Part shown: piece after piece, positions 1 through 64,000 of the stretch
Layout: each line of letters opens with the position of its first letter
How positions within the stretch are numbered: the stretch's first letter is position 1
Source: Candidatus Bathyarchaeota archaeon
Lineage (GTDB): Archaea > Thermoproteota > Bathyarchaeia > Bathyarchaeales > Bathycorpusculaceae
Direction: 5' to 3'
Assembly: GCA_963826715.1 (NCBI GenBank)
Contig: CAWGYA010000002.1
Location: 1 to 64,000, forward strand
DNA length: 64,000 nt
Notes under the pieces: model-generated
Seen by the model: only the letters and a program-made list of their open reading frames with translations
Databases searched by the model: none
Told to the model about the DNA's origin: nothing
Position numbers and translations under genes: made by a program

Positions 1-37
1 AAACCAGGAGAAGTCAAGTGCAAACATGGTTCACGAC

Positions 38-1171
38 TCAAACAGCCTTTAACGCCTGTTTAAATGCCTCAATCAACCGTATGTTCTCTTCTCGGGTTTT
101 AACTGCAACCCTAATGTAGAACTCGTTTAGCCCATTAAAGGAGCTACAGTCGCGGATTAATATGCCATGCTTGAGCATTCTGTGCTTTAACGAGTTAGCG
201 GTTATATCTGCGTTGCGGATGTCTATGAAGAAAAAGTTGGCATCCGGCGACTCAAAACTAAACCCCTTAAAAGCGCTCAGTTGTTCCTGTAGCCAAACTT
301 TTTCTTTTTTGATCAGTTCAATTGTTATTTTGAGGTGTTCTTCATCGTTAAATGCGGCGATGGCGGCTGCCTGACCTAAACAGTTAATGTTCCATGGAAT
401 CTTGGAGCATAGCAAAACATCGGCGATATCTTTTGAGGTGATGCCGTAACCAACGCGTAATCCTGTTAAGCCAAAAATCTTGGTAAATGAACGGAGCACA
501 AATAAGTTAGGGAACTTTGCGATTTTCGAGATCGCAGTCAGGGATTTTTCGTTATCTACAAACTCTAAGAAGTCTTCGTCAAGGAAAACTAAGACATCGT
601 TTTCAAGCGCCGTTTCAAGTATGTCGGTTAAGGTGTCTTTCGGGATTAGTTTGCTTGTGGGGTTGTTTGGGTTGCAGAGGAAAACCATTTTGCAGCCAGC
701 CATTGCAGTCTTGAAAGCTTCAGCCTCAATTTGGAAGGTGCTGCCGAGCCTAACGAATTTGGGTGATTCCCCAGTTTTGCGCACTGCGCTTTCATATTCG
801 CCGAAGGAGGGTGCTGTCATCAGTGCTTTGTCGCCCCGTTTGAGAAATGCCTCCGCGAAGAGGTACATAAGTTCTGTTGAGCCGTTTCCGACGACTATGT
901 TATCTCTATTTATACCGCTGAAATGGCTTGCAATAACCTTCCTTAGTTGGTTAGAGTTTGAGTCGGGGTAAGCCGTAATCTCGCTAAATGCGTCTCTCGC
1001 GGCATCTAGCGCCTTCTTGGATGGACCCAGTGGGTTCACGTTGGAGCTGAAATCCAAAATCTCTTGGGGTTCAAATCCGGTTTGCTCTGCGGCACCATGA
1101 ACTTCTGCGCCGTGGATGCACGGCTTCAAGTTTTTAATGTTATCTCTGACCAAACATTCGATAGGCTTCAT
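38..1171 (-). CDS. PLP-dependent threonine-phosphate decarboxylase (CobD-like) / histidinol-phosphate aminotransferase family
   Basis: HG...ILDFSSNVNPLG N-terminus, GNGSTE, CNPNNPT, RSFTKIFGLTGLRVGY PLP-lysine motif. Confidence 0.8.
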   Translation of the reverse strand: MKPIECLVRDNIKNLKPCIHGAEVHGAAEQTGFEPQEILDFSSNVNPLGPSKKALDAARDAFSEITAYPDSNSNQLRKVIASHFSGINRDNIVVGNGSTELMYLFAEAFLKRGDKALMTAPSFGEYESAVRKTGESPKFVRLGSTFQIEAEAFKTAMAGCKMVFLCNPNNPTSKLIPKDTLTDILETALENDVLVFLDEDFLEFVDNEKSLTAISKIAKFPNLFVLRSFTKIFGLTGLRVGYGITSKDIADVLLCSKIPWNINCLGQAAAIAAFNDEEHLKITIELIKKEKVWLQEQLSAFKGFSFESPDANFFFIDIRNADITANSLKHRMLKHGILIRDCSSFNGLNEFYIRVAVKTREENIRLIEAFKQALKAV

Positions 1172-1554
1172 TTTTTTCCCTTTGTATGCCGATAAACTGT
1201 GGTTTCTTTTTAACGTAAATCATATAAAGGTTTGGTTGGATGTTCCATCCAAATAGCATCTTAAGCAAAAGCCTTTTTGGGCATATACAAGAATGTTACT
1301 AAATGGTTTAGGGCCAAAAATTAGTTACGCGCGAAAGAATGAAGATGAGGATCACTGCATTTGAAGCACTAAAAGAAATTTTTTTGGAGCGAAAACCTGA
1401 TGCTCCAGTGGAACCGGTGCTTACTATTTCTGCCAACGATACGTCGTTTCATTGGTTAAATTCAAAACGCACTATGCTGATTTAGTAGCGAAAGGTAAAA
1501 TCAAAGAAAAATAACTTTAAGCCTCAACCAAGTTATTACGTTTAGGGCTGAGAT

Positions 1555-2352
1555 TTGAACGAACTCGTATTCGTAGGCTTAGGGTTAAACGATGAAAAGG
1601 GCATAACGGTTAACGGATTAGAGGAAACCAGAACTGCTGATGTGGTTTTCATGGAAACCTACACTAGTCGTATGCCTGGCTTCTCAATTGAACGCTTCGA
1701 GAGGCAATGTGGTAAAAAAATTCATTTGCTCACAAGACGCGATCTTGAAGAGAAAGACGGCAAACTCATCCTTCAAGCCGCAAAAGCGGGGAAAGCTGTG
1801 TTTTTGGTTCCAGGTGATCCATTCATCGCAACAACCCATGTCACACTGCGCATAGACGCACATAAACAGGGTATTCTCACAAGGGTGGTGCATGGAATTT
1901 CTATTATGTCCGCCATCGTGAGTATCTCGGGTTTGCATAACTACAAGTTCGGAAAAACCGTTACTGTGCCCTTTCCAGATAACTTCTCCGAAACTCCATA
2001 CAATGTGATAGCTCAAAACAAGAAGTTGGGTTTACATACTCTCTGCCTTTTAGATTTGAAGGAACCCGAAAATAGGTATTTGACGATTAATGAAGCCATA
2101 AAAATGCTGCACCAAGTTGAAGAGAAAAGGAAGTTGCATGTTATTACAACAGACACGGTTGCGATGGGCATCGCAAGGGCAGGGAGTAATATCCCCCAAT
2201 TAAAGGCAGATTTCATCTCGGACTTGGCGATCTTTGACTTTGGAGAGCCACCTTTTAGCCTAGTAGTTACGGGCGATCTGCATTTTATGGAGATTGACGC
2301 TTTGCTTGCTTTTGCCGGTGCACCCTCCAGTTTTAGGAGACTTGCTAAATGA
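1555..2352 (+). CDS. dph5: Diphthine synthase
   Basis: LVFVGLGL, METYTS, GDPFIATTH, YKFGKTVT, HTLCLLD motifs. Confidence 0.95.
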   Translation: MNELVFVGLGLNDEKGITVNGLEETRTADVVFMETYTSRMPGFSIERFERQCGKKIHLLTRRDLEEKDGKLILQAAKAGKAVFLVPGDPFIATTHVTLRIDAHKQGILTRVVHGISIMSAIVSISGLHNYKFGKTVTVPFPDNFSETPYNVIAQNKKLGLHTLCLLDLKEPENRYLTINEAIKMLHQVEEKRKLHVITTDTVAMGIARAGSNIPQLKADFISDLAIFDFGEPPFSLVVTGDLHFMEIDALLAFAGAPSSFRRLAK

Positions 2353-2633
2353 GCCTCTATAGACTGGCCGCAAAATACATTGGCTCCGCTGAGAAAGTAT
2401 TTGTTGAACTCAAGCGAACACAAACCCCTATAACCATAGCTGAAGGTACGGTTGCGGAGGTTCTACGTTGGGCAGTCGATTATCTTGAAGATGCAAAGTA
2501 TTATAAGACCCAAGGCAAGCTTGAAACCAGTTTGACCTCGGTAGCTTACTGTGAAGGGCTACTTGATGCGTTAAGATTGATCGGTGCAGTGACATTTGTA
2601 TGGCCAAGTCAAAAGCAAGAACCCGAAAAGTAG
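2349..2633 (+). CDS. DUF357-family protein
   Basis: YLEDAKYY...AYCEGLLDALR motif; typical position after dph5. Confidence 0.8.
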   Translation: MSLYRLAAKYIGSAEKVFVELKRTQTPITIAEGTVAEVLRWAVDYLEDAKYYKTQGKLETSLTSVAYCEGLLDALRLIGAVTFVWPSQKQEPEK

Positions 2634-3064
2634 TGTTAGCATCAGGAGTCTTTGACCTGCTGCATCTTGGGCACGTAAGGTTCTTGGAAGACGCCAAAAA
2701 AGCAGGAGGACAGAATGCTAACTTAATCGTTATAATCGCCAAGGACAGTACAGCCGAGAAAACCAAGGGAAAAAAACCCATCATGAACGAGAATGAACGT
2801 TGTTCCCTCGTTCAGTCATTAAAAGTGGTTGATACTGCAGTGCTGGGTTATGAGGGATTAGCGATCGGCGAAGTGATAGGGAAAATAAAGCCAGATATCA
2901 TCGCACTTGGTTATGACCAAGCAGAGATGGAGCGAGACGTTAAACAATACTTGGCGGCGCATAAACAGCCCATTGTGGTCGTGCGGATTGGCAAATTTGG
3001 GCAGAATACTTTAGATAGCTCCACGAAGATTAAACAAAAAATAATTGATAAACTCACCAAGTAA
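2600..3064 (+). CDS. ribL: Archaeal FAD synthase (cytidylyltransferase family)
   Basis: GVFDLLHLGH (HxGH), KPDIIALGYDQ, SSTKI; close to ribK. Confidence 0.85.
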   Translation: MAKSKARTRKVVLASGVFDLLHLGHVRFLEDAKKAGGQNANLIVIIAKDSTAEKTKGKKPIMNENERCSLVQSLKVVDTAVLGYEGLAIGEVIGKIKPDIIALGYDQAEMERDVKQYLAAHKQPIVVVRIGKFGQNTLDSSTKIKQKIIDKLTK

Positions 3065-3075
3065 CGGTTTGAGCC

Positions 3076-3681
3076 ATGAATTGTGAGAAATACAAGCCCA
3101 CCTACATCCTCATAGCCCTAAACGTGATTATTTACATTTACGGCGCCATAGTCGGAGGAGATGCTTTGACCACAGGTAACAACGTTGTTTACGTGTGGGG
3201 TCAAGTTAACGCCTTTGTGTTTGAGGGCGCGTATTGGCAACTTATTACATCCATGTTCATACATGCCTCGGTTTTTCACTTAGTCGGTAACATGCTCTTC
3301 CTCTTAATTTTTGGTTTGAGGGGCGAAGAAATGTTTTCTCTTCCTGAATACCTTGCTATTTATCTCCTCGGCGGCTTAGCTGGGAATCTTCTGTCTTTAT
3401 TGTTTGGTCCATACTTTATTTCCGTTGGAGCGTCAGGTGCAATCTTTGCATTGTTTGGGGCATGTGTAATTTACGATAGGCGTTCTGTGCGGCAATCCAT
3501 TTTAGGTGGACTGGTTTTCGCGTTCTTTCTCTTTTTCATTAACACAGGTGAGAGCACAAATATTTTAGCGCATTTAGGCGGTTTAGTTTTCGGCTTAATC
3601 TTGGGCTACTTAATAGCATCGAAGCGAAAACCGGATCAAACGCATTCGACTGAATTCAAGTATCGAACAACACCGTTTTAG
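3076..3681 (+). CDS. Rhomboid intramembrane serine protease
   Basis: WQLITSMFIH, HLVGNM, GASG, AHLGG. Confidence 0.95.
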   Translation: MNCEKYKPTYILIALNVIIYIYGAIVGGDALTTGNNVVYVWGQVNAFVFEGAYWQLITSMFIHASVFHLVGNMLFLLIFGLRGEEMFSLPEYLAIYLLGGLAGNLLSLLFGPYFISVGASGAIFALFGACVIYDRRSVRQSILGGLVFAFFLFFINTGESTNILAHLGGLVFGLILGYLIASKRKPDQTHSTEFKYRTTPF

Positions 3682-3683
3682 GG

Positions 3684-4373
3684 TTAATTTGTTGTGCAGA
3701 CTTCCACTTTTACTTTGTTGCCGTCTTTAAGCCCCAACTGTTTTCGTAAGCACACAGGCGCAATTATCTCTAAGACAGATGCGTCATAGTGACTGCGTAG
3801 CGCAGTTACCAGAGCACCTTTGACTTTGCCCCCGATGATTGTGGGGTAGCATTTGACGAGTCCGAAGGTGCGGTCTTCGTTTTGAAAACCCATAACTTCC
3901 AATGCGGGATACGCTTCGAGTTCCATGCGTGTTTTAATGTCGTAATCGGATGACAGCTTCAGGTTAAGGGTGCCCGGGTAAGGTTCAAAGCCCATTTTTT
4001 CTACAATCTGTTTTCGGTAGGAATCTTTAGAAATGTAGTATGCGCCTTCGCCTAAACCAGTGAAAACGGTGCCTTCCAAAGTAACCGACGGTGGATAATT
4101 TTTTTCCATTAGCACTTTTAGGCTTGAATATAGCTTCTGCAATTCACGGATTCCCTGATCTTGGATTTTAATTAGGCTCCCATTAGGAGTGATTTTGCGA
4201 GTTATCCACTCCGCACGTTCCAGCTCGATGAGGTAGCGTGAGGCAGTTTGTTGGCTAATTCCGAGTTTCTGGGCTATGTATTCAGTTGAAATCTTGGCGG
4301 TTCGCCGGTATGCGCCCATCTCGCCTAGTTTTAGGAGAATGTAGATGTGCTGCCACTGCTGCTTTTCTGTCAC
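3684..4373 (-). CDS. ribK: CTP-dependent riboflavin kinase with N-terminal wHTH
   Basis: SQQTASR HTH; GLGEGAYY, PYPGTLN, EIIAPVCLR. Confidence 0.95.
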   Translation of the reverse strand: MTEKQQWQHIYILLKLGEMGAYRRTAKISTEYIAQKLGISQQTASRYLIELERAEWITRKITPNGSLIKIQDQGIRELQKLYSSLKVLMEKNYPPSVTLEGTVFTGLGEGAYYISKDSYRKQIVEKMGFEPYPGTLNLKLSSDYDIKTRMELEAYPALEVMGFQNEDRTFGLVKCYPTIIGGKVKGALVTALRSHYDASVLEIIAPVCLRKQLGLKDGNKVKVEVCTTN

Positions 4374-4567
4374 GCTTGGGGTCTCCAGTATTTAAGAGAT
4401 AAGTGGTTTCATATTTAAGCGGCTCGAAACCAACCCGTTTGTTTTTTACTCGAACAGCTGTGTTTTTTCACTATTTTCGCTTCCTGAAACTTCCACATTG
4501 GCGCTAACCAATATAGAAGCCTCCAAAAAAGGTAAAAGGGGTTTGCGTGGGTGATATCACCAGCATT

Positions 4568-4596
4568 CGCATGTTCAAACCCTGCCCTCGGCACCA
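4568..4596 (+). repeat. Degenerate tRNA 3'-end fragment (att-like relic) 1
   Basis: GCATG-TTCAAAC-CCTGC-CCTCGGC-A-CCA: T-arm, acceptor 3' strand and CCA; no 5' half upstream. Confidence 0.75.
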
Positions 4597-4693
4597 AATA
4601 CCCTTAATTTGAGGTTATTTTACAATATTGGGCATAAATTACAATATTATGTGCGCTCTGCAAGGAGAGGGTAATGAGATAATACTTAGAAGG
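4585..4693 (+). repeat. Repeat block A, copy 1 (copy 2 at ~14638-14745)
   Basis: ccctcggcaccaaata..cttaattt...caatattgggcataaattacaa.attat.tgcgctctgcaa...gtaatgagat shared. Confidence 0.9.
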
Positions 4694-4901
4694 ATAGCCA
4701 AAAGCATAATGTCTTGCACAGGTGAGCGAAGTTTGGTAGAGATTCAAGAGTCTAAGCACGCAAACACTCAATAAGCATAGCCCTTTCAAAGGATGTATTA
4801 GAGAAAATGGATGAAAAAGCTTTAAAACAGAAGAAGTCAAGAAGTGAATTCATAGAGCCTCACTTTGAAACATTATTCTTTGCTCCACACGAATAAGAAG
4901 A

Positions 4902-7900
4902 CTAACTTGAACCCAAGTTACCTATTGTTTTTTGGGGTGGAAACCGTACAATGAAAGTTGTGCCATCCCCTTCTTTACTTTCAAATGTTACTGTTCCGTT
5001 TAATGCTTCAGTCATACGCTTGACCACAGCTAATCCTAAGCCCTGACCTTTAGATTTAGTAGTGAAGAACGGAGTGAAAAGTTTTGGTTTGACTTTATCA
5101 GGTATTCCAATGCCGGTATCTTGAATTGTGATAACGCTGTCGCCTTCTTCTTGGCGTGCTCTCATGGTTAATTCTCCGCCGTTAGGCATAGCTTGAACTG
5201 CATTAGTAACCAGATTGCCAAGAATACGCTTCAATAAAGCACTGTCAACCATGATTGTTTTAGCAGTCTTCTCAACATTGCATGAAACTTTGATGTTTTT
5301 AGGCATCTTATTTCCCAAAAAGCAATTCCTTACATAAAGCTTCCAAGTCAGTTTCTTGAGCAACAGGGTCATTTATCTTCGCATAGTCTTGAAGGTCAGC
5401 CACAATCTTGTTAATATAATCAATGTTTTTCTCGATTTCGTCCAAGCTTTCTAATGCATTCTTTTTCTCATACTCTCACATGTTGACGCCAATTCTGTTT
5501 TAGCTAAATAGACGTCACCTGTAATAGCTTGCAGTGGATTTCGAATATCATGACCCACCATACCTGCTGTCTCGCCTATAGCTGCCAGACGTAGCGCTTT
5601 TTCAAGCTTTTTTCTATCATCAATATCGACAAAAGACAAAACAGCACCATCTATCCTGTCTTCTTGTGTTATGTAAGGTCGAATTCGCAATTCATAATAA
5701 TGACCTTGCGCATCCTTCACTTCTTGGGTAATACCACTTAATTTTGATGACACTTCTGAAATTATTTCACCTAAACCTTCAACTATCACGTTCAGTTTGA
5801 TAGTCGTTATCGGCATTCCAACCGTTGATGGTGAAAGATTCAGAATTTTCTGTGCTGAAGGCGAAAACAGCCTAACCTTTAAGCCTTTATCGATGATAAC
5901 AATAGCTGGATCCACGTTCCTATTCAAATTCGTTAAGTCATCATTTAACTGGGCAAGAGTTTGATTTCGGTTCTTCACCTCATCATTTAACGTCTTTAAT
6001 TCTTCATTGCTAGATTGAAGCTCTTCCTTGGCAGTTTCCAATTCTTCGTTTGTGCTCTGCAACTCCTCATTGCTCGACTGTGCCTCCTCCATAGTGGTTC
6101 TCAGTTCTTCATTTGTTGCTTCTTGAGTTTCAATAATTCTCTGCAAAGTCTGTTTAGTTGAATCCAGTTCTTCCCTGAGCTCTCTATTTTGGCGGTCCTT
6201 AACGTTTTCCCGACCTTCAGGAGTGATATTTAACTCCATTGTTTGGCGTAAGAGCGCTGCCGCTGAACTGACATCCTCGAACAATAGAAGGAAAAATGGA
6301 GCCTCATACTGTTCAACATGCATCGGCAAAACTTGAATGTTGATTGTTTTCTGTTCTCCAGCATATTCAAACCGAACAGCATTTTCTTTGACAGGTTTAT
6401 CCTCTTTCTTTGCCCTGTAGATTATCGTCTGCACTTCAGACCTTAACTCTTTGCGAATAATCTTTGCCAGATTCAAACTCGCCAATCCAGATTCGGGCAA
6501 AACATACGGTGCAATATTTCCTCGAAAAATAAGAACATCCAAATCAGCATTAACCAGTAAAGCTGCAGGGACATATTCGGTGACTAATAAATGGTCCACC
6601 TCATCTTTCAACACTGAAAGAGCATCTTTCTTTTCGCATTCTTTGCCTTCTTTAGGCTTTAAATAGGGCGCTGATGCTTGCAACCTAAAAGTAACCTTGG
6701 GCTGAGCTCTCTTTTTCATGTAGATAGCGCCCCTTTTGTTTACAGGTTCAAAAAGTGGGTGAATTTTCCAATACTTTCCGATTGTCCTATGACAAGAAAA
6801 CCACCCATTTTTAAGGCGTAATGCAGTGTAGGCACTACTCTTTCGTGGAGGTATTCATCAAAGTAGATGAGCATGTTGCGGCAACTGATAAGATCCATGT
6901 TGGAAAAGGGCGGGTCAGCCGTTATGTCTTGCTTTGCAAAAATGCACTTGTCTCGAATGGGTTTGGAGATTTGATAGTTGCCGTTAGAAGTTTTGAAGAA
7001 ATGTTTCAGTCGTTTTTCGTTGACTTCGGTTTCTATTGTTGTTGGGTAGATTCCTTGTCTTGCTTTTTCAATGTTTTTTTCGTTTACGTCTGTTCCGAAA
7101 ATTTGAAATTGAAGATCAGTTGCGGAGTTTTCTTCGAGGTATTCTTGAATCGCTAATGGCGAATGAATAAGCTTCTTCTCCTGTTGAGCAGGCTGGAATC
7201 CAAACTCTAATAGGTTCTTTTGGCTGGCGATTTTTTACTAAATAGGAAAAAACTGTTTCTTTAAGTGCAACAAATGTTTCAGGTTCTCTAAAGAAGCTTG
7301 TTACTCCGATTAGCATGTCATTGTATAATGCTTCCAACTCGTTTGGATGCGTCTGCAAGAACTTTGTGTAATTAGCCATTTTCTCTATATGGTTAATTAC
7401 CATTCGACGTGTGACACGTCGGTTTACGACTGTTTCTTTGTAGTGTGAAAAATCAACATTGTAATTGGATTTTAGCATGGTAAATATTGCGTTTAAGCCT
7501 TTTTCCTTCGTTGGTTTTTCTTCCCTTTGTTCGGTTTCATCTCTTGTTGCAATTTCCTCTCGTGCTATGTGAGGGTTCTTGGCGATTTTTTGCAGCTCTA
7601 ATGCAATCTTGTTTGGAGAAAGAACAAAATCCGTGGCTTCCGCTGAAATTGCACTTTGGGGCATGTCTCCATACTGGGCTGAGTCTGGAGTTTGCGCGAA
7701 AGTTATTCCTCCTTGAGCTTTGATTGCTTTTAGGCCTTCAGTCCCATCAGAGCCCGTACCTGAAAGTACTATTCCAATGCTTTGGCTTTTCAAATCTTCA
7801 GATAGAGAAATAAAGAAAGTGTCAATAGGTTTCAGAGACTTACCCTTCGAGGTAAGCTTTAGAACATGTTTTTCAATGGTCATTGTTACTCCTGGTGGAA

Positions 7901-8141
7901 TAACGTAAACATGATTAGGTTCAACTATCAGCCCATCTTTGACTACTTGGACAGGAATTTTGGTAAATCTTGAAAGAATATCTGTCAGCATGCTTTCTTG
8001 ACCTGCTGCCAGATGCTGGACAACGACAAAAGACAAACCTGTATCGACGGGTAACCATTCGAAGAAAGCCTTGAAGGCTTCTAAGCCGCCCGCTAAAGCG
8101 CCAATCGCAACTGTAATGACTGATTGTTTAGTTTTGGACAT
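4902..8141 (-). pseudogene. CheB/CheR-PAS-histidine kinase fusion, fragmented
   Basis: 7116-8141 CheB plus CheR N-part (GVTSFFRE, CSTGEEAYS); 5451-6719 coiled coil NEELQS/PAS/HisKA (GHDIRNPL); 4902-5372 HATPase; several frameshifts; CheB GASAGG serine reads GALAGG. Confidence 0.85.
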
Positions 8142-8430
8142 TTAATGAACTCCATTTTACAAATTTGCTACTCCACAGGCAGTGTTGAATCTGCCAAAGT
8201 TAGTTAAGCCTTGATTGCTAACTATTTACTTAGCTTACCATCTAGTACTTATGCTGTATGTATGAAACAAGAAAAGTACTTCCAGATTGCCTATTGATAA
8301 ATTTACTAACCTGAAATTACCTTTTAAGAAAGAAATGGTTCATGGGAGTGCAATATTCGATTTCCTTTTCAGTTTCTACCCAATCATTTAGAGCAAAGGA
8401 TGGAAGTGCCCAATGCTAGCCTCTCACTAC

Positions 8431-8500
8431 GAAGAACGTTTATACTCAAAGACTTTGTCAGAAAAGCAAAATAACGGTTAAAGCAAATTATATTGTTTAC
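8431..8500 (+). repeat. Repeat block B, copy 1 (copy 2 at ~14741-14810)
   Basis: gaacgttt.tactca.agacttt.tc.gaaaagc.aaataa.ggtt.aagcaaa shared. Confidence 0.85.
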
Positions 8501-8679
8501 TGGTAAATTGGGTCTATGATCCCCTCTTATTTTGTGTACCTACCGTTTCTTCTGGATGCAACACAATTCGGTTAGGCCATTCGTAATAGCCTTCTATGCC
8601 TCTCCAAAAGCAGCTACACCAACACTAACCTTAAAAAAATTAATTAAGCATAACCCATAACAGAATATGAGGAAAAAAC

Positions 8680-8880
8680 ATGCCTTTTGTACAAGTAAAC
8701 CTGTGGTCAGGAATAACCCTTGAAAACAAGAAAAAAATTGTCCAAGGAATAACCAAAGTTTTCATCGATATAGGCATCCCAGCAGAAGCCGCAACAATTA
8801 TCTTAATTGAATAACCCAAAGAAAACTGGGCAACAGGCGGTAAACTTCACTCTGAAAAAGACCCAGACTACCTACAATGA
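8680..8880 (+). pseudogene. 4-oxalocrotonate tautomerase family, internal TAA
   Basis: MPFVQVNLWSG...IILIE*PKENWATGG; in-frame stop at 8812-8814; not in the ORF track. Confidence 0.85.
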
Positions 8881-9052
8881 AAACAGCTATCCAGCTCACT
8901 ATTACAGATCTCAGGGGTTAGGTAGTCTTCTTGGGTTGTATAACAAAGACGTCAATATAGTTGTTGAAGAAGTATTAGGTAACCAACCTAAAGACATGCA
9001 CAGTTTTGTGTTAATTGACAATGAAGGCTTCAACCTTAACTTGAATAGCATC

Positions 9053-9230
9053 CCATGTGGGCGCCTTTAAATTCGAAGAAAAAGACAGCAAAAAGAAAAC
9101 TGTGATAAACCCAAACACCTGCATTGTATTCTGCAGAGGTTGCGAGGGCATCTGTCCCGTCGAAGCCATCACACACCCTTCGGAAGAGGAAATCCAAAAA
9201 ATAATCGACAAATTAAAACCAGCAGCATAG
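9053..9230 (+). pseudogene. 4Fe-4S ferredoxin, C-terminal fragment
   Basis: VINPNTCIVFCRGCEGICPVEAITHP; the N-terminal cluster motif is missing. Confidence 0.7.
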
Positions 9231-9254
9231 CAACCCTGCAAACAATAGTGGATA

Positions 9255-9725
9255 GTGATAGAGCACGCTGATTTCAACAGAAGCATGAACGGCTGGAGCC
9301 TCTACTCAGCCCAAGGCGGCTACAGCACAACGTACTTCTACTCCTCACCCTCCTCAGTCCGCGTCACATATACGGGCACCTCAAACTATGGACCAGGCTA
9401 CCTCAAAAAAACCATAACTGTAGGCTCCTACTCAAGGGCACGGCTTATTTTTCATCACTATGGCAGAAGCGGAAGCGACTACCAAAACAACGACGGGTTC
9501 GAGCTATCAATCGCAGGAGTCCTAAAGAAACAACGAGCTCTACCGTTGCCCTTCAACCCATGGAACCGCATTGCTACACTCCTTGCGTTTGGAACCGTGC
9601 TAATAGTTTTGGGCATCGTCCTCTTTTTTGCAAAAGGAATCCAAGATGCGCTCGTATTACCCATCTTTGGAGTGGTATTGCTTATTGCCGGAATTCTTTA
9701 TAAGCCACGCAAGAAAAAGACTTAA
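9255..9725 (+). CDS. Hypothetical, possibly chimeric (beta-rich N-part plus 2-TM C-part)
   Basis: ORF with abrupt compositional change near residue 95. Confidence 0.4.
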   Translation: MIEHADFNRSMNGWSLYSAQGGYSTTYFYSSPSSVRVTYTGTSNYGPGYLKKTITVGSYSRARLIFHHYGRSGSDYQNNDGFELSIAGVLKKQRALPLPFNPWNRIATLLAFGTVLIVLGIVLFFAKGIQDALVLPIFGVVLLIAGILYKPRKKKT

Positions 9726-10240
9726 AAAAAGTACTAGCGACGCACCGTAGAGCCCAAAATAATTCATGTGAGCGTCTTTTTAGTGGTAAAATTCGGATAG
9801 GATCCCCCACCCAGCGCATAGAGAAAAAAATCAGAAGTCAAGTGTTAAGAAAATGTTTTTAACACTTTTGGGTATGGGGACGGGCACCTACATTTGGTCA
9901 AAAATCGCAAAGATTAGTCTTATTCAAACATGCCAACTAATCACTCCACTGAAATTTACTTCTGAATAGGAGAACGCCTCTACCATTACCCATGTACTAC
10001 GTCGACGAAATATTGGTCATATCCAAATAAGTTTAACTTGATGAATTATTTCGTACAGGATCACCAAAGTCTAAAGCGGGCATTTCCACCTATTTTCAAA
10101 TAAATTAAACAGGACTACCTCATCAAAACCGTTAACGCCTACGCTAAACAAAAACGCTGCAAGCAAAAAGCACTAACACATTATTGGGCAAACACGGTAG
10201 TAACTCAAAAAAGCAACCAAATTATTTTAAAAAGAAGTAA

Positions 10241-12199
10241 TTATTCAACCTGTATATTTCTGGGAATATGTAAGCTAAATGTCGAGCCTCTGCCCTCTTT
10301 GCTTTCAAAACTCACCGAACCACCCAACGACTCAACTATCCTTTTAGCAACCACCAACCCAAAACCTTGACCCTTACTCTTTGTCGTAAACAAGGGTGTA
10401 AACAACTTACTTTTCAACGAGTTAGGTACGCCTACACCTGTATCCTTAACAGCGATAACCAAATCGTCAGCGTCTTCATAAGCATGAATATAAAGTTCTC
10501 CCCCGTTCGGCATAGCCTGAATAGCATTAGAAATCAAATTGCCCAGCGCCCTCTTCAAGAAAAACCCATCGGACTGAGCTGCCTTGACAGCCTGTTCTAC
10601 TTGAGATGAAGCGTGAATATTATCGGGAAACGTTGCCTTAAGTAGCAACTCTTCAATAAGCTCGTCCAAATCCACCTCACTAATCGAAGGATTGAGTGGT
10701 CTGACAAAGTCTTGAAGATCAGCAACAATTTTATTGATGTAATCAGCATTCATATTAATCTCGCGAAGGCTATTCATCAAACTCTGCCTTGTTTCGCTAT
10801 CAGGCAGTGAAGTCAAATCAGACTCGGCTATGTAGACTTCACTAATTATAGCTTGCAACGGATTACGTATGTCATGCCCAACCATTCCAGCTGTTGCACC
10901 AATAGCAGCTAGACGCTCTGCGGCGCGCAACGAATTCGTTTGCTCTTCAACAAGTCCTTTCAGATTCGTAGCATATTCTTCAAGCTTTTCTTGCATTTCT
11001 CTACGCTCTGTTACATCAAGAACAAACGACAAAACCGAAGTCAACTTTCCATCAGGGTCATAGAGCGCAGAGTTATACCATTCACAATATATGACAGCCC
11101 CATCTTTTCGGTAATTGCGATTTGAACTAACGCTTCTGGGGAATTTCCCCCTAAAAATGTCTATTGATAATTGCTGAACTAATTCAACATCATCATCATA
11201 AACCCAAGGCATCTCAGCAATAGCTTTCCCTAGAATTTCGTCTTTTGACCAACCAAAAATTCGCTGGGCTTCATCAGACCAACGTATGACGCGATATTGC
11301 GGGTCAAATTCAATAATAGCTTCAGGTGCATTTTTCATATGAGCCTCCAATCGCTGTTTAGCCTGACGAAGTCCTTCCTCAGCCTTTTTACGTTCAGAAA
11401 TATCCTCGATAGTGGCGATGGCCATAACTGTTTTTTTGTCCGGTCCATATATTGGATTACTTATTGTTTGCCCCCAAAATATCTGCCCATCTTTGCGTAT
11501 ATATCGCTTTTCAATTTTATAATAGTCTCTCTTTCCCGCAACTACTTCTTCGACTAGGCTCCATTCTTTTTTTGCATCTATTGGATGCGTGAATTCCGAG
11601 AAAACTTTGTCGCAGAGTTCTTTTTCACTATAACCTAGCATCCGTTGGAACGCGCCGTTGCATTTGATTAGGTGAGCCGTTGGGTCGGCTATTGCGATGC
11701 CAAGTACTGTTTTTTCAAAAACTGCACGGAAACGTTCTTCACTTTGCCTAAGTGTCTCTTCCATTTTTTTGTGTTCGGTTATATCCCTTATTATTATGCT
11801 TGTTTTGACTGTGTCTTCGACATCGGTGAAGAGGCGGGAGGACACCTCTGCATTAAAAATTGAGCCGTCTTTGCGTTTTAAGGTTAGTTCAGCTTTTGCT
11901 TTGCCCTCACATTCTCGTTGGTTAAGTGCTGCTTTGGCTTTCTCGTCCAGCACAACCACACCTTCTCGCCCAACCTTTTTGAGCTCGGCCTCAGTCATGC
12001 CAAACATGTCGCATGCTGCTGGATTGGCGAAAAGAATGCTGCCATCGGGCTTGGTTAACAATAGTGGGTCAAAACTGTTTTCAAATAAAGAATAAAAAAG
12101 GTCGTCTTTCGGGTTAAGTTGAGTTTTTTTATCATCTTGCGGCTGTTCTGTTTCTTCATGTGGACTAATTAGTTGTTTGGATTTTGGAAAAGCCGTCAA
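10241..12199 (-). CDS. Multi-PAS sensor histidine kinase
   Basis: Three PAS/PAC repeats, GHDIRNPL H-box, N/G1/F/G2 boxes. Confidence 0.95.
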   Translation of the reverse strand: MTAFPKSKQLISPHEETEQPQDDKKTQLNPKDDLFYSLFENSFDPLLLTKPDGSILFANPAACDMFGMTEAELKKVGREGVVVLDEKAKAALNQRECEGKAKAELTLKRKDGSIFNAEVSSRLFTDVEDTVKTSIIIRDITEHKKMEETLRQSEERFRAVFEKTVLGIAIADPTAHLIKCNGAFQRMLGYSEKELCDKVFSEFTHPIDAKKEWSLVEEVVAGKRDYYKIEKRYIRKDGQIFWGQTISNPIYGPDKKTVMAIATIEDISERKKAEEGLRQAKQRLEAHMKNAPEAIIEFDPQYRVIRWSDEAQRIFGWSKDEILGKAIAEMPWVYDDDVELVQQLSIDIFRGKFPRSVSSNRNYRKDGAVIYCEWYNSALYDPDGKLTSVLSFVLDVTERREMQEKLEEYATNLKGLVEEQTNSLRAAERLAAIGATAGMVGHDIRNPLQAIISEVYIAESDLTSLPDSETRQSLMNSLREINMNADYINKIVADLQDFVRPLNPSISEVDLDELIEELLLKATFPDNIHASSQVEQAVKAAQSDGFFLKRALGNLISNAIQAMPNGGELYIHAYEDADDLVIAVKDTGVGVPNSLKSKLFTPLFTTKSKGQGFGLVVAKRIVESLGGSVSFESKEGRGSTFSLHIPRNIQVE

Positions 12200-12634
12200 T
12201 GCCAGTAACTCATACTCTTTACGAGTTAAATATTATATAAATTTTATCAAATTTATGCGCTGTCTTTTTTGTAAGGCGCCAAAATCTGCCGGAAAACGAA
12301 GCGCGTACTTTCTAGACTCAGTGTCAACAAGTATCTTTGACTCCCAACTTGCCTAATAATCCATTGATCGCTATTATTTCAAAAGTTTTTTTTCTCAGCA
12401 ACCCCCCAACAATATCTTTAGGAATTTTATCCAATCTACGCCGTTTATGTTAGTTCTTCAGTTGATTTCTGGACTATCTTTGATGAGTTCGCTGTGATAG
12501 ATTTTGCCCAGCTTATTATGCTTTTTAAGACTAAGGGTTCAACGTTTCTACGTATCTTGCTAACGTAGCTTATTTGGCTCGAATTCTTTGGTTCAAATTT
12601 CAGCAGATGATCAATGTTGGGAAACAATAATAAT

Positions 12635-13394
12635 TTAGCACTTTTGTTTTTTTGACTTCTCCAAGGCGTCTCTGAGAGCAATCGCGTTTGAAAAATGAAC
12701 CTGAAAATCTTTTTCTCCCTGCACAATCAACACAGGGCACCTCACTTTCTCAATTGTCTGCAAGGGGTCGTGCATAAAATGCTCACGGTACCATTTGGCA
12801 TAGACTTTGTGACCTCCAACCTCTATGTATTCGTCACCACGTTTAACATCCTCGATAAATTTCTTAGTTACTTCAACTGGATCTGGTGAATCTTTAATCT
12901 TCATTTTTTCTTTTTGTTCTTTCGTCAGGGTTTTGAGCAATTCTTTAGTGGACTTTGCTGCATCATTATCTCGTCTAGCTTTTGGCTTGTTCCGGCACAA
13001 ATCACAAGCGCAGCGATAGCAGAATCTTCCCCGCACAGAACAGGCCCAATTATTCCTCCTTCACTATATGCCCCAGTACGATTATTCTTGAAGGATCAAC
13101 TTCTTTTCTGCTCCGCAAGAATCTGATCGCAGCTTGTACATCAGAAACGAAATCTCTGAATCCAGCAGTTTTATAATCTCCTCCACTTTTGCCGATTCCT
13201 CGCTTGTCGTAGCGCAGTACTGCAAAACCCTCTTTTACAAAATAATTGGACATTTCATTAAACACATTAAGCTTGTATTGACTGATTTTTAAATTGAAGA
13301 CTTTCAATGATTGTGCAAGATTCTCTTTTTCGTTTGGAGATAAAAGTGTAAAATCTGGGTTCTCATCTCTGTCGGTTGGTCCCGATCCATGCAC
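12635..13394 (-). pseudogene. Alpha/beta hydrolase, fragmented
   Basis: HGSGPTDRDEN, LRYDKRG, IVLGH then frameshift; PVLIVQGEKDFQV; further remnant down to ~12450. Confidence 0.8.
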
Positions 13395-14055
13395 TTAAAT
13401 ATATTCGTATTAATCGAAATCAGAGCCGTGCAAGTAATAAGTAAATCTTCCCAGATGTTCTTCTATTAGATTTTTTTGCCGTTTCTATGATTCTTAGCAG
13501 CTTCAGTTCAGTTTTCAACTCCCTTATTCATGCCACCAGGGCAAAAAAGCCGCGGCATAACAGGGCACATTAATTGCAGATCGAGAGTAGATACTAAATG
13601 GGGAACCTACGAAGCACAGAAAAAAACAAAAACGCTATCGTAGGCGTGATGCAAATTTTACAAAAATGCGCCTATTCAGCTATTTTGAGCAAAGGGACTC
13701 ATACCGTGTAGGGATAAGCCCGATACGGTTCAGACTTAGACAGAACAACTATGGCTTTGATCCAATTGGGTATGCAACTGGGCGGAATTGTTCTCTTATA
13801 GTTAATAAGGGTGATGCTTCAGTTCAAGTTCAACACATTAAAATTAGGCTAATTCAAAGAATCTATGTTTAGGGACACGACTCATTCGGGGTAAAGTCCA
13901 ATAGAGATTCAAATGGATTCAGGCTCAAATCCAAGAATAATCTTAACTATTTGGGCCACATACTTTTCAAATAAAAAGCTAAATCGCGGAGATTCCAAAT
14001 CTAAAAAAAATTTTCTCAATTACTCTTTTATGCTGGTTTACCTTGTTGTTGTCTG

Positions 14056-14529
14056 ATGGCTATAAAGAGAAAATTCATAGTTGTTGCTGCAATCTCGCTA
14101 ATTGCTATTTCATTAGCAGCCGGAATATTATATGCATGTTTAGAAGTAGATCGAGAAGAAGAAATCAACTTGTTCACTTATCCCCTTTCAGTTGGGAATA
14201 AAACCTTCATTGTAACTGTTAAAACTAATTGGGATACAGAACGCGCGCCATCAGTTACCCTGCTTACTGTTTCTGATATTAATCGGCATTCTATAGAGCT
14301 TTACTTTCTTGGAGGCAGCAAAAAAACTATCTCTTATAATATCACAATTCCAACTGATTTGCTTTGGGGAAATATCTCGCTGGTCAAGAAATACTACCTG
14401 CAAGACCCTGACCGCTACACTCTGAGCAATAATGGCACTCACAACTCATTGCAGATGACCTTTGAGTATGAACCCCACTTCTCAGGAATCGGGTATTTTG
14501 AAATTATAGGAACAGAAGGAGCATGGTAA
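14056..14529 (+). CDS. Membrane-anchored hypothetical protein
   Basis: N-terminal TM segment, beta-rich domain. Confidence 0.65.
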   Translation: MAIKRKFIVVAAISLIAISLAAGILYACLEVDREEEINLFTYPLSVGNKTFIVTVKTNWDTERAPSVTLLTVSDINRHSIELYFLGGSKKTISYNITIPTDLLWGNISLVKKYYLQDPDRYTLSNNGTHNSLQMTFEYEPHFSGIGYFEIIGTEGAW

Positions 14530-14550
14530 GTCTCAATCTTTTCTTGGTCC

Positions 14551-14586
14551 TCGAGAATCCTGGGTTCAAATCCCGCCCGACTCACC
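14551..14586 (+). repeat. tRNA 3'-half relic of a different tRNA type
   Basis: ctgggttcaaatcccgcccgactcacc: GGTTCAAATCC T-loop plus acceptor-like strand. Confidence 0.65.
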
Positions 14587-14607
14587 CTGTTTTTTGGATA
14601 ATGTTGT

Positions 14608-14810
14608 AACGACGGTTTAAACGACGGTGTCAAGCTAGCCCTCGGCACCAAATAACCTTAATTTACAGATATTTTCCAATATTGGGCATAAATTACAACA
14701 TTATATGCGCTCTGCAAAGAGTGTAATGAGATACGAAAGAAGGAACGTTTCTACTCATAGACTTTCTCGGAAAAGCGAAATAATGGTTGAAGCAAACAAT
14801 ACTGCTTAAC
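14608..14810 (+). repeat. Composite repeat: tRNA 3' relic + block A + block B
   Basis: Matches 15453-15495, 4585-4693 and 8431-8500 in succession. Confidence 0.85.
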
Positions 14811-14868
14811 AAATGGAGGCAGCAGGTTGAGTTCCGGGGACATGGGCCTCCAGATATTTTTTTAAATG

Positions 14869-15138
14869 TTAGAGCATTTTTGAGAAGTCATCGTACACTT
14901 TGCTTCTATGGCCGACAAAAAGTATGACTACTTGGTTTTTGTTTTGGTCTATTTCATAGATGATGCGGTAGTCGCCTACTCGTAGACTCCAGAAATCTGA
15001 TTGTTTTAGGGTTTTTCCTGTTTTTTCGGGGTTTTTACGTAGTTGTTTTGCGCTCTCGATTATTCTGGTTCGGATGTGTTTTTCAGTTTTTTGGAGTTCT
15101 TTTGCTGCTTTAGGATGCAGAAGTACCTTGAAAGTCAC
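14869..15138 (-). CDS. RelE/ParE-family toxin
   Basis: FKVLLHPKAAKEL...WSLRVGDYRIIY...VGHRSKVY; GTG start at 15138 overlaps the antitoxin stop. Confidence 0.9.
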   Translation of the reverse strand: MTFKVLLHPKAAKELQKTEKHIRTRIIESAKQLRKNPEKTGKTLKQSDFWSLRVGDYRIIYEIDQNKNQVVILFVGHRSKVYDDFSKML

Positions 15139-15374
15139 TCTATTTCCTCTATAGGGATGAGGGATTCTGGGTGTTGTTTTGCTTCTTCGCTTCTTTCCAT
15201 GAGTGTGTTGAAGAAGTTGCATGTTTTTTCGCGTTCTTGGTAGTAAGTGATGATTGATTTTATGGCGTCGCTTCGATTTTTGAAGCGACCTTCAGCTACC
15301 CATCCATCTATTTCCTCGAGGGTTTTTTGTGGAAGCCGCAGTTGTACTTGAGCCAAATATGTCGCCGTAAACAT
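15135..15374 (-). CDS. Ribbon-helix-helix antitoxin
   Basis: VQLRLP...IDGWVAEGRFKNRSDAIK; coupled to the toxin gene. Confidence 0.85.
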   Translation of the reverse strand: MFTATYLAQVQLRLPQKTLEEIDGWVAEGRFKNRSDAIKSIITYYQEREKTCNFFNTLMERSEEAKQHPESLIPIEEIE

Positions 15375-15452
15375 TACTGTTTACAACTCACTTAAACGTT
15401 TCTTAAAACGCCATCCGAGTCCCGACCCACTCGGTCTTATGGATGATGGAGC

Positions 15453-15495
15453 AACAACGGTTTAAACGACGATGCCAAGCTATCCCTCGGTACCA
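15453..15495 (+). repeat. tRNA 3'-end relic with upstream flank shared with 14608-14650
   Basis: aacaacggtttaaacgacgatgccaagctatccctcggtacca vs aacgacggtttaaacgacggtgtcaagctagccctcggcacca. Confidence 0.85.
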
Positions 15496-15715
15496 CCATG
15501 ATAACTTTGGATAAACAAACGACACTTTTTCGGTGTGATCATAAACATTCGACATTTTTCATTTCCGTTTCTTAAATAACTTAATTTCATTATTTTCTCT
15601 ACTACTGTAATGCACATCAAAGCTTTCTTCGATTAACGCTTTGGCTTCTGTAGGTGATAGATTGAAAAATTAAAATACAACTTGATCCACCTGAATTTAG
15701 GAAGGAAAATAAATC

Positions 15716-17503
15716 TTGAAGGCTCCAACAAGTATTGGGTTAGTAACGGTAGTATTCATTTTTTCAGCTTTGTTTTGTGGATTAGCAATTGAACCGGTGA
15801 ACGCTACTAACATGCTTTTTTCTGAAACCCAAATAACTTCCAACAGTGCAGCCCAACAAAATCCAGATATCTGCGAGCACGGACCTTACAATTACACCAT
15901 AGTATGGCAAGATAATCGGAACGGCAACTGGGACATTTACATGTATGCTCCTTACGTGAACATGTGGAGCCCAGAAATTCGCTTAACTACTAGTCCAAGT
16001 AACGAAATTAACCCCAAGATCTACAATAACACCATAGTTTACCAAAGTGATCGGAACGACAACTGGGACATTTACATGTACAACTTAACCTCAAAGGTTG
16101 AAACCCAAATCACCAACAACACAGCCAACCAAGAGTTCCCTGCAGTTTACGGCAACATAATAGTGTGGCAAGATGCTAGAACCGAAGTGGTGACAGTTGA
16201 TTACAATAATTATCACCAATACTACTATCCCTGGCGCATTTACATGTATAACTTAACAGCGCAAACTGAACAACTTGCATTCTCTGAATATTGGAACGTG
16301 CGCGATGATTATAGTCCTGCTATTTATGGGGACCTCGTAGTCTTTGTAGCGCGCGTTAAGCAAGATATTTCGGATGTAAGGTATTGGGTATTTAGTCAGA
16401 ACATTTCAAGTGGCGTTAACCAAATAATCGCGGTTCGTAGCAATTATTCGCCCCCGGTCCATGAAGAAGGTCAACTATCCTACCCTGCAATTTATGGCAA
16501 CAAAATAGCCTTTATGGCAACGCCCTCGCGCGACGCCAAAGAAAGTGACGGCAGGTGGGAAGTCAACATGATAGACTTATCCACAGGCGCCGACTACATC
16601 ACAACGAATGCCGTTTATGATGGTAACCCTGACATCTACGTAAGATCCTATGACGTCCGCTACACATATTTAGTCTATGAACGCACTTCACCGTATCCAG
16701 CAACAAACAATAATCTCTACTTATTTGACGGTCCATCTCAGACAGAATTCAGGGTTACAAATAGCAACGCTACCCAGAGCCGACCAGTAATATCCGCTGA
16801 ATATAGCGATTACATAGTTTATATGGATAACAGAAATGGAAATTGGGACATCTATCTGACTGGCTTTGGCTATGGTCTTGGAGCAACAGGTCCAAATGCG
16901 CAATCTACAGATAGCACTTCACCTGAGGAAACTGCCGGTTCAGGCAATCAAGATCTAACGATTATAACGATAATAGCAGTCGTCGCCGTCGTAGCAATCG
17001 GTGCTTCAGTCTTGGTGGCTACTAGACTCAATAGTCCTAAAAATCAATCATCTATTTCATTATCTTCATCAAAGTTTAACAAAAAAATTCTTGCGATTAT
17101 AAGTGTAGTTTTAGCAATTATTATTGTCTCGGGTGTCTTGATTTCAATTTTGCCCTCATTTCACCTAAATGTTGAAAATAGTGTTCAAGGAACTATTAAC
17201 CAACCAGATGTTCAAATAACTAGCACAAACCTTAGAGCAGCTCCCGCGGAAGAGCATTTAGCATATGTTGATGTTGGTTTATACAATGCTGGAGCGGAAG
17301 GAACAATAATAGTTTCTGCAACAATTAGCGACGGCACAGATCAATATACAGGAAACCAATCGCTTTCCATTAGAGGAGAAGAATCCCTGAATTTGACTTT
17401 TACCTTCTCTGAAATCAGTTTTTCTAATTTAAGTGAAGTTCACGCGTATACTTGGGTCTCAACTCCAGAAACTGACTCAGACAAATATCATGTTATGTCT
17501 TAG
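15716..17503 (+). CDS. Cell-surface beta-propeller repeat protein with two C-proximal TMs and an extra domain
   Basis: Signal peptide; repeated IVWQDNRNGNWDIYMY units. Confidence 0.85.
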   Translation: MKAPTSIGLVTVVFIFSALFCGLAIEPVNATNMLFSETQITSNSAAQQNPDICEHGPYNYTIVWQDNRNGNWDIYMYAPYVNMWSPEIRLTTSPSNEINPKIYNNTIVYQSDRNDNWDIYMYNLTSKVETQITNNTANQEFPAVYGNIIVWQDARTEVVTVDYNNYHQYYYPWRIYMYNLTAQTEQLAFSEYWNVRDDYSPAIYGDLVVFVARVKQDISDVRYWVFSQNISSGVNQIIAVRSNYSPPVHEEGQLSYPAIYGNKIAFMATPSRDAKESDGRWEVNMIDLSTGADYITTNAVYDGNPDIYVRSYDVRYTYLVYERTSPYPATNNNLYLFDGPSQTEFRVTNSNATQSRPVISAEYSDYIVYMDNRNGNWDIYLTGFGYGLGATGPNAQSTDSTSPEETAGSGNQDLTIITIIAVVAVVAIGASVLVATRLNSPKNQSSISLSSSKFNKKILAIISVVLAIIIVSGVLISILPSFHLNVENSVQGTINQPDVQITSTNLRAAPAEEHLAYVDVGLYNAGAEGTIIVSATISDGTDQYTGNQSLSIRGEESLNLTFTFSEISFSNLSEVHAYTWVSTPETDSDKYHVMS

Positions 17504-17712
17504 GCCTATACCAACTTTAAAAAGACTATGTTTCATTAGCGTCTTTAACCACGACAAAAATGATGTGAAGTACCCAACGACAAGGGTATATTAGTTTACT
17601 GAAACCCAATATAAGCCGTTTTTTAGTGATATTTCCAAAATTTTGGTCCTTGTATTTTGCATGGGTTAAAAAAGAAAAGAGAAGTTTTCGGGTGATGTCA
17701 ACCATTTGTTTT

Positions 17713-17738
17713 GGTTTCAAACCCTGTCCTCGGCACCA
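17713..17738 (+). repeat. Degenerate tRNA 3'-end fragment (att-like relic)
   Basis: ggtttcaaaccctgtcctcggcacca; upstream gggtgatgtcaacc resembles gggtgatatcacc at ~4549. Confidence 0.75.
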
Positions 17739-17959
17739 CTAATTTTCACTTTAATTTGAAGATTTTGGAGACTTTTTCTTAAACTTAGATTCATAAAAAA
17801 TTAAGGGTCCTTTTTATACAGTGGTCGCTGCATACTTTTTAACAGTGTCATCTAAGAAAATCTCTCAGCTACTTTTTACTTGAAACTCCACTCACACTAA
17901 AATGTTAAAGATTTTAAAAAGATATATAGAATAACTGAATAAAAAACCATAGATTAAAA

Positions 17960-18721
17960 ATGAGAGTAGGACTTTTTGGATTTGGACGGTCAGGTAAAGC
18001 AGTTGCAACCGTGTTATTGCAAACTGAAGAAGTTTACCTATGCTGGGTTATTAGGAAATCTAAAGGTTTACAGCATCGTTCGGTTTCGGAGTTCCTTGGT
18101 ATCAATCAAGACATGCAGGGTGATGAAGGATTAATATTTTCGAAAAATGAATGGACGCCAGAAACCTTATTTGACACACATCCTGTAGATGTTGTAATTG
18201 ATTTTTCGTCTACTGATGCGGTATTATCTTATGGAGAGGAAGCAGCTAAAAGAGGCATAGCTATAGTAACTGCGATATCTGCTTACCCTGAGCAAACACT
18301 TGCTTTTCTAAAAAAATTGTCTCGAAAAACAAGAGTGCTTTGGTCACCAAATATTACAGTCGGGATCAATTTCTTAATGTTGGCAGCAAAAATCCTCAAA
18401 ACTATTGCCCCTTATACGGATATTGAATTAATTGAAGAACATTTCAAAAACAAAAAAGAAGTATCTGGTACAGCAATAAAAATCTCAGAGACTCTATCGT
18501 TAGAAAACTCGAATATTAAATCAGTGCGAGTCGGAGGTATTGTTGGCCGTCATGAAATTATCTTTGGGTTCCCTTATCAAACTGTGCGTTTAATTCATGA
18601 ATCTATTCAAAGAGAAGCATTTGGCAATGGTGCTTTGTTTGCCGCTAAGAACTTAATGAACCAGAAAAAAGGATTTTATTCAATGGAGAACTTGTTATTG
18701 CCATATTTCAATTTGACCTAA
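17960..18721 (+). CDS. dapB: DapB-like 4-hydroxy-tetrahydrodipicolinate reductase
   Basis: GFGRSG, VVIDFS, SPNITVG, EEHFKNK..SGTA, RVGGIVGRHEIIF. Confidence 0.8.
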   Translation: MRVGLFGFGRSGKAVATVLLQTEEVYLCWVIRKSKGLQHRSVSEFLGINQDMQGDEGLIFSKNEWTPETLFDTHPVDVVIDFSSTDAVLSYGEEAAKRGIAIVTAISAYPEQTLAFLKKLSRKTRVLWSPNITVGINFLMLAAKILKTIAPYTDIELIEEHFKNKKEVSGTAIKISETLSLENSNIKSVRVGGIVGRHEIIFGFPYQTVRLIHESIQREAFGNGALFAAKNLMNQKKGFYSMENLLLPYFNLT

Positions 18722-18931
18722 CCAATTTTTTTTAATTTGAATTAAGACCATTACTTTAACAAATAATGTAAATTTTTCCTGCTACTGTTCATAAAATAAT
18801 TTTAACATTCTGTTATCAAAAATGCTCTAAATTCTTCATTTTTATATTCACGTTAAATAGCGAGATCAAAAAATAGGGGAACAGCTATTATTGTGCCTTC
18901 TAGGTTTTGTTTTAGCGGTTTTAAATTCTTC

Positions 18932-19171
18932 TTAGTCAACGATATTTGGGCTTTTTTCCTCTTCTATAAAAGCTTCCCACTTCAACCGTTCACTTGCTAT
19001 TTCTAGGGGACAGATTACTTTTGCAATTCCATCGATGACCCCTTCGTTGCTGCCGTGTCTGCAGACCAAATGTCCACCGTCGTTTATGCGTATGTCGCAG
19101 GGTTGGTGATCAAAGCAGAGGCACTCTATCTCCATTGTAGGCTTGGTTAACAAGCATGATAATTCAGTCAC
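18932..19171 (-). CDS. Small Cys/His-rich hypothetical protein
   Basis: ORF with CxC..H..C..CxH..CP. Confidence 0.45.
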   Translation of the reverse strand: MTELSCLLTKPTMEIECLCFDHQPCDIRINDGGHLVCRHGSNEGVIDGIAKVICPLEIASERLKWEAFIEEEKSPNIVD

Positions 19172-19361
19172 TTGTCATCTTACCTGCAATCTATATTTTA
19201 TCAGAAAATGCTTATAACAATTTGCTTTATCCCTCGTGTAAATACATTTGGCTGCGAGTCGCGTGAAAAGTTCGTATTTTATAGTTAATCTTTTTGCATA
19301 ATTTTCGAATTTATTTTCTAAACTGATTCATGCTAATTCTTGAGGGGGTGCTAAAAATTGC

Positions 19362-19553
19362 TTAAAGAGTTATTCTATCAATCCGTCTTAGCAATAGGTT
19401 TGCTATACCTGCTACAACCAAATCAGCGAATACCCAAACGATGAAGTTGATATAGCCTAATATTGCTAGTACGGTAAATACTATAAGCAGTGTAATTGCC
19501 ACAGCGCCAACAACTCTTTTCTTATTTCTAACGTTTTCAGGCATTTTGGACAT
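19362..19553 (-). CDS. Small 2-TM membrane protein
   Basis: Two hydrophobic helices with basic flanks. Confidence 0.6.
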   Translation of the reverse strand: MSKMPENVRNKKRVVGAVAITLLIVFTVLAILGYINFIVWVFADLVVAGIANLLLRRIDRITL

Positions 19554-19692
19554 GTTTTTCTCGTTTAGTTTTTATGACTTTGTAGTTTAAAAACACACAC
19601 TGCATTTTAGGCTAAACCATGCTGTAAAGGTTAACGTGGTTTAGCCACATGACTTATTATGTGCGTTTAGTAAAAAGTAAAAGGGGACTGTT

Positions 19693-19956
19693 TTGAACCG
19701 TGAGAAAGCTATCGATCTCATAAAGGAAATGCTTCTTTGTTGTTCGGCTCTTGATGGAAGCAGTTTTGAATTGACACCACTTGCCGCGTCATTAGATCGT
19801 TACCAAATTATTATAATAGGCGTCCTTGACGAAAAAACAAAACAACAGTTACAAAATCTCGTTGCTATGCACAATTACTGTCTTCAAATAGGTCACGTCT
19901 GGAAAACCAAACGCACATTAAACAAGAACGCTCCTGACACTCATATAATTTACTAA
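19693..19956 (+). CDS. Hypothetical protein
   Basis: ORF preceded by GGGGA. Confidence 0.5.
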   Translation: MNREKAIDLIKEMLLCCSALDGSSFELTPLAASLDRYQIIIIGVLDEKTKQQLQNLVAMHNYCLQIGHVWKTKRTLNKNAPDTHIIY

Positions 19957-20008
19957 CCCAAAACGTGGGGTATTGAGATTAGGTTGCAGCCCTGAAAAAA
20001 TTTTGGGC

Positions 20009-20137
20009 TTAACGTTTTTTGCCCTTTGGCGGAAGCTGTTGAAGCATAGCTTTCTTCTTGGCTTTTTTTTCTCTTTCCATTTGTTCTTTTTGTTTATTCT
20101 GAGTGTTTTTTGCTTTTCGTCTTGCTACACTTGGCAT
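20009..20137 (-). CDS. 42-aa highly basic microprotein
   Basis: MPSVARRKAKNTQNKQKEQMEREKKAKKKAMLQQLPPKGKKR; GTGA upstream; below the ORF-track cutoff. Confidence 0.55.
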   Translation of the reverse strand: MPSVARRKAKNTQNKQKEQMEREKKAKKKAMLQQLPPKGKKR

Positions 20138-20512
20138 GAAATCACAATCAAGGTTATAAAATAACACACCAGTTAAAACATTTTTCGTATTCGCATCCTA
20201 TATTTGGGGTATCAGGTACATCTGTTACTTTATCAACTTCTAGAAAACCTTTTTTCATAAATATTCTCTCAATAACTAAATTAATGCCGCCAGTATTTTG
20301 GGCGGAAATAAAATTAATTTCTTTACTCAAATAAGTTAGAAAACGTTGCCAAAAATTTAATTCGTCAATGTTTAACAAAACCTTAATGCAAGGGTACATT
20401 ATCGTGATCTTAACCCATATTTTGGAGTTGTTGAACTAATTTTATGTCTCCAGAACCATGATTATACTTAAATTTATTAAGCCCTATATCAAATTTAGTT
20501 GGAGGCTTTATC

Positions 20513-20872
20513 ATGGATTTAATAGGGATAATAATACAGATCGTAATAGGCACAATATTTCTTTCACCGGCTCTTTGGATTTCTGGGAGATTAATTGCAG
20601 GAAAGGGCAAAGCAAAATTTACTGATGCCCTTTGGATAGTCTTTCTCGGTACCATAATAAACACAGTTGTTGGCGCATTAATAGGTAGCTTGATTGCAAC
20701 AATAATATTATTGATTGTTTGGTTAGCATTGATTAAACACTTCTTCGATTGTGGATGGATAAAAGCTTTCGTAATTGCAATTGTCGCAGTAGTAATATTT
20801 GCTGTAGTCATTGCAGTACTTTCTATTATTTTGGCCATCATAGGAATTGGCATATTAGCAGCATGGCTTTAG
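20513..20872 (+). CDS. 4-TM membrane protein
   Basis: GGAGG RBS, hydrophobic profile. Confidence 0.75.
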   Translation: MDLIGIIIQIVIGTIFLSPALWISGRLIAGKGKAKFTDALWIVFLGTIINTVVGALIGSLIATIILLIVWLALIKHFFDCGWIKAFVIAIVAVVIFAVVIAVLSIILAIIGIGILAAWL

Positions 20873-20899
20873 GCTTGAATTAAATCTGTCCCTTTTTCT

Positions 20900-21958
20900 T
20901 TGTTGGAGCCTCAATTTGAAATGAAAAATGCGTCTAAGCTTATACAAATAAACCAAAAAAAAATGAGTAATCAAGAAAAATTACTGCTAGGTTTGAGAAT
21001 GGGTCGAGGAGTAGTCTCAAACGTAATTGGCATGAAAGCACCGTTGTTTTGTGGTCATAAACTAACTTATAATTGTAATCTCAGATGTAAAATGTGTCCT
21101 TTCTGGGAACGATCAACCGCAGATTTAAGCTTAGAACATGAAAAAAAAATTCTAAGACAAATCTATAATTCAGGAGTTTGTGGAATTGCTTTTGAAGGTG
21201 GCGAACCTCTTCTAAGAAAGGACTTAGTGGAAATCCTTGATTATTCTAGGTCCTTGCCTCTGCAAACAAGTCTGATCACAAATGGAACTTTGCTTGAATC
21301 CAAAATAAATGAAATAGCCCCCTACATTAATGGGGGCATCTATGTTTCTATAGATGGAATAGGTCATACTCACGATGAAATAAGAGGGGTCAGTGGCTGC
21401 TTCAAAAAAGCTCTAAAAGGTATTAGAGCAGCAACTTCCCAGAAAATTCCAGTTGCGATTAATACAACCATCATGGCTGAAAATATTAATGAGATTGAAG
21501 ACATAGTTTTGCTTGCGAAGGAACTGGAAGTAAACATTTCCGTTGCTGTCGCCCATGAATATTGTAATTCAAAGGTTTCTGCACCTGCCAGGGACGAAAT
21601 AAGTAAGGTTGCTGGACTGCTTGTTGAATTAAAGAAAAAGGGGTATCCTCTCATAAATTCAATTAGCTATTTCAACGTGATTGCTGGAAAGAAAAAATGG
21701 ATCTGCAAACCTTGGTCGACGATTAACGTGAGTCCGGAAGGATATTTGGTTTTACCATGCTATGTAAGGAATGAATACGCAAAAACTATTTCTGTTTTTA
21801 AAACCAGTATTAAAACTGCGATATCGAAGTTTGACTGGAAAGAAACGCAAAAGTGCAAAATATGCAATCTGCACTGTTATGTTGAGCCGTCCCTAGTGCT
21901 TTCCTACGATTTTGAAACTTTAAAAAACTGGGCTTTTCCTTCAAAGGTAAATTCGTGA
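20900..21958 (+). CDS. Radical SAM protein with C-terminal Cys domain
   Basis: CNLRCKMC, GGEPLLR, C-terminal CKPW...PC...CKICNLHC. Confidence 0.9.
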   Translation: MLEPQFEMKNASKLIQINQKKMSNQEKLLLGLRMGRGVVSNVIGMKAPLFCGHKLTYNCNLRCKMCPFWERSTADLSLEHEKKILRQIYNSGVCGIAFEGGEPLLRKDLVEILDYSRSLPLQTSLITNGTLLESKINEIAPYINGGIYVSIDGIGHTHDEIRGVSGCFKKALKGIRAATSQKIPVAINTTIMAENINEIEDIVLLAKELEVNISVAVAHEYCNSKVSAPARDEISKVAGLLVELKKKGYPLINSISYFNVIAGKKKWICKPWSTINVSPEGYLVLPCYVRNEYAKTISVFKTSIKTAISKFDWKETQKCKICNLHCYVEPSLVLSYDFETLKNWAFPSKVNS

Positions 21959-22664
21959 AAGAATTGTCATAACTTCTGTAGCTTTACATTTGTAAGGCAG
22001 ATAAAGTTGTGTGAGATATTGAGAGTCTTTAGGTGAGCTAATAACTTTTCGGACGAGACAAGCACCTAAATCAAAACTGTCTATTATTAATCATTTTTTC
22101 TTTATATGTATCCAACAATTATGCGAATTTATGAACAATTCACAACTATGTTTATATTCATTTATGCACTCATCTGAGATAAGCAAAAAAGGTGAAATTG
22201 AAATGTTGGAAACGGCAATAGTTGGTTTAAGTTTCATCGCAAGTGCGGTGGGTGCCTTGATAATTGAAATATATGTAGCCAAAAGAATAAGCTCTTTAAG
22301 TACCAACTTAAACCACAAGAACTACTAACCTATAGAGAATCAAGTTTATGCAAACAATTGCCCTAAACTTGAAAATCTTCGGTCAGGGTTCTTTATCAAC
22401 AGGTTTTTTCAAATCCCCTATTACCCAAAGGAAAGCAGGACAAATTAAGGGTCATCATAAAAATAATGTAAGGCGCATTTAAGCGGCAGTTATTTCAACA
22501 TTATATAATTAACAATTTTTTTAGTCTCAGTATAGAAGAATTTTTTGCTTGATACATAATATTGTGGGTAAGTTTTAGTTGTAAGTTTGTCTATGTTAAC
22601 CAGTATGTGATGTTTTCTTTATCAGAACCGCATATGAACGATCATCATATGTCTTAGTCCGAGG

Positions 22665-23132
22665 CTAAATTATGTTGTAAATGTGAATCACCAATCCCAG
22701 AATTAATGCAAAAGCCCAAATTATGAATGTAGGCATCATTAGTCGCCACATTTTGGAACATCCGAGTTCTCCCAAAGGATGAGTTACCCACGATAAAATT
22801 ATGATTAACCCTAACACAATAGCCACGACGCCCAAAACTGCATGAGACCAAACTACGGCTGACTGGGCAAGTGGTAGACTACCAATAGAAACAAAATTAT
22901 CGCTGAAGCTAAAAATCATTATGGAAAGAACAGTGGCTAGGTTTAAGCCTATGGCTGTAATACTCAAAAAGCCATGCATTATTAGATTTCTATTTTTGGT
23001 TCTGATTCGGTAAGGATAGACTCCTATTATTAGAAAGATTAGTGCTATGACTTGAATGATAGAAACTATATTCCCTTGAAAGTCAAGTGTCATACTTGCA
23101 GTTAAGCAAAACAAGTAATTAATAATTTTCAC
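22665..23132 (-). CDS. 4-TM membrane protein with conserved His
   Basis: Hydrophobic profile, HGFL and HAVLG. Confidence 0.65.
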   Translation of the reverse strand: MKIINYLFCLTASMTLDFQGNIVSIIQVIALIFLIIGVYPYRIRTKNRNLIMHGFLSITAIGLNLATVLSIMIFSFSDNFVSIGSLPLAQSAVVWSHAVLGVVAIVLGLIIILSWVTHPLGELGCSKMWRLMMPTFIIWAFALILGLVIHIYNII

Positions 23133-23395
23133 TAATTTCTGTTACTCAGATGAAAGTTCTTTAACGTTACTTATGGTTTACAACCGTGAATAAGAGAAAG
23201 GATCAGAATACCACATAGCAATTCCATAGAGCGATAAGTGAAATCTACTTAATGGGTTGTGAAAAAGATTTGAACAGACTTCATGTTTAAAAGAATAATA
23301 TGAAAATTAAATTACTCCACAAGACTCAAAAAAAGAATTTAAGCTTCTAAATTCAATAGTTTTAAAAAGCGATATCAACAAATAATATTATATCT

Positions 23396-23914
23396 GTGAG
23401 AAGTTTGGCACTAAGAAAAAACAGAAAATGGGAGCTCTGGATTGAATCAATAATTGTAGGTCTTACTGTAATTTTGATGATTGCCTACTATAATCGTTTG
23501 TTTAGTTTCGCAGCAACTGTAGGTCCCTTTAGAATAATCCATTATATCGCGTTTGCTGGGACTCTGTACATAGCATTTGGTGTAATTCTGTTCACAATAT
23601 TCAAACGCCGAAAGCCTCAAAAATATAAAACTATTCTAAGATTTCATGCACTTGGAAATATTATCGCTTTTCTATTGGTATCTTTACATTTTGCGGGTCA
23701 ATTAGGGCGACCGGCAGATTTCTACCCTGTATTGGGAACGGGCTTAGCGTTATACATTGGAATGGTTTCGTTAGTTGTAACTGGTCTGTGTCTTAGGTTT
23801 AGGTTAATTCATCGTTTTAGCCCGACAACGAATCGTTTTATTCACGCAGGATTGGCTTTCACTTTTTATATCATTATAATTGTTCACATTCTTCATGGTT
23901 TACATTTAATTTAG
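23396..23914 (+). CDS. His-containing membrane protein (cytochrome b-like), paralog of 36505-37005
   Basis: HF.GQLGR...P.LGTGLA.YI.M and N.FIHA.L shared. Confidence 0.7.
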   Translation: MRSLALRKNRKWELWIESIIVGLTVILMIAYYNRLFSFAATVGPFRIIHYIAFAGTLYIAFGVILFTIFKRRKPQKYKTILRFHALGNIIAFLLVSLHFAGQLGRPADFYPVLGTGLALYIGMVSLVVTGLCLRFRLIHRFSPTTNRFIHAGLAFTFYIIIIVHILHGLHLI

Positions 23915-24142
23915 TTCCACATTTTCTTTCTAAAAATAGAAACTTGATAAAAGGAAGTAACATAAAGCAGTATGTTCTAACTTCTTCACGTTTTGTGATT
24001 TTTAGTAAGTAAATATGCTGGAATGCTGGTTATTTTTCTGTTTTGGCTAATTATCAATAGTCCATTCTTTTTTCTTGCACAGGAGTATTGTGTATCTTTT
24101 TTTCTATTGGTGCTTGTACCTTTTCCCCTTATATTACTTCAA

Positions 24143-24487
24143 TTATCTAAATTTGTATTTTCTGCTCGGATCTTTTTCGGGTATTATATTCCAGCCGACC
24201 CTAACCCTTCTATTTGCGTTGTACCAGAAGTCAATGCCAAATATCAAAGCGACAGATGTAATGGTTGGCACAAAAAACAAGGTCACTGTAGCAACAAACT
24301 TACTCATACCCAAAACCAAGATAGCAGACGGCGAAACAGCTAGCACAACTGAAACAGCCGCAATGTAGATGACTGTAACTAGGGCTGCGATTAAGCAAAC
24401 TACCGCACGGCGGTAACTTTTGTTGTACCTCATGTATCTATTCAACTCTCTAAACCCTCCTACTAAAAATGGTTCAGTGTTATACAT
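24143..24487 (-). CDS. Hypothetical membrane protein
   Basis: Two TM segments. Confidence 0.45.
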   Translation of the reverse strand: MYNTEPFLVGGFRELNRYMRYNKSYRRAVVCLIAALVTVIYIAAVSVVLAVSPSAILVLGMSKFVATVTLFFVPTITSVALIFGIDFWYNANRRVRVGWNIIPEKDPSRKYKFR

Positions 24488-24828
24488 TACTAATGCAGAT
24501 TAGGTTAATAACTGTTATGTGAAGACTTAATATACTGTATTATGGTTCAAAATGCGCGTCATTTGGGGAAAGCCTCAACAATTTTTTTCTAATATTCGAG
24601 AAAAATATCCTTCAATACCTTTCGCTGAAAATATGACCTATAAAAAAACGCTTTTCAATAAAACTACAAAACAGAAAACTAAAATTTTTTTCCTTGAAAT
24701 GAATAGTTTTTGTGCGAGCCAGAATCCTTGCGTGCCGAGGGTGGTGGCAAGCGGGAGCGCCGCGGAAGATTAGCGTATAATATTATTACTCCAAGCTCTA
24801 TATCATTCAGAACTATGAAGGTGGAACT

Positions 24829-25059
24829 TTGGGCAAATTTGGTCGTAATATATGCTGTAACTTCGATAATAATGCGAAGTGTATTCTTCTAATTGAAGGA
24901 AATAAAAGATGTGTTTTAAATGAAACCAATGAAGAGCAACATCAAGATGGCAAAATACAGTTTAGCATTTGTCCTCTCTTGCCCGAATCTGAGCGTGACG
25001 GTTTCTTAGCTGAAATGGAAAAAAAGGGATACCGAAACTTTAGGTCATTTAAAACATAG
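24829..25059 (+). CDS. Small hypothetical protein between GC-rich patches
   Basis: AGGTGG upstream of TTG. Confidence 0.4.
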   Translation: MGKFGRNICCNFDNNAKCILLIEGNKRCVLNETNEEQHQDGKIQFSICPLLPESERDGFLAEMEKKGYRNFRSFKT

Positions 25060-25549
25060 TGCTTTACCTATGTTGAAAAGCAATAGGTCTTACGTAGCAA
25101 AGTCCCACCAATTCCCTTCAAATATATAACTTTCTTTTAAAGGAAGCATTGACGCGAAGCGACCCGCCAAACTGGAGCGAAGTAAACTTGGATTGATTAA
25201 CAGTAATAATAACAGAAATCCAAACGGAAAAGCGATTTTTCGTTGTTTGCATGCTTCATCTACTTTACTCTTATTAGTTATAATTTGGTGCCATTTTGGA
25301 CTAACAATCCCATTAGATGTAACTGTTTTGCCACCTAATGCATTCCTTGGCGCCTAAGCAACTTCGTATATAGTTCAGCTACTTTAAAATCTAACCCTAT
25401 GCTGTTTGGTATACTAATTTTTATACATTTAGTTTTAATAGACTGTTATTTGGCAAAATGTTATATATTAAAAAGTAACAAAATATGGGAATTGTTGAGT
25501 AATTTTTTTCTCGCTTTAGCTCAACAAAAACCAAAACAAAGGGAAAAAT

Positions 25550-28138
25550 ATGAAAACCTCTAATACTAAAATTTTTGCTACTGCAATTTCTCTGCTTCTT
25601 ATACTGAGCGTTGTTGTATCTATTTCGTCTGTTCCGACTGCTAAAGCTCATGATCCGCCAGTGGAATTCACGTCTTTTCCATTCCTTGTCGCTGCCCCTA
25701 GTCCTGTGGGCATCGGTCAACATGTCAATATAGTTATGTGGATCGACAAGCCCTTGCCAGGAGCAACAGTTCAAAACGATATTAGACGACATGGTTACAC
25801 ATTAACTATCACAAAACCAGATGGTGCAATTGAAACAAATCAATGGGCTGTTGTAGAAGATACAACTAGCATACAATTCATGCTCTATACTCCAGATCAA
25901 GTAGGTACATACACATTGAAATTTGAATACGCAGGTCAAACTTATACGTGGAATTCATCAAGTTCAGAACGAATATACACAAACGATGTTTTTGGCCCAG
26001 CTAGCAAAACAATAACTTTTGAAGCGCAACAAGATCCTCTACCAGAACCAATCAGCAGCTATCCGCTTCCAACAGAATACTGGACACGCCCAATTGAAGG
26101 AGAAAATACTGACTGGTGGACAATTTCTTCAAACTGGCTCGGTGGAGCATACACCACAAACAACGTACAAAATGACGGATCAGCGCCAAACTCAGCACAT
26201 ATTATGTGGACCAAACCGATTCAGGATGGCGGAGTAGTCGGCGGGTCCACAACTACTGCTCTTGATGGCGATACATACTATTCAGGAATGGCATATAACA
26301 CCAGAACAAATAACATGATAATAATGCATGAACGACTCTACTATGAGCTTCCATATGGCAATTTAGGAGGCGGAGGTGGCTGGATGTGCGTAAATCTACG
26401 CACAGGAGAAGAAATCTGGTACAATGCAACCGCAGGTACTGGGAGTCTCTTAAACACTGCTCCTGAACCAACATTTGGATATCTATACGATCTTCACTAC
26501 GAAAACCAACATGGCACAGTAGGCAACGGCTGGCTAGTATACCAAAGTGGATCAACATGGAAATTCCTTGAACCCCGCACAGGTGAACCTGTAGACATGG
26601 TTGTTAACAATATTCCTTCAACTGGCGCTGGCTTTGGTGCAGTATCAGGACCATCAGAAGTTGTAGGTCCACATGGCGAACTATTACGATACCAAATTGA
26701 CCTTCAAAACGGCTGGTTAGCTCAATGGAACTCGTCTAAAATACTCTGGGATACCACTGGTTTTAGCCCCGCTCAAGGAGGAACAATGGACGGTGGAACT
26801 CCAAATCGTTACGATTGGAATGTCACAATATCAACAACTATCCCGACAGGCTCGACCATAAGAGCAGCGTTCTTAGAGGATGTACTACTTCTTAGCGATA
26901 TTACAAACGCTTACGGCAGTGGTTTCACTATCTTCGGCACAATAGACCCCTATACTGTAACAGCAATAAGCCTAAATCCAAATTCAAGAGGGCAAGTATT
27001 ATGGACAAAAAGCTACAGTGCACCAGACCATGTCACAAGACAATGGGCAATAGCTGATCCAGAAAACCGTGTCTTCGTTATGAAGGACGTAGAAAAAATG
27101 ACATGGATAGGCTACAGCATGCAAAACGGCGAACAAGTTTGGGGACCTACTGCACCTCAACCTGACTACGACTACTTCAACCTTCAAAGTTTCTCCGCTT
27201 ACGGCAATCTTTACTCAAGCGGATATGGTGGATACATATTTGCTTACTCCGTGAAAAACGGGAGCTTGCTATGGACATATGGAAACGGCGGCGAAGGAAA
27301 CAGCACCAACGCGGGACTTACAACAGCATGGGGGAACTATCCCCAGTTCATAATGGCTATAGCTGACGGAAAAATCTACAGCATGACTTATGAACACTCG
27401 CCCAATTCACCACACTACAAAAATATGAAAATACGCTGTGTTGAAGCCTTTACAGGCGAAGAACTCTGGACCATGCTGGGTGCTGGAAGTGCTTTCGAAA
27501 GCGGCAGTAAAGCTTTTGCTGTTGCGGATGGATACGCCGTATACCTCAACGCCTATGACATGCAACTATACACTGTCGGTAAAGGTCCAAGCAGAATGAC
27601 GTTATCAATTCTTAACAATGTAGTGTCAAGTGGAAGCACTGTAATGTTAACAGGTACTATCACGGACATTTCTGCAGGAACAAAACAAGCCGAGCAAGCT
27701 GATAGATTCCCTGAAGGAGTTCCAGCAGTTTCAGACGAAAGTCAAGGTTCATGGATGGAATACGTATACATGCAAAAGCCGCGTCCAATGGACACGTTAG
27801 GCGTGCCTATTACTCTGAGTGTTGTTGACTCAAATGGCAACTATCGAGACATTGGGACAACTACTAGTGATGCTGATGGATTCTTTAGCTATAATTGGAT
27901 GCCTGACATTGAAGGCCCATACACTGTTTATGCATCATTTGCAGGCAGCAACTCATACTGGCCATCACATGCAGTATCTGCATTTGCAGTCGATCCTGCA
28001 CCACAAACACCAGCACCAACAGAAGCAGCACCACAATCAGCAGCTGACATGTACTTTATTCCCGCCATCGCAGGCTTGTTTGTATTCGTAGCCATCATCG
28101 GCGTAGTCATTATCTTAGTGCTCAGAAGAAGACCGTAA
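25550..28138 (+). CDS. Secreted PQQ-like beta-propeller surface protein with C-terminal TM anchor
   Basis: Signal peptide, TGEEIW/GEELW repeats, PT-rich linker, TM plus RRRP. Confidence 0.9.
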   Translation: MKTSNTKIFATAISLLLILSVVVSISSVPTAKAHDPPVEFTSFPFLVAAPSPVGIGQHVNIVMWIDKPLPGATVQNDIRRHGYTLTITKPDGAIETNQWAVVEDTTSIQFMLYTPDQVGTYTLKFEYAGQTYTWNSSSSERIYTNDVFGPASKTITFEAQQDPLPEPISSYPLPTEYWTRPIEGENTDWWTISSNWLGGAYTTNNVQNDGSAPNSAHIMWTKPIQDGGVVGGSTTTALDGDTYYSGMAYNTRTNNMIIMHERLYYELPYGNLGGGGGWMCVNLRTGEEIWYNATAGTGSLLNTAPEPTFGYLYDLHYENQHGTVGNGWLVYQSGSTWKFLEPRTGEPVDMVVNNIPSTGAGFGAVSGPSEVVGPHGELLRYQIDLQNGWLAQWNSSKILWDTTGFSPAQGGTMDGGTPNRYDWNVTISTTIPTGSTIRAAFLEDVLLLSDITNAYGSGFTIFGTIDPYTVTAISLNPNSRGQVLWTKSYSAPDHVTRQWAIADPENRVFVMKDVEKMTWIGYSMQNGEQVWGPTAPQPDYDYFNLQSFSAYGNLYSSGYGGYIFAYSVKNGSLLWTYGNGGEGNSTNAGLTTAWGNYPQFIMAIADGKIYSMTYEHSPNSPHYKNMKIRCVEAFTGEELWTMLGAGSAFESGSKAFAVADGYAVYLNAYDMQLYTVGKGPSRMTLSILNNVVSSGSTVMLTGTITDISAGTKQAEQADRFPEGVPAVSDESQGSWMEYVYMQKPRPMDTLGVPITLSVVDSNGNYRDIGTTTSDADGFFSYNWMPDIEGPYTVYASFAGSNSYWPSHAVSAFAVDPAPQTPAPTEAAPQSAADMYFIPAIAGLFVFVAIIGVVIILVLRRRP

Positions 28139-28199
28139 AAACAATTTCCCCCCTCTTTTTGATTTTATTTGTTGTTAGGCTTTTTCTCACGCAGCATAA

Positions 28200-28745
28200 A
28201 TCAGAAAAGCTGAGTCAGTTCCTTGAGCGTGTAAAGAAGATATACCACATTTGTAGCATTCATGAACTGCATTTTGCCGCTAAGTGAACTCTTTTAGTAT
28301 GACGTCACTAATTCTTCCACTCCGTATCTTTAGCAAATAATCTGAGGGGTTTGCGTTAATAAGACAGTTTATTTTTTCGGTTTAATGTTTTGCGTATTGG
28401 GTAGCACCTTTACGCATCACTAAGGGTGTATAAATGTAGCTCAAAAAAAGAGCGGATAGATGCCCAAATAACTTGCAATGTTGCAACCTTAAAACCCTGT
28501 TTGCATTGGAATGCTATAAACTGGTTAAGTTCGCTCTCGTAGTGTCTGCGATTTTTCATGTCTGGGGCAATGCATTTTTTGAGTCTTTCGCTAAGAATGG
28601 TATTAGGGGGGTTCCCCAGATATTCATAGTACCCAACAAAATATCGTAGGTACCGTTCTTCTGTTTTCTCGTCACGGTTGCTAAGTTCCTTTTGCCAATA
28701 AAAGCTGGCTGGTCTCGCATCTACAAACTGCCAATTTATGCTCAC
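28200..28745 (-). pseudogene. Tyrosine recombinase remnant
   Basis: N-terminal domain ending ...ASIRSFF; downstream broken frames give LFAKDT / GRISDV (catalytic Arg box). Confidence 0.65.
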
Positions 28746-29183
28746 TTTAATTTAATTGCAGTCGTTTTGCCGGATTATCAAAGAATTTGAGTGGGCAAGC
28801 GAGTGCTGAATTTTATCGCTGAACTTTACGCTACACAGACAAAGATGGTCTTCTACATATACTCACAAGCAATCCACAGGATCGTAAGGGGAGATTTGAA
28901 AAATAGGAAGATAACTCGCTTTGGTCATGCAAGCAAAGGCAAAGATAATTCGAAAATTAACAAAGAAATTAAAAGTAACCAAAGCCGAAAACTCATAACC
29001 ATATCAATACAATACAGTCCTTAGATTAGATAAGACCCTCAAGTAGATTTGCAACTCGGTGGATTTGTTTTTGGTGGAATGGGTAGGGGGTGTTTAGTTT
29101 GTTTGATATGTCATTTTTCATAATAAAAGTTAATTATCTGAAAAAATAATTATTTTTTAGTTGGTTTTCGGAGGCATGTTGGA

Positions 29184-29306
29184 GTGTCGGTTGTGGTTAA
29201 TGAGTGTAATTGCGGTTGCGAACTTGCTGTCTTTAGGGTAATGGAGGGGCAAGTTTTGATTGAATGCAAGAAATGTGGCAAAATCCGCTTTAAATCCTGG
29301 GGATAA
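29184..29306 (+). CDS. 40-aa zinc-ribbon microprotein
   Basis: MSVVVNECNCGCELAVFRVMEGQVLIECKKCGKIRFKSWG; GGAGG upstream. Confidence 0.55.
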   Translation: MSVVVNECNCGCELAVFRVMEGQVLIECKKCGKIRFKSWG

Positions 29307-29651
29307 ATTATTTTTTCCTTTTGAAGAAGAATGTCTCTCCTATTAAGAGAATGAACAGTTTTAGAAAATCTCCATAAAAAAATCGTTGTTGACCAAAGGT
29401 TACAATATCTTAATTTTAGCTGATCACGCCAAAAAACATGGATTAAAAATAACAGAAGATAAAGAACGTAAATATTTGGTAATTTTCAAGCAATAACAGC
29501 TACTAATTTCTTTTAAAATATATGTGCCAGCTCTACTTGAAACGCAGATAGTAGAAAGCTCAAGTTATCGCTTTTACAAAAGATCAGATCTTTTTTGCTA
29601 TAAATTCCTGGACCAGATTTTGGAAGGTCTTGGAAAACGTTTCTCCCTAAC

Positions 29652-29903
29652 TTACATTTGGCAAACTCTTTCGCTTGTCACCATCAGAATCTGCTCTGTC
29701 AAAAACTCCTCCAACGAATCAAACGCCAAACCATAATCCGCTCGCATGTGTTCGGTTACATGATTCTTTATTGCGCGGTTCATAGCTTTCAAATCGGGAA
29801 CTATCAAAATTTTTAACCCACACACGCATCTAATTGTAGGCATTCCTTTTCGATGTGTGGCGTCTTTGCGTGAAGCGAAACTAATTTCTTGATTCTTTGC
29901 CAT
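29652..29903 (-). CDS. Small Zn-binding hypothetical protein
   Basis: CVCG...HVTEH; GGAG upstream. Confidence 0.6.
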   Translation of the reverse strand: MAKNQEISFASRKDATHRKGMPTIRCVCGLKILIVPDLKAMNRAIKNHVTEHMRADYGLAFDSLEEFLTEQILMVTSERVCQM

Positions 29904-30175
29904 TTTGTCTCCACTCTCTGCAGTCGGATTCTTCTATATCCTCTTTTAACTCATAAGATGTTGGGGTAGGCGCGGTACAGTCACAAACAAATCGTAATTT
30001 AATGATAATTCTTCTTATTTATGCATTATTTAATATAGTTTATCTCAGTAATATTGATTATGCTAATAAATAGCACAATTGCTTGAATTAAACAATAGAA
30101 AAAAGCAAAGCTTTATAGCAATCATCAGAATAACATGCGGAGTATTCAATAAACTCAGATGGAAAGGACTCGAAG

Positions 30176-30472
30176 ATGAGAAGATCTAAATTAGAAATGT
30201 ACATTGACGTTCTCAACGCATTGGCGCACGGGAAACCATTAAGGTTGACGCATATAATGTACAAAGCTAACGTTAACTGTAGCGTACTCAATGAGTGCTT
30301 GGGCTTTCTAATCAAACAAGGCCTAATCGAAAAACGTAATGTAGAAAAGGCACGTATAGTTTTTACAATTACTCAACACGGCATCGATGTATTGAAATAT
30401 TTCCGAGAACTCACAAAAGCGTTGCCTATAATAGAAGAATACCCAATCAAATCAGCAATGTTTTACCCATAG
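30176..30472 (+). CDS. Archaeal winged-helix transcription regulator
   Basis: MRRSKLEMYIDVL...THIMYKANVN...ITQHG. Confidence 0.85.
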   Translation: MRRSKLEMYIDVLNALAHGKPLRLTHIMYKANVNCSVLNECLGFLIKQGLIEKRNVEKARIVFTITQHGIDVLKYFRELTKALPIIEEYPIKSAMFYP

Positions 30473-30827
30473 GTGGATCAGCTCACAGACTTGTACGTTA
30501 GCTGTTCTATCTGAACCAAAGCCTTTCAATTCTTAAACGCCATAGGATAAGTCAAACCAAAAATAATATTTAATTTTTTATAGGTTCTTATGATAAGGTA
30601 TTTTCCTAAAAGCCTTTCTTACTGTACCCTCAATTCAGAATTACCGAATGTTTGGTTTCGGGTGATGCTCCGAATATTTTTGCGATAAAAAACCTTTGAA
30701 TTCGAAGACACCCGAGGAAAAACCTGGTAAACTAACTGCAAAGGTCATAAAGGAACTCAAGAAAACAAAAAGGATCTCAAGAGGATAATACAGTGAGACC
30801 TAAATCATAAAAAGGTATCCTTAAAAG

Positions 30828-30863
30828 TGTTTCATGTTTGTTTCAGTTTTGTTTCAGCCAACT
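30828..30863 (+). promoter_or_regulatory. Triple TGTTTCA direct repeat (11-bp period), putative activator site
   Basis: tgtttca-N4-tgtttca-N4-tgtttca-gccaact; same architecture at 36231-36266 on the minus strand. Confidence 0.75.
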
Positions 30864-30908
30864 TCTATACCAGCCCATGACCATATTAGTATATGGTGAT
30901 AAAACAAA

Positions 30909-31214
30909 ATGAACACAAAAGTAATAATTGCACTCGTCGCAGTCACGGCGCTTGCTCTGGCCGCAGTCGGACTGGCAGCAGCCCAAATAGCCCAAAACCA
31001 AACCCAAATAGTCCCCGGAGCAAACCCCAACACGGTTCCTGCTGAAGGGTTTTGGGGTTGGATAGGTAACTGCTTTGGATATGGAACAAACCAAGCCTAC
31101 ACCGGTCAGTATGGTGCGTTTCAAGCACAAACAGACGGTTCTGTTCCAGCGCCTGCGCCCATTCAAGGTGGCTATGGCTACGGATATGGGTATGGTCCTT
31201 GCTGGGCAAGATAA
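30909..31214 (+). CDS. Secreted Gly/Tyr-rich small protein
   Basis: Signal peptide, GYGYGYGYGPCW tail. Confidence 0.75.
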   Translation: MNTKVIIALVAVTALALAAVGLAAAQIAQNQTQIVPGANPNTVPAEGFWGWIGNCFGYGTNQAYTGQYGAFQAQTDGSVPAPAPIQGGYGYGYGYGPCWAR

Positions 31215-31298
31215 ACTATTTTCTCTTGCTCTAATGAAACCCTTTTTTGTTAATTTTTCTTTGAATAATTAATTCTGTCGTTAGTATTTTTTGATTGA

Positions 31299-31666
31299 TT
31301 AAATCATTTTTATTCTGGAGCATTCGTTTCCTATGCACCAGCCATATCTTTGAATGGTTCGGCAACTGTAGGGTCTAACTTCTTTTTTTTCGACTTTGTT
31401 TGAGAAAAACCAGTTCACTTGATAGTTAGTTATGGAATCGTTAAAGTCATTAAGACACCTATAAAGATCAACTATGCTTTCGAGGCTTTGAAATCCAAGA
31501 GAATAAGCTTCTGCAGTAGAGCAAGACGTTGCTGATGGCACATTTCCCCAGAGTTTAGGGCTTTAACAAAACAAGGTCTAATTCCCGCTGTACTCTCAAA
31601 AGGCAAGGTCTTTGCCACGTAGTTTATCTTTTTTTCTTTGAGGGCTTTTCTATATTCCCTAGCCAA
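31299..31666 (-). pseudogene. Primase large-subunit (PriL) C-terminal Fe-S domain-like remnant
   Basis: IRPCF...HQQRL then frameshift to ...PYSCRTIQRYGWC...C. Confidence 0.6.
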
Positions 31667-31808
31667 AAGTTAATATATATTTCAATATTCACTGATTAAT
31701 ATTGTATCAGGTTTATTTTGAGGAGCGCATTGCTTGCCTTTTATATTACCTATGAAATTTCAGTATATTTTTATAGAAAATGATACAACCTTGAAAATTG
31801 ATTAGTCG

Positions 31809-33908
31809 GTGAATGAGTTGAAGGAAAAAAATCGGAATATGCATGCTGGAATGGAGCACAAAATGCCTAAGGAAGACATGCAAAGGATGAAGAATGGCGG
31901 CTCAATGCACATGATGCACACTGGAATGTTCAAAAAAAGATTCTTTTTTTGTCTCCTACTTACAATTCCTGTCCTGCTTCTTTCACAAACCATTCAAACA
32001 TGGTTTAATTTTACGATTACAATACCCTATCAAACATACATTCTCCTAACATTAGCCACAATCATTTACGTCTATGGTGGTTGGCCATTCTTAAACGGCC
32101 TAACCCATGAGGTAAGAAAACTTCAGCCGGGAATGATGACCCTTATTGGCACGGCAATCTCTGTGGCTTTTTTCTTTTCAGCGGCAACCGTGTTTTTCCC
32201 TATCGGAAATGACTTCTTCTGGGAGCTCGCCACCCTAATTGACGTCATGCTTTTAGGGCACTGGATTGAAGCTAGAAGCGTTCTTGGTGCATCCCGAGCA
32301 ATTGAGGAACTTGTAAAGATAATGCCCACTTTAGCTCATGTGGTGAAGAACGGAGAAATTGTTGACGTTCCAATTTCAGAGTTGAAGGTAGGCGATGTTG
32401 TTTTGATCCGCCCGGGCGAGAAAATTCCCTCTGATGGTACAGTTGTTGAAGGGGAATCGTTTGTAAACGAATCCCTACTCACGGGTGAATCTAAACCTGT
32501 TCATAAACAGAATAAAGACATGGTCATTGGCGGAGCGGTAAACGGAGACGGCGCCTTAAGAATTAAGATCGAGCGAACCGGTGAAGAGACATACCTGTCC
32601 CAGGTTATAAGGCTGGTCAAGCAGGCTCAAGAAAGTAAGTCTCGAACGCAGGACTTAGCAAACCGGGCGGCTGCCCTTCTATTTTACATAGCAATGACAG
32701 CGGGAATACTAACTTTTTTGGTTTGGTATTCTTTAGGTAACACTCAATTTGCGCTCACACGAACGGTAACGGTCTTAGTTATAGCGTGTCCGCATGCTTT
32801 GGGATTAGCGATTCCTTTGGTTGTGGCTCTTTCAACGTCAATTACAGCAAAAAGTGGGATTCTAATCAGAGATCGAAGAGCCTTTGAAGAAATCAGAAGT
32901 GTAACTGCAGTGGTTTTTGACAAGACAGGTACCTTGACGATGGGTCAGTTTGGAGTTAGCGATGTTGTTTCATATATTTCGGAGAGTGACCTACTGAGTT
33001 TGACTGCTGCTGTAGAGCAAAACTCAGAGCACGTAATAGCAAAAGCGATTGTTGAATATGCCAAGCTGAAGGTTAAGAAAATTTCTAACGCTACAGATTT
33101 CAAAGCTATTTCTGGAAAAGGCGCTAAGGCAAAGGTTGGAGCTCATAGCGTGTACGTTGGGAGCCCAAATCTTCTAAAAGAATTAAACATTGAGGCAAAT
33201 GACGAAAAAATCGTTGAGCTTCAAGAACAGGGCAAGACCGTTGTTTTCTGCGTTGTTGATGGAAAACTTGCAGGTGCTTTCGCTCTTGCCGACAAAATTC
33301 GAGAAGAATCACGAACTGCTATTGAGGATTTGAAAGCAAAAGGAATCAAAGTCTACATGTTGACTGGTGATGCTGAAGCGGTTGCGAAAGGTGTCTCAAA
33401 GGAGCTTGGCATTGACGACTATTTTGCGCAGGTCTTGCCCGATCAGAAAGCGGAGAAAATCAAGTCGTTAAAAGATCAGGGTTACAAGGTAGCTATGGTG
33501 GGTGATGGCGTCAACGACGCTCCAGCTTTGGTAACGGCAGATGTTGGTATCGCAATTGGTGCAGGAACTGACGTGGCTATAGAGAGTGCCGATATTATTC
33601 TTGTTAAGAATGATCCTCGTGATGTCCCAAAGGTGGCTGAGCTTTCAAAGAAAACCTATTCTAAAATGGTTCAGAATTTATGGTGGGCTGCGGGTTACAA
33701 TATCTTTGCTATACCTTTGGCTGCAGGTGTTCTTGTCAATTTTGGGGTAGTTATAGATCCAGCGGTTGGAGCGATTCTTATGTCTCTTAGTACTGTTTTG
33801 GTGGCGATTAATAGTCAGACTCTTCGACGATATGAGCCGCATTCTTTGAAACCAAAAATGGAAATGCAAGCATCAGGGCAGGAAATGGGGCATATGCATC
33901 ATTCTTGA
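31809..33908 (+). CDS. copB: Copper-transporting P1B-3 ATPase
   Basis: His/Met-rich N-terminus, TGES, CPH, DKTGT, GDGVNDAP, YN, MSLST. Confidence 0.92.
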   Translation: MNELKEKNRNMHAGMEHKMPKEDMQRMKNGGSMHMMHTGMFKKRFFFCLLLTIPVLLLSQTIQTWFNFTITIPYQTYILLTLATIIYVYGGWPFLNGLTHEVRKLQPGMMTLIGTAISVAFFFSAATVFFPIGNDFFWELATLIDVMLLGHWIEARSVLGASRAIEELVKIMPTLAHVVKNGEIVDVPISELKVGDVVLIRPGEKIPSDGTVVEGESFVNESLLTGESKPVHKQNKDMVIGGAVNGDGALRIKIERTGEETYLSQVIRLVKQAQESKSRTQDLANRAAALLFYIAMTAGILTFLVWYSLGNTQFALTRTVTVLVIACPHALGLAIPLVVALSTSITAKSGILIRDRRAFEEIRSVTAVVFDKTGTLTMGQFGVSDVVSYISESDLLSLTAAVEQNSEHVIAKAIVEYAKLKVKKISNATDFKAISGKGAKAKVGAHSVYVGSPNLLKELNIEANDEKIVELQEQGKTVVFCVVDGKLAGAFALADKIREESRTAIEDLKAKGIKVYMLTGDAEAVAKGVSKELGIDDYFAQVLPDQKAEKIKSLKDQGYKVAMVGDGVNDAPALVTADVGIAIGAGTDVAIESADIILVKNDPRDVPKVAELSKKTYSKMVQNLWWAAGYNIFAIPLAAGVLVNFGVVIDPAVGAILMSLSTVLVAINSQTLRRYEPHSLKPKMEMQASGQEMGHMHHS

Positions 33909-33952
33909 AAAGATGTGGAAATTTGTATAGTTATCCATCAATTATTAATATG

Positions 33953-34705
33953 TCATTGACGTCTTCTTGATTTTCTCTTGCTCAATAGAAGGATGGCGCT
34001 AATTACTACACTGATTACTATAACAATTGCTAAGACAATCAAGATTGCGAATTGGGTGCCGAATTCTGTAGTGGTTGGAGAAGGCATTGTTGAATCGAAA
34101 ATGTTTGTTTCTATGATGCTGTATGAGTAAGTTGATGTTATAGGTGAAGGTTCGGCATCAGTGCTTGTTGTAGACGCTGCTTCTAGTAACATTCCGGAAA
34201 GCTTATCATATACATAGTTTAGTGTCGAATTGTAATTAGGCGTTGAAACTGTAACATCAAGAATGTTAACGCTTCTATCAACTCCTAAGTAGGTTTTGCT
34301 AACTGTTTGATTTATGGAGTAGGTGTTTAGCGGGGGGATTTCGTCTCCCTGCTTGAGGTTAGCGGCTATTATTGGTCCTTGTGTGCTTGGAGTTCCATTG
34401 TCAGTCCCACTTTCAAGATTCCATGTGTCTATAGTGTTGTTACCTGGAAGGGCTGTTCCGTTTTTATATTGTGAAGTTGAACGCAGCGTTACCGTGTTAG
34501 CTGACACGCTTTCTACTTGAAGATTTAGAAAATCAAACTCGCTGAAGGATTCATAGCCTGGACCGCTTCCAACAAAATTTCCATACTTTACGTATTGACC
34601 TTCTGTAACTCCAGAATTGTATTGAACTGCAAAAACTGGAAGGGCTAAGGCTCCCAAAATAAATGTAGCTATAACAAGCGCTGAGAGGAATTTAAAATTT
34701 GACAA
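33953..34705 (-). CDS. Secreted/surface protein with C-terminal TM
   Basis: Signal peptide, Thr/Ser-rich body, TM plus basic tail. Confidence 0.8.
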   Translation of the reverse strand: MSNFKFLSALVIATFILGALALPVFAVQYNSGVTEGQYVKYGNFVGSGPGYESFSEFDFLNLQVESVSANTVTLRSTSQYKNGTALPGNNTIDTWNLESGTDNGTPSTQGPIIAANLKQGDEIPPLNTYSINQTVSKTYLGVDRSVNILDVTVSTPNYNSTLNYVYDKLSGMLLEAASTTSTDAEPSPITSTYSYSIIETNIFDSTMPSPTTTEFGTQFAILIVLAIVIVISVVISAILLLSKRKSRRRQ

Positions 34706-34747
34706 ACCTATTTCTCCTATACTGTAAACTGTGTTTTAGTTAAATAA

Positions 34748-34915
34748 TTATGCGGTTCTCCTTGCTCCGCAATTTGGGCAAAATGTCGCAGTTTGGGGAA
34801 AAAGTGTTCCACAATACTTGCATGGAATCATTACAACCTCACGAATAACTTCTTTTTTATCCTGATTTGCCTCTGAGCCGCAACCACAACCGCATCCAAA
34901 ACCAAAGGGCGCCAT
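34748..34915 (-). CDS. 55-aa CGCGCG + zinc-ribbon microprotein
   Basis: MAPFGFGCGCGCGS...CKYCG...CPNCG; starts 2 bp after the ArsR stop. Confidence 0.7.
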   Translation of the reverse strand: MAPFGFGCGCGCGSEANQDKKEVIREVVMIPCKYCGTLFPQTATFCPNCGARRTA

Positions 34916-34917
34916 TC

Positions 34918-35271
34918 TCAAATCATCCTTATTTCCGAGTAGTTATTTACAATTTCCTGTTTTTGGTTTAGTTGTTCTCTGAGTACTTCTTGCATTATAT
35001 CACAGGCTTGGCTGATTTTGGGGTTTGCCACTTGGTAGTAAACAGAGGATCCTGTTTTTCTGGTTTTTACGATTTGTCTTTGTCTCATTAATGCTAAATG
35101 CTGTGAAATATTGGATTGACTTGCACCAATTATGCCAACCAGTTCACTGACTGTTTTTTCTCCATCTTTCAATATATGCAAAAGCGCTAATCTTAGAGGG
35201 TGCGCAAGTGTTTTTGAAATCTCTGCTTGTAAAATATAGATGTTCATATCAAACTCTTTTTTCGCTATCAA
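34918..35271 (-). CDS. ArsR/SmtB metalloregulator
   Basis: LAHPLRL, SQSNISQHL, VYY. Confidence 0.9.
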   Translation of the reverse strand: MIAKKEFDMNIYILQAEISKTLAHPLRLALLHILKDGEKTVSELVGIIGASQSNISQHLALMRQRQIVKTRKTGSSVYYQVANPKISQACDIMQEVLREQLNQKQEIVNNYSEIRMI

Positions 35272-35356
35272 AGTTTCTTGCCTACTTGTCTTTTAGCTCG
35301 TATTTTTTTTATTAAACAAAAAATGGAGCGGTGAAATTTTGGTTAGTTTCTTTTAG

Positions 35357-36175
35357 CTAAAGGTCAATTGATTGTATGTAGCTTCCATGCCAGGTGTGGT
35401 ACCACACTATTCCGCTGTAGCCGTTGACGCTCATCATGCCGTAGTCTTCGCCATTAAGCATTGCCATCACATGGTAGTATCCGTAGAATGGGAAAACTTC
35501 TCCAACAGTAGCTCCGGGTATGTTAGCGTTTAGCCATTGTTGTGCATCAGCTTTTGCTTGATCTGCCGAAACAGGCATCGCTACGGTTGGTGCTCCAAAG
35601 ATTCCGCCGAGAATTCCGCTACGCATCATTCCGTACTTTATGTTCCAGATCATGTTAGGACCCATCTCGGGGTAGATGCTGCCAGTGTACTTGTCAACTA
35701 AGAGTTCGAAAGCTCCAGTGTTTGTGCTTTTCTCATAAACTTGAATATAGAAGTTGGCAGAATACTCCTCAACCTCTTTTAATGCTAAGTCAGGGTTGCC
35801 AATTGAGCCAACGTAGTTCTCAGCAATGTTTTCTGCAGCGTTTATGTCAAGAGTTGTTCCAGTGTAAGTGTAGGGTGCTGTGTATCCATAGTGACCCATA
35901 ATTCCGCCAAAGCCATAGCCGTTGCCTAATCCACCCATGCAGCCGCCTCCATATTGGAAGGGGTAAACTGGCTGATAATACTGAGTAGAGAGCATTGGAT
36001 TGTAGTTATTATAGTGGCCGTTGTTGTTGTATCCGTACCCGTAGCCTCCGCCCATCATTCCACCAAATCTGCCAAATAGACCGCCCATCTGTGCTGCGGC
36101 AAAGGCTGAAGTAGTTAGAAGGGCTGCTATAATGACTGCGACACTGACAAATGTTATTATTTTCCAGGTTTTCAT
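35357..36175 (-). CDS. Secreted Gly/Met/Tyr-rich protein with PepSY-like repeats
   Basis: Signal peptide; ELLVDKYTG..PEMGPNM.WN.KYG; FYGYY, SVNGYSG.VWYHTWHG. Confidence 0.75.
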   Translation of the reverse strand: MKTWKIITFVSVAVIIAALLTTSAFAAAQMGGLFGRFGGMMGGGYGYGYNNNGHYNNYNPMLSTQYYQPVYPFQYGGGCMGGLGNGYGFGGIMGHYGYTAPYTYTGTTLDINAAENIAENYVGSIGNPDLALKEVEEYSANFYIQVYEKSTNTGAFELLVDKYTGSIYPEMGPNMIWNIKYGMMRSGILGGIFGAPTVAMPVSADQAKADAQQWLNANIPGATVGEVFPFYGYYHVMAMLNGEDYGMMSVNGYSGIVWYHTWHGSYIQSIDL

Positions 36176-36230
36176 TTTTTTACCTCATTTTTTATTATTA
36201 TGATATGCTAATGTATTGGAGTGTTAAGAT

Positions 36231-36266
36231 AGTTTGCTGAAACAGATGTGAAACAGTTTTGAAACA
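36231..36266 (-). promoter_or_regulatory. Triple TGTTTCA direct repeat, second copy
   Basis: Reverse complement tgtttca-aaac-tgtttca-catc-tgtttca-gcaaact, upstream of the 36175 start. Confidence 0.75.
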
Positions 36267-36504
36267 TGCTCTAAAGACCCTGAATAGCTGCTTTGGCTGT
36301 CTTATTCATGATCTTGAATTATGTTATAATATTCTAATATCGCACTTTTAGACGTTGTGGTGGATTATAGAAATTCTTCCTTAATTCTGAGGAAAGCAAG
36401 CATTGACTATCTATTGGCGCTGATAGTGGGGAGTTATCGAACGCTGAGCTACCCTTAAGTAACTCTTATATTCAGTTATCAATAAGTTAGTAAGAGGCTT
36501 TTTA

Positions 36505-37005
36505 GTGAACTTCAAAGATTCTGAGTTCTTGCTGGCGTTATTAATTGTCATAGTAACAGCCTTGTTTATGGTCGCTGCCTTCCTACATTGGATAAACGTA
36601 AGTTTCTTTGTTGGTCCGCTTCGTTTCAGTCATTGGCTTGCCATAATTGGAACTAGCTACATTGCCATCGATACCCCAGTATTCGTGCTCTTAAAGCGTT
36701 ATTATCCTGAAAAATATAAGGGACTTCTTAGGTACCACATATTCGGTAATCTTCTATTCTTTTCGCTAGTCTCGATTCATTTTTCGGGTCAACTAGGAAG
36801 GTCCGCATTATTCTTTCCGTCTTTGGGAACGGGTTTAGCTATTTACATTTCCATGACTTTAGAAGTGATATCAGGTTTCGCTGAGAGATTCCCATTAATA
36901 AAGCAAATTGACCATAATACTAACAAGTTTATTCACGCCAGTTTGGTTATGGTATTTTTCTTGGTGATAATTTTCCATGTTCTTATCACATTAGGCATTC
37001 TCTAA
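36505..37005 (+). CDS. His-containing membrane protein, paralog of 23396-23914
   Basis: Shared His motifs. Confidence 0.7.
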   Translation: MNFKDSEFLLALLIVIVTALFMVAAFLHWINVSFFVGPLRFSHWLAIIGTSYIAIDTPVFVLLKRYYPEKYKGLLRYHIFGNLLFFSLVSIHFSGQLGRSALFFPSLGTGLAIYISMTLEVISGFAERFPLIKQIDHNTNKFIHASLVMVFFLVIIFHVLITLGIL

Positions 37006-37182
37006 AATCGGGTAGAACTTATCTTTAATATATAACGACCATGCAAGACACGAGTGCTTGCTTGCAAGAAGGGTACCCTTTAGTGATGTATCCTGCTTCA
37101 AGAGGAGGTTCTTAGTCGGCGGCAACCCTTGTGGTTGCTCGCTTCTATCTATTTTATTCTTTAATCTTACTGTTTAATGTGC

Positions 37183-37202
37183 GGCTGGTGTGTTGGTTGT
37201 AA
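37183..37202 (+). repeat. att site (duplicate of the RNase P RNA 3' end)
   Basis: ggctggtgtgttggttgtaa, 19/20 identical to 42492-42511. Confidence 0.88.
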
Positions 37203-37284
37203 TTCCACTCCTGTGGAGATATCTCCCGCACCTCTTCCCTTTTTTCATGCTATGGCAACTTAGGGCTTCTGCTGTGCCTAAAAA

Positions 37285-38232
37285 ATGGCATCCCTTCGAG
37301 GCTTCCTCAAAGACTACCTACGACAAAACTTCTCCGTCGATGAAATTGTTGAGAAATACAAAGAATGGGTTTCCGAAAACACCTACATGATACTCTCCAA
37401 ATGGAATAATAAAAAATGGAAAAATGACGTTTTCGCTGTCAAATGCTCCAAACGTGGAAATGATATCTATCGCTGGCGAGTAAAAAGCAGATTTGTAGGT
37501 CTGAGTCATAAAGCAGAGGATTTAGTTTTTTTCAACCCTAAAGACAGAAGTAACGATAAAACTACGTGCGCCCTTTGGACTACACTAACCTATGATACTA
37601 AACTCTGCTCATACAAAGAAGCATGGGAACAAATAGGCATAGAATTTAACGCATTCATGGCTTATGTTAGACGTAATTTTGGAAAGGTTTCCTGTTGCCG
37701 AGTGTTTGAATCCTTCGAGAATGGCTATCCACATATTCATTGTATCTTGCTCTTTTCACAATACACTTTTCAAGTGTTTAGGGATGCTAAAGGTCAATTC
37801 AGAGTGCATGAGAAGGATACTATTGCTAAAGGCTGGCATAGCAACGTTGACGTAAAAGCCATGAGTTCCCTTGCTGGCGGTTTCTCATATCTCAAAAAGT
37901 ACCTGCTAAAAGGCATTGACGCTGAAAACGCTGATTCTAAAGGCTTAAAGACATTGGCTCTCTGTTGGATTTACCGAAAAAGAGCCTTTGCCGTAAGTGG
38001 AACTTTCCGTAAGGCGTTGTCCGACTTGATTACTGATTTGCATAACTCAAACAAACCCACAACACAAGTTACTCTTTTAGGCGAAATAATCCCTGAAGAA
38101 CATTTCTATTTACTCGGTTTCGCCTCAGCTCAGGAACTACAAATAGACAAAAATATTTGGTTCACTATTTTAAATAGTAAACAGTTGACTTTGCTGAATG
38201 ATTGTTTAAAGAAGACATATTATGCTAAGTGA
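37285..38232 (+). CDS. rep: Rolling-circle replication initiator (HUH endonuclease, two-Tyr type)
   Basis: Motif I WTTLTY, motif II ENGYPHIHCILL, motif III YLKKYLLK. Confidence 0.9.
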   Translation: MASLRGFLKDYLRQNFSVDEIVEKYKEWVSENTYMILSKWNNKKWKNDVFAVKCSKRGNDIYRWRVKSRFVGLSHKAEDLVFFNPKDRSNDKTTCALWTTLTYDTKLCSYKEAWEQIGIEFNAFMAYVRRNFGKVSCCRVFESFENGYPHIHCILLFSQYTFQVFRDAKGQFRVHEKDTIAKGWHSNVDVKAMSSLAGGFSYLKKYLLKGIDAENADSKGLKTLALCWIYRKRAFAVSGTFRKALSDLITDLHNSNKPTTQVTLLGEIIPEEHFYLLGFASAQELQIDKNIWFTILNSKQLTLLNDCLKKTYYAK

Positions 38233-38367
38233 AAAAAATAAAAACAAAATTTAAAAAATAAACCACTGATAGAATACATATAAGAAGCATTCAATAGATT
38301 TTTAATTCTTTATGGTCAACAGCAACAGATTCTTCAGAAACTTAAATAAATATACTTGTTGTAGACT

Positions 38368-39024
38368 ATGGTTGCAATCGATGAAGGTTATTCTATGGCT
38401 CAAGTAATTAAAGCTCAACCCATGGACATGTCCCTTAATTCAATCTGGATGTTAGATCCCGAGTATAAGGGTATCCGCCAATCTTTAGAAAGTAAAGGAT
38501 ATACATTAAAAGAAGAATCAAGAGGCATCTTGACTATAATTGCATCCAAAGGTACAGTAGAAATATTTGTGAATCTGCAAAGGCGTGTATTGGGTATTGG
38601 TAGCGAAACTTCGTCTAAAGATATGCTTGCAGCATATGACGACTTGGATCAAACCTTTACTGATATCGGTATGGAACCTTCTAATCTAATGTTTATTGAG
38701 TTTATAGGCAATTTTATAGTAGAATCCCCTGTAAGTCCAATAGAGACACTGAAAGGTCTAAAATTTGAAAATGATTTATTAATGAAAATAGGTGTAATTT
38801 TAGAAAAAGATGTTGCAAATGTCGGGATAAATCTTACTCTGAAGGAAGCTAATCCTACTGGATCCAATTGGTTGCATATGGTAATTGAACCACTATATCC
38901 AAGCCCTAATAAAAAATATCGTGTTAGAACGATATGTAGAGGCGACAAAGAAGAAGTACTAAAATTTGTTAAAAATATTGAGAAAAGACTGCCAAGAATA
39001 ATTGAAAAAATTGAGAGGAAATAA
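38368..39024 (+). CDS. Hypothetical alpha/beta protein, first gene of the cargo operon
   Basis: Intact ORF, TATA-like tract upstream, 3 bp gap to the next gene. Confidence 0.75.
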   Translation: MVAIDEGYSMAQVIKAQPMDMSLNSIWMLDPEYKGIRQSLESKGYTLKEESRGILTIIASKGTVEIFVNLQRRVLGIGSETSSKDMLAAYDDLDQTFTDIGMEPSNLMFIEFIGNFIVESPVSPIETLKGLKFENDLLMKIGVILEKDVANVGINLTLKEANPTGSNWLHMVIEPLYPSPNKKYRVRTICRGDKEEVLKFVKNIEKRLPRIIEKIERK

Positions 39025-39027
39025 ATT

Positions 39028-39585
39028 ATGGCTCTTTCTGAAGAAAGCACAGGTTTTAGTTTATACGATTGTTCATATTTAACCGAAAGAGATATCGCTT
39101 CTTCTCAGCCAGATTTTTACAAAGAGAGACAATCTTTGGAGCAAAAACCTGAAAAGCTAATAAATATTCTACAAACGCATGAACCGATTTCTGTTGTAAG
39201 TAGAGTTGAAAATTTGCTGTCAAGTGCTGCCGCAAGTGACTACCCACTTAGCCTAAATACTAAACCAATTTATGAAATTTCAGAAGATGCTAATACTTAC
39301 ATTAGTAGACAGAAAAATTTTTCTAAATATGAAAAAGAAATTACGAAAATATCTTGTTGCATATCTGAATTTTTAACCAAGGAAGGTATTTCATCAAAGA
39401 TCACAGTGAGTCTCTTTTCTGATCCTGAATATTCAAACTGGATTGAACCAAGAATCCAAATCGGGGTTAGACAGGAAACTCTACAGAAAACTTATGCCCT
39501 TTTTAATGAACTATTAGAATACTCATTTGTAGGAATATCAAAAAAAACATTAAAAAAGATCGTCGTTACTATTGATAGCCAATAA
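39028..39585 (+). CDS. Hypothetical protein, probable HEPN partner (C-terminal DPE domain)
   Basis: VSLFSDPEY...IQIGV; abuts the HEPN gene. Confidence 0.7.
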   Translation: MALSEESTGFSLYDCSYLTERDIASSQPDFYKERQSLEQKPEKLINILQTHEPISVVSRVENLLSSAAASDYPLSLNTKPIYEISEDANTYISRQKNFSKYEKEITKISCCISEFLTKEGISSKITVSLFSDPEYSNWIEPRIQIGVRQETLQKTYALFNELLEYSFVGISKKTLKKIVVTIDSQ

Positions 39586-40032
39586 GTGGTAATCATGATA
39601 GCTCCCTGCAGCTTCATGCTGTTTGCAAAGAAGCTCGTTCAGCAAACAAATGCTCCTGAAGAAGAGTATCGATCAGCAGTAAGCAGAGCATATTATTCAT
39701 TATACCATGAAACGCTTCATCATTTGGTTCAAAAATATTCATTTGATTTAATAAATAGCATTGAAAAAGCCAAAAGAAGACAATTGACTCAGCATGAAAA
39801 AACCAGACTTAGCGCGCTTGACCCCACCTTTTTGAGAAAATTTAACCTTCATCAAGCAATTTCTGACACGCTTTTTGACCTAAATTATCGGGCAGTTGCA
39901 ACAACTTTTAAGGGTTATAGAGCTCATCGAAATCAAGCCGATTATGACCTAAAACGAAATTTAACACATATTGAAGCAGATGTTATAGTAAAGAACATTG
40001 ATGTTTTTATTGGCGCCATTAAAGCGCTTTAA
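39586..40032 (+). CDS. HEPN-domain protein
   Basis: YRSAVSRAYYSLYH and HRNQADY motifs; all-helical pattern. Confidence 0.85.
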   Translation: MVIMIAPCSFMLFAKKLVQQTNAPEEEYRSAVSRAYYSLYHETLHHLVQKYSFDLINSIEKAKRRQLTQHEKTRLSALDPTFLRKFNLHQAISDTLFDLNYRAVATTFKGYRAHRNQADYDLKRNLTHIEADVIVKNIDVFIGAIKAL

Positions 40033-40139
40033 AACAAGTCAGGTATTAATAAATTAAATAAAAATTTTCCAAAAGCTGATTTAAGAAAGTCGTAAGAGAA
40101 TAAAAGTAATACGTGTAAATCATAGGAGTTTTTGGGATT

Positions 40140-40256
40140 GTGCCGAGGGAGGAGTGCGGGGGGGTACCCTTTAGGGTGGGGTCATCCGCTACGACGACCG
40201 AGGCGCTTAACGGTCGTCGTCTGGAACGTGCGAGGCGAGCGGTAGCCGCCGAGCCA
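40140..40256. other. GC-rich multi-hairpin region, candidate rolling-circle origin (sso/dso)
   Basis: Perfect 10-bp IR acgacgaccg (40191-40200) / cggtcgtcgt (40211-40220); accc-ttta-gggt; gcgg-tag-ccgc; set in AT-rich DNA. Confidence 0.6.
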
Positions 40257-40263
40257 CAAAAAA

Positions 40264-40983
40264 CTACTTTCTTACTCTTTTTCCAGTTTCCTTTCTTTTT
40301 CGATATAGCTCACGGTCACTTCTTAACGCATTGGTCAATAGCTCAATTTTCTCAAAAAGTGCTTTTTTGTAGTTATCATTGTAACGACATTTTTCACTTG
40401 CTCTTTCCAATTGAACTCTATATGTAGGTCTTACGACGTAGTTCCAAAAAGATTCGTCGTTTTCGCCATTTTTTAGCTGTAAACCGTCATTTATTGAAAG
40501 TCTCAATTCCCAAAGGTTCAATGCCATAATATCATGTAAATCTCGGTCAGTTTCAAAATCTATTTCGTCGTCAGAAAGATTGCTGTAAAACTCTTCTGTG
40601 GTTATGGGTAAAGCTCGCAATTCTGGGGGAAGGCATGCATTGTTACCAAGGTCAAGGTACTCCAGAATTTCCTCCTTTGGCATAATCATTATGCTTCTAA
40701 ACTTGTCGCTTAAAGCGTAGGTTACCTCTTGAAAGCCAGTTTCAACCCGCTTAACCAACTTCTTTTCCTCTAAATGTTTTAGGTGTTTAGACAAAACCTT
40801 ATTGGTTATCTCGGTGTCTGTCAATTTGGTAACAGCGCTTTTTAGGTAACCAAATCTAAGAATTTTATCCTCCAACAAAATTCTAAGAATGCTCTGGCAA
40901 GTATGGTCAAGAAATTCGGCTGAATCAAACAAAGACTCTCTTTCCTTCTCATCCATTGGCGTTTCATTAACCATTAGATACAC
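40264..40983 (-). CDS. Winged-helix (HxlR-like) regulator of the element
   Basis: LRFGYLK...NKVLSKHLKHLEEKKLVKR...VTYAL. Confidence 0.8.
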   Translation of the reverse strand: MYLMVNETPMDEKERESLFDSAEFLDHTCQSILRILLEDKILRFGYLKSAVTKLTDTEITNKVLSKHLKHLEEKKLVKRVETGFQEVTYALSDKFRSIMIMPKEEILEYLDLGNNACLPPELRALPITTEEFYSNLSDDEIDFETDRDLHDIMALNLWELRLSINDGLQLKNGENDESFWNYVVRPTYRVQLERASEKCRYNDNYKKALFEKIELLTNALRSDRELYRKRKETGKRVRK

Positions 40984-40992
40984 CCTGTGAAT

Positions 40993-41014
40993 TGGGTACC
41001 AGACTGGGTACCAG
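40993..41014. promoter_or_regulatory. Tandem TGGGTACCAG operator between divergent genes
   Basis: tgggtaccag-ac-tgggtaccag followed by a ttattaatata TATA-like tract. Confidence 0.65.
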
Positions 41015-41056
41015 TTATTAATATACTCTTTTTGAGCCTTAAACTCCGTTGGAGGT

Positions 41057-41290
41057 TTGACGGTGAAAAATCAATTAAAACCTAACCAGATAGGCATAGA
41101 AGTAAATGATGTGGACTTAAACAAGATCTGTCGAGTAGGCAAAAAAGTGCAAGTGTTCCTATGCAGAAAAATCGATGACCCATTTGAAATCTACTTGCTC
41201 CTAAAAATCCTCTGCTATTCACTTGAGGAGAAAATGCATTTTCTTCTAGACCCTGAAGACGAACAAGCACTAAGAAAAATTTTTGCTTAA
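41057..41290 (+). CDS. Small hypothetical protein upstream of the integrase (possible Xis or antirepressor)
   Basis: GGAGGT RBS; first gene of the int operon. Confidence 0.6.
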   Translation: MTVKNQLKPNQIGIEVNDVDLNKICRVGKKVQVFLCRKIDDPFEIYLLLKILCYSLEEKMHFLLDPEDEQALRKIFA

Positions 41291-41314
41291 TAATCAACTA
41301 AACGAGGTTTAGAG

Positions 41315-42463
41315 TTGACTGCTCAAATAAATGTGAGTGGAGGTGAAAAGGCAAACAGAGAATGTCCTAATTGTCATAGTAAGAAAAACTGGAAAAGAGG
41401 AAAAAGAGAAAATCAATTTGGCTCAATTCAGCGGTTTATTTGTCGAGAATGCGGTTCAAGTTTTAGTGAAAAATCATATAAAGATTATCAGCTATCAAAC
41501 AATAGCCAATTATGCGCTAAATTAGAGGCGAAAAAATTGGATACTGCAACAGAATTAAAAACTGTTGCGGGAGATAACAACGAACAAGGGGAAATCATAG
41601 CTTTCCTATGGCACCTAAAAAAGCAAGGGTACAGCGAGTCTACAATCCATACAAGAGTAAAGATACTGAAATTCATGAGAAAACAAAGCGTGAACCTACA
41701 AGATCCTGAAGCGGTCAAGCTTTTCATTGCAAAACGCGAAGAATGGAGCAATGGACATAAACAAATTGCCGTAACCTCCTACGATGGCTTTGCAGAAATG
41801 CTAAAAATAAAATGGGAACCACCGTTCTATGAAAACAACAAAACACTTCCTTTCGTTCCAACAGAAAAAGAAGTCGATGCACTAGTTTCCGCATGCAGCA
41901 AAAAAATAGCTACCTCATTATTAGCAATGAAAGAAACAGGCTTTAGAATAGGCGAACTATGGAAATGCAAATGGACTGACTTAGACGAGGAAAATAGTAC
42001 ACTCAAATGCATAGCAGAAAAACACGGCAATCCAAGACAAATCAAAATATCAAGCAGATTAGTTTCGATGCTCTTAGCACTACCAAAGATAAACGATTAC
42101 ATCTTCGCTAACTCCAATCTAAACGGTCACAGATGGCGATTCGACAAACAGAAAAAAGCCCTATCGATAAAACTACAAAACCCAAGGCTCAAACAAATAA
42201 AATTCCATAGCATGAGACACTTCAAAGCATCAAAAGAATACGCCCAAACCAGAGACATACTACACGTCAAAGAGTTTCTCGGTCATAGGAACATCAACAG
42301 CACCTTAGTTTATACACACTTAGTTCCTTTCGATGACGACGCACAAGGCTATAATCACGCAACCGCAAAAGACGAGAAAGAAGCAGGAGAGCTAATTGAT
42401 AACGGTTTCCAATATGTTTGTTCTACTCCACAGGGAGTCATGATGTTTAGAAAACGCAAGTAA
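41315..42463 (+). CDS. Tyrosine recombinase/integrase with N-terminal zinc ribbon
   Basis: CPNC...CREC; TGFRIGE (R), KHG (K), HSMRH, LGHRNI, VYTH (Y). Confidence 0.95.
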   Translation: MTAQINVSGGEKANRECPNCHSKKNWKRGKRENQFGSIQRFICRECGSSFSEKSYKDYQLSNNSQLCAKLEAKKLDTATELKTVAGDNNEQGEIIAFLWHLKKQGYSESTIHTRVKILKFMRKQSVNLQDPEAVKLFIAKREEWSNGHKQIAVTSYDGFAEMLKIKWEPPFYENNKTLPFVPTEKEVDALVSACSKKIATSLLAMKETGFRIGELWKCKWTDLDEENSTLKCIAEKHGNPRQIKISSRLVSMLLALPKINDYIFANSNLNGHRWRFDKQKKALSIKLQNPRLKQIKFHSMRHFKASKEYAQTRDILHVKEFLGHRNINSTLVYTHLVPFDDDAQGYNHATAKDEKEAGELIDNGFQYVCSTPQGVMMFRKRK

Positions 42464-42491
42464 AGATACACCTAGGCGGGTTAGTAAAATA

Positions 42492-42800
42492 GGCTGGTGT
42501 ATTGGTTGTAACCCGCCTTTTGTTATTGTGGCATTTGGCTAATCGGGCTACCCGCGCCTTCCGGTAGATGCTTCATCGGCGTCTGTTTGCCCTTTCCACT
42601 TGCAGGACGGCCGTTTCACCGGTTCCCGTTCAGCGGACTCGGCATCACAAATGCGTCATTGCCATATCTGAAGGGACGTTTCGTTTCTGCTCTGTTGCCA
42701 AGCCTTTAGGCCTGCCCCATAGGAGCTGCAATTCTACATGTGGGCGGAGTTTCCTCAGACCCTTTGCAGGGTCCGACAGCCACGCACCAACCCACCAACC
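42492..42800 (-). ncRNA. rnpB: Archaeal RNase P RNA
   Basis: CR-I GAGGAAACUCCGCCC, GCAGAAAC, GGUGAAACGGC, AGCCAAAUG, CR-V ACAAAAGGCGGGUUAC; P1 GGUUGGUGGGUUGGU pairs with ACCAAUACACCAGCC; AAACTTTATC promoter upstream. Confidence 0.95.
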
Positions 42801-43040
42801 CATGGTGTAAAAGGCAGTCGCAAGAAGATAAAGTTTAGCTGCGGTAATTTTACAAATAGCACACAAAAACGAATTGTTCAAGCGTGAGCTGAAAATGAAA
42901 GGTAAGGTAAAATCTGAAATATCAGGAAAATTTGATGCCGTTTCGTTTATGAGATTTTGGTGTTGTGCAGATACAGTCACAAATTTTTAAAAGCAGTATA
43001 TCTCAAATGATACTGGCGACATGTAATTTATCTTTGGGAG

Positions 43041-43247
43041 GTGCATTTTATGCCTGAATCAGAGAATATAAATGAAAGATTGCAGAAAATCGGTGAAACC
43101 GCACAAGAATACAAAGATGCTATCATGAACCAATTCAAGGACATGGAAGTTGAAGTAAAAAACTGGAACTTTGCGGTTGGAAAAATGGAAAAGGATTACA
43201 CAGTTGAGATAAATCTTAAACTAAATATCCGCTCCAAAAAACCTTAA
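43041..43247 (+). CDS. Small hypothetical protein
   Basis: GGAGGTG RBS; likely ATG start at 43050. Confidence 0.65.
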   Translation: MHFMPESENINERLQKIGETAQEYKDAIMNQFKDMEVEVKNWNFAVGKMEKDYTVEINLKLNIRSKKP

Positions 43248-43285
43248 AAAATAATCTAATTCTTTTTCTGTTAAGTTTGGCTATT

Positions 43286-44512
43286 TTATATAGTTTGGTT
43301 CCAAAGGTAAAGTTGGTTGTAGTTACTTTCTATCGAGAAAGCCGAGTCGTCATAGATTATGTCTAAGCTTATGCCATAACGGTTTAGAAGTTTTTGTAAA
43401 TTATCCCATATGATGGTTGACTTGCTATCTGAACTCCAAAAACCCCAGATTTTGTCATTTGCACTACGCATGCCCCAACCGTAATCTTTGGGAAGAACCA
43501 ACGCAGCTTGTCCATGGGGTGAGCTTGGGGGTTGTTTAGTAGCAATTTGGGTCCAAAACGTTTGTAACGCCTGAAAATGTTCAGTTTTCATGATGCCATA
43601 GGGATTATTAGTATTATTGAAGGGGTAATCAAAGATCACGATATACTTTGCTCCTGCATTATAAGCAGTTTTCATTTGGTCATAGATGTTTTGTCCACTG
43701 TCGAGATATGGCGGGTGTGTGTACTTCCAAGTTATGATTGCGCCCCAATCGCGATTTTGCACAGTTGCCGCACCTCGAATTTGAGCTATTTGTAGGATTA
43801 TGCTTTGGTTCCAGCCGAACTGCGCAAAAAGGGTATCGTATTTTGCGAGGTAATCAAACCAGTAAAGGGCATAGTCGGAGGTGAAGGAGGTAATGTTATT
43901 TGCTATAAGGCTGTTGTGACCTCGATTGTTTCCAAGGAGCTTGTCAACAAACCACTTTGCTTCAACGCTGTAGTTGTCAGGTTTTATTCCGCTTATTTCC
44001 GCGATCTGCATCCTATAGTGAATCTTAGTTAGATCAAGGGGATTTGCACCTGTGAAAAGTGAGCTATTGGTAGTGAAGTAGGTTGGCCAATCCCAATCCA
44101 GAGGTATTCCACCCACTTCGTCATCATAATATGCACCCAAGAATTTTTCACCATAGATCTGTTTTGCAGCTTGGTAGAATTCAAGTTTCCAAGGCCATTC
44201 TTCAATGGTCCAAGTTCCTAGGTTTACAATAATGTTTAATCCTGAGTTTGTAGCATAATCGCAAATTTCCTTAACTGCTGACTCGTTATTACTAATGGGG
44301 TTTAAGCCGGAATCCAGAATGAATAAGTTCGTGTAGCTTTTGGTTCTATCGATTATGAGCTTTGCGCCTTCGATAGTTTCCCCGCCGTATGCTACACCGC
44401 AATAAATTGATGTTATTTGTTTGTCTTCGTCGTATGAAAAATTAAGAAAGATAAGGGATGAAGTTAAGATTATTGTGGTAAGGATGAGTGCGGAAACATA
44501 GTTTGATTTCAT
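43286..44512 (-). CDS. Membrane-anchored hypothetical protein (glycoside-hydrolase-like barrel possible)
   Basis: N-terminal TM; YYDDEVGG, FTSDYALYWFDY, PKDYGWG. Confidence 0.7.
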   Translation of the reverse strand: MKSNYVSALILTTIILTSSLIFLNFSYDEDKQITSIYCGVAYGGETIEGAKLIIDRTKSYTNLFILDSGLNPISNNESAVKEICDYATNSGLNIIVNLGTWTIEEWPWKLEFYQAAKQIYGEKFLGAYYDDEVGGIPLDWDWPTYFTTNSSLFTGANPLDLTKIHYRMQIAEISGIKPDNYSVEAKWFVDKLLGNNRGHNSLIANNITSFTSDYALYWFDYLAKYDTLFAQFGWNQSIILQIAQIRGAATVQNRDWGAIITWKYTHPPYLDSGQNIYDQMKTAYNAGAKYIVIFDYPFNNTNNPYGIMKTEHFQALQTFWTQIATKQPPSSPHGQAALVLPKDYGWGMRSANDKIWGFWSSDSKSTIIWDNLQKLLNRYGISLDIIYDDSAFSIESNYNQLYLWNQTI

Positions 44513-44651
44513 CCATTTGACTCCAAAGTTATCATACTAAGTTTTACTTTTACTTTTTCTATTAATATAGAAAATTTACTGAATATAAGCTATGTTGAAC
44601 CAAAACAGATAAAAACTCGCTCAGCTATCCATCACAGCGAACCATAACGGA

Positions 44652-44864
44652 ATGACAAATATGCCATCTGAAATTACTGATGTTGATAAATTTGTGGCGA
44701 TGAGCGCCAAAGCCAAGCAATGCCAAGTTAAACGTCTCAAAGACGGCGTAAAACTAAAGCTTCGCACACCAAGTCAGCTCTACACACTCAAAATCGAGAC
44801 ACTCAGAGCTGATGAAATCATAAAGAAGCTTCAATGCGAAATCAAAGAAGAAGAAAAAGACTAA
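44652..44864 (+). CDS. rpl38e: Ribosomal protein eL38
   Basis: MPSEITD...VKLKLRT..QLYTLK signature; probable start 44661. Confidence 0.85.
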   Translation: MTNMPSEITDVDKFVAMSAKAKQCQVKRLKDGVKLKLRTPSQLYTLKIETLRADEIIKKLQCEIKEEEKD

Positions 44865-45994
44865 GTCTTCTCTTAACATTCATTTTTGCATTTCAACGAT
44901 AAGCACCAAGCGTAGCTGATGTTGATCTGCTAATCACGCCTCCCAAATGGACAGGGTATCCAAATTTGGATTGTTTTGTTTTATAGTGTTAAATGCGGGC
45001 AAGAGCCCGCCCTATCTTGAGGTTGTCGGACGGTTTGCTTTTTCGTTTAGGGCTTGAGATTGCGTTGCAGGCTGGTTGGCGACTTCCTCAAGCAGAAGCA
45101 AAGAAATGGGTTTCTTTGAACCTGCACCTGCATATCCTGGCTCTTTCCCGTCAACACCTGTTTTCAGGTTAACATGATAAAAAGCAGCTGTATACAAAAG
45201 CATCACCAAAACACATTTTCTGAAATTCCCGAAAAACTTCTGAATAACCGAAAACAAGCGAACCTTATATAATCATACCTGCCGACTGCGACTCAACAGC
45301 ATCGACTCTGCCAGTAACCTTTCAGTTTGCGTAGAAGACAACAAAAAAGACATCAATCAGCTCTAAAATCGCCCCGAACAGCCCACTTGCCAACCTAGTT
45401 AAAATTCCAAAGAAGGCAAAACCCCCCTTAAACCCGAAAAAGTTGTTTACAGAGTTTAGACAAAGCTTTTTGAGTAGTTACAATCGCCTGTTTAAGCAGG
45501 TTTGCAGGTGAAAACTATTTTACCGCATTGTATTGGTTTTAGGCTTGGCTTAAATGAAGACCGACTCTTTAAAAATGGCAATCTTTTTGCGAAGTTTTCT
45601 TTAATAGGCACGTGGACACTACGAAAAAAATTCGAACTGTCACTTTTTACATTAAAAAGTTAAAATGGAAAGGTTGATTGATATGAAAAAACACAGAAGA
45701 AGGCATTTTTCCCATGAATAATGAAATTTTTGGCTACGATTAACGAAGAACCTGAAAGTTTGCGCAGCTCAGTGAGTAAGCTCAAAAACCTTGGAAACTG
45801 GAAAGTTTATTCCGAAGTTTTCCCATAACCGTTTGAGATGTGATGGCGTATGGCTCATGGTTCTGTTTGGCTTGGCGGGTGGGATTTAAAACTGTGTTTG
45901 GGGGATGCTTTCGTATACGGAGCTGCACCGGAGCGCCAGTTTCTGATGAATTCTGGAGGGTTTTGCTTGTTTTTTGTGGAGAATATAGCAACTT

Positions 45995-46750
45995 TTGGGT
46001 TGGGTAGCTGTGAGTGTTGAACGTAATATGTTAATTTCGCTGCTAAAACATACCCATAATCAGCCTGCTTTAATCGAAGATGTCAATAAGGAGGCACACC
46101 TGCCCACGGTTATTTGTATGGTTTTGCTTCAGAAAATGCAAAATGAAAACCTTGTTTATTTAAAAAATGGCTGCATCGAAGTGAACAGAGAGAGCCGCCT
46201 TAAACTGGCCATAAAAGCCATCACATTAGGTGCAGACATCCAAGCTGTTAGCAACCTGCTCCGCTGGCAAGAATTCGAGGAAATCGCTGCCATAGCACTC
46301 AAAGCCAACGGCTACACCGTAGCCAAAAACGTGCGCTTTAAACATGGGGGCAGACGCTGGGAAATCGACGTGGTCGGCTGCAAAAAGCCACTGGTTGTTT
46401 GCATTGATTGCAAGCGATGGCAACATGCAATTTCCCAGTCGGCGCTAAAGCGCATAGTGGAATCGCAGATGCAGCGAACCGAGGAGTTAGCTGACTCTCT
46501 GCCTAATCCTGCGTTAAACCTTGAGTGCATCCGCTGGGAAAAAGCCAAATTTGTCCCCGCCGTGCTTTCGCTGATGCAGAGTGCCTTCAAATACGTTTTT
46601 GACGTGCCTGTGGTGCCTATACTGTCGCTGCAGGACTTCATCTTCCAGTTGCCCGTTTACATCTGCGACGTAAGGTTTTATGGAAAAACCTTCATGAATT
46701 TAAGGCATGATAACGGTTTTTTCTTGCCTAAAAGCACGTTAGAGACTTAA
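45995..46750 (+). CDS. PD-(D/E)xK nuclease (Mrr/NERD-like) with N-terminal wHTH
   Basis: WQEFEE, EIDVVG, IDCKRW. Confidence 0.8.
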   Translation: MGWVAVSVERNMLISLLKHTHNQPALIEDVNKEAHLPTVICMVLLQKMQNENLVYLKNGCIEVNRESRLKLAIKAITLGADIQAVSNLLRWQEFEEIAAIALKANGYTVAKNVRFKHGGRRWEIDVVGCKKPLVVCIDCKRWQHAISQSALKRIVESQMQRTEELADSLPNPALNLECIRWEKAKFVPAVLSLMQSAFKYVFDVPVVPILSLQDFIFQLPVYICDVRFYGKTFMNLRHDNGFFLPKSTLET

Positions 46751-47455
46751 AGGAAACTTCGCAGGCAACGCCGATGCCAGCCAAACCGCTCGCTGCGATG
46801 GTTTGGGCGGCTATTAGGGGGTTTGTCATCAAAATCAGCACACAAGCAAGAAACCCTAACCCAGGTCCAAGCCAAAAATCCTAAAAGAACCACCCCTTTT
46901 GGATTGTACGGGTGTTAGCGATTATTCACGACTTCGCACCCCTCAATTCCTGGTATAACAAAATCTTGGCGTTACTCATCCACCGAAAATCATGTTTACG
47001 ATGATGAGGTACATGGCAACCAGCGCCAATGCGGGCAGAGCAGAAGATGATGGTTTGCAAGTTGAAGCCAAAACTCCTTGTTCTGCGACAAAATACTGGA
47101 TAAATTAAAAAAATCCAAGTTAGCATCAAGGGATTTTAAGGTGTTACTAATCTGCGAGATATCCTCGATCGGTTAACTAAAGCCGTTTAGCTTAGCCAGC
47201 AGGTTGGGGCTCTCGGTTCCCGCTGATGATGCTTAAACGTGTGTTTTTGCCTGAACCTGAGATTTCAGTGAGCACGACAAATGCCCTCTGGGTTGGTTAT
47301 GTTGATATTTTTAGGCAGTTAGTTTGCTGTTGCCTACAAGGAAGTTTTTCTTTAAGTCCATGGATTGGACTATAAGTGCTCTTGGCTGGTTTTCGTCGAT
47401 TTGCTTCTAAAGCATAGTTGAGGCTTTGCTAATAATAACTTTGAGGAACACTCAC

Positions 47456-47899
47456 TTATGGAGTATCGAGGTAGCAGGTGTCAATATTGAGGTTTCCCCG
47501 GTCCCGCTTAAGGATGCGCACTTTATCAGGTATCTTGTTTTTCTCCCAGTCCACCCAACTTATTTCTTTAAAAAGCCATCTTTTCCCTAGGTGCGCACCG
47601 ATGACGGCGTGTTTGTATTCATTTGTTGAGGGGATAAATTGGTCGAGAAAGCGAAAAAGTTTGTCGATTTGTTGTTGGGGAAAATAGGCGTAGTATGTTG
47701 CGTTTTTGACTTCAAAGGCGTAATTGTGTTTGCCTTTGCGTGCCATGAGATCAGGAAGAGGACTTAGGCTTGGGTTACTGACTGGGACACGGACAGCATA
47801 GTAACCTTTTTTCAGGAGCAGTTTGACTAAGACAGTTTCACTATAAAACCCACGTTTACGCCATCGGCGAAGTCTAATTCGATCGATTTCAGTTGCCAA
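47456..47899 (-). CDS. Hjc-like Holliday junction resolvase family nuclease
   Basis: KRGFYSE, VRVPVS, LPDL, FEVK. Confidence 0.75.
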   Translation of the reverse strand: MATEIDRIRLRRWRKRGFYSETVLVKLLLKKGYYAVRVPVSNPSLSPLPDLMARKGKHNYAFEVKNATYYAYFPQQQIDKLFRFLDQFIPSTNEYKHAVIGAHLGKRWLFKEISWVDWEKNKIPDKVRILKRDRGNLNIDTCYLDTP

Positions 47900-49377
47900 T
47901 TTTTTTCTCTCTACTCTTCTATACGGTTTTTTTGGGATAAAAATTGTTCCCCTGGAGACACAAGAATAGGTTCTGGGGATGCTTTTGTATTCTCAAACTT
48001 ACCTTCGGTGTTGCTGGAGCGGTCTGGTGCACATCAAATTTCAAAGTAATACAATAGCAACCTAAATCACTGAACAGGTATTATTCACCATCAACATTTC
48101 CCAAATATTGCCCATATAGCCCTCATTAATAGGAACAAAAGTACTATTCAAAACCCTGACTGCAAACGTATAAAATACAAAAAAAGAAAGCAAACACCCA
48201 ATCTCTCTATGGATACAGAAGCATCAACCTAACCCACATAAAAAACGGAAAATCGCTAAAAATCGCTGTTCTCAAAACCTCAAACGAGTGAAGGTCCCCT
48301 TAACAGACGGTTAAACCCTGAACCAAGAAAACTATCAAAAATTAGCAAAGTTTGATTTTCTACGCAAAAAGACAAAAAATAGCTCTTTAGGCTCGAAGTT
48401 TATTCGAAAAAACCTGTTTTTGTTTCCGATGGAGATTTTCGAAGGTACTTATATGAGGCCCCGATATTCACCATGCCAAGCAACTACTCAATACCCTTAA
48501 GAGGGCATTATGAGGTGGAATTGACGTTTAAGGCATTATTTATACGTTTAATTTTGGTATTTGACATTATAACGAGAGACACTTTTTAGAGTTCAAAGTT
48601 TCGTAAATAAACAACGACAAATCTCACGTTTTATCTTAAAATCAGGTCATTTTAGCTTGATTTTAGGAAAAAAAGTGATCCGGTTAAGCGTAGTTACTAC
48701 TACTAGAAAAAGAAGAAAAAAATTTGACAATTTATAACAAACTTTCAAAAATAAGCAACTACACATTTGAGTTAAAAATTAAGTAGGAAAAGTAAGATAT
48801 CAGACTTACTTAAGCATCAATAGTCAGATCTCTGTTGCGACTCTTTTTTTTAAACTCACAAAGCCAATAAACCTTTAAGATACATTTTGAGTCCATTGAA
48901 TATCCGATTTTTATAGGTGATACCTACTCGAGCGCGTTAACCATTGGTGACCCACCAGGCATCCTAAAAGAAGAGTAAACTTCAAGCAATAAAAGAAAAA
49001 TGGACCGCGACTGTTTAGAACTCGTATAGTAACTTGATCTAAGAGACATTATGCTATGTTGTTATATTGGAGTATCCGAAAGAGTGCGAATTAATAGTTA
49101 CTCTTCGGTATGCTTTCAACATTTTGTATTTGTAATTCAAATTATTTCTTAGTAAATTGCTATCAAATTCCTATGGGATTAAGTTGCAATTAACCCTAAG
49201 CTACGGGGCAACTTAGAAAAGTTGCATGTTTTTTTTGCCAAATTGCTTTATTTTTTTATGCCCAAAGACGGAGATTATTTTTCTGGATTCTAAAGCTCGG
49301 TATACGAAAGCATCTCCCAAACACAGTTTTTCGAAAGGTTTTTCTTAAAATAGCTTAATATTTTATAGAAGATAAAA

Positions 49378-49791
49378 ATGTCAGGCTTTAGAATTGTTAA
49401 CAAAACTTTAAAATTCACTACCCACAACGCTGTAGACTTCAAAGATCTCTCGAATGAAACCCAAGAAATCGTTAGTAACTCTCAGATTAAAAACGGAATA
49501 GTCCACGTTTACGCCCCACATGCCACAGGAATTCTAATTCTAACGGAGAACGATGATGCTCTATTCGAAGACATCAAAAAATTCCTCGAAGAAGTAGCAC
49601 CTAAATATGGCAACTACAATCACCCGTCAAATGCACATTCGCATCTGCGTTCGATATTGCTGCCACCTGACAAAACACTGCCTGTAATAAATTGGCGTGT
49701 TGCGTTTGGAACATGGCAGTCATTAATTTTTGTTGAAACCGACGTATACCCGAGAGAGCGGACCGTAATTTTTCAAGTTATGGGCGAATAA
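49378..49791 (+). CDS. YjbQ/UPF0047 family protein
   Basis: PHATG, NAHSHLRS, GTWQS. Confidence 0.9.
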   Translation: MSGFRIVNKTLKFTTHNAVDFKDLSNETQEIVSNSQIKNGIVHVYAPHATGILILTENDDALFEDIKKFLEEVAPKYGNYNHPSNAHSHLRSILLPPDKTLPVINWRVAFGTWQSLIFVETDVYPRERTVIFQVMGE

Positions 49792-50124
49792 ACTAATCAT
49801 TTTTTTTAATATTGTATTCGATATTTACTTTGATTGGGTTATTTCAGTTTGACGATAAAAGAAATGTTGGCATTTTAACTATTTATTGTAAAAAATGTAT
49901 ATTCGATTTATTTTCGTTAATTATTATAGCTTAATTTCCTTAGTAAAGAGAAAGACAGGCTAAAAAAGCCATAAAGTAACCCTTAACAAGGAAAAATATC
50001 TAATAACTTTCTGCAGGTTCAGATAAAAAAATGTGAAACGGCTTAAATTATCATGCTATTTATAGATCATTTCAACATTCAAGCCGTTACTATATAATAT
50101 TCGAAGATCTTCGAGAGAAATCAG

Positions 50125-50856
50125 TTACTTCTCCGACGGTAATCGTTTGTTAGCACCCTTAGGGCGCATTCTTGCCTGTTTTTTCTCTGCAGCTATGACT
50201 GTTGCCTCATCTGCTAACTGATCAAACTCTACCTCCTCCAATGGTAGTGTGTCAATTGACGCAGGAAAATCTAACTCAGTTGCCTGTCCTGCACCACTGT
50301 TTTGCATACTCTCAATAGCTTGGTCAACATCTCCTGATTTCAAGTTGATCCCCAAGGTTGCATCCATCAAAACAATTACTTCGAAGCCCAATTTGCTAGC
50401 ATCTAAAACAGTATTTACAATGCAGTAATCCGTTGCAAACCCAGCTACAAACAGTCTCTTAATTCCCAATTGCTGAAGTTGAAGAGCAAGATTGGTTCCG
50501 TCAAAGGCTGAGTAGGCTTCTTTATCCGACTCAGTAGCTTTGGAAATTATGATCGTGTTCTCTGGAAGTTTTAGATCCGGACTAAATTGTGCACCTGTTG
50601 TGTTTTCCACGCAGTGAGGCGGCCATGGTCCTCCCTGGGCTTTAAAGGATATATGATTTGAGGGATGCCAATCACGGGAGGCTATAATGTGGGCTTTACG
50701 TGATTCAAATATTTTAATATAGTCACGTATAATGGGAAGAATTCGGTCTCCATTTTCTACTGGCAGAGCACCACCAGGAAGAAAATCAATTTGTATATCG
50801 GTGATTAGCAAAGCATCAGAAACAGTTGGGTTGTAGAGTTTGTTCACATACCACAC
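50125..50856 (-). CDS. pncA: Nicotinamidase/pyrazinamidase
   Basis: DIQIDFLPGGAL, SRDWHP, WPPHCV, YSAF, ATDYC. Confidence 0.9.
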   Translation of the reverse strand: MWYVNKLYNPTVSDALLITDIQIDFLPGGALPVENGDRILPIIRDYIKIFESRKAHIIASRDWHPSNHISFKAQGGPWPPHCVENTTGAQFSPDLKLPENTIIISKATESDKEAYSAFDGTNLALQLQQLGIKRLFVAGFATDYCIVNTVLDASKLGFEVIVLMDATLGINLKSGDVDQAIESMQNSGAGQATELDFPASIDTLPLEEVEFDQLADEATVIAAEKKQARMRPKGANKRLPSEK

Positions 50857-51854
50857 CTTAATAAAATCAAATGCATGTTAAAAACCGTATTAGAATAAGC
50901 TTAAACTAATGAATAAACCTTCTCTCCTACAAACTGGCACTAAAAATTATTTAACTCTTAGAAGTACTACAGGCTCCAGGAATTTTTTTGTTTTCCTCAA
51001 AGCAGATATTTTAAAAAATAACTTAGCATAGAAATTAATGAGCTAAATAAAATTAAAAATAAGAGAATGTCGCCAATCTCTGAGGTGGATTTCCCAGGTA
51101 GGTACAATTTATTCACAGCAAACATCCGCATACCTTGATTATTCCTTGAGATGCTAAAAAAATGACTGCCTAAACATCACAGTTACCCGTCCCAGCTTTA
51201 ATTCTTCCAAAGTTATTTTCAGTTAATAAAAAATTCATTTCTTCGCTACATTTAGAGAAACTATTATGTTTTATTGGTGAAATTGCACTCAAACATATAA
51301 TTTTACCCGATCTTAATAATCAATTTTTATCTTTTAAATGTAAAAAGTGTACATTCGAAAATTTTTCGTTTAGTAAAATTATGGTTAAACCCTTGGACCA
51401 AAAACTTGACCCATAAAAAATCTCAAAAATCCCTGAACCTATAAAAACAAAACAGAACATCTCCAAATAGATCGGACTCACAAAGTTCCAAAATTTGGAA
51501 AAATCGAATAAAAAACCAAAAACAAGATACAATTAAACCATAAAATAACAACACGAAAACTTAAAAGCGAAATTTTAAGCTTTTCAGGACCCAAAAACTT
51601 TTTGAGCGTGACACTTTTGATATCTCTGAAGTTATAAATTTTGCCTAAAATTAATAATTTTGTTTCTGTAATTTCTAAAGGTTTTGCCCATTTTTTTGCA
51701 TGGCTATGAATATATAAGGTTCGCTCTATTTCGAAAAAAAAACAGTTTAAGTCTAAATCTCGAGTGGGAAAAAAGTGTGTTGGGCGATGCTTTTGTATAC
51801 AGCTCACGATAGCCTTATCTTCAAAGCCAAACAATAGGTAGAAAGGCGTCAAAC

Positions 51855-53390
51855 ATGAATAAGACAGCAGAGTTCATATCCGGCCGAGAAATGCGAACAT
51901 TAGAAGTCAACGCGGAATACTTTGGGTTTAGCCTTCTGCAGCTAATGGAAATAGCTGGGAAAAATGTGACACAGGTAGTTACTTCACGTTTCTCCAAAGA
52001 CAAAACCGTAGTCATCTTCTGTGGACTTGGTGGAAATGGCGGTGATGGCTTTGTCGCGGCTAGGCACCTTTTGGCAGCTGGATTTACAGTGACAGTGGTT
52101 TTGGTTGGTAAAGCGATTGACATCAGTCATCCTACCACTTTAAAAAACTGGCAAATTTTACAAGAATTAAGAGGAATGGTTCCAATAGTGGAGGTAGTAG
52201 ATAGCTCCGAAATACCCCAAGTAACAGCTGACATTGTTATAGATGCAATGCTTGGTACAGGCACTAAAGGTAGGCTCAAGTCACTAATAGCTCAAGCGGT
52301 TGAATCTGTCAACAGCATAATGGCATTCAAGGTATCTGTTGACGTCCCTACTGGTATCAATTCAGATACCGGAGATATCCTTGGAACAGCTGTTAAGGCA
52401 GATTTAACGGTGACTTTCCATAGAGCCAAACCAGGTTTAGAAGTAGCAAAAGCCTACACAGGCGAAATTGTAGTTGGAGGAATTGGGTTGCCTTTAGAGT
52501 TAGAAAGATTTACAGGACCAGGTGATGTTCAACTTGCCACTATTCCACGCGATGCCTCATCGCATAAAGGCGATTTTGGACGGCTGCTTGTAGTGGGTGG
52601 AAGTGAAGTTTTCTCAGGTGCACCCACATTGGTTGCACTATCAGCATTACGTACTGGAGTGGACATTGTATACCTTGCCGCTCCGCAGAAAATCGCACAG
52701 GCAATCTCATCCATTTCACCAGACCTGATAACTATAAAGCTTGATGGCGAAAACCTAAACCCTGCTAATTTGGAGACACTAAAACATTATTTGGGGATTG
52801 TAGATGCTGTTGTTATGGGTCCCGGATTGGGCTTAAATTCTGAAACGGAAAAATTTGTTAAGGTTTTCGTGGATGAAGTTGAAGCAGTTGGTAAACCGTT
52901 ACTGCTGGATGCAGATGGATTAAAGGCTTTTTCCAAATTCAAACATGCACTTAAAGTACCATTAGTGCTAACGCCACATAAAGGAGAATACAATATCTTA
53001 ACAGGAGAAAAACTCCCTGAAAATCAAAATGAATGTATCAAAGCTGTTCAGAAAACAGCTATGGAACTTGATGCAACCATTCTAGTTAAGGGAAAAACCG
53101 ACATCATATGTGATAAGAATAAGGTTAAGTTGAATTTCACAGGCAACCCTGGGATGACTGTAGGCGGCACAGGCGATGTACTCAGCGGTATTGTCGGCGG
53201 TTTGCTAGCCCAGCATGTCAGTAGCTTTGAAGCAGCAGTAGCAGGTGCGTTTGTGAATGGTGCAGCAGGCGACATTGTTGCTTCCGAAGTTGGCTACCAC
53301 ATGCTTGCGTCTGATTTGATTGATTGGATTCCACAGGTACTAAATGACCCCTGTTTTCACAAAAAGGTGCAAAAAACAAATGGAAAATGA
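51855..53390 (+). CDS. nnr: Bifunctional NAD(P)HX epimerase/dehydratase
   Basis: GGNGGDG, DVPTG, SHKGDFG, GPGLG, TPH.GE, GGTGDVL. Confidence 0.95.
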   Translation: MNKTAEFISGREMRTLEVNAEYFGFSLLQLMEIAGKNVTQVVTSRFSKDKTVVIFCGLGGNGGDGFVAARHLLAAGFTVTVVLVGKAIDISHPTTLKNWQILQELRGMVPIVEVVDSSEIPQVTADIVIDAMLGTGTKGRLKSLIAQAVESVNSIMAFKVSVDVPTGINSDTGDILGTAVKADLTVTFHRAKPGLEVAKAYTGEIVVGGIGLPLELERFTGPGDVQLATIPRDASSHKGDFGRLLVVGGSEVFSGAPTLVALSALRTGVDIVYLAAPQKIAQAISSISPDLITIKLDGENLNPANLETLKHYLGIVDAVVMGPGLGLNSETEKFVKVFVDEVEAVGKPLLLDADGLKAFSKFKHALKVPLVLTPHKGEYNILTGEKLPENQNECIKAVQKTAMELDATILVKGKTDIICDKNKVKLNFTGNPGMTVGGTGDVLSGIVGGLLAQHVSSFEAAVAGAFVNGAAGDIVASEVGYHMLASDLIDWIPQVLNDPCFHKKVQKTNGK

Positions 53391-53940
53391 CTTAAAAAAC
53401 CAAAGTCAACTGCTGTTACCTGTCAGAATCACTATCTATCACGCTGCTCAGGATGATCCCAAAAAGAACACAGCACTTCGTCTAAAACGGCGAGGACTCG
53501 CCAGAATTGTAAGTCGAACAAGATTTCTGCCTAAACGTGCCATTGTGTTGAATCCATTTGGTGAAATCGCGTTTTCCCCTGCTGATAGGGCGCGACTTGA
53601 ACAATTTGGTTTGGCGGCTCTTGATTGTAGTTGGGAACACGCTCAGAAAGTCATGGGAAAGCAGGTTAAGGGAACCAGCCGTTGCTTACCAATTTTAATT
53701 GCAGGTAACCCAGTTAACTTTGGAAAGTTTACAAAACTGACGACTGCTGAAGCCATTGCGGCAGCTCTCTACATCGCAGGTTTCATGGAGGAGGCAAAGA
53801 AGGTCCTGGAGATTTTTTCATGGGGACATACATTTTTTGAGCTCAACGACATGCTCCTGAACAAATATATTGAGGCCAAGGATAGTGCTGAAATCGTGGA
53901 TATGCAGACACAAGTACTTAAAGGCAAAAAATGCGAATAA
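53344..53940 (+). CDS. tsr3: 16S rRNA aminocarboxypropyltransferase Tsr3 (DUF367)
   Basis: QDDPKKNT, LDCSW, RCLP.L.AGNPVN, FSWGHTF; true start probably 53380. Confidence 0.92.
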   Translation: MTPVFTKRCKKQMENDLKNQSQLLLPVRITIYHAAQDDPKKNTALRLKRRGLARIVSRTRFLPKRAIVLNPFGEIAFSPADRARLEQFGLAALDCSWEHAQKVMGKQVKGTSRCLPILIAGNPVNFGKFTKLTTAEAIAAALYIAGFMEEAKKVLEIFSWGHTFFELNDMLLNKYIEAKDSAEIVDMQTQVLKGKKCE

Positions 53941-54026
53941 CTCACAATTCAATATTTCTTTGTGGACGGAGAACCCGAAAATCCTTATACACGACTTTAA
54001 AATTATTGATTAAGGCTGCATAAGAA

Positions 54027-54659
54027 TTGGTATATATAACAGATTTCTATGTATTTCTGTCGTCGGTTTTGGTCATTTCCCTATCAGGCGTTCTTATGCC
54101 AGGACCATTGTTTGCAGTTACTATTCAGAAAGCCTCGAAAAGCAAAATTTCAGGAGCTCTAATCGCCTTGGGGCATGGTATAGTCGAGATTCCACTGATT
54201 TTTGTAATTTTTTTTCTGCTAAATAAATTCGAGATTCCAGCGGTGTTTCAAGTTTTGGTTGGGTTAATTGGCGGGACATTTATGGTTTTTATGGGCGTTC
54301 ATACCTTCCACAACCGACATAAGCAGCAGATCACAGCTGTTAGCCCCAAACTTGATTCGGTGCTAGCAGGAGTCTATACAAGCATAGGTAACGCAGGTTT
54401 CATCCTCTGGTGGTTAACAATAGGCACCACATTAATTCTTAACGCTAAAATCTTTGGACTTCTGGGTTTCTCAGTCTTCGCAGGGGTTCACTGGTTGACT
54501 GATTTTGTATGGTATGCAGTTACGGCGTTTGCGATTTTTAAGTCTCAGAAATTTTGGAACGAACATGTAAAGACGGTTATAACACTATTCAGTGCGACGG
54601 TTTTCATTGGTTTTGGTTTGTACTTTATTGTTTCGGCGTTATGGACACTATTTGCATAG
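54027..54659 (+). CDS. LysE-family exporter
   Basis: SLSGVLMPGP, GHGIVE, WW motif. Confidence 0.9.
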   Translation: MVYITDFYVFLSSVLVISLSGVLMPGPLFAVTIQKASKSKISGALIALGHGIVEIPLIFVIFFLLNKFEIPAVFQVLVGLIGGTFMVFMGVHTFHNRHKQQITAVSPKLDSVLAGVYTSIGNAGFILWWLTIGTTLILNAKIFGLLGFSVFAGVHWLTDFVWYAVTAFAIFKSQKFWNEHVKTVITLFSATVFIGFGLYFIVSALWTLFA

Positions 54660-54677
54660 TTAAATAGCAAGATAACA

Positions 54678-55247
54678 TTGTTGGTAAATATGGAATTCAA
54701 AGTAGGGAAAGCAACCCTTCAATTTATTGAGGGAGACATCACAGAGTTAGATGTGGATGCAATTGTCAACGCAGCTAACTCAACGCTTTTGGGAGGAGGT
54801 GGAGTGGACGGTGCCATACATCTAAAGGGTGGACCTAAAATACTCGAAGAATGCAAACGCATACGCGCCACCGAGTGGCCTGATGGGTTGCCCACTGGAA
54901 ACGCCATAATCACAACAGGAGGTACCCTCAAAGCTAAACATGTTATCCACACTGTTGGTCCAATATGGCGAGGTGGGGTATATGAAGAACCGAAGATGCT
55001 GAGACGAGCGTATTGGAATTCTCTTAAACTTGCCGTAGCCAATAAGATCAAGTCCGTTGGATTTCCGTCGATTAGCACTGGTGCCTACAACTATCCTACT
55101 CAGCAAGCCAGTGTCGTGGCAATTTTGGCAGTTAAAGATTTTTTAGAAAAAGAAGATAGAATAGAAAAAGTGGTGTTTTCGCTTTTTTCAAAACGCGATT
55201 TTGATATTTACTTAAAAACGGCCGAAGAACAATTCGAGATTAAGTGA
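54678..55247 (+). CDS. Macro-domain O-acetyl-ADP-ribose deacetylase
   Basis: GDIT, IVNAAN, GGGGVDGAIH, ISTGAY. Confidence 0.95.
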   Translation: MLVNMEFKVGKATLQFIEGDITELDVDAIVNAANSTLLGGGGVDGAIHLKGGPKILEECKRIRATEWPDGLPTGNAIITTGGTLKAKHVIHTVGPIWRGGVYEEPKMLRRAYWNSLKLAVANKIKSVGFPSISTGAYNYPTQQASVVAILAVKDFLEKEDRIEKVVFSLFSKRDFDIYLKTAEEQFEIK

Positions 55248-55494
55248 TTTCTTGCACTTCCGTTATAGACGCCACAGGGATATTGAGGTGCTCCTGAACC
55301 ACTTCGAGCACCACATCTTGACTAGGTCCTTCGATGAGGAAGGAAACACGGTTCTCGCCTCTGCAACAGTAGCAGGCTTTGGCTTCAATATCCTTGATTT
55401 TTCCTCTAGCAAGCATTTTTGCAGCGCCTTCTGCGCAGCTCTGGGGATTTTGTCCGGATCTTAGAATGGCTGAATTAACTAAATATTTTGGCAA
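55240..55494 (-). CDS. Small ferredoxin-like-fold hypothetical protein
   Basis: AGGAG RBS; CYCC. Confidence 0.55.
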   Translation of the reverse strand: MPKYLVNSAILRSGQNPQSCAEGAAKMLARGKIKDIEAKACYCCRGENRVSFLIEGPSQDVVLEVVQEHLNIPVASITEVQEIT

Positions 55495-55806
55495 AAAATT
55501 CTCTCCTATCTTAAAGTTATCCTGCAGAAGTTAAAAAGTCTTATGGCTGGTCCAAACTCAATATTTTTGATACAGAGATCTTGTAGCGACATAGGGGGTA
55601 AACAATTTGATAAGATACATAAGTAAATGGAATAAAGAAAAACTGTTCACCCGTGCAAGTACGTTTAATTGAATGATCCGTAATCGAACAAAAAAATCTC
55701 TTGACTTATTGAAAATGGAAATAGACAGGGTGATAAGTAACATTATTGGGATTTGGAGGAATAGAGTTGAATTGTCTTTATTTCAAGTCAACCCCATAAC
55801 ATTGCT

Positions 55807-56355
55807 TTAGATGTCAGTAGGGGTTTTGTAGTTGACCAGTGAGAAGATTTCGTATTTGTTGCCGATGAATTTTCTGCCGCCAAGATAGTCTAACTCGATA
55901 AGGAAACCCAGCCCTGCTACTTTTCCGCCTAATTTTTCGACTAGTTCGATATTGGCTTTCACAGTTCCACCTGTTGCTAAGAGATCATCTATTATTAGCA
56001 CATTTTGTCCTGCGGTAATAGCGTCTTCATGGATTTCAATGCAATCGTTACTATATTCCGTTGTGTAGGTGAAGTCTAAGCATTTGTATGGCAGTTTGCC
56101 TTTTTTCCGGACTGGAACAAAGGCAACGCCGAGTTCGTAGGCTAAGGGTGCGCCTATTATGAAGCCGCGTGCTTCGTTTGAGACTATTACGTCGATTTTT
56201 TTGTTTTGGTAATGATTAGCAAGTTGCTTTATGGTTTCTTTGAAGGTATCGGGGTCTTTTAGGAGAGGGGTTATATCCCAGAAGACTACACCTTTGAACT
56301 CTGGGATTCTTCGGATTTTTGTTTTCAGGTTTACCTTTTTTTCTAATGGATTCAT
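55807..56355 (-). CDS. apt: Adenine phosphoribosyltransferase
   Basis: EARGF, RKKGKLP, IIDDLLATGGT. Confidence 0.95.
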   Translation of the reverse strand: MNPLEKKVNLKTKIRRIPEFKGVVFWDITPLLKDPDTFKETIKQLANHYQNKKIDVIVSNEARGFIIGAPLAYELGVAFVPVRKKGKLPYKCLDFTYTTEYSNDCIEIHEDAITAGQNVLIIDDLLATGGTVKANIELVEKLGGKVAGLGFLIELDYLGGRKFIGNKYEIFSLVNYKTPTDI

Positions 56356-56368
56356 GAATAGTTATCTC

Positions 56369-57160
56369 CTAAGCGAAAGCTCCGTCTAATGCAGAATTAC
56401 ATTTGCAGTTGCATTTGCACTGCGTCTTTGTTATGGTTTCTGCGATTATGAGTTTAACGTTTTCGAGGTTCGTTCTCATAGTATTTACGATATCGTCTAC
56501 GCATACAGCATGATCTTTCCAGCAATCATAGTCGGTAACTGTTGAGATGTTTGCATAGCAGATTTCGGCTTCACGGGCCAACACTGCCTCGGGGACCATA
56601 GTCATACCGATGACGTCTGCACCCCACTTCTTGTACATTCGCGATTCTGCCTTGGTTGAAAAACGCGGGCCCTCAATGCAAACATAAGTTCCGGTTTCAT
56701 GTATTTTTATACCCAAATCTTTACCGACATCAATTAAGGTATTACGCAGTTCGGGGCACATTGGCTCAGCTACTGAAATATGGCAAACCCGAGCGTCTGT
56801 TAAGCTATAGAAGGATTGTTCACGTTTCGTTGTTCGGTCGATAAATTGATCAGTGAAGACAATATCGCCAGGAGCATAGTCTTCACGCAAGGATCCAACT
56901 GTAGATGGAGCAAGTATGCGTTTAACCCCTAATCTTTTTAGAGCGAATATGTTCGCCCGAACATTGATATCGGTAGGGCGTATAGTGTGCAGTTTTCCAT
57001 GTCTCGGCAAAAACGCAACAGATTTCCCACCTAATTCACCAACCGTAATAGCATCAGAAGGTTTACCGTAAGGGGTATCCAAGGTTATTTCCTGAACGTT
57101 TTTAAGAAGTTTAGGGTCATACAGACCAGTTCCGCCGATAACTCCAAATTCTGCTTGCAT
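56369..57160 (-). CDS. mtnP: 5'-methylthioadenosine phosphorylase
   Basis: GGTG, PRHG, EGPRFST.AES, GMT, VTDYD. Confidence 0.95.
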   Translation of the reverse strand: MQAEFGVIGGTGLYDPKLLKNVQEITLDTPYGKPSDAITVGELGGKSVAFLPRHGKLHTIRPTDINVRANIFALKRLGVKRILAPSTVGSLREDYAPGDIVFTDQFIDRTTKREQSFYSLTDARVCHISVAEPMCPELRNTLIDVGKDLGIKIHETGTYVCIEGPRFSTKAESRMYKKWGADVIGMTMVPEAVLAREAEICYANISTVTDYDCWKDHAVCVDDIVNTMRTNLENVKLIIAETITKTQCKCNCKCNSALDGAFA

Positions 57161-57239
57161 GAGAACTAACAGCTATCGTTTGGCCTTATAAAATTAGCGA
57201 AAACAGATCATTATTAAACCTCAAAACACAAAAAAATCT

Positions 57240-57809
57240 CTAAATTAGGGTACTCAGGTTTATGCTTATAAACACGGAAAGATAAACCAGAAAGAACACC
57301 GCGAATACTTTGTGGTAGGACTGGTCTTTTGTAAAAATAGTTACTACACTCAAAATTGTAATCAATGGTATGGTAACAAAGTATACTGGACCTTGAGCCA
57401 TCAGATGCGAAACTCCCTTAAGGAGAGTGTCAATGAAATCCAGCGCTGGCAATAAGGCAGCAAGCGAAAAAAACCAGCGGTTATCTTCATACCAGTGCTG
57501 CTTAAAATCCATCACTTCATCAAAAGGATCCGGAAACAGAACTACCGCTAACAAAAAACAAACTGTCGGCGTCAAAAGAAGGAACATGAATAGTGCAAAA
57601 CTCCATTCTTGTTGGGTTGGTCCAACGGAAAAGAATCCACCAATTCAGAACCATATACAAAAACAGGTTTAACGACCATAAAATGTGTACCCAATAGTTT
57701 TTGACTTTATCGCGGCGTTCCACGATTTTACCTATCCAGTTAAGAGCCTAGTTATGACTAACGCGATGATTATTGAGTGAACGATGGATATGAATGAAAA
57801 AGCATCCAT
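57240..57809 (-). pseudogene. Membrane protein broken into three frames
   Basis: MDAFSFIS... then YWVHILW...WW then ...HWYEDNRWFF in different frames. Confidence 0.65.
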
Positions 57810-58140
57810 GCTCAAATAGGTCAACATTACACAAAAACTCATATTGGTTATTTATTACTTGCCATATAATGCCCCAGCTACTGACCAGATAACCAGAGGA
57901 AGGCGATTCTATTTTTAGTCTTTCTTTATATTATATTGGAATCTTTCAAATCGGGGTCTTATCAAGTAGTAATGATAGTAATGATTATTGTAGCTTTCTG
58001 AGATTCATTAGATCAAATATTCCACGAACTTCTTTTCGCCCAGCATTATTTGACTAATAATGAGTTTTTGCCGTTTCAATCCAACTGGTTCTTCTATTGA
58101 AAACAGCCAGGTTCCACTTTAACAAAAGTAACTTAAATTT

Positions 58141-58419
58141 TTATTTTTTGCCATTTTTTTGGTCATACTCACTAATAATGTCTTTGACTTTTTTTTCCAG
58201 TTGTCGTTCATATACATGCTCAGGTACTGGTGGTGAGAGGACCTTTTTATTATGAAGAGTACTTGGTTCCACTATGCGTTGTTCGCCCATTTTAACCTCG
58301 ACTCTTGTATCGTTTAGGTAATCTTCAAAATTCTCTTGGGCTTCCACAATCCAGTATCCTTCACTTTTAGTTAAAACTTTTACTTTGTATAGTCCTTTGT
58401 AGAAGTAGAGTTCACTCAT
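58141..58419 (-). CDS. Hypothetical protein
   Basis: Intact ORF with ATG start. Confidence 0.65.
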   Translation of the reverse strand: MSELYFYKGLYKVKVLTKSEGYWIVEAQENFEDYLNDTRVEVKMGEQRIVEPSTLHNKKVLSPPVPEHVYERQLEKKVKDIISEYDQKNGKK

Positions 58420-58470
58420 ATGATCCCCAGTAATAGTTTCTCATGCTGAGTAAATAACTTCATCGGTAAA

Positions 58471-60087
58471 CTACTTTTGAGCTTTCTTACAGACAGTTGA
58501 TATTGCAACTATGATTGATGGCATGGTGAAGATACTAAACACCCTCGTATACTTTGATAACCCTGCTTTACGCACGTCCTCCAAACTTCCTCCCGCTGTA
58601 AGGTAGCCTGTTATGAAGGATTTGGTTACATCTGCTGCTTTCTCGTTGCTATCAAAAGGTTGAAGATAATGCCCGCAATAGTAGAGAAATACAGCAATAT
58701 CCCAAGCTTTATCTCCGCCTTGCAACGCCTGTTCAAAGTCAATTAGAAAAATTTCGCCGTTGGCTTTAATGAGTACATTATCTGGTTTGGTGTCACCTAA
58801 TGAGACGCCGAGGATGTGAACACCAGCCATTGTTTCTCCGACCTTTTTCATCATCGATAATACACTAGCGGATTCTACAATGTCGGTTGCTGTAGAGTAA
58901 TTTTTGATTAGTTGGCTAAGGCTTTCACCTTCTATAAATTCCATAAACACAATACGTTCTGCGTTGCTTACGTGCAGTATTTTAGGCACGTTAAAACCTT
59001 CATTTAACAGATATTCGCTTATTGCACATTCTTTAGCCAACCGTGCTTGACCGGAAACCGTAAATGACCTTGCCCCAAGCGACCACAGCGTTAATGGAAA
59101 CCATTTAAATCCTGACCAATCCTTAAACCGCTTTGCCAATACTTTCTTATCGCCAGCGTTAATGAGGTACACATCGTTTAACATTGTACCCATATGCTGC
59201 ACTTGAATGTCCGCATTTGCACCTTTGAGAAGCATTTTCTGAGTATACCCTTTGATATCAATTTTATCTGAAAGCGAAACCATTCCATGAGATGTGGGAA
59301 AAAATACATATTTCTGGGGATCCACAAAATCATCTATCTGCTCGATAGGACGAACCCAATTAATTTTTTGGGTCCGTAAAAAAGCTTCAGTATTCTGTGA
59401 AACGATGCGCGCTAGCTGGGGGAGAACCCCAAAGAAAGAAGTAAATAGTGCCCGAGGTGCATTTTTTGAGAAGTTTACTAATCGAAGTTTAGGATTTTGA
59501 CACTTGGAAATAAAACTCTTGGTGAGGGATACGTACCCTTTTTCTAAACTTATTTTACCTTCTGCTTCGAGCTTGGTTAAAGCTTGTTTGTAGCTGGTAA
59601 GCGCCTCTTTTTTATTCTGAGTTATGTTGCGGGATAGGTCGCCAAAGTCGTATGCCAGAAGCGGAAAAACACGGAGACGGCTAGAAAACACTTCATACAT
59701 AAAATATTCCGGCAAAATCCGTATTCGATGAGCAAGCTCAGGGAAGTTTATGACCAGGTTCTCCAGTAACTCCAAAATTAGACGTTGCTTAAGCTCAACC
59801 TCCCGGTCAATCAAATAACCTTCGCCTTCCAAAGCATTATATGGAAAGACAAGTTTGCTGGCTATAGCCTCTCCCAATAATCCTCTATCAATGTCCCTTT
59901 CAAAAACCCACTGGTCTACAGCGAAGACAAAAACGGTTTTGTTTCTTACGGTTTTTAGATAATTAATGACGCGAGGTTGAAAATCACGAATGACCACCAA
60001 AACCTCATATATGTTCCGTCCGTTTGAAAGTTTACTTGAGAAATGATCTACCTGCGCTATAGCTACAATTTTTGATTGACCTGCCAC
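58471..60087 (-). CDS. Atypical (Bud32/RIO-like) kinase with N-terminal nucleotidyltransferase-like region
   Basis: LAKRF, IVFMEFIEG, GDTKPDN, IDFEQ. Confidence 0.75.
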   Translation of the reverse strand: MAGQSKIVAIAQVDHFSSKLSNGRNIYEVLVVIRDFQPRVINYLKTVRNKTVFVFAVDQWVFERDIDRGLLGEAIASKLVFPYNALEGEGYLIDREVELKQRLILELLENLVINFPELAHRIRILPEYFMYEVFSSRLRVFPLLAYDFGDLSRNITQNKKEALTSYKQALTKLEAEGKISLEKGYVSLTKSFISKCQNPKLRLVNFSKNAPRALFTSFFGVLPQLARIVSQNTEAFLRTQKINWVRPIEQIDDFVDPQKYVFFPTSHGMVSLSDKIDIKGYTQKMLLKGANADIQVQHMGTMLNDVYLINAGDKKVLAKRFKDWSGFKWFPLTLWSLGARSFTVSGQARLAKECAISEYLLNEGFNVPKILHVSNAERIVFMEFIEGESLSQLIKNYSTATDIVESASVLSMMKKVGETMAGVHILGVSLGDTKPDNVLIKANGEIFLIDFEQALQGGDKAWDIAVFLYYCGHYLQPFDSNEKAADVTKSFITGYLTAGGSLEDVRKAGLSKYTRVFSIFTMPSIIVAISTVCKKAQK

Positions 60088-60299
60088 ATGTCTGCAAAAA
60101 TCTAAAATTTGCTTTGTTAATTCGCTGTTTTCGGTGTTATTTTGCAGTTTTAAAGGAAATCACCTACAGTGCAGATTATAGCTATGCATAGTTACATATA
60201 TTTAAAATGAAGTAAAACAACCAACAAAAACTTTTATGGTTTTCGTGAATTTAAAAATTACTTTCAAGATTTTTTTTCTGCCAGTTTATTGGGAAACTT

Positions 60300-60686
60300 T
60301 TACGAAATGCCTTTTGTTTTTGAAGTGATTAAACCCATTTCGGGTTCAATTTCTGGATTAACTATTGTTATTTTTCTGCAGATTAGATTCAAAGATTCTT
60401 CTGTATAGTTTAGCATGCTTTGCCCTTCGCTAGTGAGGCTATAGATTTTGCGTGGGCGTTCGCATTTCATGTTCCATTTACTTTCTACGAAACCCTTCTG
60501 TTCTAGGGTACCTAGAAGTGGGTAGATGGTGCTTGGACCGAAATAAACGCCAAAGTTTTTGCGGATTTTTATGATTACTTGGTATCCATGCATAGGCTCG
60601 TTATTGAGAAACTGTAGGATTATCATGTCGAGCAAACCCTTCATAAGTTTTGTTGAAATCTCTTTTTGTGAACTTGCTTTGAACAT
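60300..60686 (-). CDS. PadR-family regulator
   Basis: MHGYQV, GPSTIYPLL, RKIYSLT; ATG at 60686 preferred over the longer ORF. Confidence 0.9.
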   Translation of the reverse strand: MFKASSQKEISTKLMKGLLDMIILQFLNNEPMHGYQVIIKIRKNFGVYFGPSTIYPLLGTLEQKGFVESKWNMKCERPRKIYSLTSEGQSMLNYTEESLNLICRKITIVNPEIEPEMGLITSKTKGIS

Positions 60687-60922
60687 TTTTGTGTCTTCCT
60701 TTTGTGTATTTGTGTCGAACAGTCTTTCTGTTAGACTCACATACAATATGTCCTTATTCGGACATATCACAATCAAAGAATATGTAATGGGAAGATATAA
60801 GTCTTGGCACATATTCAAAGCATATTGAAGCATACCTCAACACAAAAAAAAGTAATAACAGACATAATCTAAATAAATCCAAACATCAAACACTACAAAC
60901 AAAGCTTGCAAAGAGAAAAAAT

Positions 60923-61252
60923 ATGTCTGAAATCTACAAAAAAGAAATTGTACAACACATAATCAGAAATTTGCTTGACATCCAACTCCTACGAATCATC
61001 CAAGAGCAACCTACATGGGGGTACAAGATAAAAAAGCAGGTTGAAAGCGATTTCAGCATAAAACTTCGACATGGAGCGCTTTACCCTACCCTAAATAATC
61101 TCGAGGAGAGAGGGTTTGTTGAAAGCAAACAAAGGCAAAAAGATGGGCGATCACGAAAAGTTTACACAATAACTGCCAATGGCAAATCGTATCTACAAAC
61201 ATACTATAACATCATGCAGGGACCGTTGAATGGTAGTTACGATGATAAGTAA
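60923..61252 (+). CDS. PadR-family regulator
   Basis: WGYKI, GALYPTL, RKVYTIT. Confidence 0.9.
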   Translation: MSEIYKKEIVQHIIRNLLDIQLLRIIQEQPTWGYKIKKQVESDFSIKLRHGALYPTLNNLEERGFVESKQRQKDGRSRKVYTITANGKSYLQTYYNIMQGPLNGSYDDK

Positions 61253-61350
61253 ATTGCTAATTTTTTAATATATGAAAGACAGCATATGCGATGTTTTTGA
61301 TGCAAAAGCTTTTATCTTTAGTATTCTGAAGGTTTTTAGAGGATAAAATA

Positions 61351-62019
61351 ATGAACTTTGATACGAGCAAAACTTTAGGCGGCATAGGCGCAATTCTGAT
61401 GTTTATTGGCATAATCCCCTTCATTAGCTACTATGGCATTTTGGAATTTGTCGGAGCAATCTTGATTTTGGTTGCACTCTACGGACTGAGTGGTTACTAT
61501 CAAAACAGCGGAATCTTCAGCAATGCACTTTATGGAATTATCGCAGGCATCGTTGGCGTAATCTTGGCTGTAGTTATTACATTTACAGTTATTTTAACAA
61601 CCATACGACCATTTTTAATGCAGCTATTCCCCGGATGGGATGGAAACTGGGCATCGCTTCAAAACTTGACACCTGATCCTAACATATTTACTTCAGGCAA
61701 CTTTGACCCCTCCGCGTTTGTACCACTCGCCGTCGGCATAGTCAGTATTTTAGCTATCCTTTGGATTTTCGCTATAATTGGAACCTTCCTTATTAGGCGT
61801 TCACTTAAACAGGTCTCAGACAAATCAACAGTTGGATTATTCGGTACCTCTGGCTTGCTATTACTAATTGGTGCATTCTTAACCATAATCGGGATTGGAG
61901 TAATCCTGATGTGGGTAGCAGCTTTGTTGCTAGCAATTGCATTCTTCCAATTAAAACCTACAAAACAAATGGAACAACCACCATACTATTCCCCACCTCC
62001 ACCCCCAACAACTGTATAA
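61351..62019 (+). CDS. DUF996-family membrane protein
   Basis: KTLGGIGAIL, IG...W...LLAIAFF, Pro-rich tail. Confidence 0.85.
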   Translation: MNFDTSKTLGGIGAILMFIGIIPFISYYGILEFVGAILILVALYGLSGYYQNSGIFSNALYGIIAGIVGVILAVVITFTVILTTIRPFLMQLFPGWDGNWASLQNLTPDPNIFTSGNFDPSAFVPLAVGIVSILAILWIFAIIGTFLIRRSLKQVSDKSTVGLFGTSGLLLLIGAFLTIIGIGVILMWVAALLLAIAFFQLKPTKQMEQPPYYSPPPPPTTV

Positions 62020-62251
62020 AAATATTCTTTCCTCTTTTCCTTCTTTTTTTATAATCAGGCATCGACTTTTTTAACTAACTAACTATCAAATTAGTTACAT
62101 TTCACAATGCAAATTAAGTAAGTTACTGCGTAGCCCAAATCCAATCGCTAAAAAAGGAATAAAAATAGAATTTATTGAAGGCCGCTTTGCGTTAGGGAAA
62201 AAGTGAGGGAAATAGATAGTTTGTTAAGACTAAATAAAAACTTTTTTTTAC

Positions 62252-63055
62252 TTAAAAAAATTCCTCTGTGGAGAATAAAAGTTTTTTGCATGATCCACAT
62301 GTGTCGTCTGTGATTTTTATTTGGGCACTGCAGTGAGGACATTTACTGCTTTTTTTGGCGAGATGTAATCCTTGTTTTTCTTTGGCAATTCTGCCGTCTT
62401 TGAGCAGCAACATGCGCTCGGTGTGGTTTGCTGCTTGACCATCGTGAGTAACCATGATTATGGTAGTTCCTTGGGTTAGGTTAAGGTTGGCGAGGAGTTT
62501 TATAATTTCGGCTTTGTTTTGGCTGTCAAGGTTGCCAGTAGGTTCATCGGCAAGGATTATTGCGGGTTCATTGGCAAGTGCTCTTGCAATGGCGACGCGT
62601 TGTTGTTCTCCAGCACTTAATCGTTGTGGTCTGTGGTTTTCTCTTCCTGAGAGACCCACGAGTTTGAGCAGTTCATTGGCGTGTTTTTTTCGGTCAGCTT
62701 TGGATTTAATTTTGCCTTCCATGGGTAACTCAATATTTTCGCGTGCGTCGAGGTAGGGAAGCAGATTAAAGGTTTGAAAAACAAAACCCATTTTGTCGCG
62801 ACGCAGCTTGTAGAGTTGGTTTTCGGGCATTTTGCCAACGTCGATGCCATCTATGAGAACTGTACCACTGGTGGGTTTGTCGATACAGCCAATGACGTTA
62901 AGCAATGTGGTTTTGCCTGAGCCCGAGGGGCCCATGATAGATATGAATTCGCCCTGGTTAACTTGCATTGAAAGGTTTGTTAGTGCGTTAACGGGTCGTT
63001 TGCCTAGCATGTAGGTTTTCTTTAGGTTTTCTATTAGCAGGACTGGTTTACTCAT
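62252..63055 (-). CDS. ABC transporter ATPase (LolD/MacB type) with C-terminal Zn ribbon
   Basis: [33 protein letters not shown]. Confidence 0.95.
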
Positions 63056-63998
63056 ACTTCATCGCCTCTGCAGGTCTGATTTTTGCTGCTCTCCATGCTG
63101 GGTAGAGACTGCCGATTGCCCCCAACGCTACGGAGGCTCCGAACGCTAAGAGGACAAGCTCAATGTTAACTGAAGCTGCAGTGGCAGGTATTGTCCCTGC
63201 TCTTGCAACTAGCGGTCCGGCTGTGTTGCCCAAAAGGTTAATGCTTGGAAGAAGCAGAGCTGAAAGAGATGGAGCAGCAACTACGCCAATGGCCACGCCT
63301 ACCGCCCCAGCGATTAAACTGAGCAGTATGCCTTCCAGCATAAATTGCCCCATAACAGTTGAGTTACTAAATCCTATGGCTTTGAGGGTACCGATTTCTT
63401 TAGTGCGTTCTCGTACGGTGTAGAGCATGACGAAAAACACGATGAGACTAGTTGCTGCTACTACGACGATAATTTCTTCAAGTGCAGTTATCTGGCTTTG
63501 ACCAATGGATGCTTGCGCATTTTCGAGCGCTGCGGTGTAAGTGGATTCAATGTTTTGAAGTTGGCTGAGGCGTTCTTGACCTGTGGTTATGGCGAGTTCT
63601 GTATGCAAAGAATTAATGGAGTCTGCTACCTGAGAGACTACGTCGCTGCTTTGGGCGAATACTCGTAGGCTGGTTATGTATCCTGTGTTATTGGTTACTA
63701 TTTGCGCATCTGAGAGATTCATGTATAGCACAAGTCTGTCGGAAATCGATGAGGTTCCGTGAATGCCTACCACTGTAAAGTCTTGCCCCAAGATTGATAT
63801 GTTGTCACCGACGCCAGCGTTGAAGTAGGCAGAATTATTCTCGCTCAGCACCACGACACCGGTGTCGCCTGCTTGAAGGTTACGTCCATCAGTGAGGTTT
63901 GTAGGCAAAAGGGGATAATTGTTGACGAGTTCCGAAGTCAAAGGCAAGCCCTCAATGGTGTATTCAGTTAACATCCGTGTGAAGGATCGCCCCATAAA
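63048..63998 (-). CDS. ABC permease (FtsX/MacB type), 5' end outside the window
   Basis: ERTKEIGTLKAIG, PAWRAAKIRPAEAM. Confidence 0.9.
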   Translation of the reverse strand, partial: FMGRSFTRMLTEYTIEGLPLTSELVNNYPLLPTNLTDGRNLQAGDTGVVVLSENNSAYFNAGVGDNISILGQDFTVVGIHGTSSISDRLVLYMNLSDAQIVTNNTGYITSLRVFAQSSDVVSQVADSINSLHTELAITTGQERLSQLQNIESTYTAALENAQASIGQSQITALEEIIVVVAATSLIVFFVMLYTVRERTKEIGTLKAIGFSNSTVMGQFMLEGILLSLIAGAVGVAIGVVAAPSLSALLLPSINLLGNTAGPLVARAGTIPATAASVNIELVLLAFGASVALGAIGSLYPAWRAAKIRPAEAMKYE

Positions 63999-64000
63999 CG

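Follow-up and report, generated by a model that had tools for sequence, protein, structure and literature searches.

The locus described here raises the question of what has been inserted at the 3' end of rnpB, which encodes the RNA of RNase P, in a soil archaeon of the Bathyarchaeia, and how it came there. In the window, which is the whole 64-kb stretch of DNA analyzed, rnpB occupies 42497..42795 on the minus strand, and matches the model RF00373 over its full length (model positions 1-288) with 170.2 bits, the gathering score being 84. This is the one match in the host's own genome, no other copy having been found there, and a search for tRNA and tmRNA genes across the window returned none. 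A 20-bp direct repeat, identical in 19 of its 20 positions (37183-37202 and 42492-42511), delimits an element of 5,309 bp, which begins with a conserved box (a candidate origin or promoter) and a gene for an HUH endonuclease (Rep) and ends with a tyrosine integrase gene.

As the RF00373 match ends at 42497, the in-gene copy of the repeat (42492..42511, minus strand), which is the core of attL, consists of the last 15 modelled nucleotides, forming the 3' strand of helix P1, and 5 nt of trailer. The distal copy (attR, 37183..37202, minus strand) is the displaced original rnpB end. The sole mismatch between them is G at 37192 versus A at 42501. In the RNA the partner of the mismatched base in the 5' strand is G5, against which the gene has the element-type U (G.U) and the distal copy has C (G-C). 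An earlier note on this DNA had claimed both the identity of the repeat with the P1 3' strand and this difference in pairing, and both are borne out by the repeat comparison and the RF00373 alignment. When up to two mismatches are allowed, the 20-mer occurs twice in the window and not at all in 100 shuffles, so that the pair is beyond chance.

Next to the core lies GGCGGGTTAC, which we take from the RF00373 model to be the 3' strand of helix P4. Since the core adjoins this decamer, which is kept, exactly or with one base off, at the rnpB end of all 22 integrase-free loci listed, the rnpB end would be a well-chosen target. The integrase-side att arm (42464..42491) fills the interval between the integrase stop codon and the in-gene core, and its GGCGGGTTA (42475-42483) is an inverted repeat of TAACCCGCC (42509-42517) within rnpB. 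Read in the rnpB sense, the arm places a T4 tract directly past the RNA end. The arm motif AACCC[GA]CC is found 13-18 nt past the rnpB end in the window and in 13 of 29 occupied loci, as against none of the 22 integrase-free ones.

The site without the element can be seen directly. In a contig from a public soil metagenome (run X2 record 10; length 697 nt, depth 6.1), position 37192 is followed immediately by 42502, so that exactly 5,309 nt are passed over; this contig is the empty attB. Its 407 nt on the rnpB side match without a differing letter, and over its 289 nt on the far side it has one differing letter and one gap. At 37192 it has the G of the distal (G-C) variant, from which it follows that the in-gene G.U arrived with the element; this is what was predicted by the earlier claim that the element supplies a replacement 3' end for rnpB. 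Locus L076 repeats the pattern, its gene copy having an element-type base where the distal copy has the native one, and in the related genome L045 rnpB runs straight into sequence matching the flank of the window beyond attR. The empty-site contig may come from a strain that was never invaded instead of from an excision event. The other product sought in the earlier note, the circle junction of the exact element, was absent from the metagenome contigs examined. The one attP-like contig (X3 record 19, depth 2.3) shows 16 differences over 176 nt, derives from a relative and might just as well represent a junction within a tandem array. As none of 80 Rep-bearing metagenome contigs has a terminal overlap, and no relatives were found in viral, plasmid and phage collections (IMG/VR included), a free replicating form of the element is a presumed one.

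It is highly improbable that the arrangement is due to chance or to an assembly artefact, that is, a chimeric MAG contig in which rnpB and plasmid contigs were joined via a short shared sequence. The assembly is of the metagenome type, with 8 contigs, and short shared cores are able to mis-join contigs, but the 20-mer pair exceeds what chance would give and the occupied attR junction recurs in an independent contig set (run X1 record 2; X1 shares its study with X2, and element sequence is present in 23 of its 30 bins). Moreover, the same architecture is repeated at 29 other loci in many assemblies, two single-contig genomes among them.

The gene content of the element is that of a compact replicon. 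The first gene (37285..38232, plus strand) encodes a rolling-circle replication initiator of 315 aa, an HUH endonuclease with the motifs LTYD, PHIHC and YLKKY, which matches PF23343 (REP_ORF2-G2P) over residues 97-210 with 30.9 bits (cut-off 27.8). All 14 aligned homologues keep the histidines of the HUH motif (H150, H152) and both tyrosines of the YxxxY pair (Y202, Y206). There are 723 homologues at E<=1e-3, some of them titled 'rolling circle replication-associated protein [Ca. Bathyarchaeia]', and PF01446 (Rep_1) is also present among them. The structure model is poor (pLDDT 53); a Foldseek search against the PDB gave no matches at E<=0.001, and viral Rep nuclease domains appeared at E 0.03-0.05. 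A Rep of the DUF1424 or pleolipovirus type, as suggested earlier, has to be given up, PF23343 being the only Pfam match at E<=0.1. The conserved box (37214..37245, plus strand), 63 nt upstream of the Rep start, consists of the palindrome GGAGATATCTCC, then CCGCA and then a T-tract. Among the 74 related Rep loci with at least 110 nt of upstream sequence, TCTCCCGCA with at most one mismatch is found 61-95 nt upstream of Rep in 30 (61-69 nt in 29 of them), as well as in the window, and we infer that the box is a candidate double-strand origin and/or the rep promoter.

At the other end, the tyrosine integrase (41315..42463, plus strand, 382 aa) is intact, has an N-terminal four-cysteine zinc ribbon and is transcribed towards rnpB. 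It matches PF00589 with 65.4 bits (cut-off 27.1) and the integrase family phrog_1 with E 1.3e-22. Residues R211, K236, R301, H324 and Y333, presumably the catalytic R..K..(H/Y)xxR..H..Y set, do not vary among the four integrases aligned. L048, at 84% identity the nearest relative, likewise lies at rnpB. The integrase is not archaeal XerA (NF040815), the score being 80.4 bits against an equivalog cut-off of 220, nor is it an integrase of the SSV ('suicidal') type, as the core lies 28 nt past the stop codon and the reading frame is whole, not split. Reading frames and profiles thus agree with the order given in the earlier note, a two-Tyr HUH Rep first and an intact integrase last, and its 28-bp gap between stop codon and repeat was found again in a base-by-base check.

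Between the two lie genes that are less easily named. The 218-aa ORF (38368..39024, plus strand), listed as cargo, finds only unnamed archaeal clusters in the protein atlas, matches no family in Pfam, PHROGs, NCBIfam or PADLOC and is absent from related loci. The 185-aa ORF (39028..39585, plus strand) has weak matches to phrog_27013 (E 0.0098) and a PADLOC CARF model (E 4e-4). It abuts the 148-aa ORF (39586..40032, plus strand), of which it may be the partner. The latter matches phrog_5176 (E 8e-15) and has atlas neighbors named HEPN domain-containing protein (scores 0.93-0.94); its HEPN-like character is a lead only, and the two ORFs are possibly toxin-antitoxin or defence cargo. They are followed by a GC-rich non-coding block (40140..40255) with a perfect 10-bp hairpin, which is 90.5% identical over 74 nt to a block in another rnpB-inserted element (L083) and has two partial copies in the host's own genome; it folds no better than shuffles (z -1.04) and has no Rfam match. 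The winged-helix DNA-binding protein (40264..40983, minus strand, 239 aa; PF01638 HxlR, 23 bits, cut-off 20.8), a homologue of which (36% identity) occurs in a related contig with Rep and integrase (L125), is likely a regulator. The 77-aa ORF (41057..41290, plus strand), directly upstream of the integrase, has no match in Pfam, PHROGs, NCBIfam or PADLOC, and to call it excisionase-like is only a guess.

All this makes it very probable that the element is a small integrative rolling-circle replicon, or cryptic integrative plasmid, of a Bathyarchaeia archaeon, with the rnpB end as its attB. Many archaeal virus proteins evade profile searches, and for three to four ORFs no function could be assigned, so that one might think instead of a small provirus or virus satellite, for instance of a pleomorphic or ssDNA virus, in which the 218-, 185- or 77-aa ORF is structural or interacts with a helper. 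Integrating archaeal viruses with rolling-circle Reps do exist, SNJ2 being one according to the accessible part of PMC13107129. A virus is nevertheless unlikely here: no capsid, packaging, spike or membrane-protein families were matched, the PHROGs matches are only to the integrase, the winged-helix protein and one family of no known function, and searches of IMG/VR and the phage collection brought up no relative. Nor are the unassigned ORFs kept in related Rep or integrase loci, which fits cargo and not a virion module. The earlier interpretation holds overall, and its designation 'plasmid or virus satellite', lacking virion and conjugation genes, stands in part: Pfam, PHROGs, NCBIfam and PADLOC show no capsid, packaging or conjugation families in the element, while for a satellite no positive evidence appeared.

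The integrative replicon is not alone in its choice of site, being one of a group of elements for which rnpB is the landing site. Relatives of the integrase were located in public genomes at 44 loci, all but one labelled Bathyarchaeia/-ota or Crenarchaeota. In 29 of them the integrase is at most 101 nt away from an rnpB 3' end; four more are beside a bare rnpB-like core and one is a member of a tandem array at rnpB, although these 34 of 44 overstate the specificity for rnpB, because the loci were found by peptide patterns taken from rnpB-associated integrases and overlap with the sample of relatives. Five others are at tRNA genes, and for five no target was identified. Among the rnpB loci of relatives, the 3' end is accompanied by an integrase homologue, or by what is left of one, in 5 of 30, and in a class-wide draw an integrase abuts rnpB in at least 7 of 99 rnpB-bearing genomes, from 4 GTDB families. 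In the integrase tree, 16 members, all at rnpB or a bare core, form a clade with 100/100 support. Two checks proposed in the earlier note, for integrases in the rnpB 3' flanks of related genomes and for an rnpB-specific integrase clade, have thus been answered in the affirmative, with close and distant homologues in many Bathyarchaeia. Distal repeats in 11 loci define 14 elements between successive core copies, 2.4-7.6 kb long and different in cargo; in G003, rnpB and two extra core copies form a tandem array. Several loci end at the core, and assemblies tend to break at rnpB.

In the ORF test, 12 of the 29 rnpB-adjacent integrases are broken, and many rnpB insertions are thus decaying. This, the presence at several loci of integrase fragments only (aa 243-382 in G014, 18 aa in G012) and the missing circle junction might favor the view that the element in the window is itself a fixed, immobile remnant, a domesticated island whose occupied and empty states reflect old strain divergence. 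This appears improbable, as its integrase and Rep are uninterrupted with all catalytic residues present, the repeat is still 19/20 identical, and the empty-site flanks differ by at most one substitution and one indel in 696 nt. Flanks that are nearly identical suggest a recent event.

By combining these observations, it is possible to propose how the integrative replicon enters and leaves rnpB. The circular form would carry attP, in which the core has the integrase-side arm on one side and the Rep-side arm on the other. Judging from the sequences of attL, attR and the empty attB, the integrase would recombine attP with the rnpB end, strand exchange probably taking place in the 5' part of the core (in the rnpB sense), upstream of the mismatch. 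The body of the gene would be kept, and its last 10 or so nucleotides would come from the copy brought by the element, together with a new trailer containing the T-tract, the original rnpB end being moved 5.3 kb away. P1 should remain paired after integration, as the only difference turns G-C into G.U. After excision, the HUH Rep might nick at or close to the conserved box that precedes its own gene, and the circle would then replicate by the rolling-circle route. The winged-helix protein would probably regulate excision or replication, and the middle ORFs would be cargo.

If this is so, an essential gene that is single-copy in its own genome serves as attB, and an integrase clade with a predictable target is defined in Bathyarchaeia. 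A much wider proposal is possible, though doubtful: one or more integrase lineages may have specialized, across the class, on rnpB's P4/P1 3' segment, which is universally conserved, with insertions rewriting the end of the ribozyme (wobble pairs in P1, a new trailer and terminator), hosts therefore running an essential ribozyme with an element-derived 3' end, and elements stacking in tandem. Were this true, rnpB targeting may exist unnoticed in other lineages, and, provided that what is recognized is the conserved CR-V/P4-P1 segment, it could give genetic tools a portable landing pad in archaea that are uncultured or genetically intractable. Bathyarchaeia are among the most abundant archaea of sediments and soils, and we know of no genetic system for them; the origin box, Rep, integrase and attB of this 5-kb replicon might be the part list for a first shuttle or integration vector. 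Island finders limited to tRNA and tmRNA genes would miss or mis-delimit such elements.

Site-specific integration into structured-RNA genes is textbook knowledge for tRNA and tmRNA genes, and Williams is said to have described in 2002 tyrosine-integrase islands, proviruses and plasmids in the 3' ends of these genes. Islander, in the accessible part of its description, deals with tyrosine-integrase islands in the same 3' ends (PMC4383910), and for TIGER/Islander the targets fall into just three classes, namely tRNA/tmRNA genes, coding sequences and intergenic sites (PMC12424338). Full-text literature searches found no description of rnpB as attB. Of 68 targets in a survey of Thaumarchaeota, 39 are tRNA genes, 15 intergenic and 14 protein-gene 3' ends, and the text mentions neither RNase P nor rnpB (PMC6563490). 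The cryptic elements described there, such as NitAQ6f-E2, are likewise small, combining an integrase with a replication protein and lacking genes for virions or conjugation, and their hosts are a sister lineage in the same phylum; the rolling-circle Rep of NitAQ6f-E2 is SNJ1/IS91-like, in contrast to PF23343 here.

The temperate pleolipovirus SNJ2 (SNJ2-type integrase, Rep-Arvir) is, so far as the accessible text of PMC5861418 and PMC13107129 describes it, also an archaeal integrating replicon with integrase and initiator at opposite ends. It differs in being a virus, in its tRNA target and in its non-HUH, Rep_trans-like initiator. In SNJ2 the two genes become adjacent across attP once circular, and here, too, int, attP and rep would be on one strand. 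Unlike in SNJ2, the Rep has its own upstream box within the element and a T6 tract separates int from rep, which makes an operon restored by excision doubtful.

Related in backbone are five metagenome contigs (L111, L115, L116, L122, L125) with the same order of repeat, box, Rep, then integrase and repeat in 4-6 kb, their Reps being 62-66% and their zinc-ribbon integrases 40-46% identical to those of the element. The repeats on their flanks, 13-18-mers, are unrelated, and rnpB is absent from these contigs, which points to the same backbone aimed at other targets. In its mode of insertion, the element works like a tRNA/tmRNA-gene island. As in those islands, the integrase adjoins the target, the direct repeat is the 3' part of a structured-RNA gene, the element's sequence regenerates the gene while the original piece is moved to the opposite end, elements are found in tandem and relatives have an empty site. 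The integrase-bearing segment has the intact target gene on one side and a 3' fragment of it, displaced, on the other, as Islander looks for. What differs is the target, which is the gene of the RNase P ribozyme (RF00373) and not that of a tRNA or tmRNA, and the rule that integrases choose conserved RNA genes and repair them now extends to a ribozyme.

The target of the integration is a full-length archaeal RNase P RNA gene (rnpB), which lies at 42497-42795 on the minus strand and matches the Rfam model over its positions 1-288 with a score of 170.2 bits (gathering score 84). It is the single copy found in the organism's own genome (2.64 Mb, 8 contigs). No tRNA genes were found in the window, and an Rfam search of 36900-42600 at E ≤ 1 gives no match besides rnpB. 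The 20-mer at 42492-42511 consists of the last 15 modelled nucleotides of rnpB, which form the 3' strand of helix P1, and 5 nt of trailer. It recurs with one mismatch at 37183-37202. When up to two mismatches are allowed, these are the only two matches in 64 kb, and none occurs in 100 shuffles. In the Rfam alignment the variable base of this core pairs with G5, and the G.U pair of the gene copy and the G-C pair of the distal copy are both seen there, as the earlier note had stated.

The locus of the window is present in one public soil-metagenome study, and contigs assembled from four of its runs (X1-X4) were compared with 36400-43100. The empty attB, which the earlier note had proposed to look for, is a 697-nt contig of X2 (depth 6.1), which joins 37192 to 42502 at the repeat and from which exactly 5,309 nt are absent. 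On the rnpB side its 407 nt match the window without a difference, and the 289 nt of the opposite side differ by one substitution and one indel. This contig carries a G at 37192, which is the G-C variant, and therefore the U in the gene is most simply element-borne. The strand exchange is then most simply placed upstream of the mismatch in the sense of rnpB. X1 contains the attR junction of the occupied site and covers most of the element, 23 of 30 bins. Little of the element is present in X2 and little of the locus in X4, and the uncovered parts of such contig-only runs are uninformative. In a related genome (locus L045), the 17 nt directly after rnpB are identical to the host flank that lies beyond attR in the window. 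A 307-nt contig of X3 contains the core and the Rep-side arm with 16 differences over 176 nt, and the core is preceded by sequence that ends like the integrase-side arm. As a single low-depth contig, it only hints at a junction, attP-like or tandem, in a related element.

Immediately past attR, the host flank contains a hairpin-bearing stretch of about 30 nt (37113-37145), which is also found at G000:C2:90817-90849 of the same genome with 97% identity. In X1, X3 and X4 it occurs on other contigs, where both of its flanks differ; the stretch is a short dispersed repeat. In the related genome G023, rnpB is found on two contigs with equal scores (L027 at the end of G023:C4, and L045 at G023:C13). 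One of these contigs ends 2 nt past the RNA end, and the other runs on into the flank of the empty site. Assemblies appear to break at the att site of rnpB.

The 5,309-bp insert begins with a conserved 32-nt box (37214-37245), which is followed by a 315-aa HUH Rep (PF23343, above cut-off) whose LTYD, PHIHC and YLKKY motifs are shared without change by 14 of 14 homologues. Then come three ORFs without a firm family assignment, one of which is HEPN-like by PHROG and protein-atlas leads only. They are followed by a non-coding, GC-rich block, a gene for a winged-helix protein on the opposite strand, and a 77-aa ORF. The last gene encodes a 382-aa tyrosine integrase with an N-terminal four-cysteine ribbon and the full set of catalytic residues; 28 nt separate its stop codon from the repeat. 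The insert has no match to any capsid, packaging or conjugation family, in agreement with the earlier reading.

The GC-rich block (40140-40255) was considered as an RNA gene and dropped, since its fold does not surpass that of shuffled sequences (z -1.04); it has no Rfam match either. The block shares 90.5% identity over 74 nt with L083 (4055-4125), an otherwise unrelated element inserted at rnpB. Two partial, mutually inverted copies surround 2.6 kb in the organism's own genome (L044, 8694-8729 and 11362-11401), and a 40-nt core of the block is also found in other read contexts.

Insertion at this site recurs in the relatives' genomes. An inspection of rnpB 3' flanks, suggested by the earlier note, finds an integrase homologue or remnant at 5 of 30 rnpB loci: G015 has an integrase of 75% identity at a contig end, G014 retains only aa 243-382 and G012 only the last 18 aa at the rnpB 3' end, and the other two loci are those of G003 and G030 (a member of another GTDB family). 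The single-contig genome G003 has two more copies of the last 24-27 nt of rnpB, 4.5 and 11.1 kb downstream, and these form a tandem array. In G030 a 24-nt repeat is located 4.9 kb away. Between the G030 repeats there are an AAA_15/AbiEii-like ATPase and a full TATA-binding-protein (TBP) gene (L041, 14853-15410; PF00352, 205 bits); provided that these boundaries are right, it is unusual for a small integrated element to contain a TBP gene. A class-wide draw of 151 genomes has rnpB in 99 and the integrase family (E ≤ 1e-10) in 74, and the integrase abuts rnpB in at least 7 of them, from 4 GTDB families and at least 2 orders; the count of 7 is a minimum, as a further 81 weaker integrase rows lie outside it. 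For one such pair (G144), distal repeats of 22-23 nt are found at 5.6 and 7.0 kb.

In the organism's own genome the integrase family has 15 matches (E ≤ 1e-10), of which several contain internal stops; this suggests that the genome contains many integrated elements and remnants. Another Bathyarchaeia genome, G044, in which a genome search finds no integrase of the window's family, has two RNase P RNA genes, divergent and each of full length, with a spacing of 5.4 kb on the same strand (locus L173; G044:C6:92530-92850 and 97926-98204). They score 191.9 and 197.5 bits, both over the Rfam cut-off.

When one genome per prokaryote species was scanned, an alignment of four rnpB-associated integrases matched at 44 loci. 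All but one are labelled Bathyarchaeia/-ota or Crenarchaeota (43/44); the remaining locus, L072, bears a bacterial (Acidoferrum) MAG label and has an archaeal rnpB adjoining the integrase; this contig is probably mis-binned. A profile built from 24 rnpB sequences was used to seek rnpB near the integrases. At 29 of the 44 loci it detects rnpB, or the 3' part of it, with the 3' end within 101 nt of the integrase. At 13 of these 29 loci the integrase is of the zinc-ribbon type like that of the window and convergent with rnpB, its stop codon being 35-48 nt from the RNA end. At the other 16 it is co-directional with rnpB, begins at the RNA end and has no ribbon. One more locus belongs to the G003 array as its second member, and at four (L053, L055, L074 and L091) a bare rnpB-like core adjoins the integrase; L055 sits at a contig end, and L074 is downstream of L063 on the same contig. 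Five relatives abut tRNA genes (L077, L082, L084, L089 and L090), and for five the target was not found or the locus is cut (L073, L078, L079, L081 and L087). Distal repeats are present at 11 loci, with 14 segments of 2.4-7.6 kb between successive core copies. A simple ORF test classes 16 of the 29 integrases next to rnpB as intact and 12 as broken; the remaining one runs into a contig end. Since the recurrence samples overlap, kin are non-independent and the search patterns were taken from rnpB-associated integrases, these fractions describe a recurrent association and not an unbiased specificity. Tandem stacks of two or three different elements, with core copies between them, stand behind one rnpB in L063 + L074, L040 and L075.

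A midpoint-rooted tree was built from 29 integrase ORFs of at least 260 aa, with 18 shorter or broken rows left out; its root is not established, and no order of events is drawn from it. One clade of 16 rows (support 100/100) includes the window, and every row in it is at rnpB or a bare core. Within this clade, L048 is the sister of the window's integrase (100/100), and 7 co-directional rows form a subclade (100/100). A second clade of 11 rows (100/99) comprises six at rnpB, one at a bare core, three with no target found and one at a tRNA gene. Both gene orientations therefore belong to one integrase family, with tRNA-targeting relatives close by.

The backbone is modular. A single conserved 'rnpB element' was considered and rejected: Rep and cargo differ, and only the integrase/att module is common. 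Neither the other 43 integrase loci nor the loci of the compared Bathyarchaeia genomes contain the window's Rep, save for a decayed fragment elsewhere in its own genome, and neither this Rep nor the window's cargo ORFs were found in other rnpB-inserted elements. Those elements carry a different candidate initiator of 380 aa, an Eco57I-like methylase, a TBP gene together with an AAA_15 ATPase, or a P-loop protein. The decayed fragment (L044, G000:C2:290000-309000, at about 8281-12752) derives from a close Rep paralogue, with 88% nucleotide identity over ~310 nt. It adjoins an aspartate-carbamoyltransferase-like gene and is 3 kb away from a different, 423-aa integrase; at L044 a related element probably inserted long ago into another target.

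A search with Rep finds 723 homologues (E ≤ 1e-3), and 80 Rep contigs were retained from 369 metagenome relatives. None of the 80 contains rnpB. In one of them, L145, the core lies 85 nt upstream of Rep, and the flank next to it resembles the rnpB 3' flank of another relative, L033; this is an attR in another host. An integrase homologue or fragment is present on 21 of the 80 contigs, of the zinc-ribbon type in 16. Several of 11 examined contigs with both Rep and integrase are bounded by unrelated 13-18-nt repeats at the same positions, and thus the same chassis is aimed at other targets. Of 74 loci, 30 have the conserved box upstream of Rep, and its distance from the gene is fixed (61-69 nt in 29); we infer that the box may be an origin and/or promoter. 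Rep has no relative among viral contigs, where the integrase alignment has one distant match (30%), and no match in named plasmid and phage collections. Its profile gives only chance nanobody matches in the PDB by sequence (E about 0.3), and a fold search with a low-confidence Rep model returns nothing at E ≤ 0.001; no conclusion here draws on this model or its fold search.

By combining these data, it is possible to outline how the element might move. The most likely process is a classic tyrosine-integrase exchange between attP and attB in the first half of the 20-bp core. This would regenerate rnpB, the end and trailer of which would then be element-derived. In L076 the gene copy has the element-type base and the distal copy the native one, again in keeping with a wobble pair. 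The core adjoins GGCGGGTTAC in the window, which we take from the Rfam model alignment to be the 3' strand of P4; this decamer or a one-base variant is present at the rnpB end in all 22 integrase-free rnpB loci listed. The integrase-side arm holds an inverted repeat of the GGCGGGTTAC segment (42475-42483 versus 42509-42517), and 13 of 29 occupied loci have a related motif in this arm, versus 0 of the 22 integrase-free loci. In the integrase-side arm of many elements of the convergent type, the final 9 nt of the core (ACACCAGCC, or ACACCACCC for L057) occur again 12 nt downstream, as seen in the 3' flanks of L050-L052, L057, L060, L066, L067, L070 and L083. Where those arms carry the core-end repeat, the window has a AACCCGCC motif. 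The ACACCAGCC-type repeats and AACCCGCC are possibly alternative integrase-binding sites.

Excision would be followed by episomal rolling-circle replication, as the intact Rep and the conserved box suggest. No free circle of the element was found. A search for terminal overlaps identifies 0 of 80 Rep contigs and 0 of 6 short integrase contigs as circular, a result that leaves room for circles because assemblers often trim overlaps. An int-attP-rep operon formed only on excision, similar to that of SNJ2, is a weak possibility, since a T6 tract and the conserved box lie between int and rep.

RNase P is not named as a target in the main texts of a review of archaeal tyrosine recombinases (PMC8371274), a survey of Thaumarchaeota (PMC6563490), a paper on Bathyarchaeia viruses (PMC10848311) and a 2026 integrase-prospecting paper (PMC12884075). 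The TIGER/Islander note (PMC12424338) gives only tRNA/tmRNA, coding-sequence and intergenic targets. In a 2026 provirus survey (PMC13626063), 'ncRNAs' make up 13.5% of the RNA targets of proviruses and are unnamed in the main text; its supplementary lists may include RNase P RNA among the targets for bacteria. With the reservation of this class, a full-text literature search found no statement of an element integrating in rnpB. Integration in the ends of RNA genes is therefore rated as a known kind, and rnpB as its target, under the same reservation, as new. The element would share its mechanism with tRNA and tmRNA islands and resembles the cryptic integrated elements of Thaumarchaeota; it differs from both in its target, which is rnpB.
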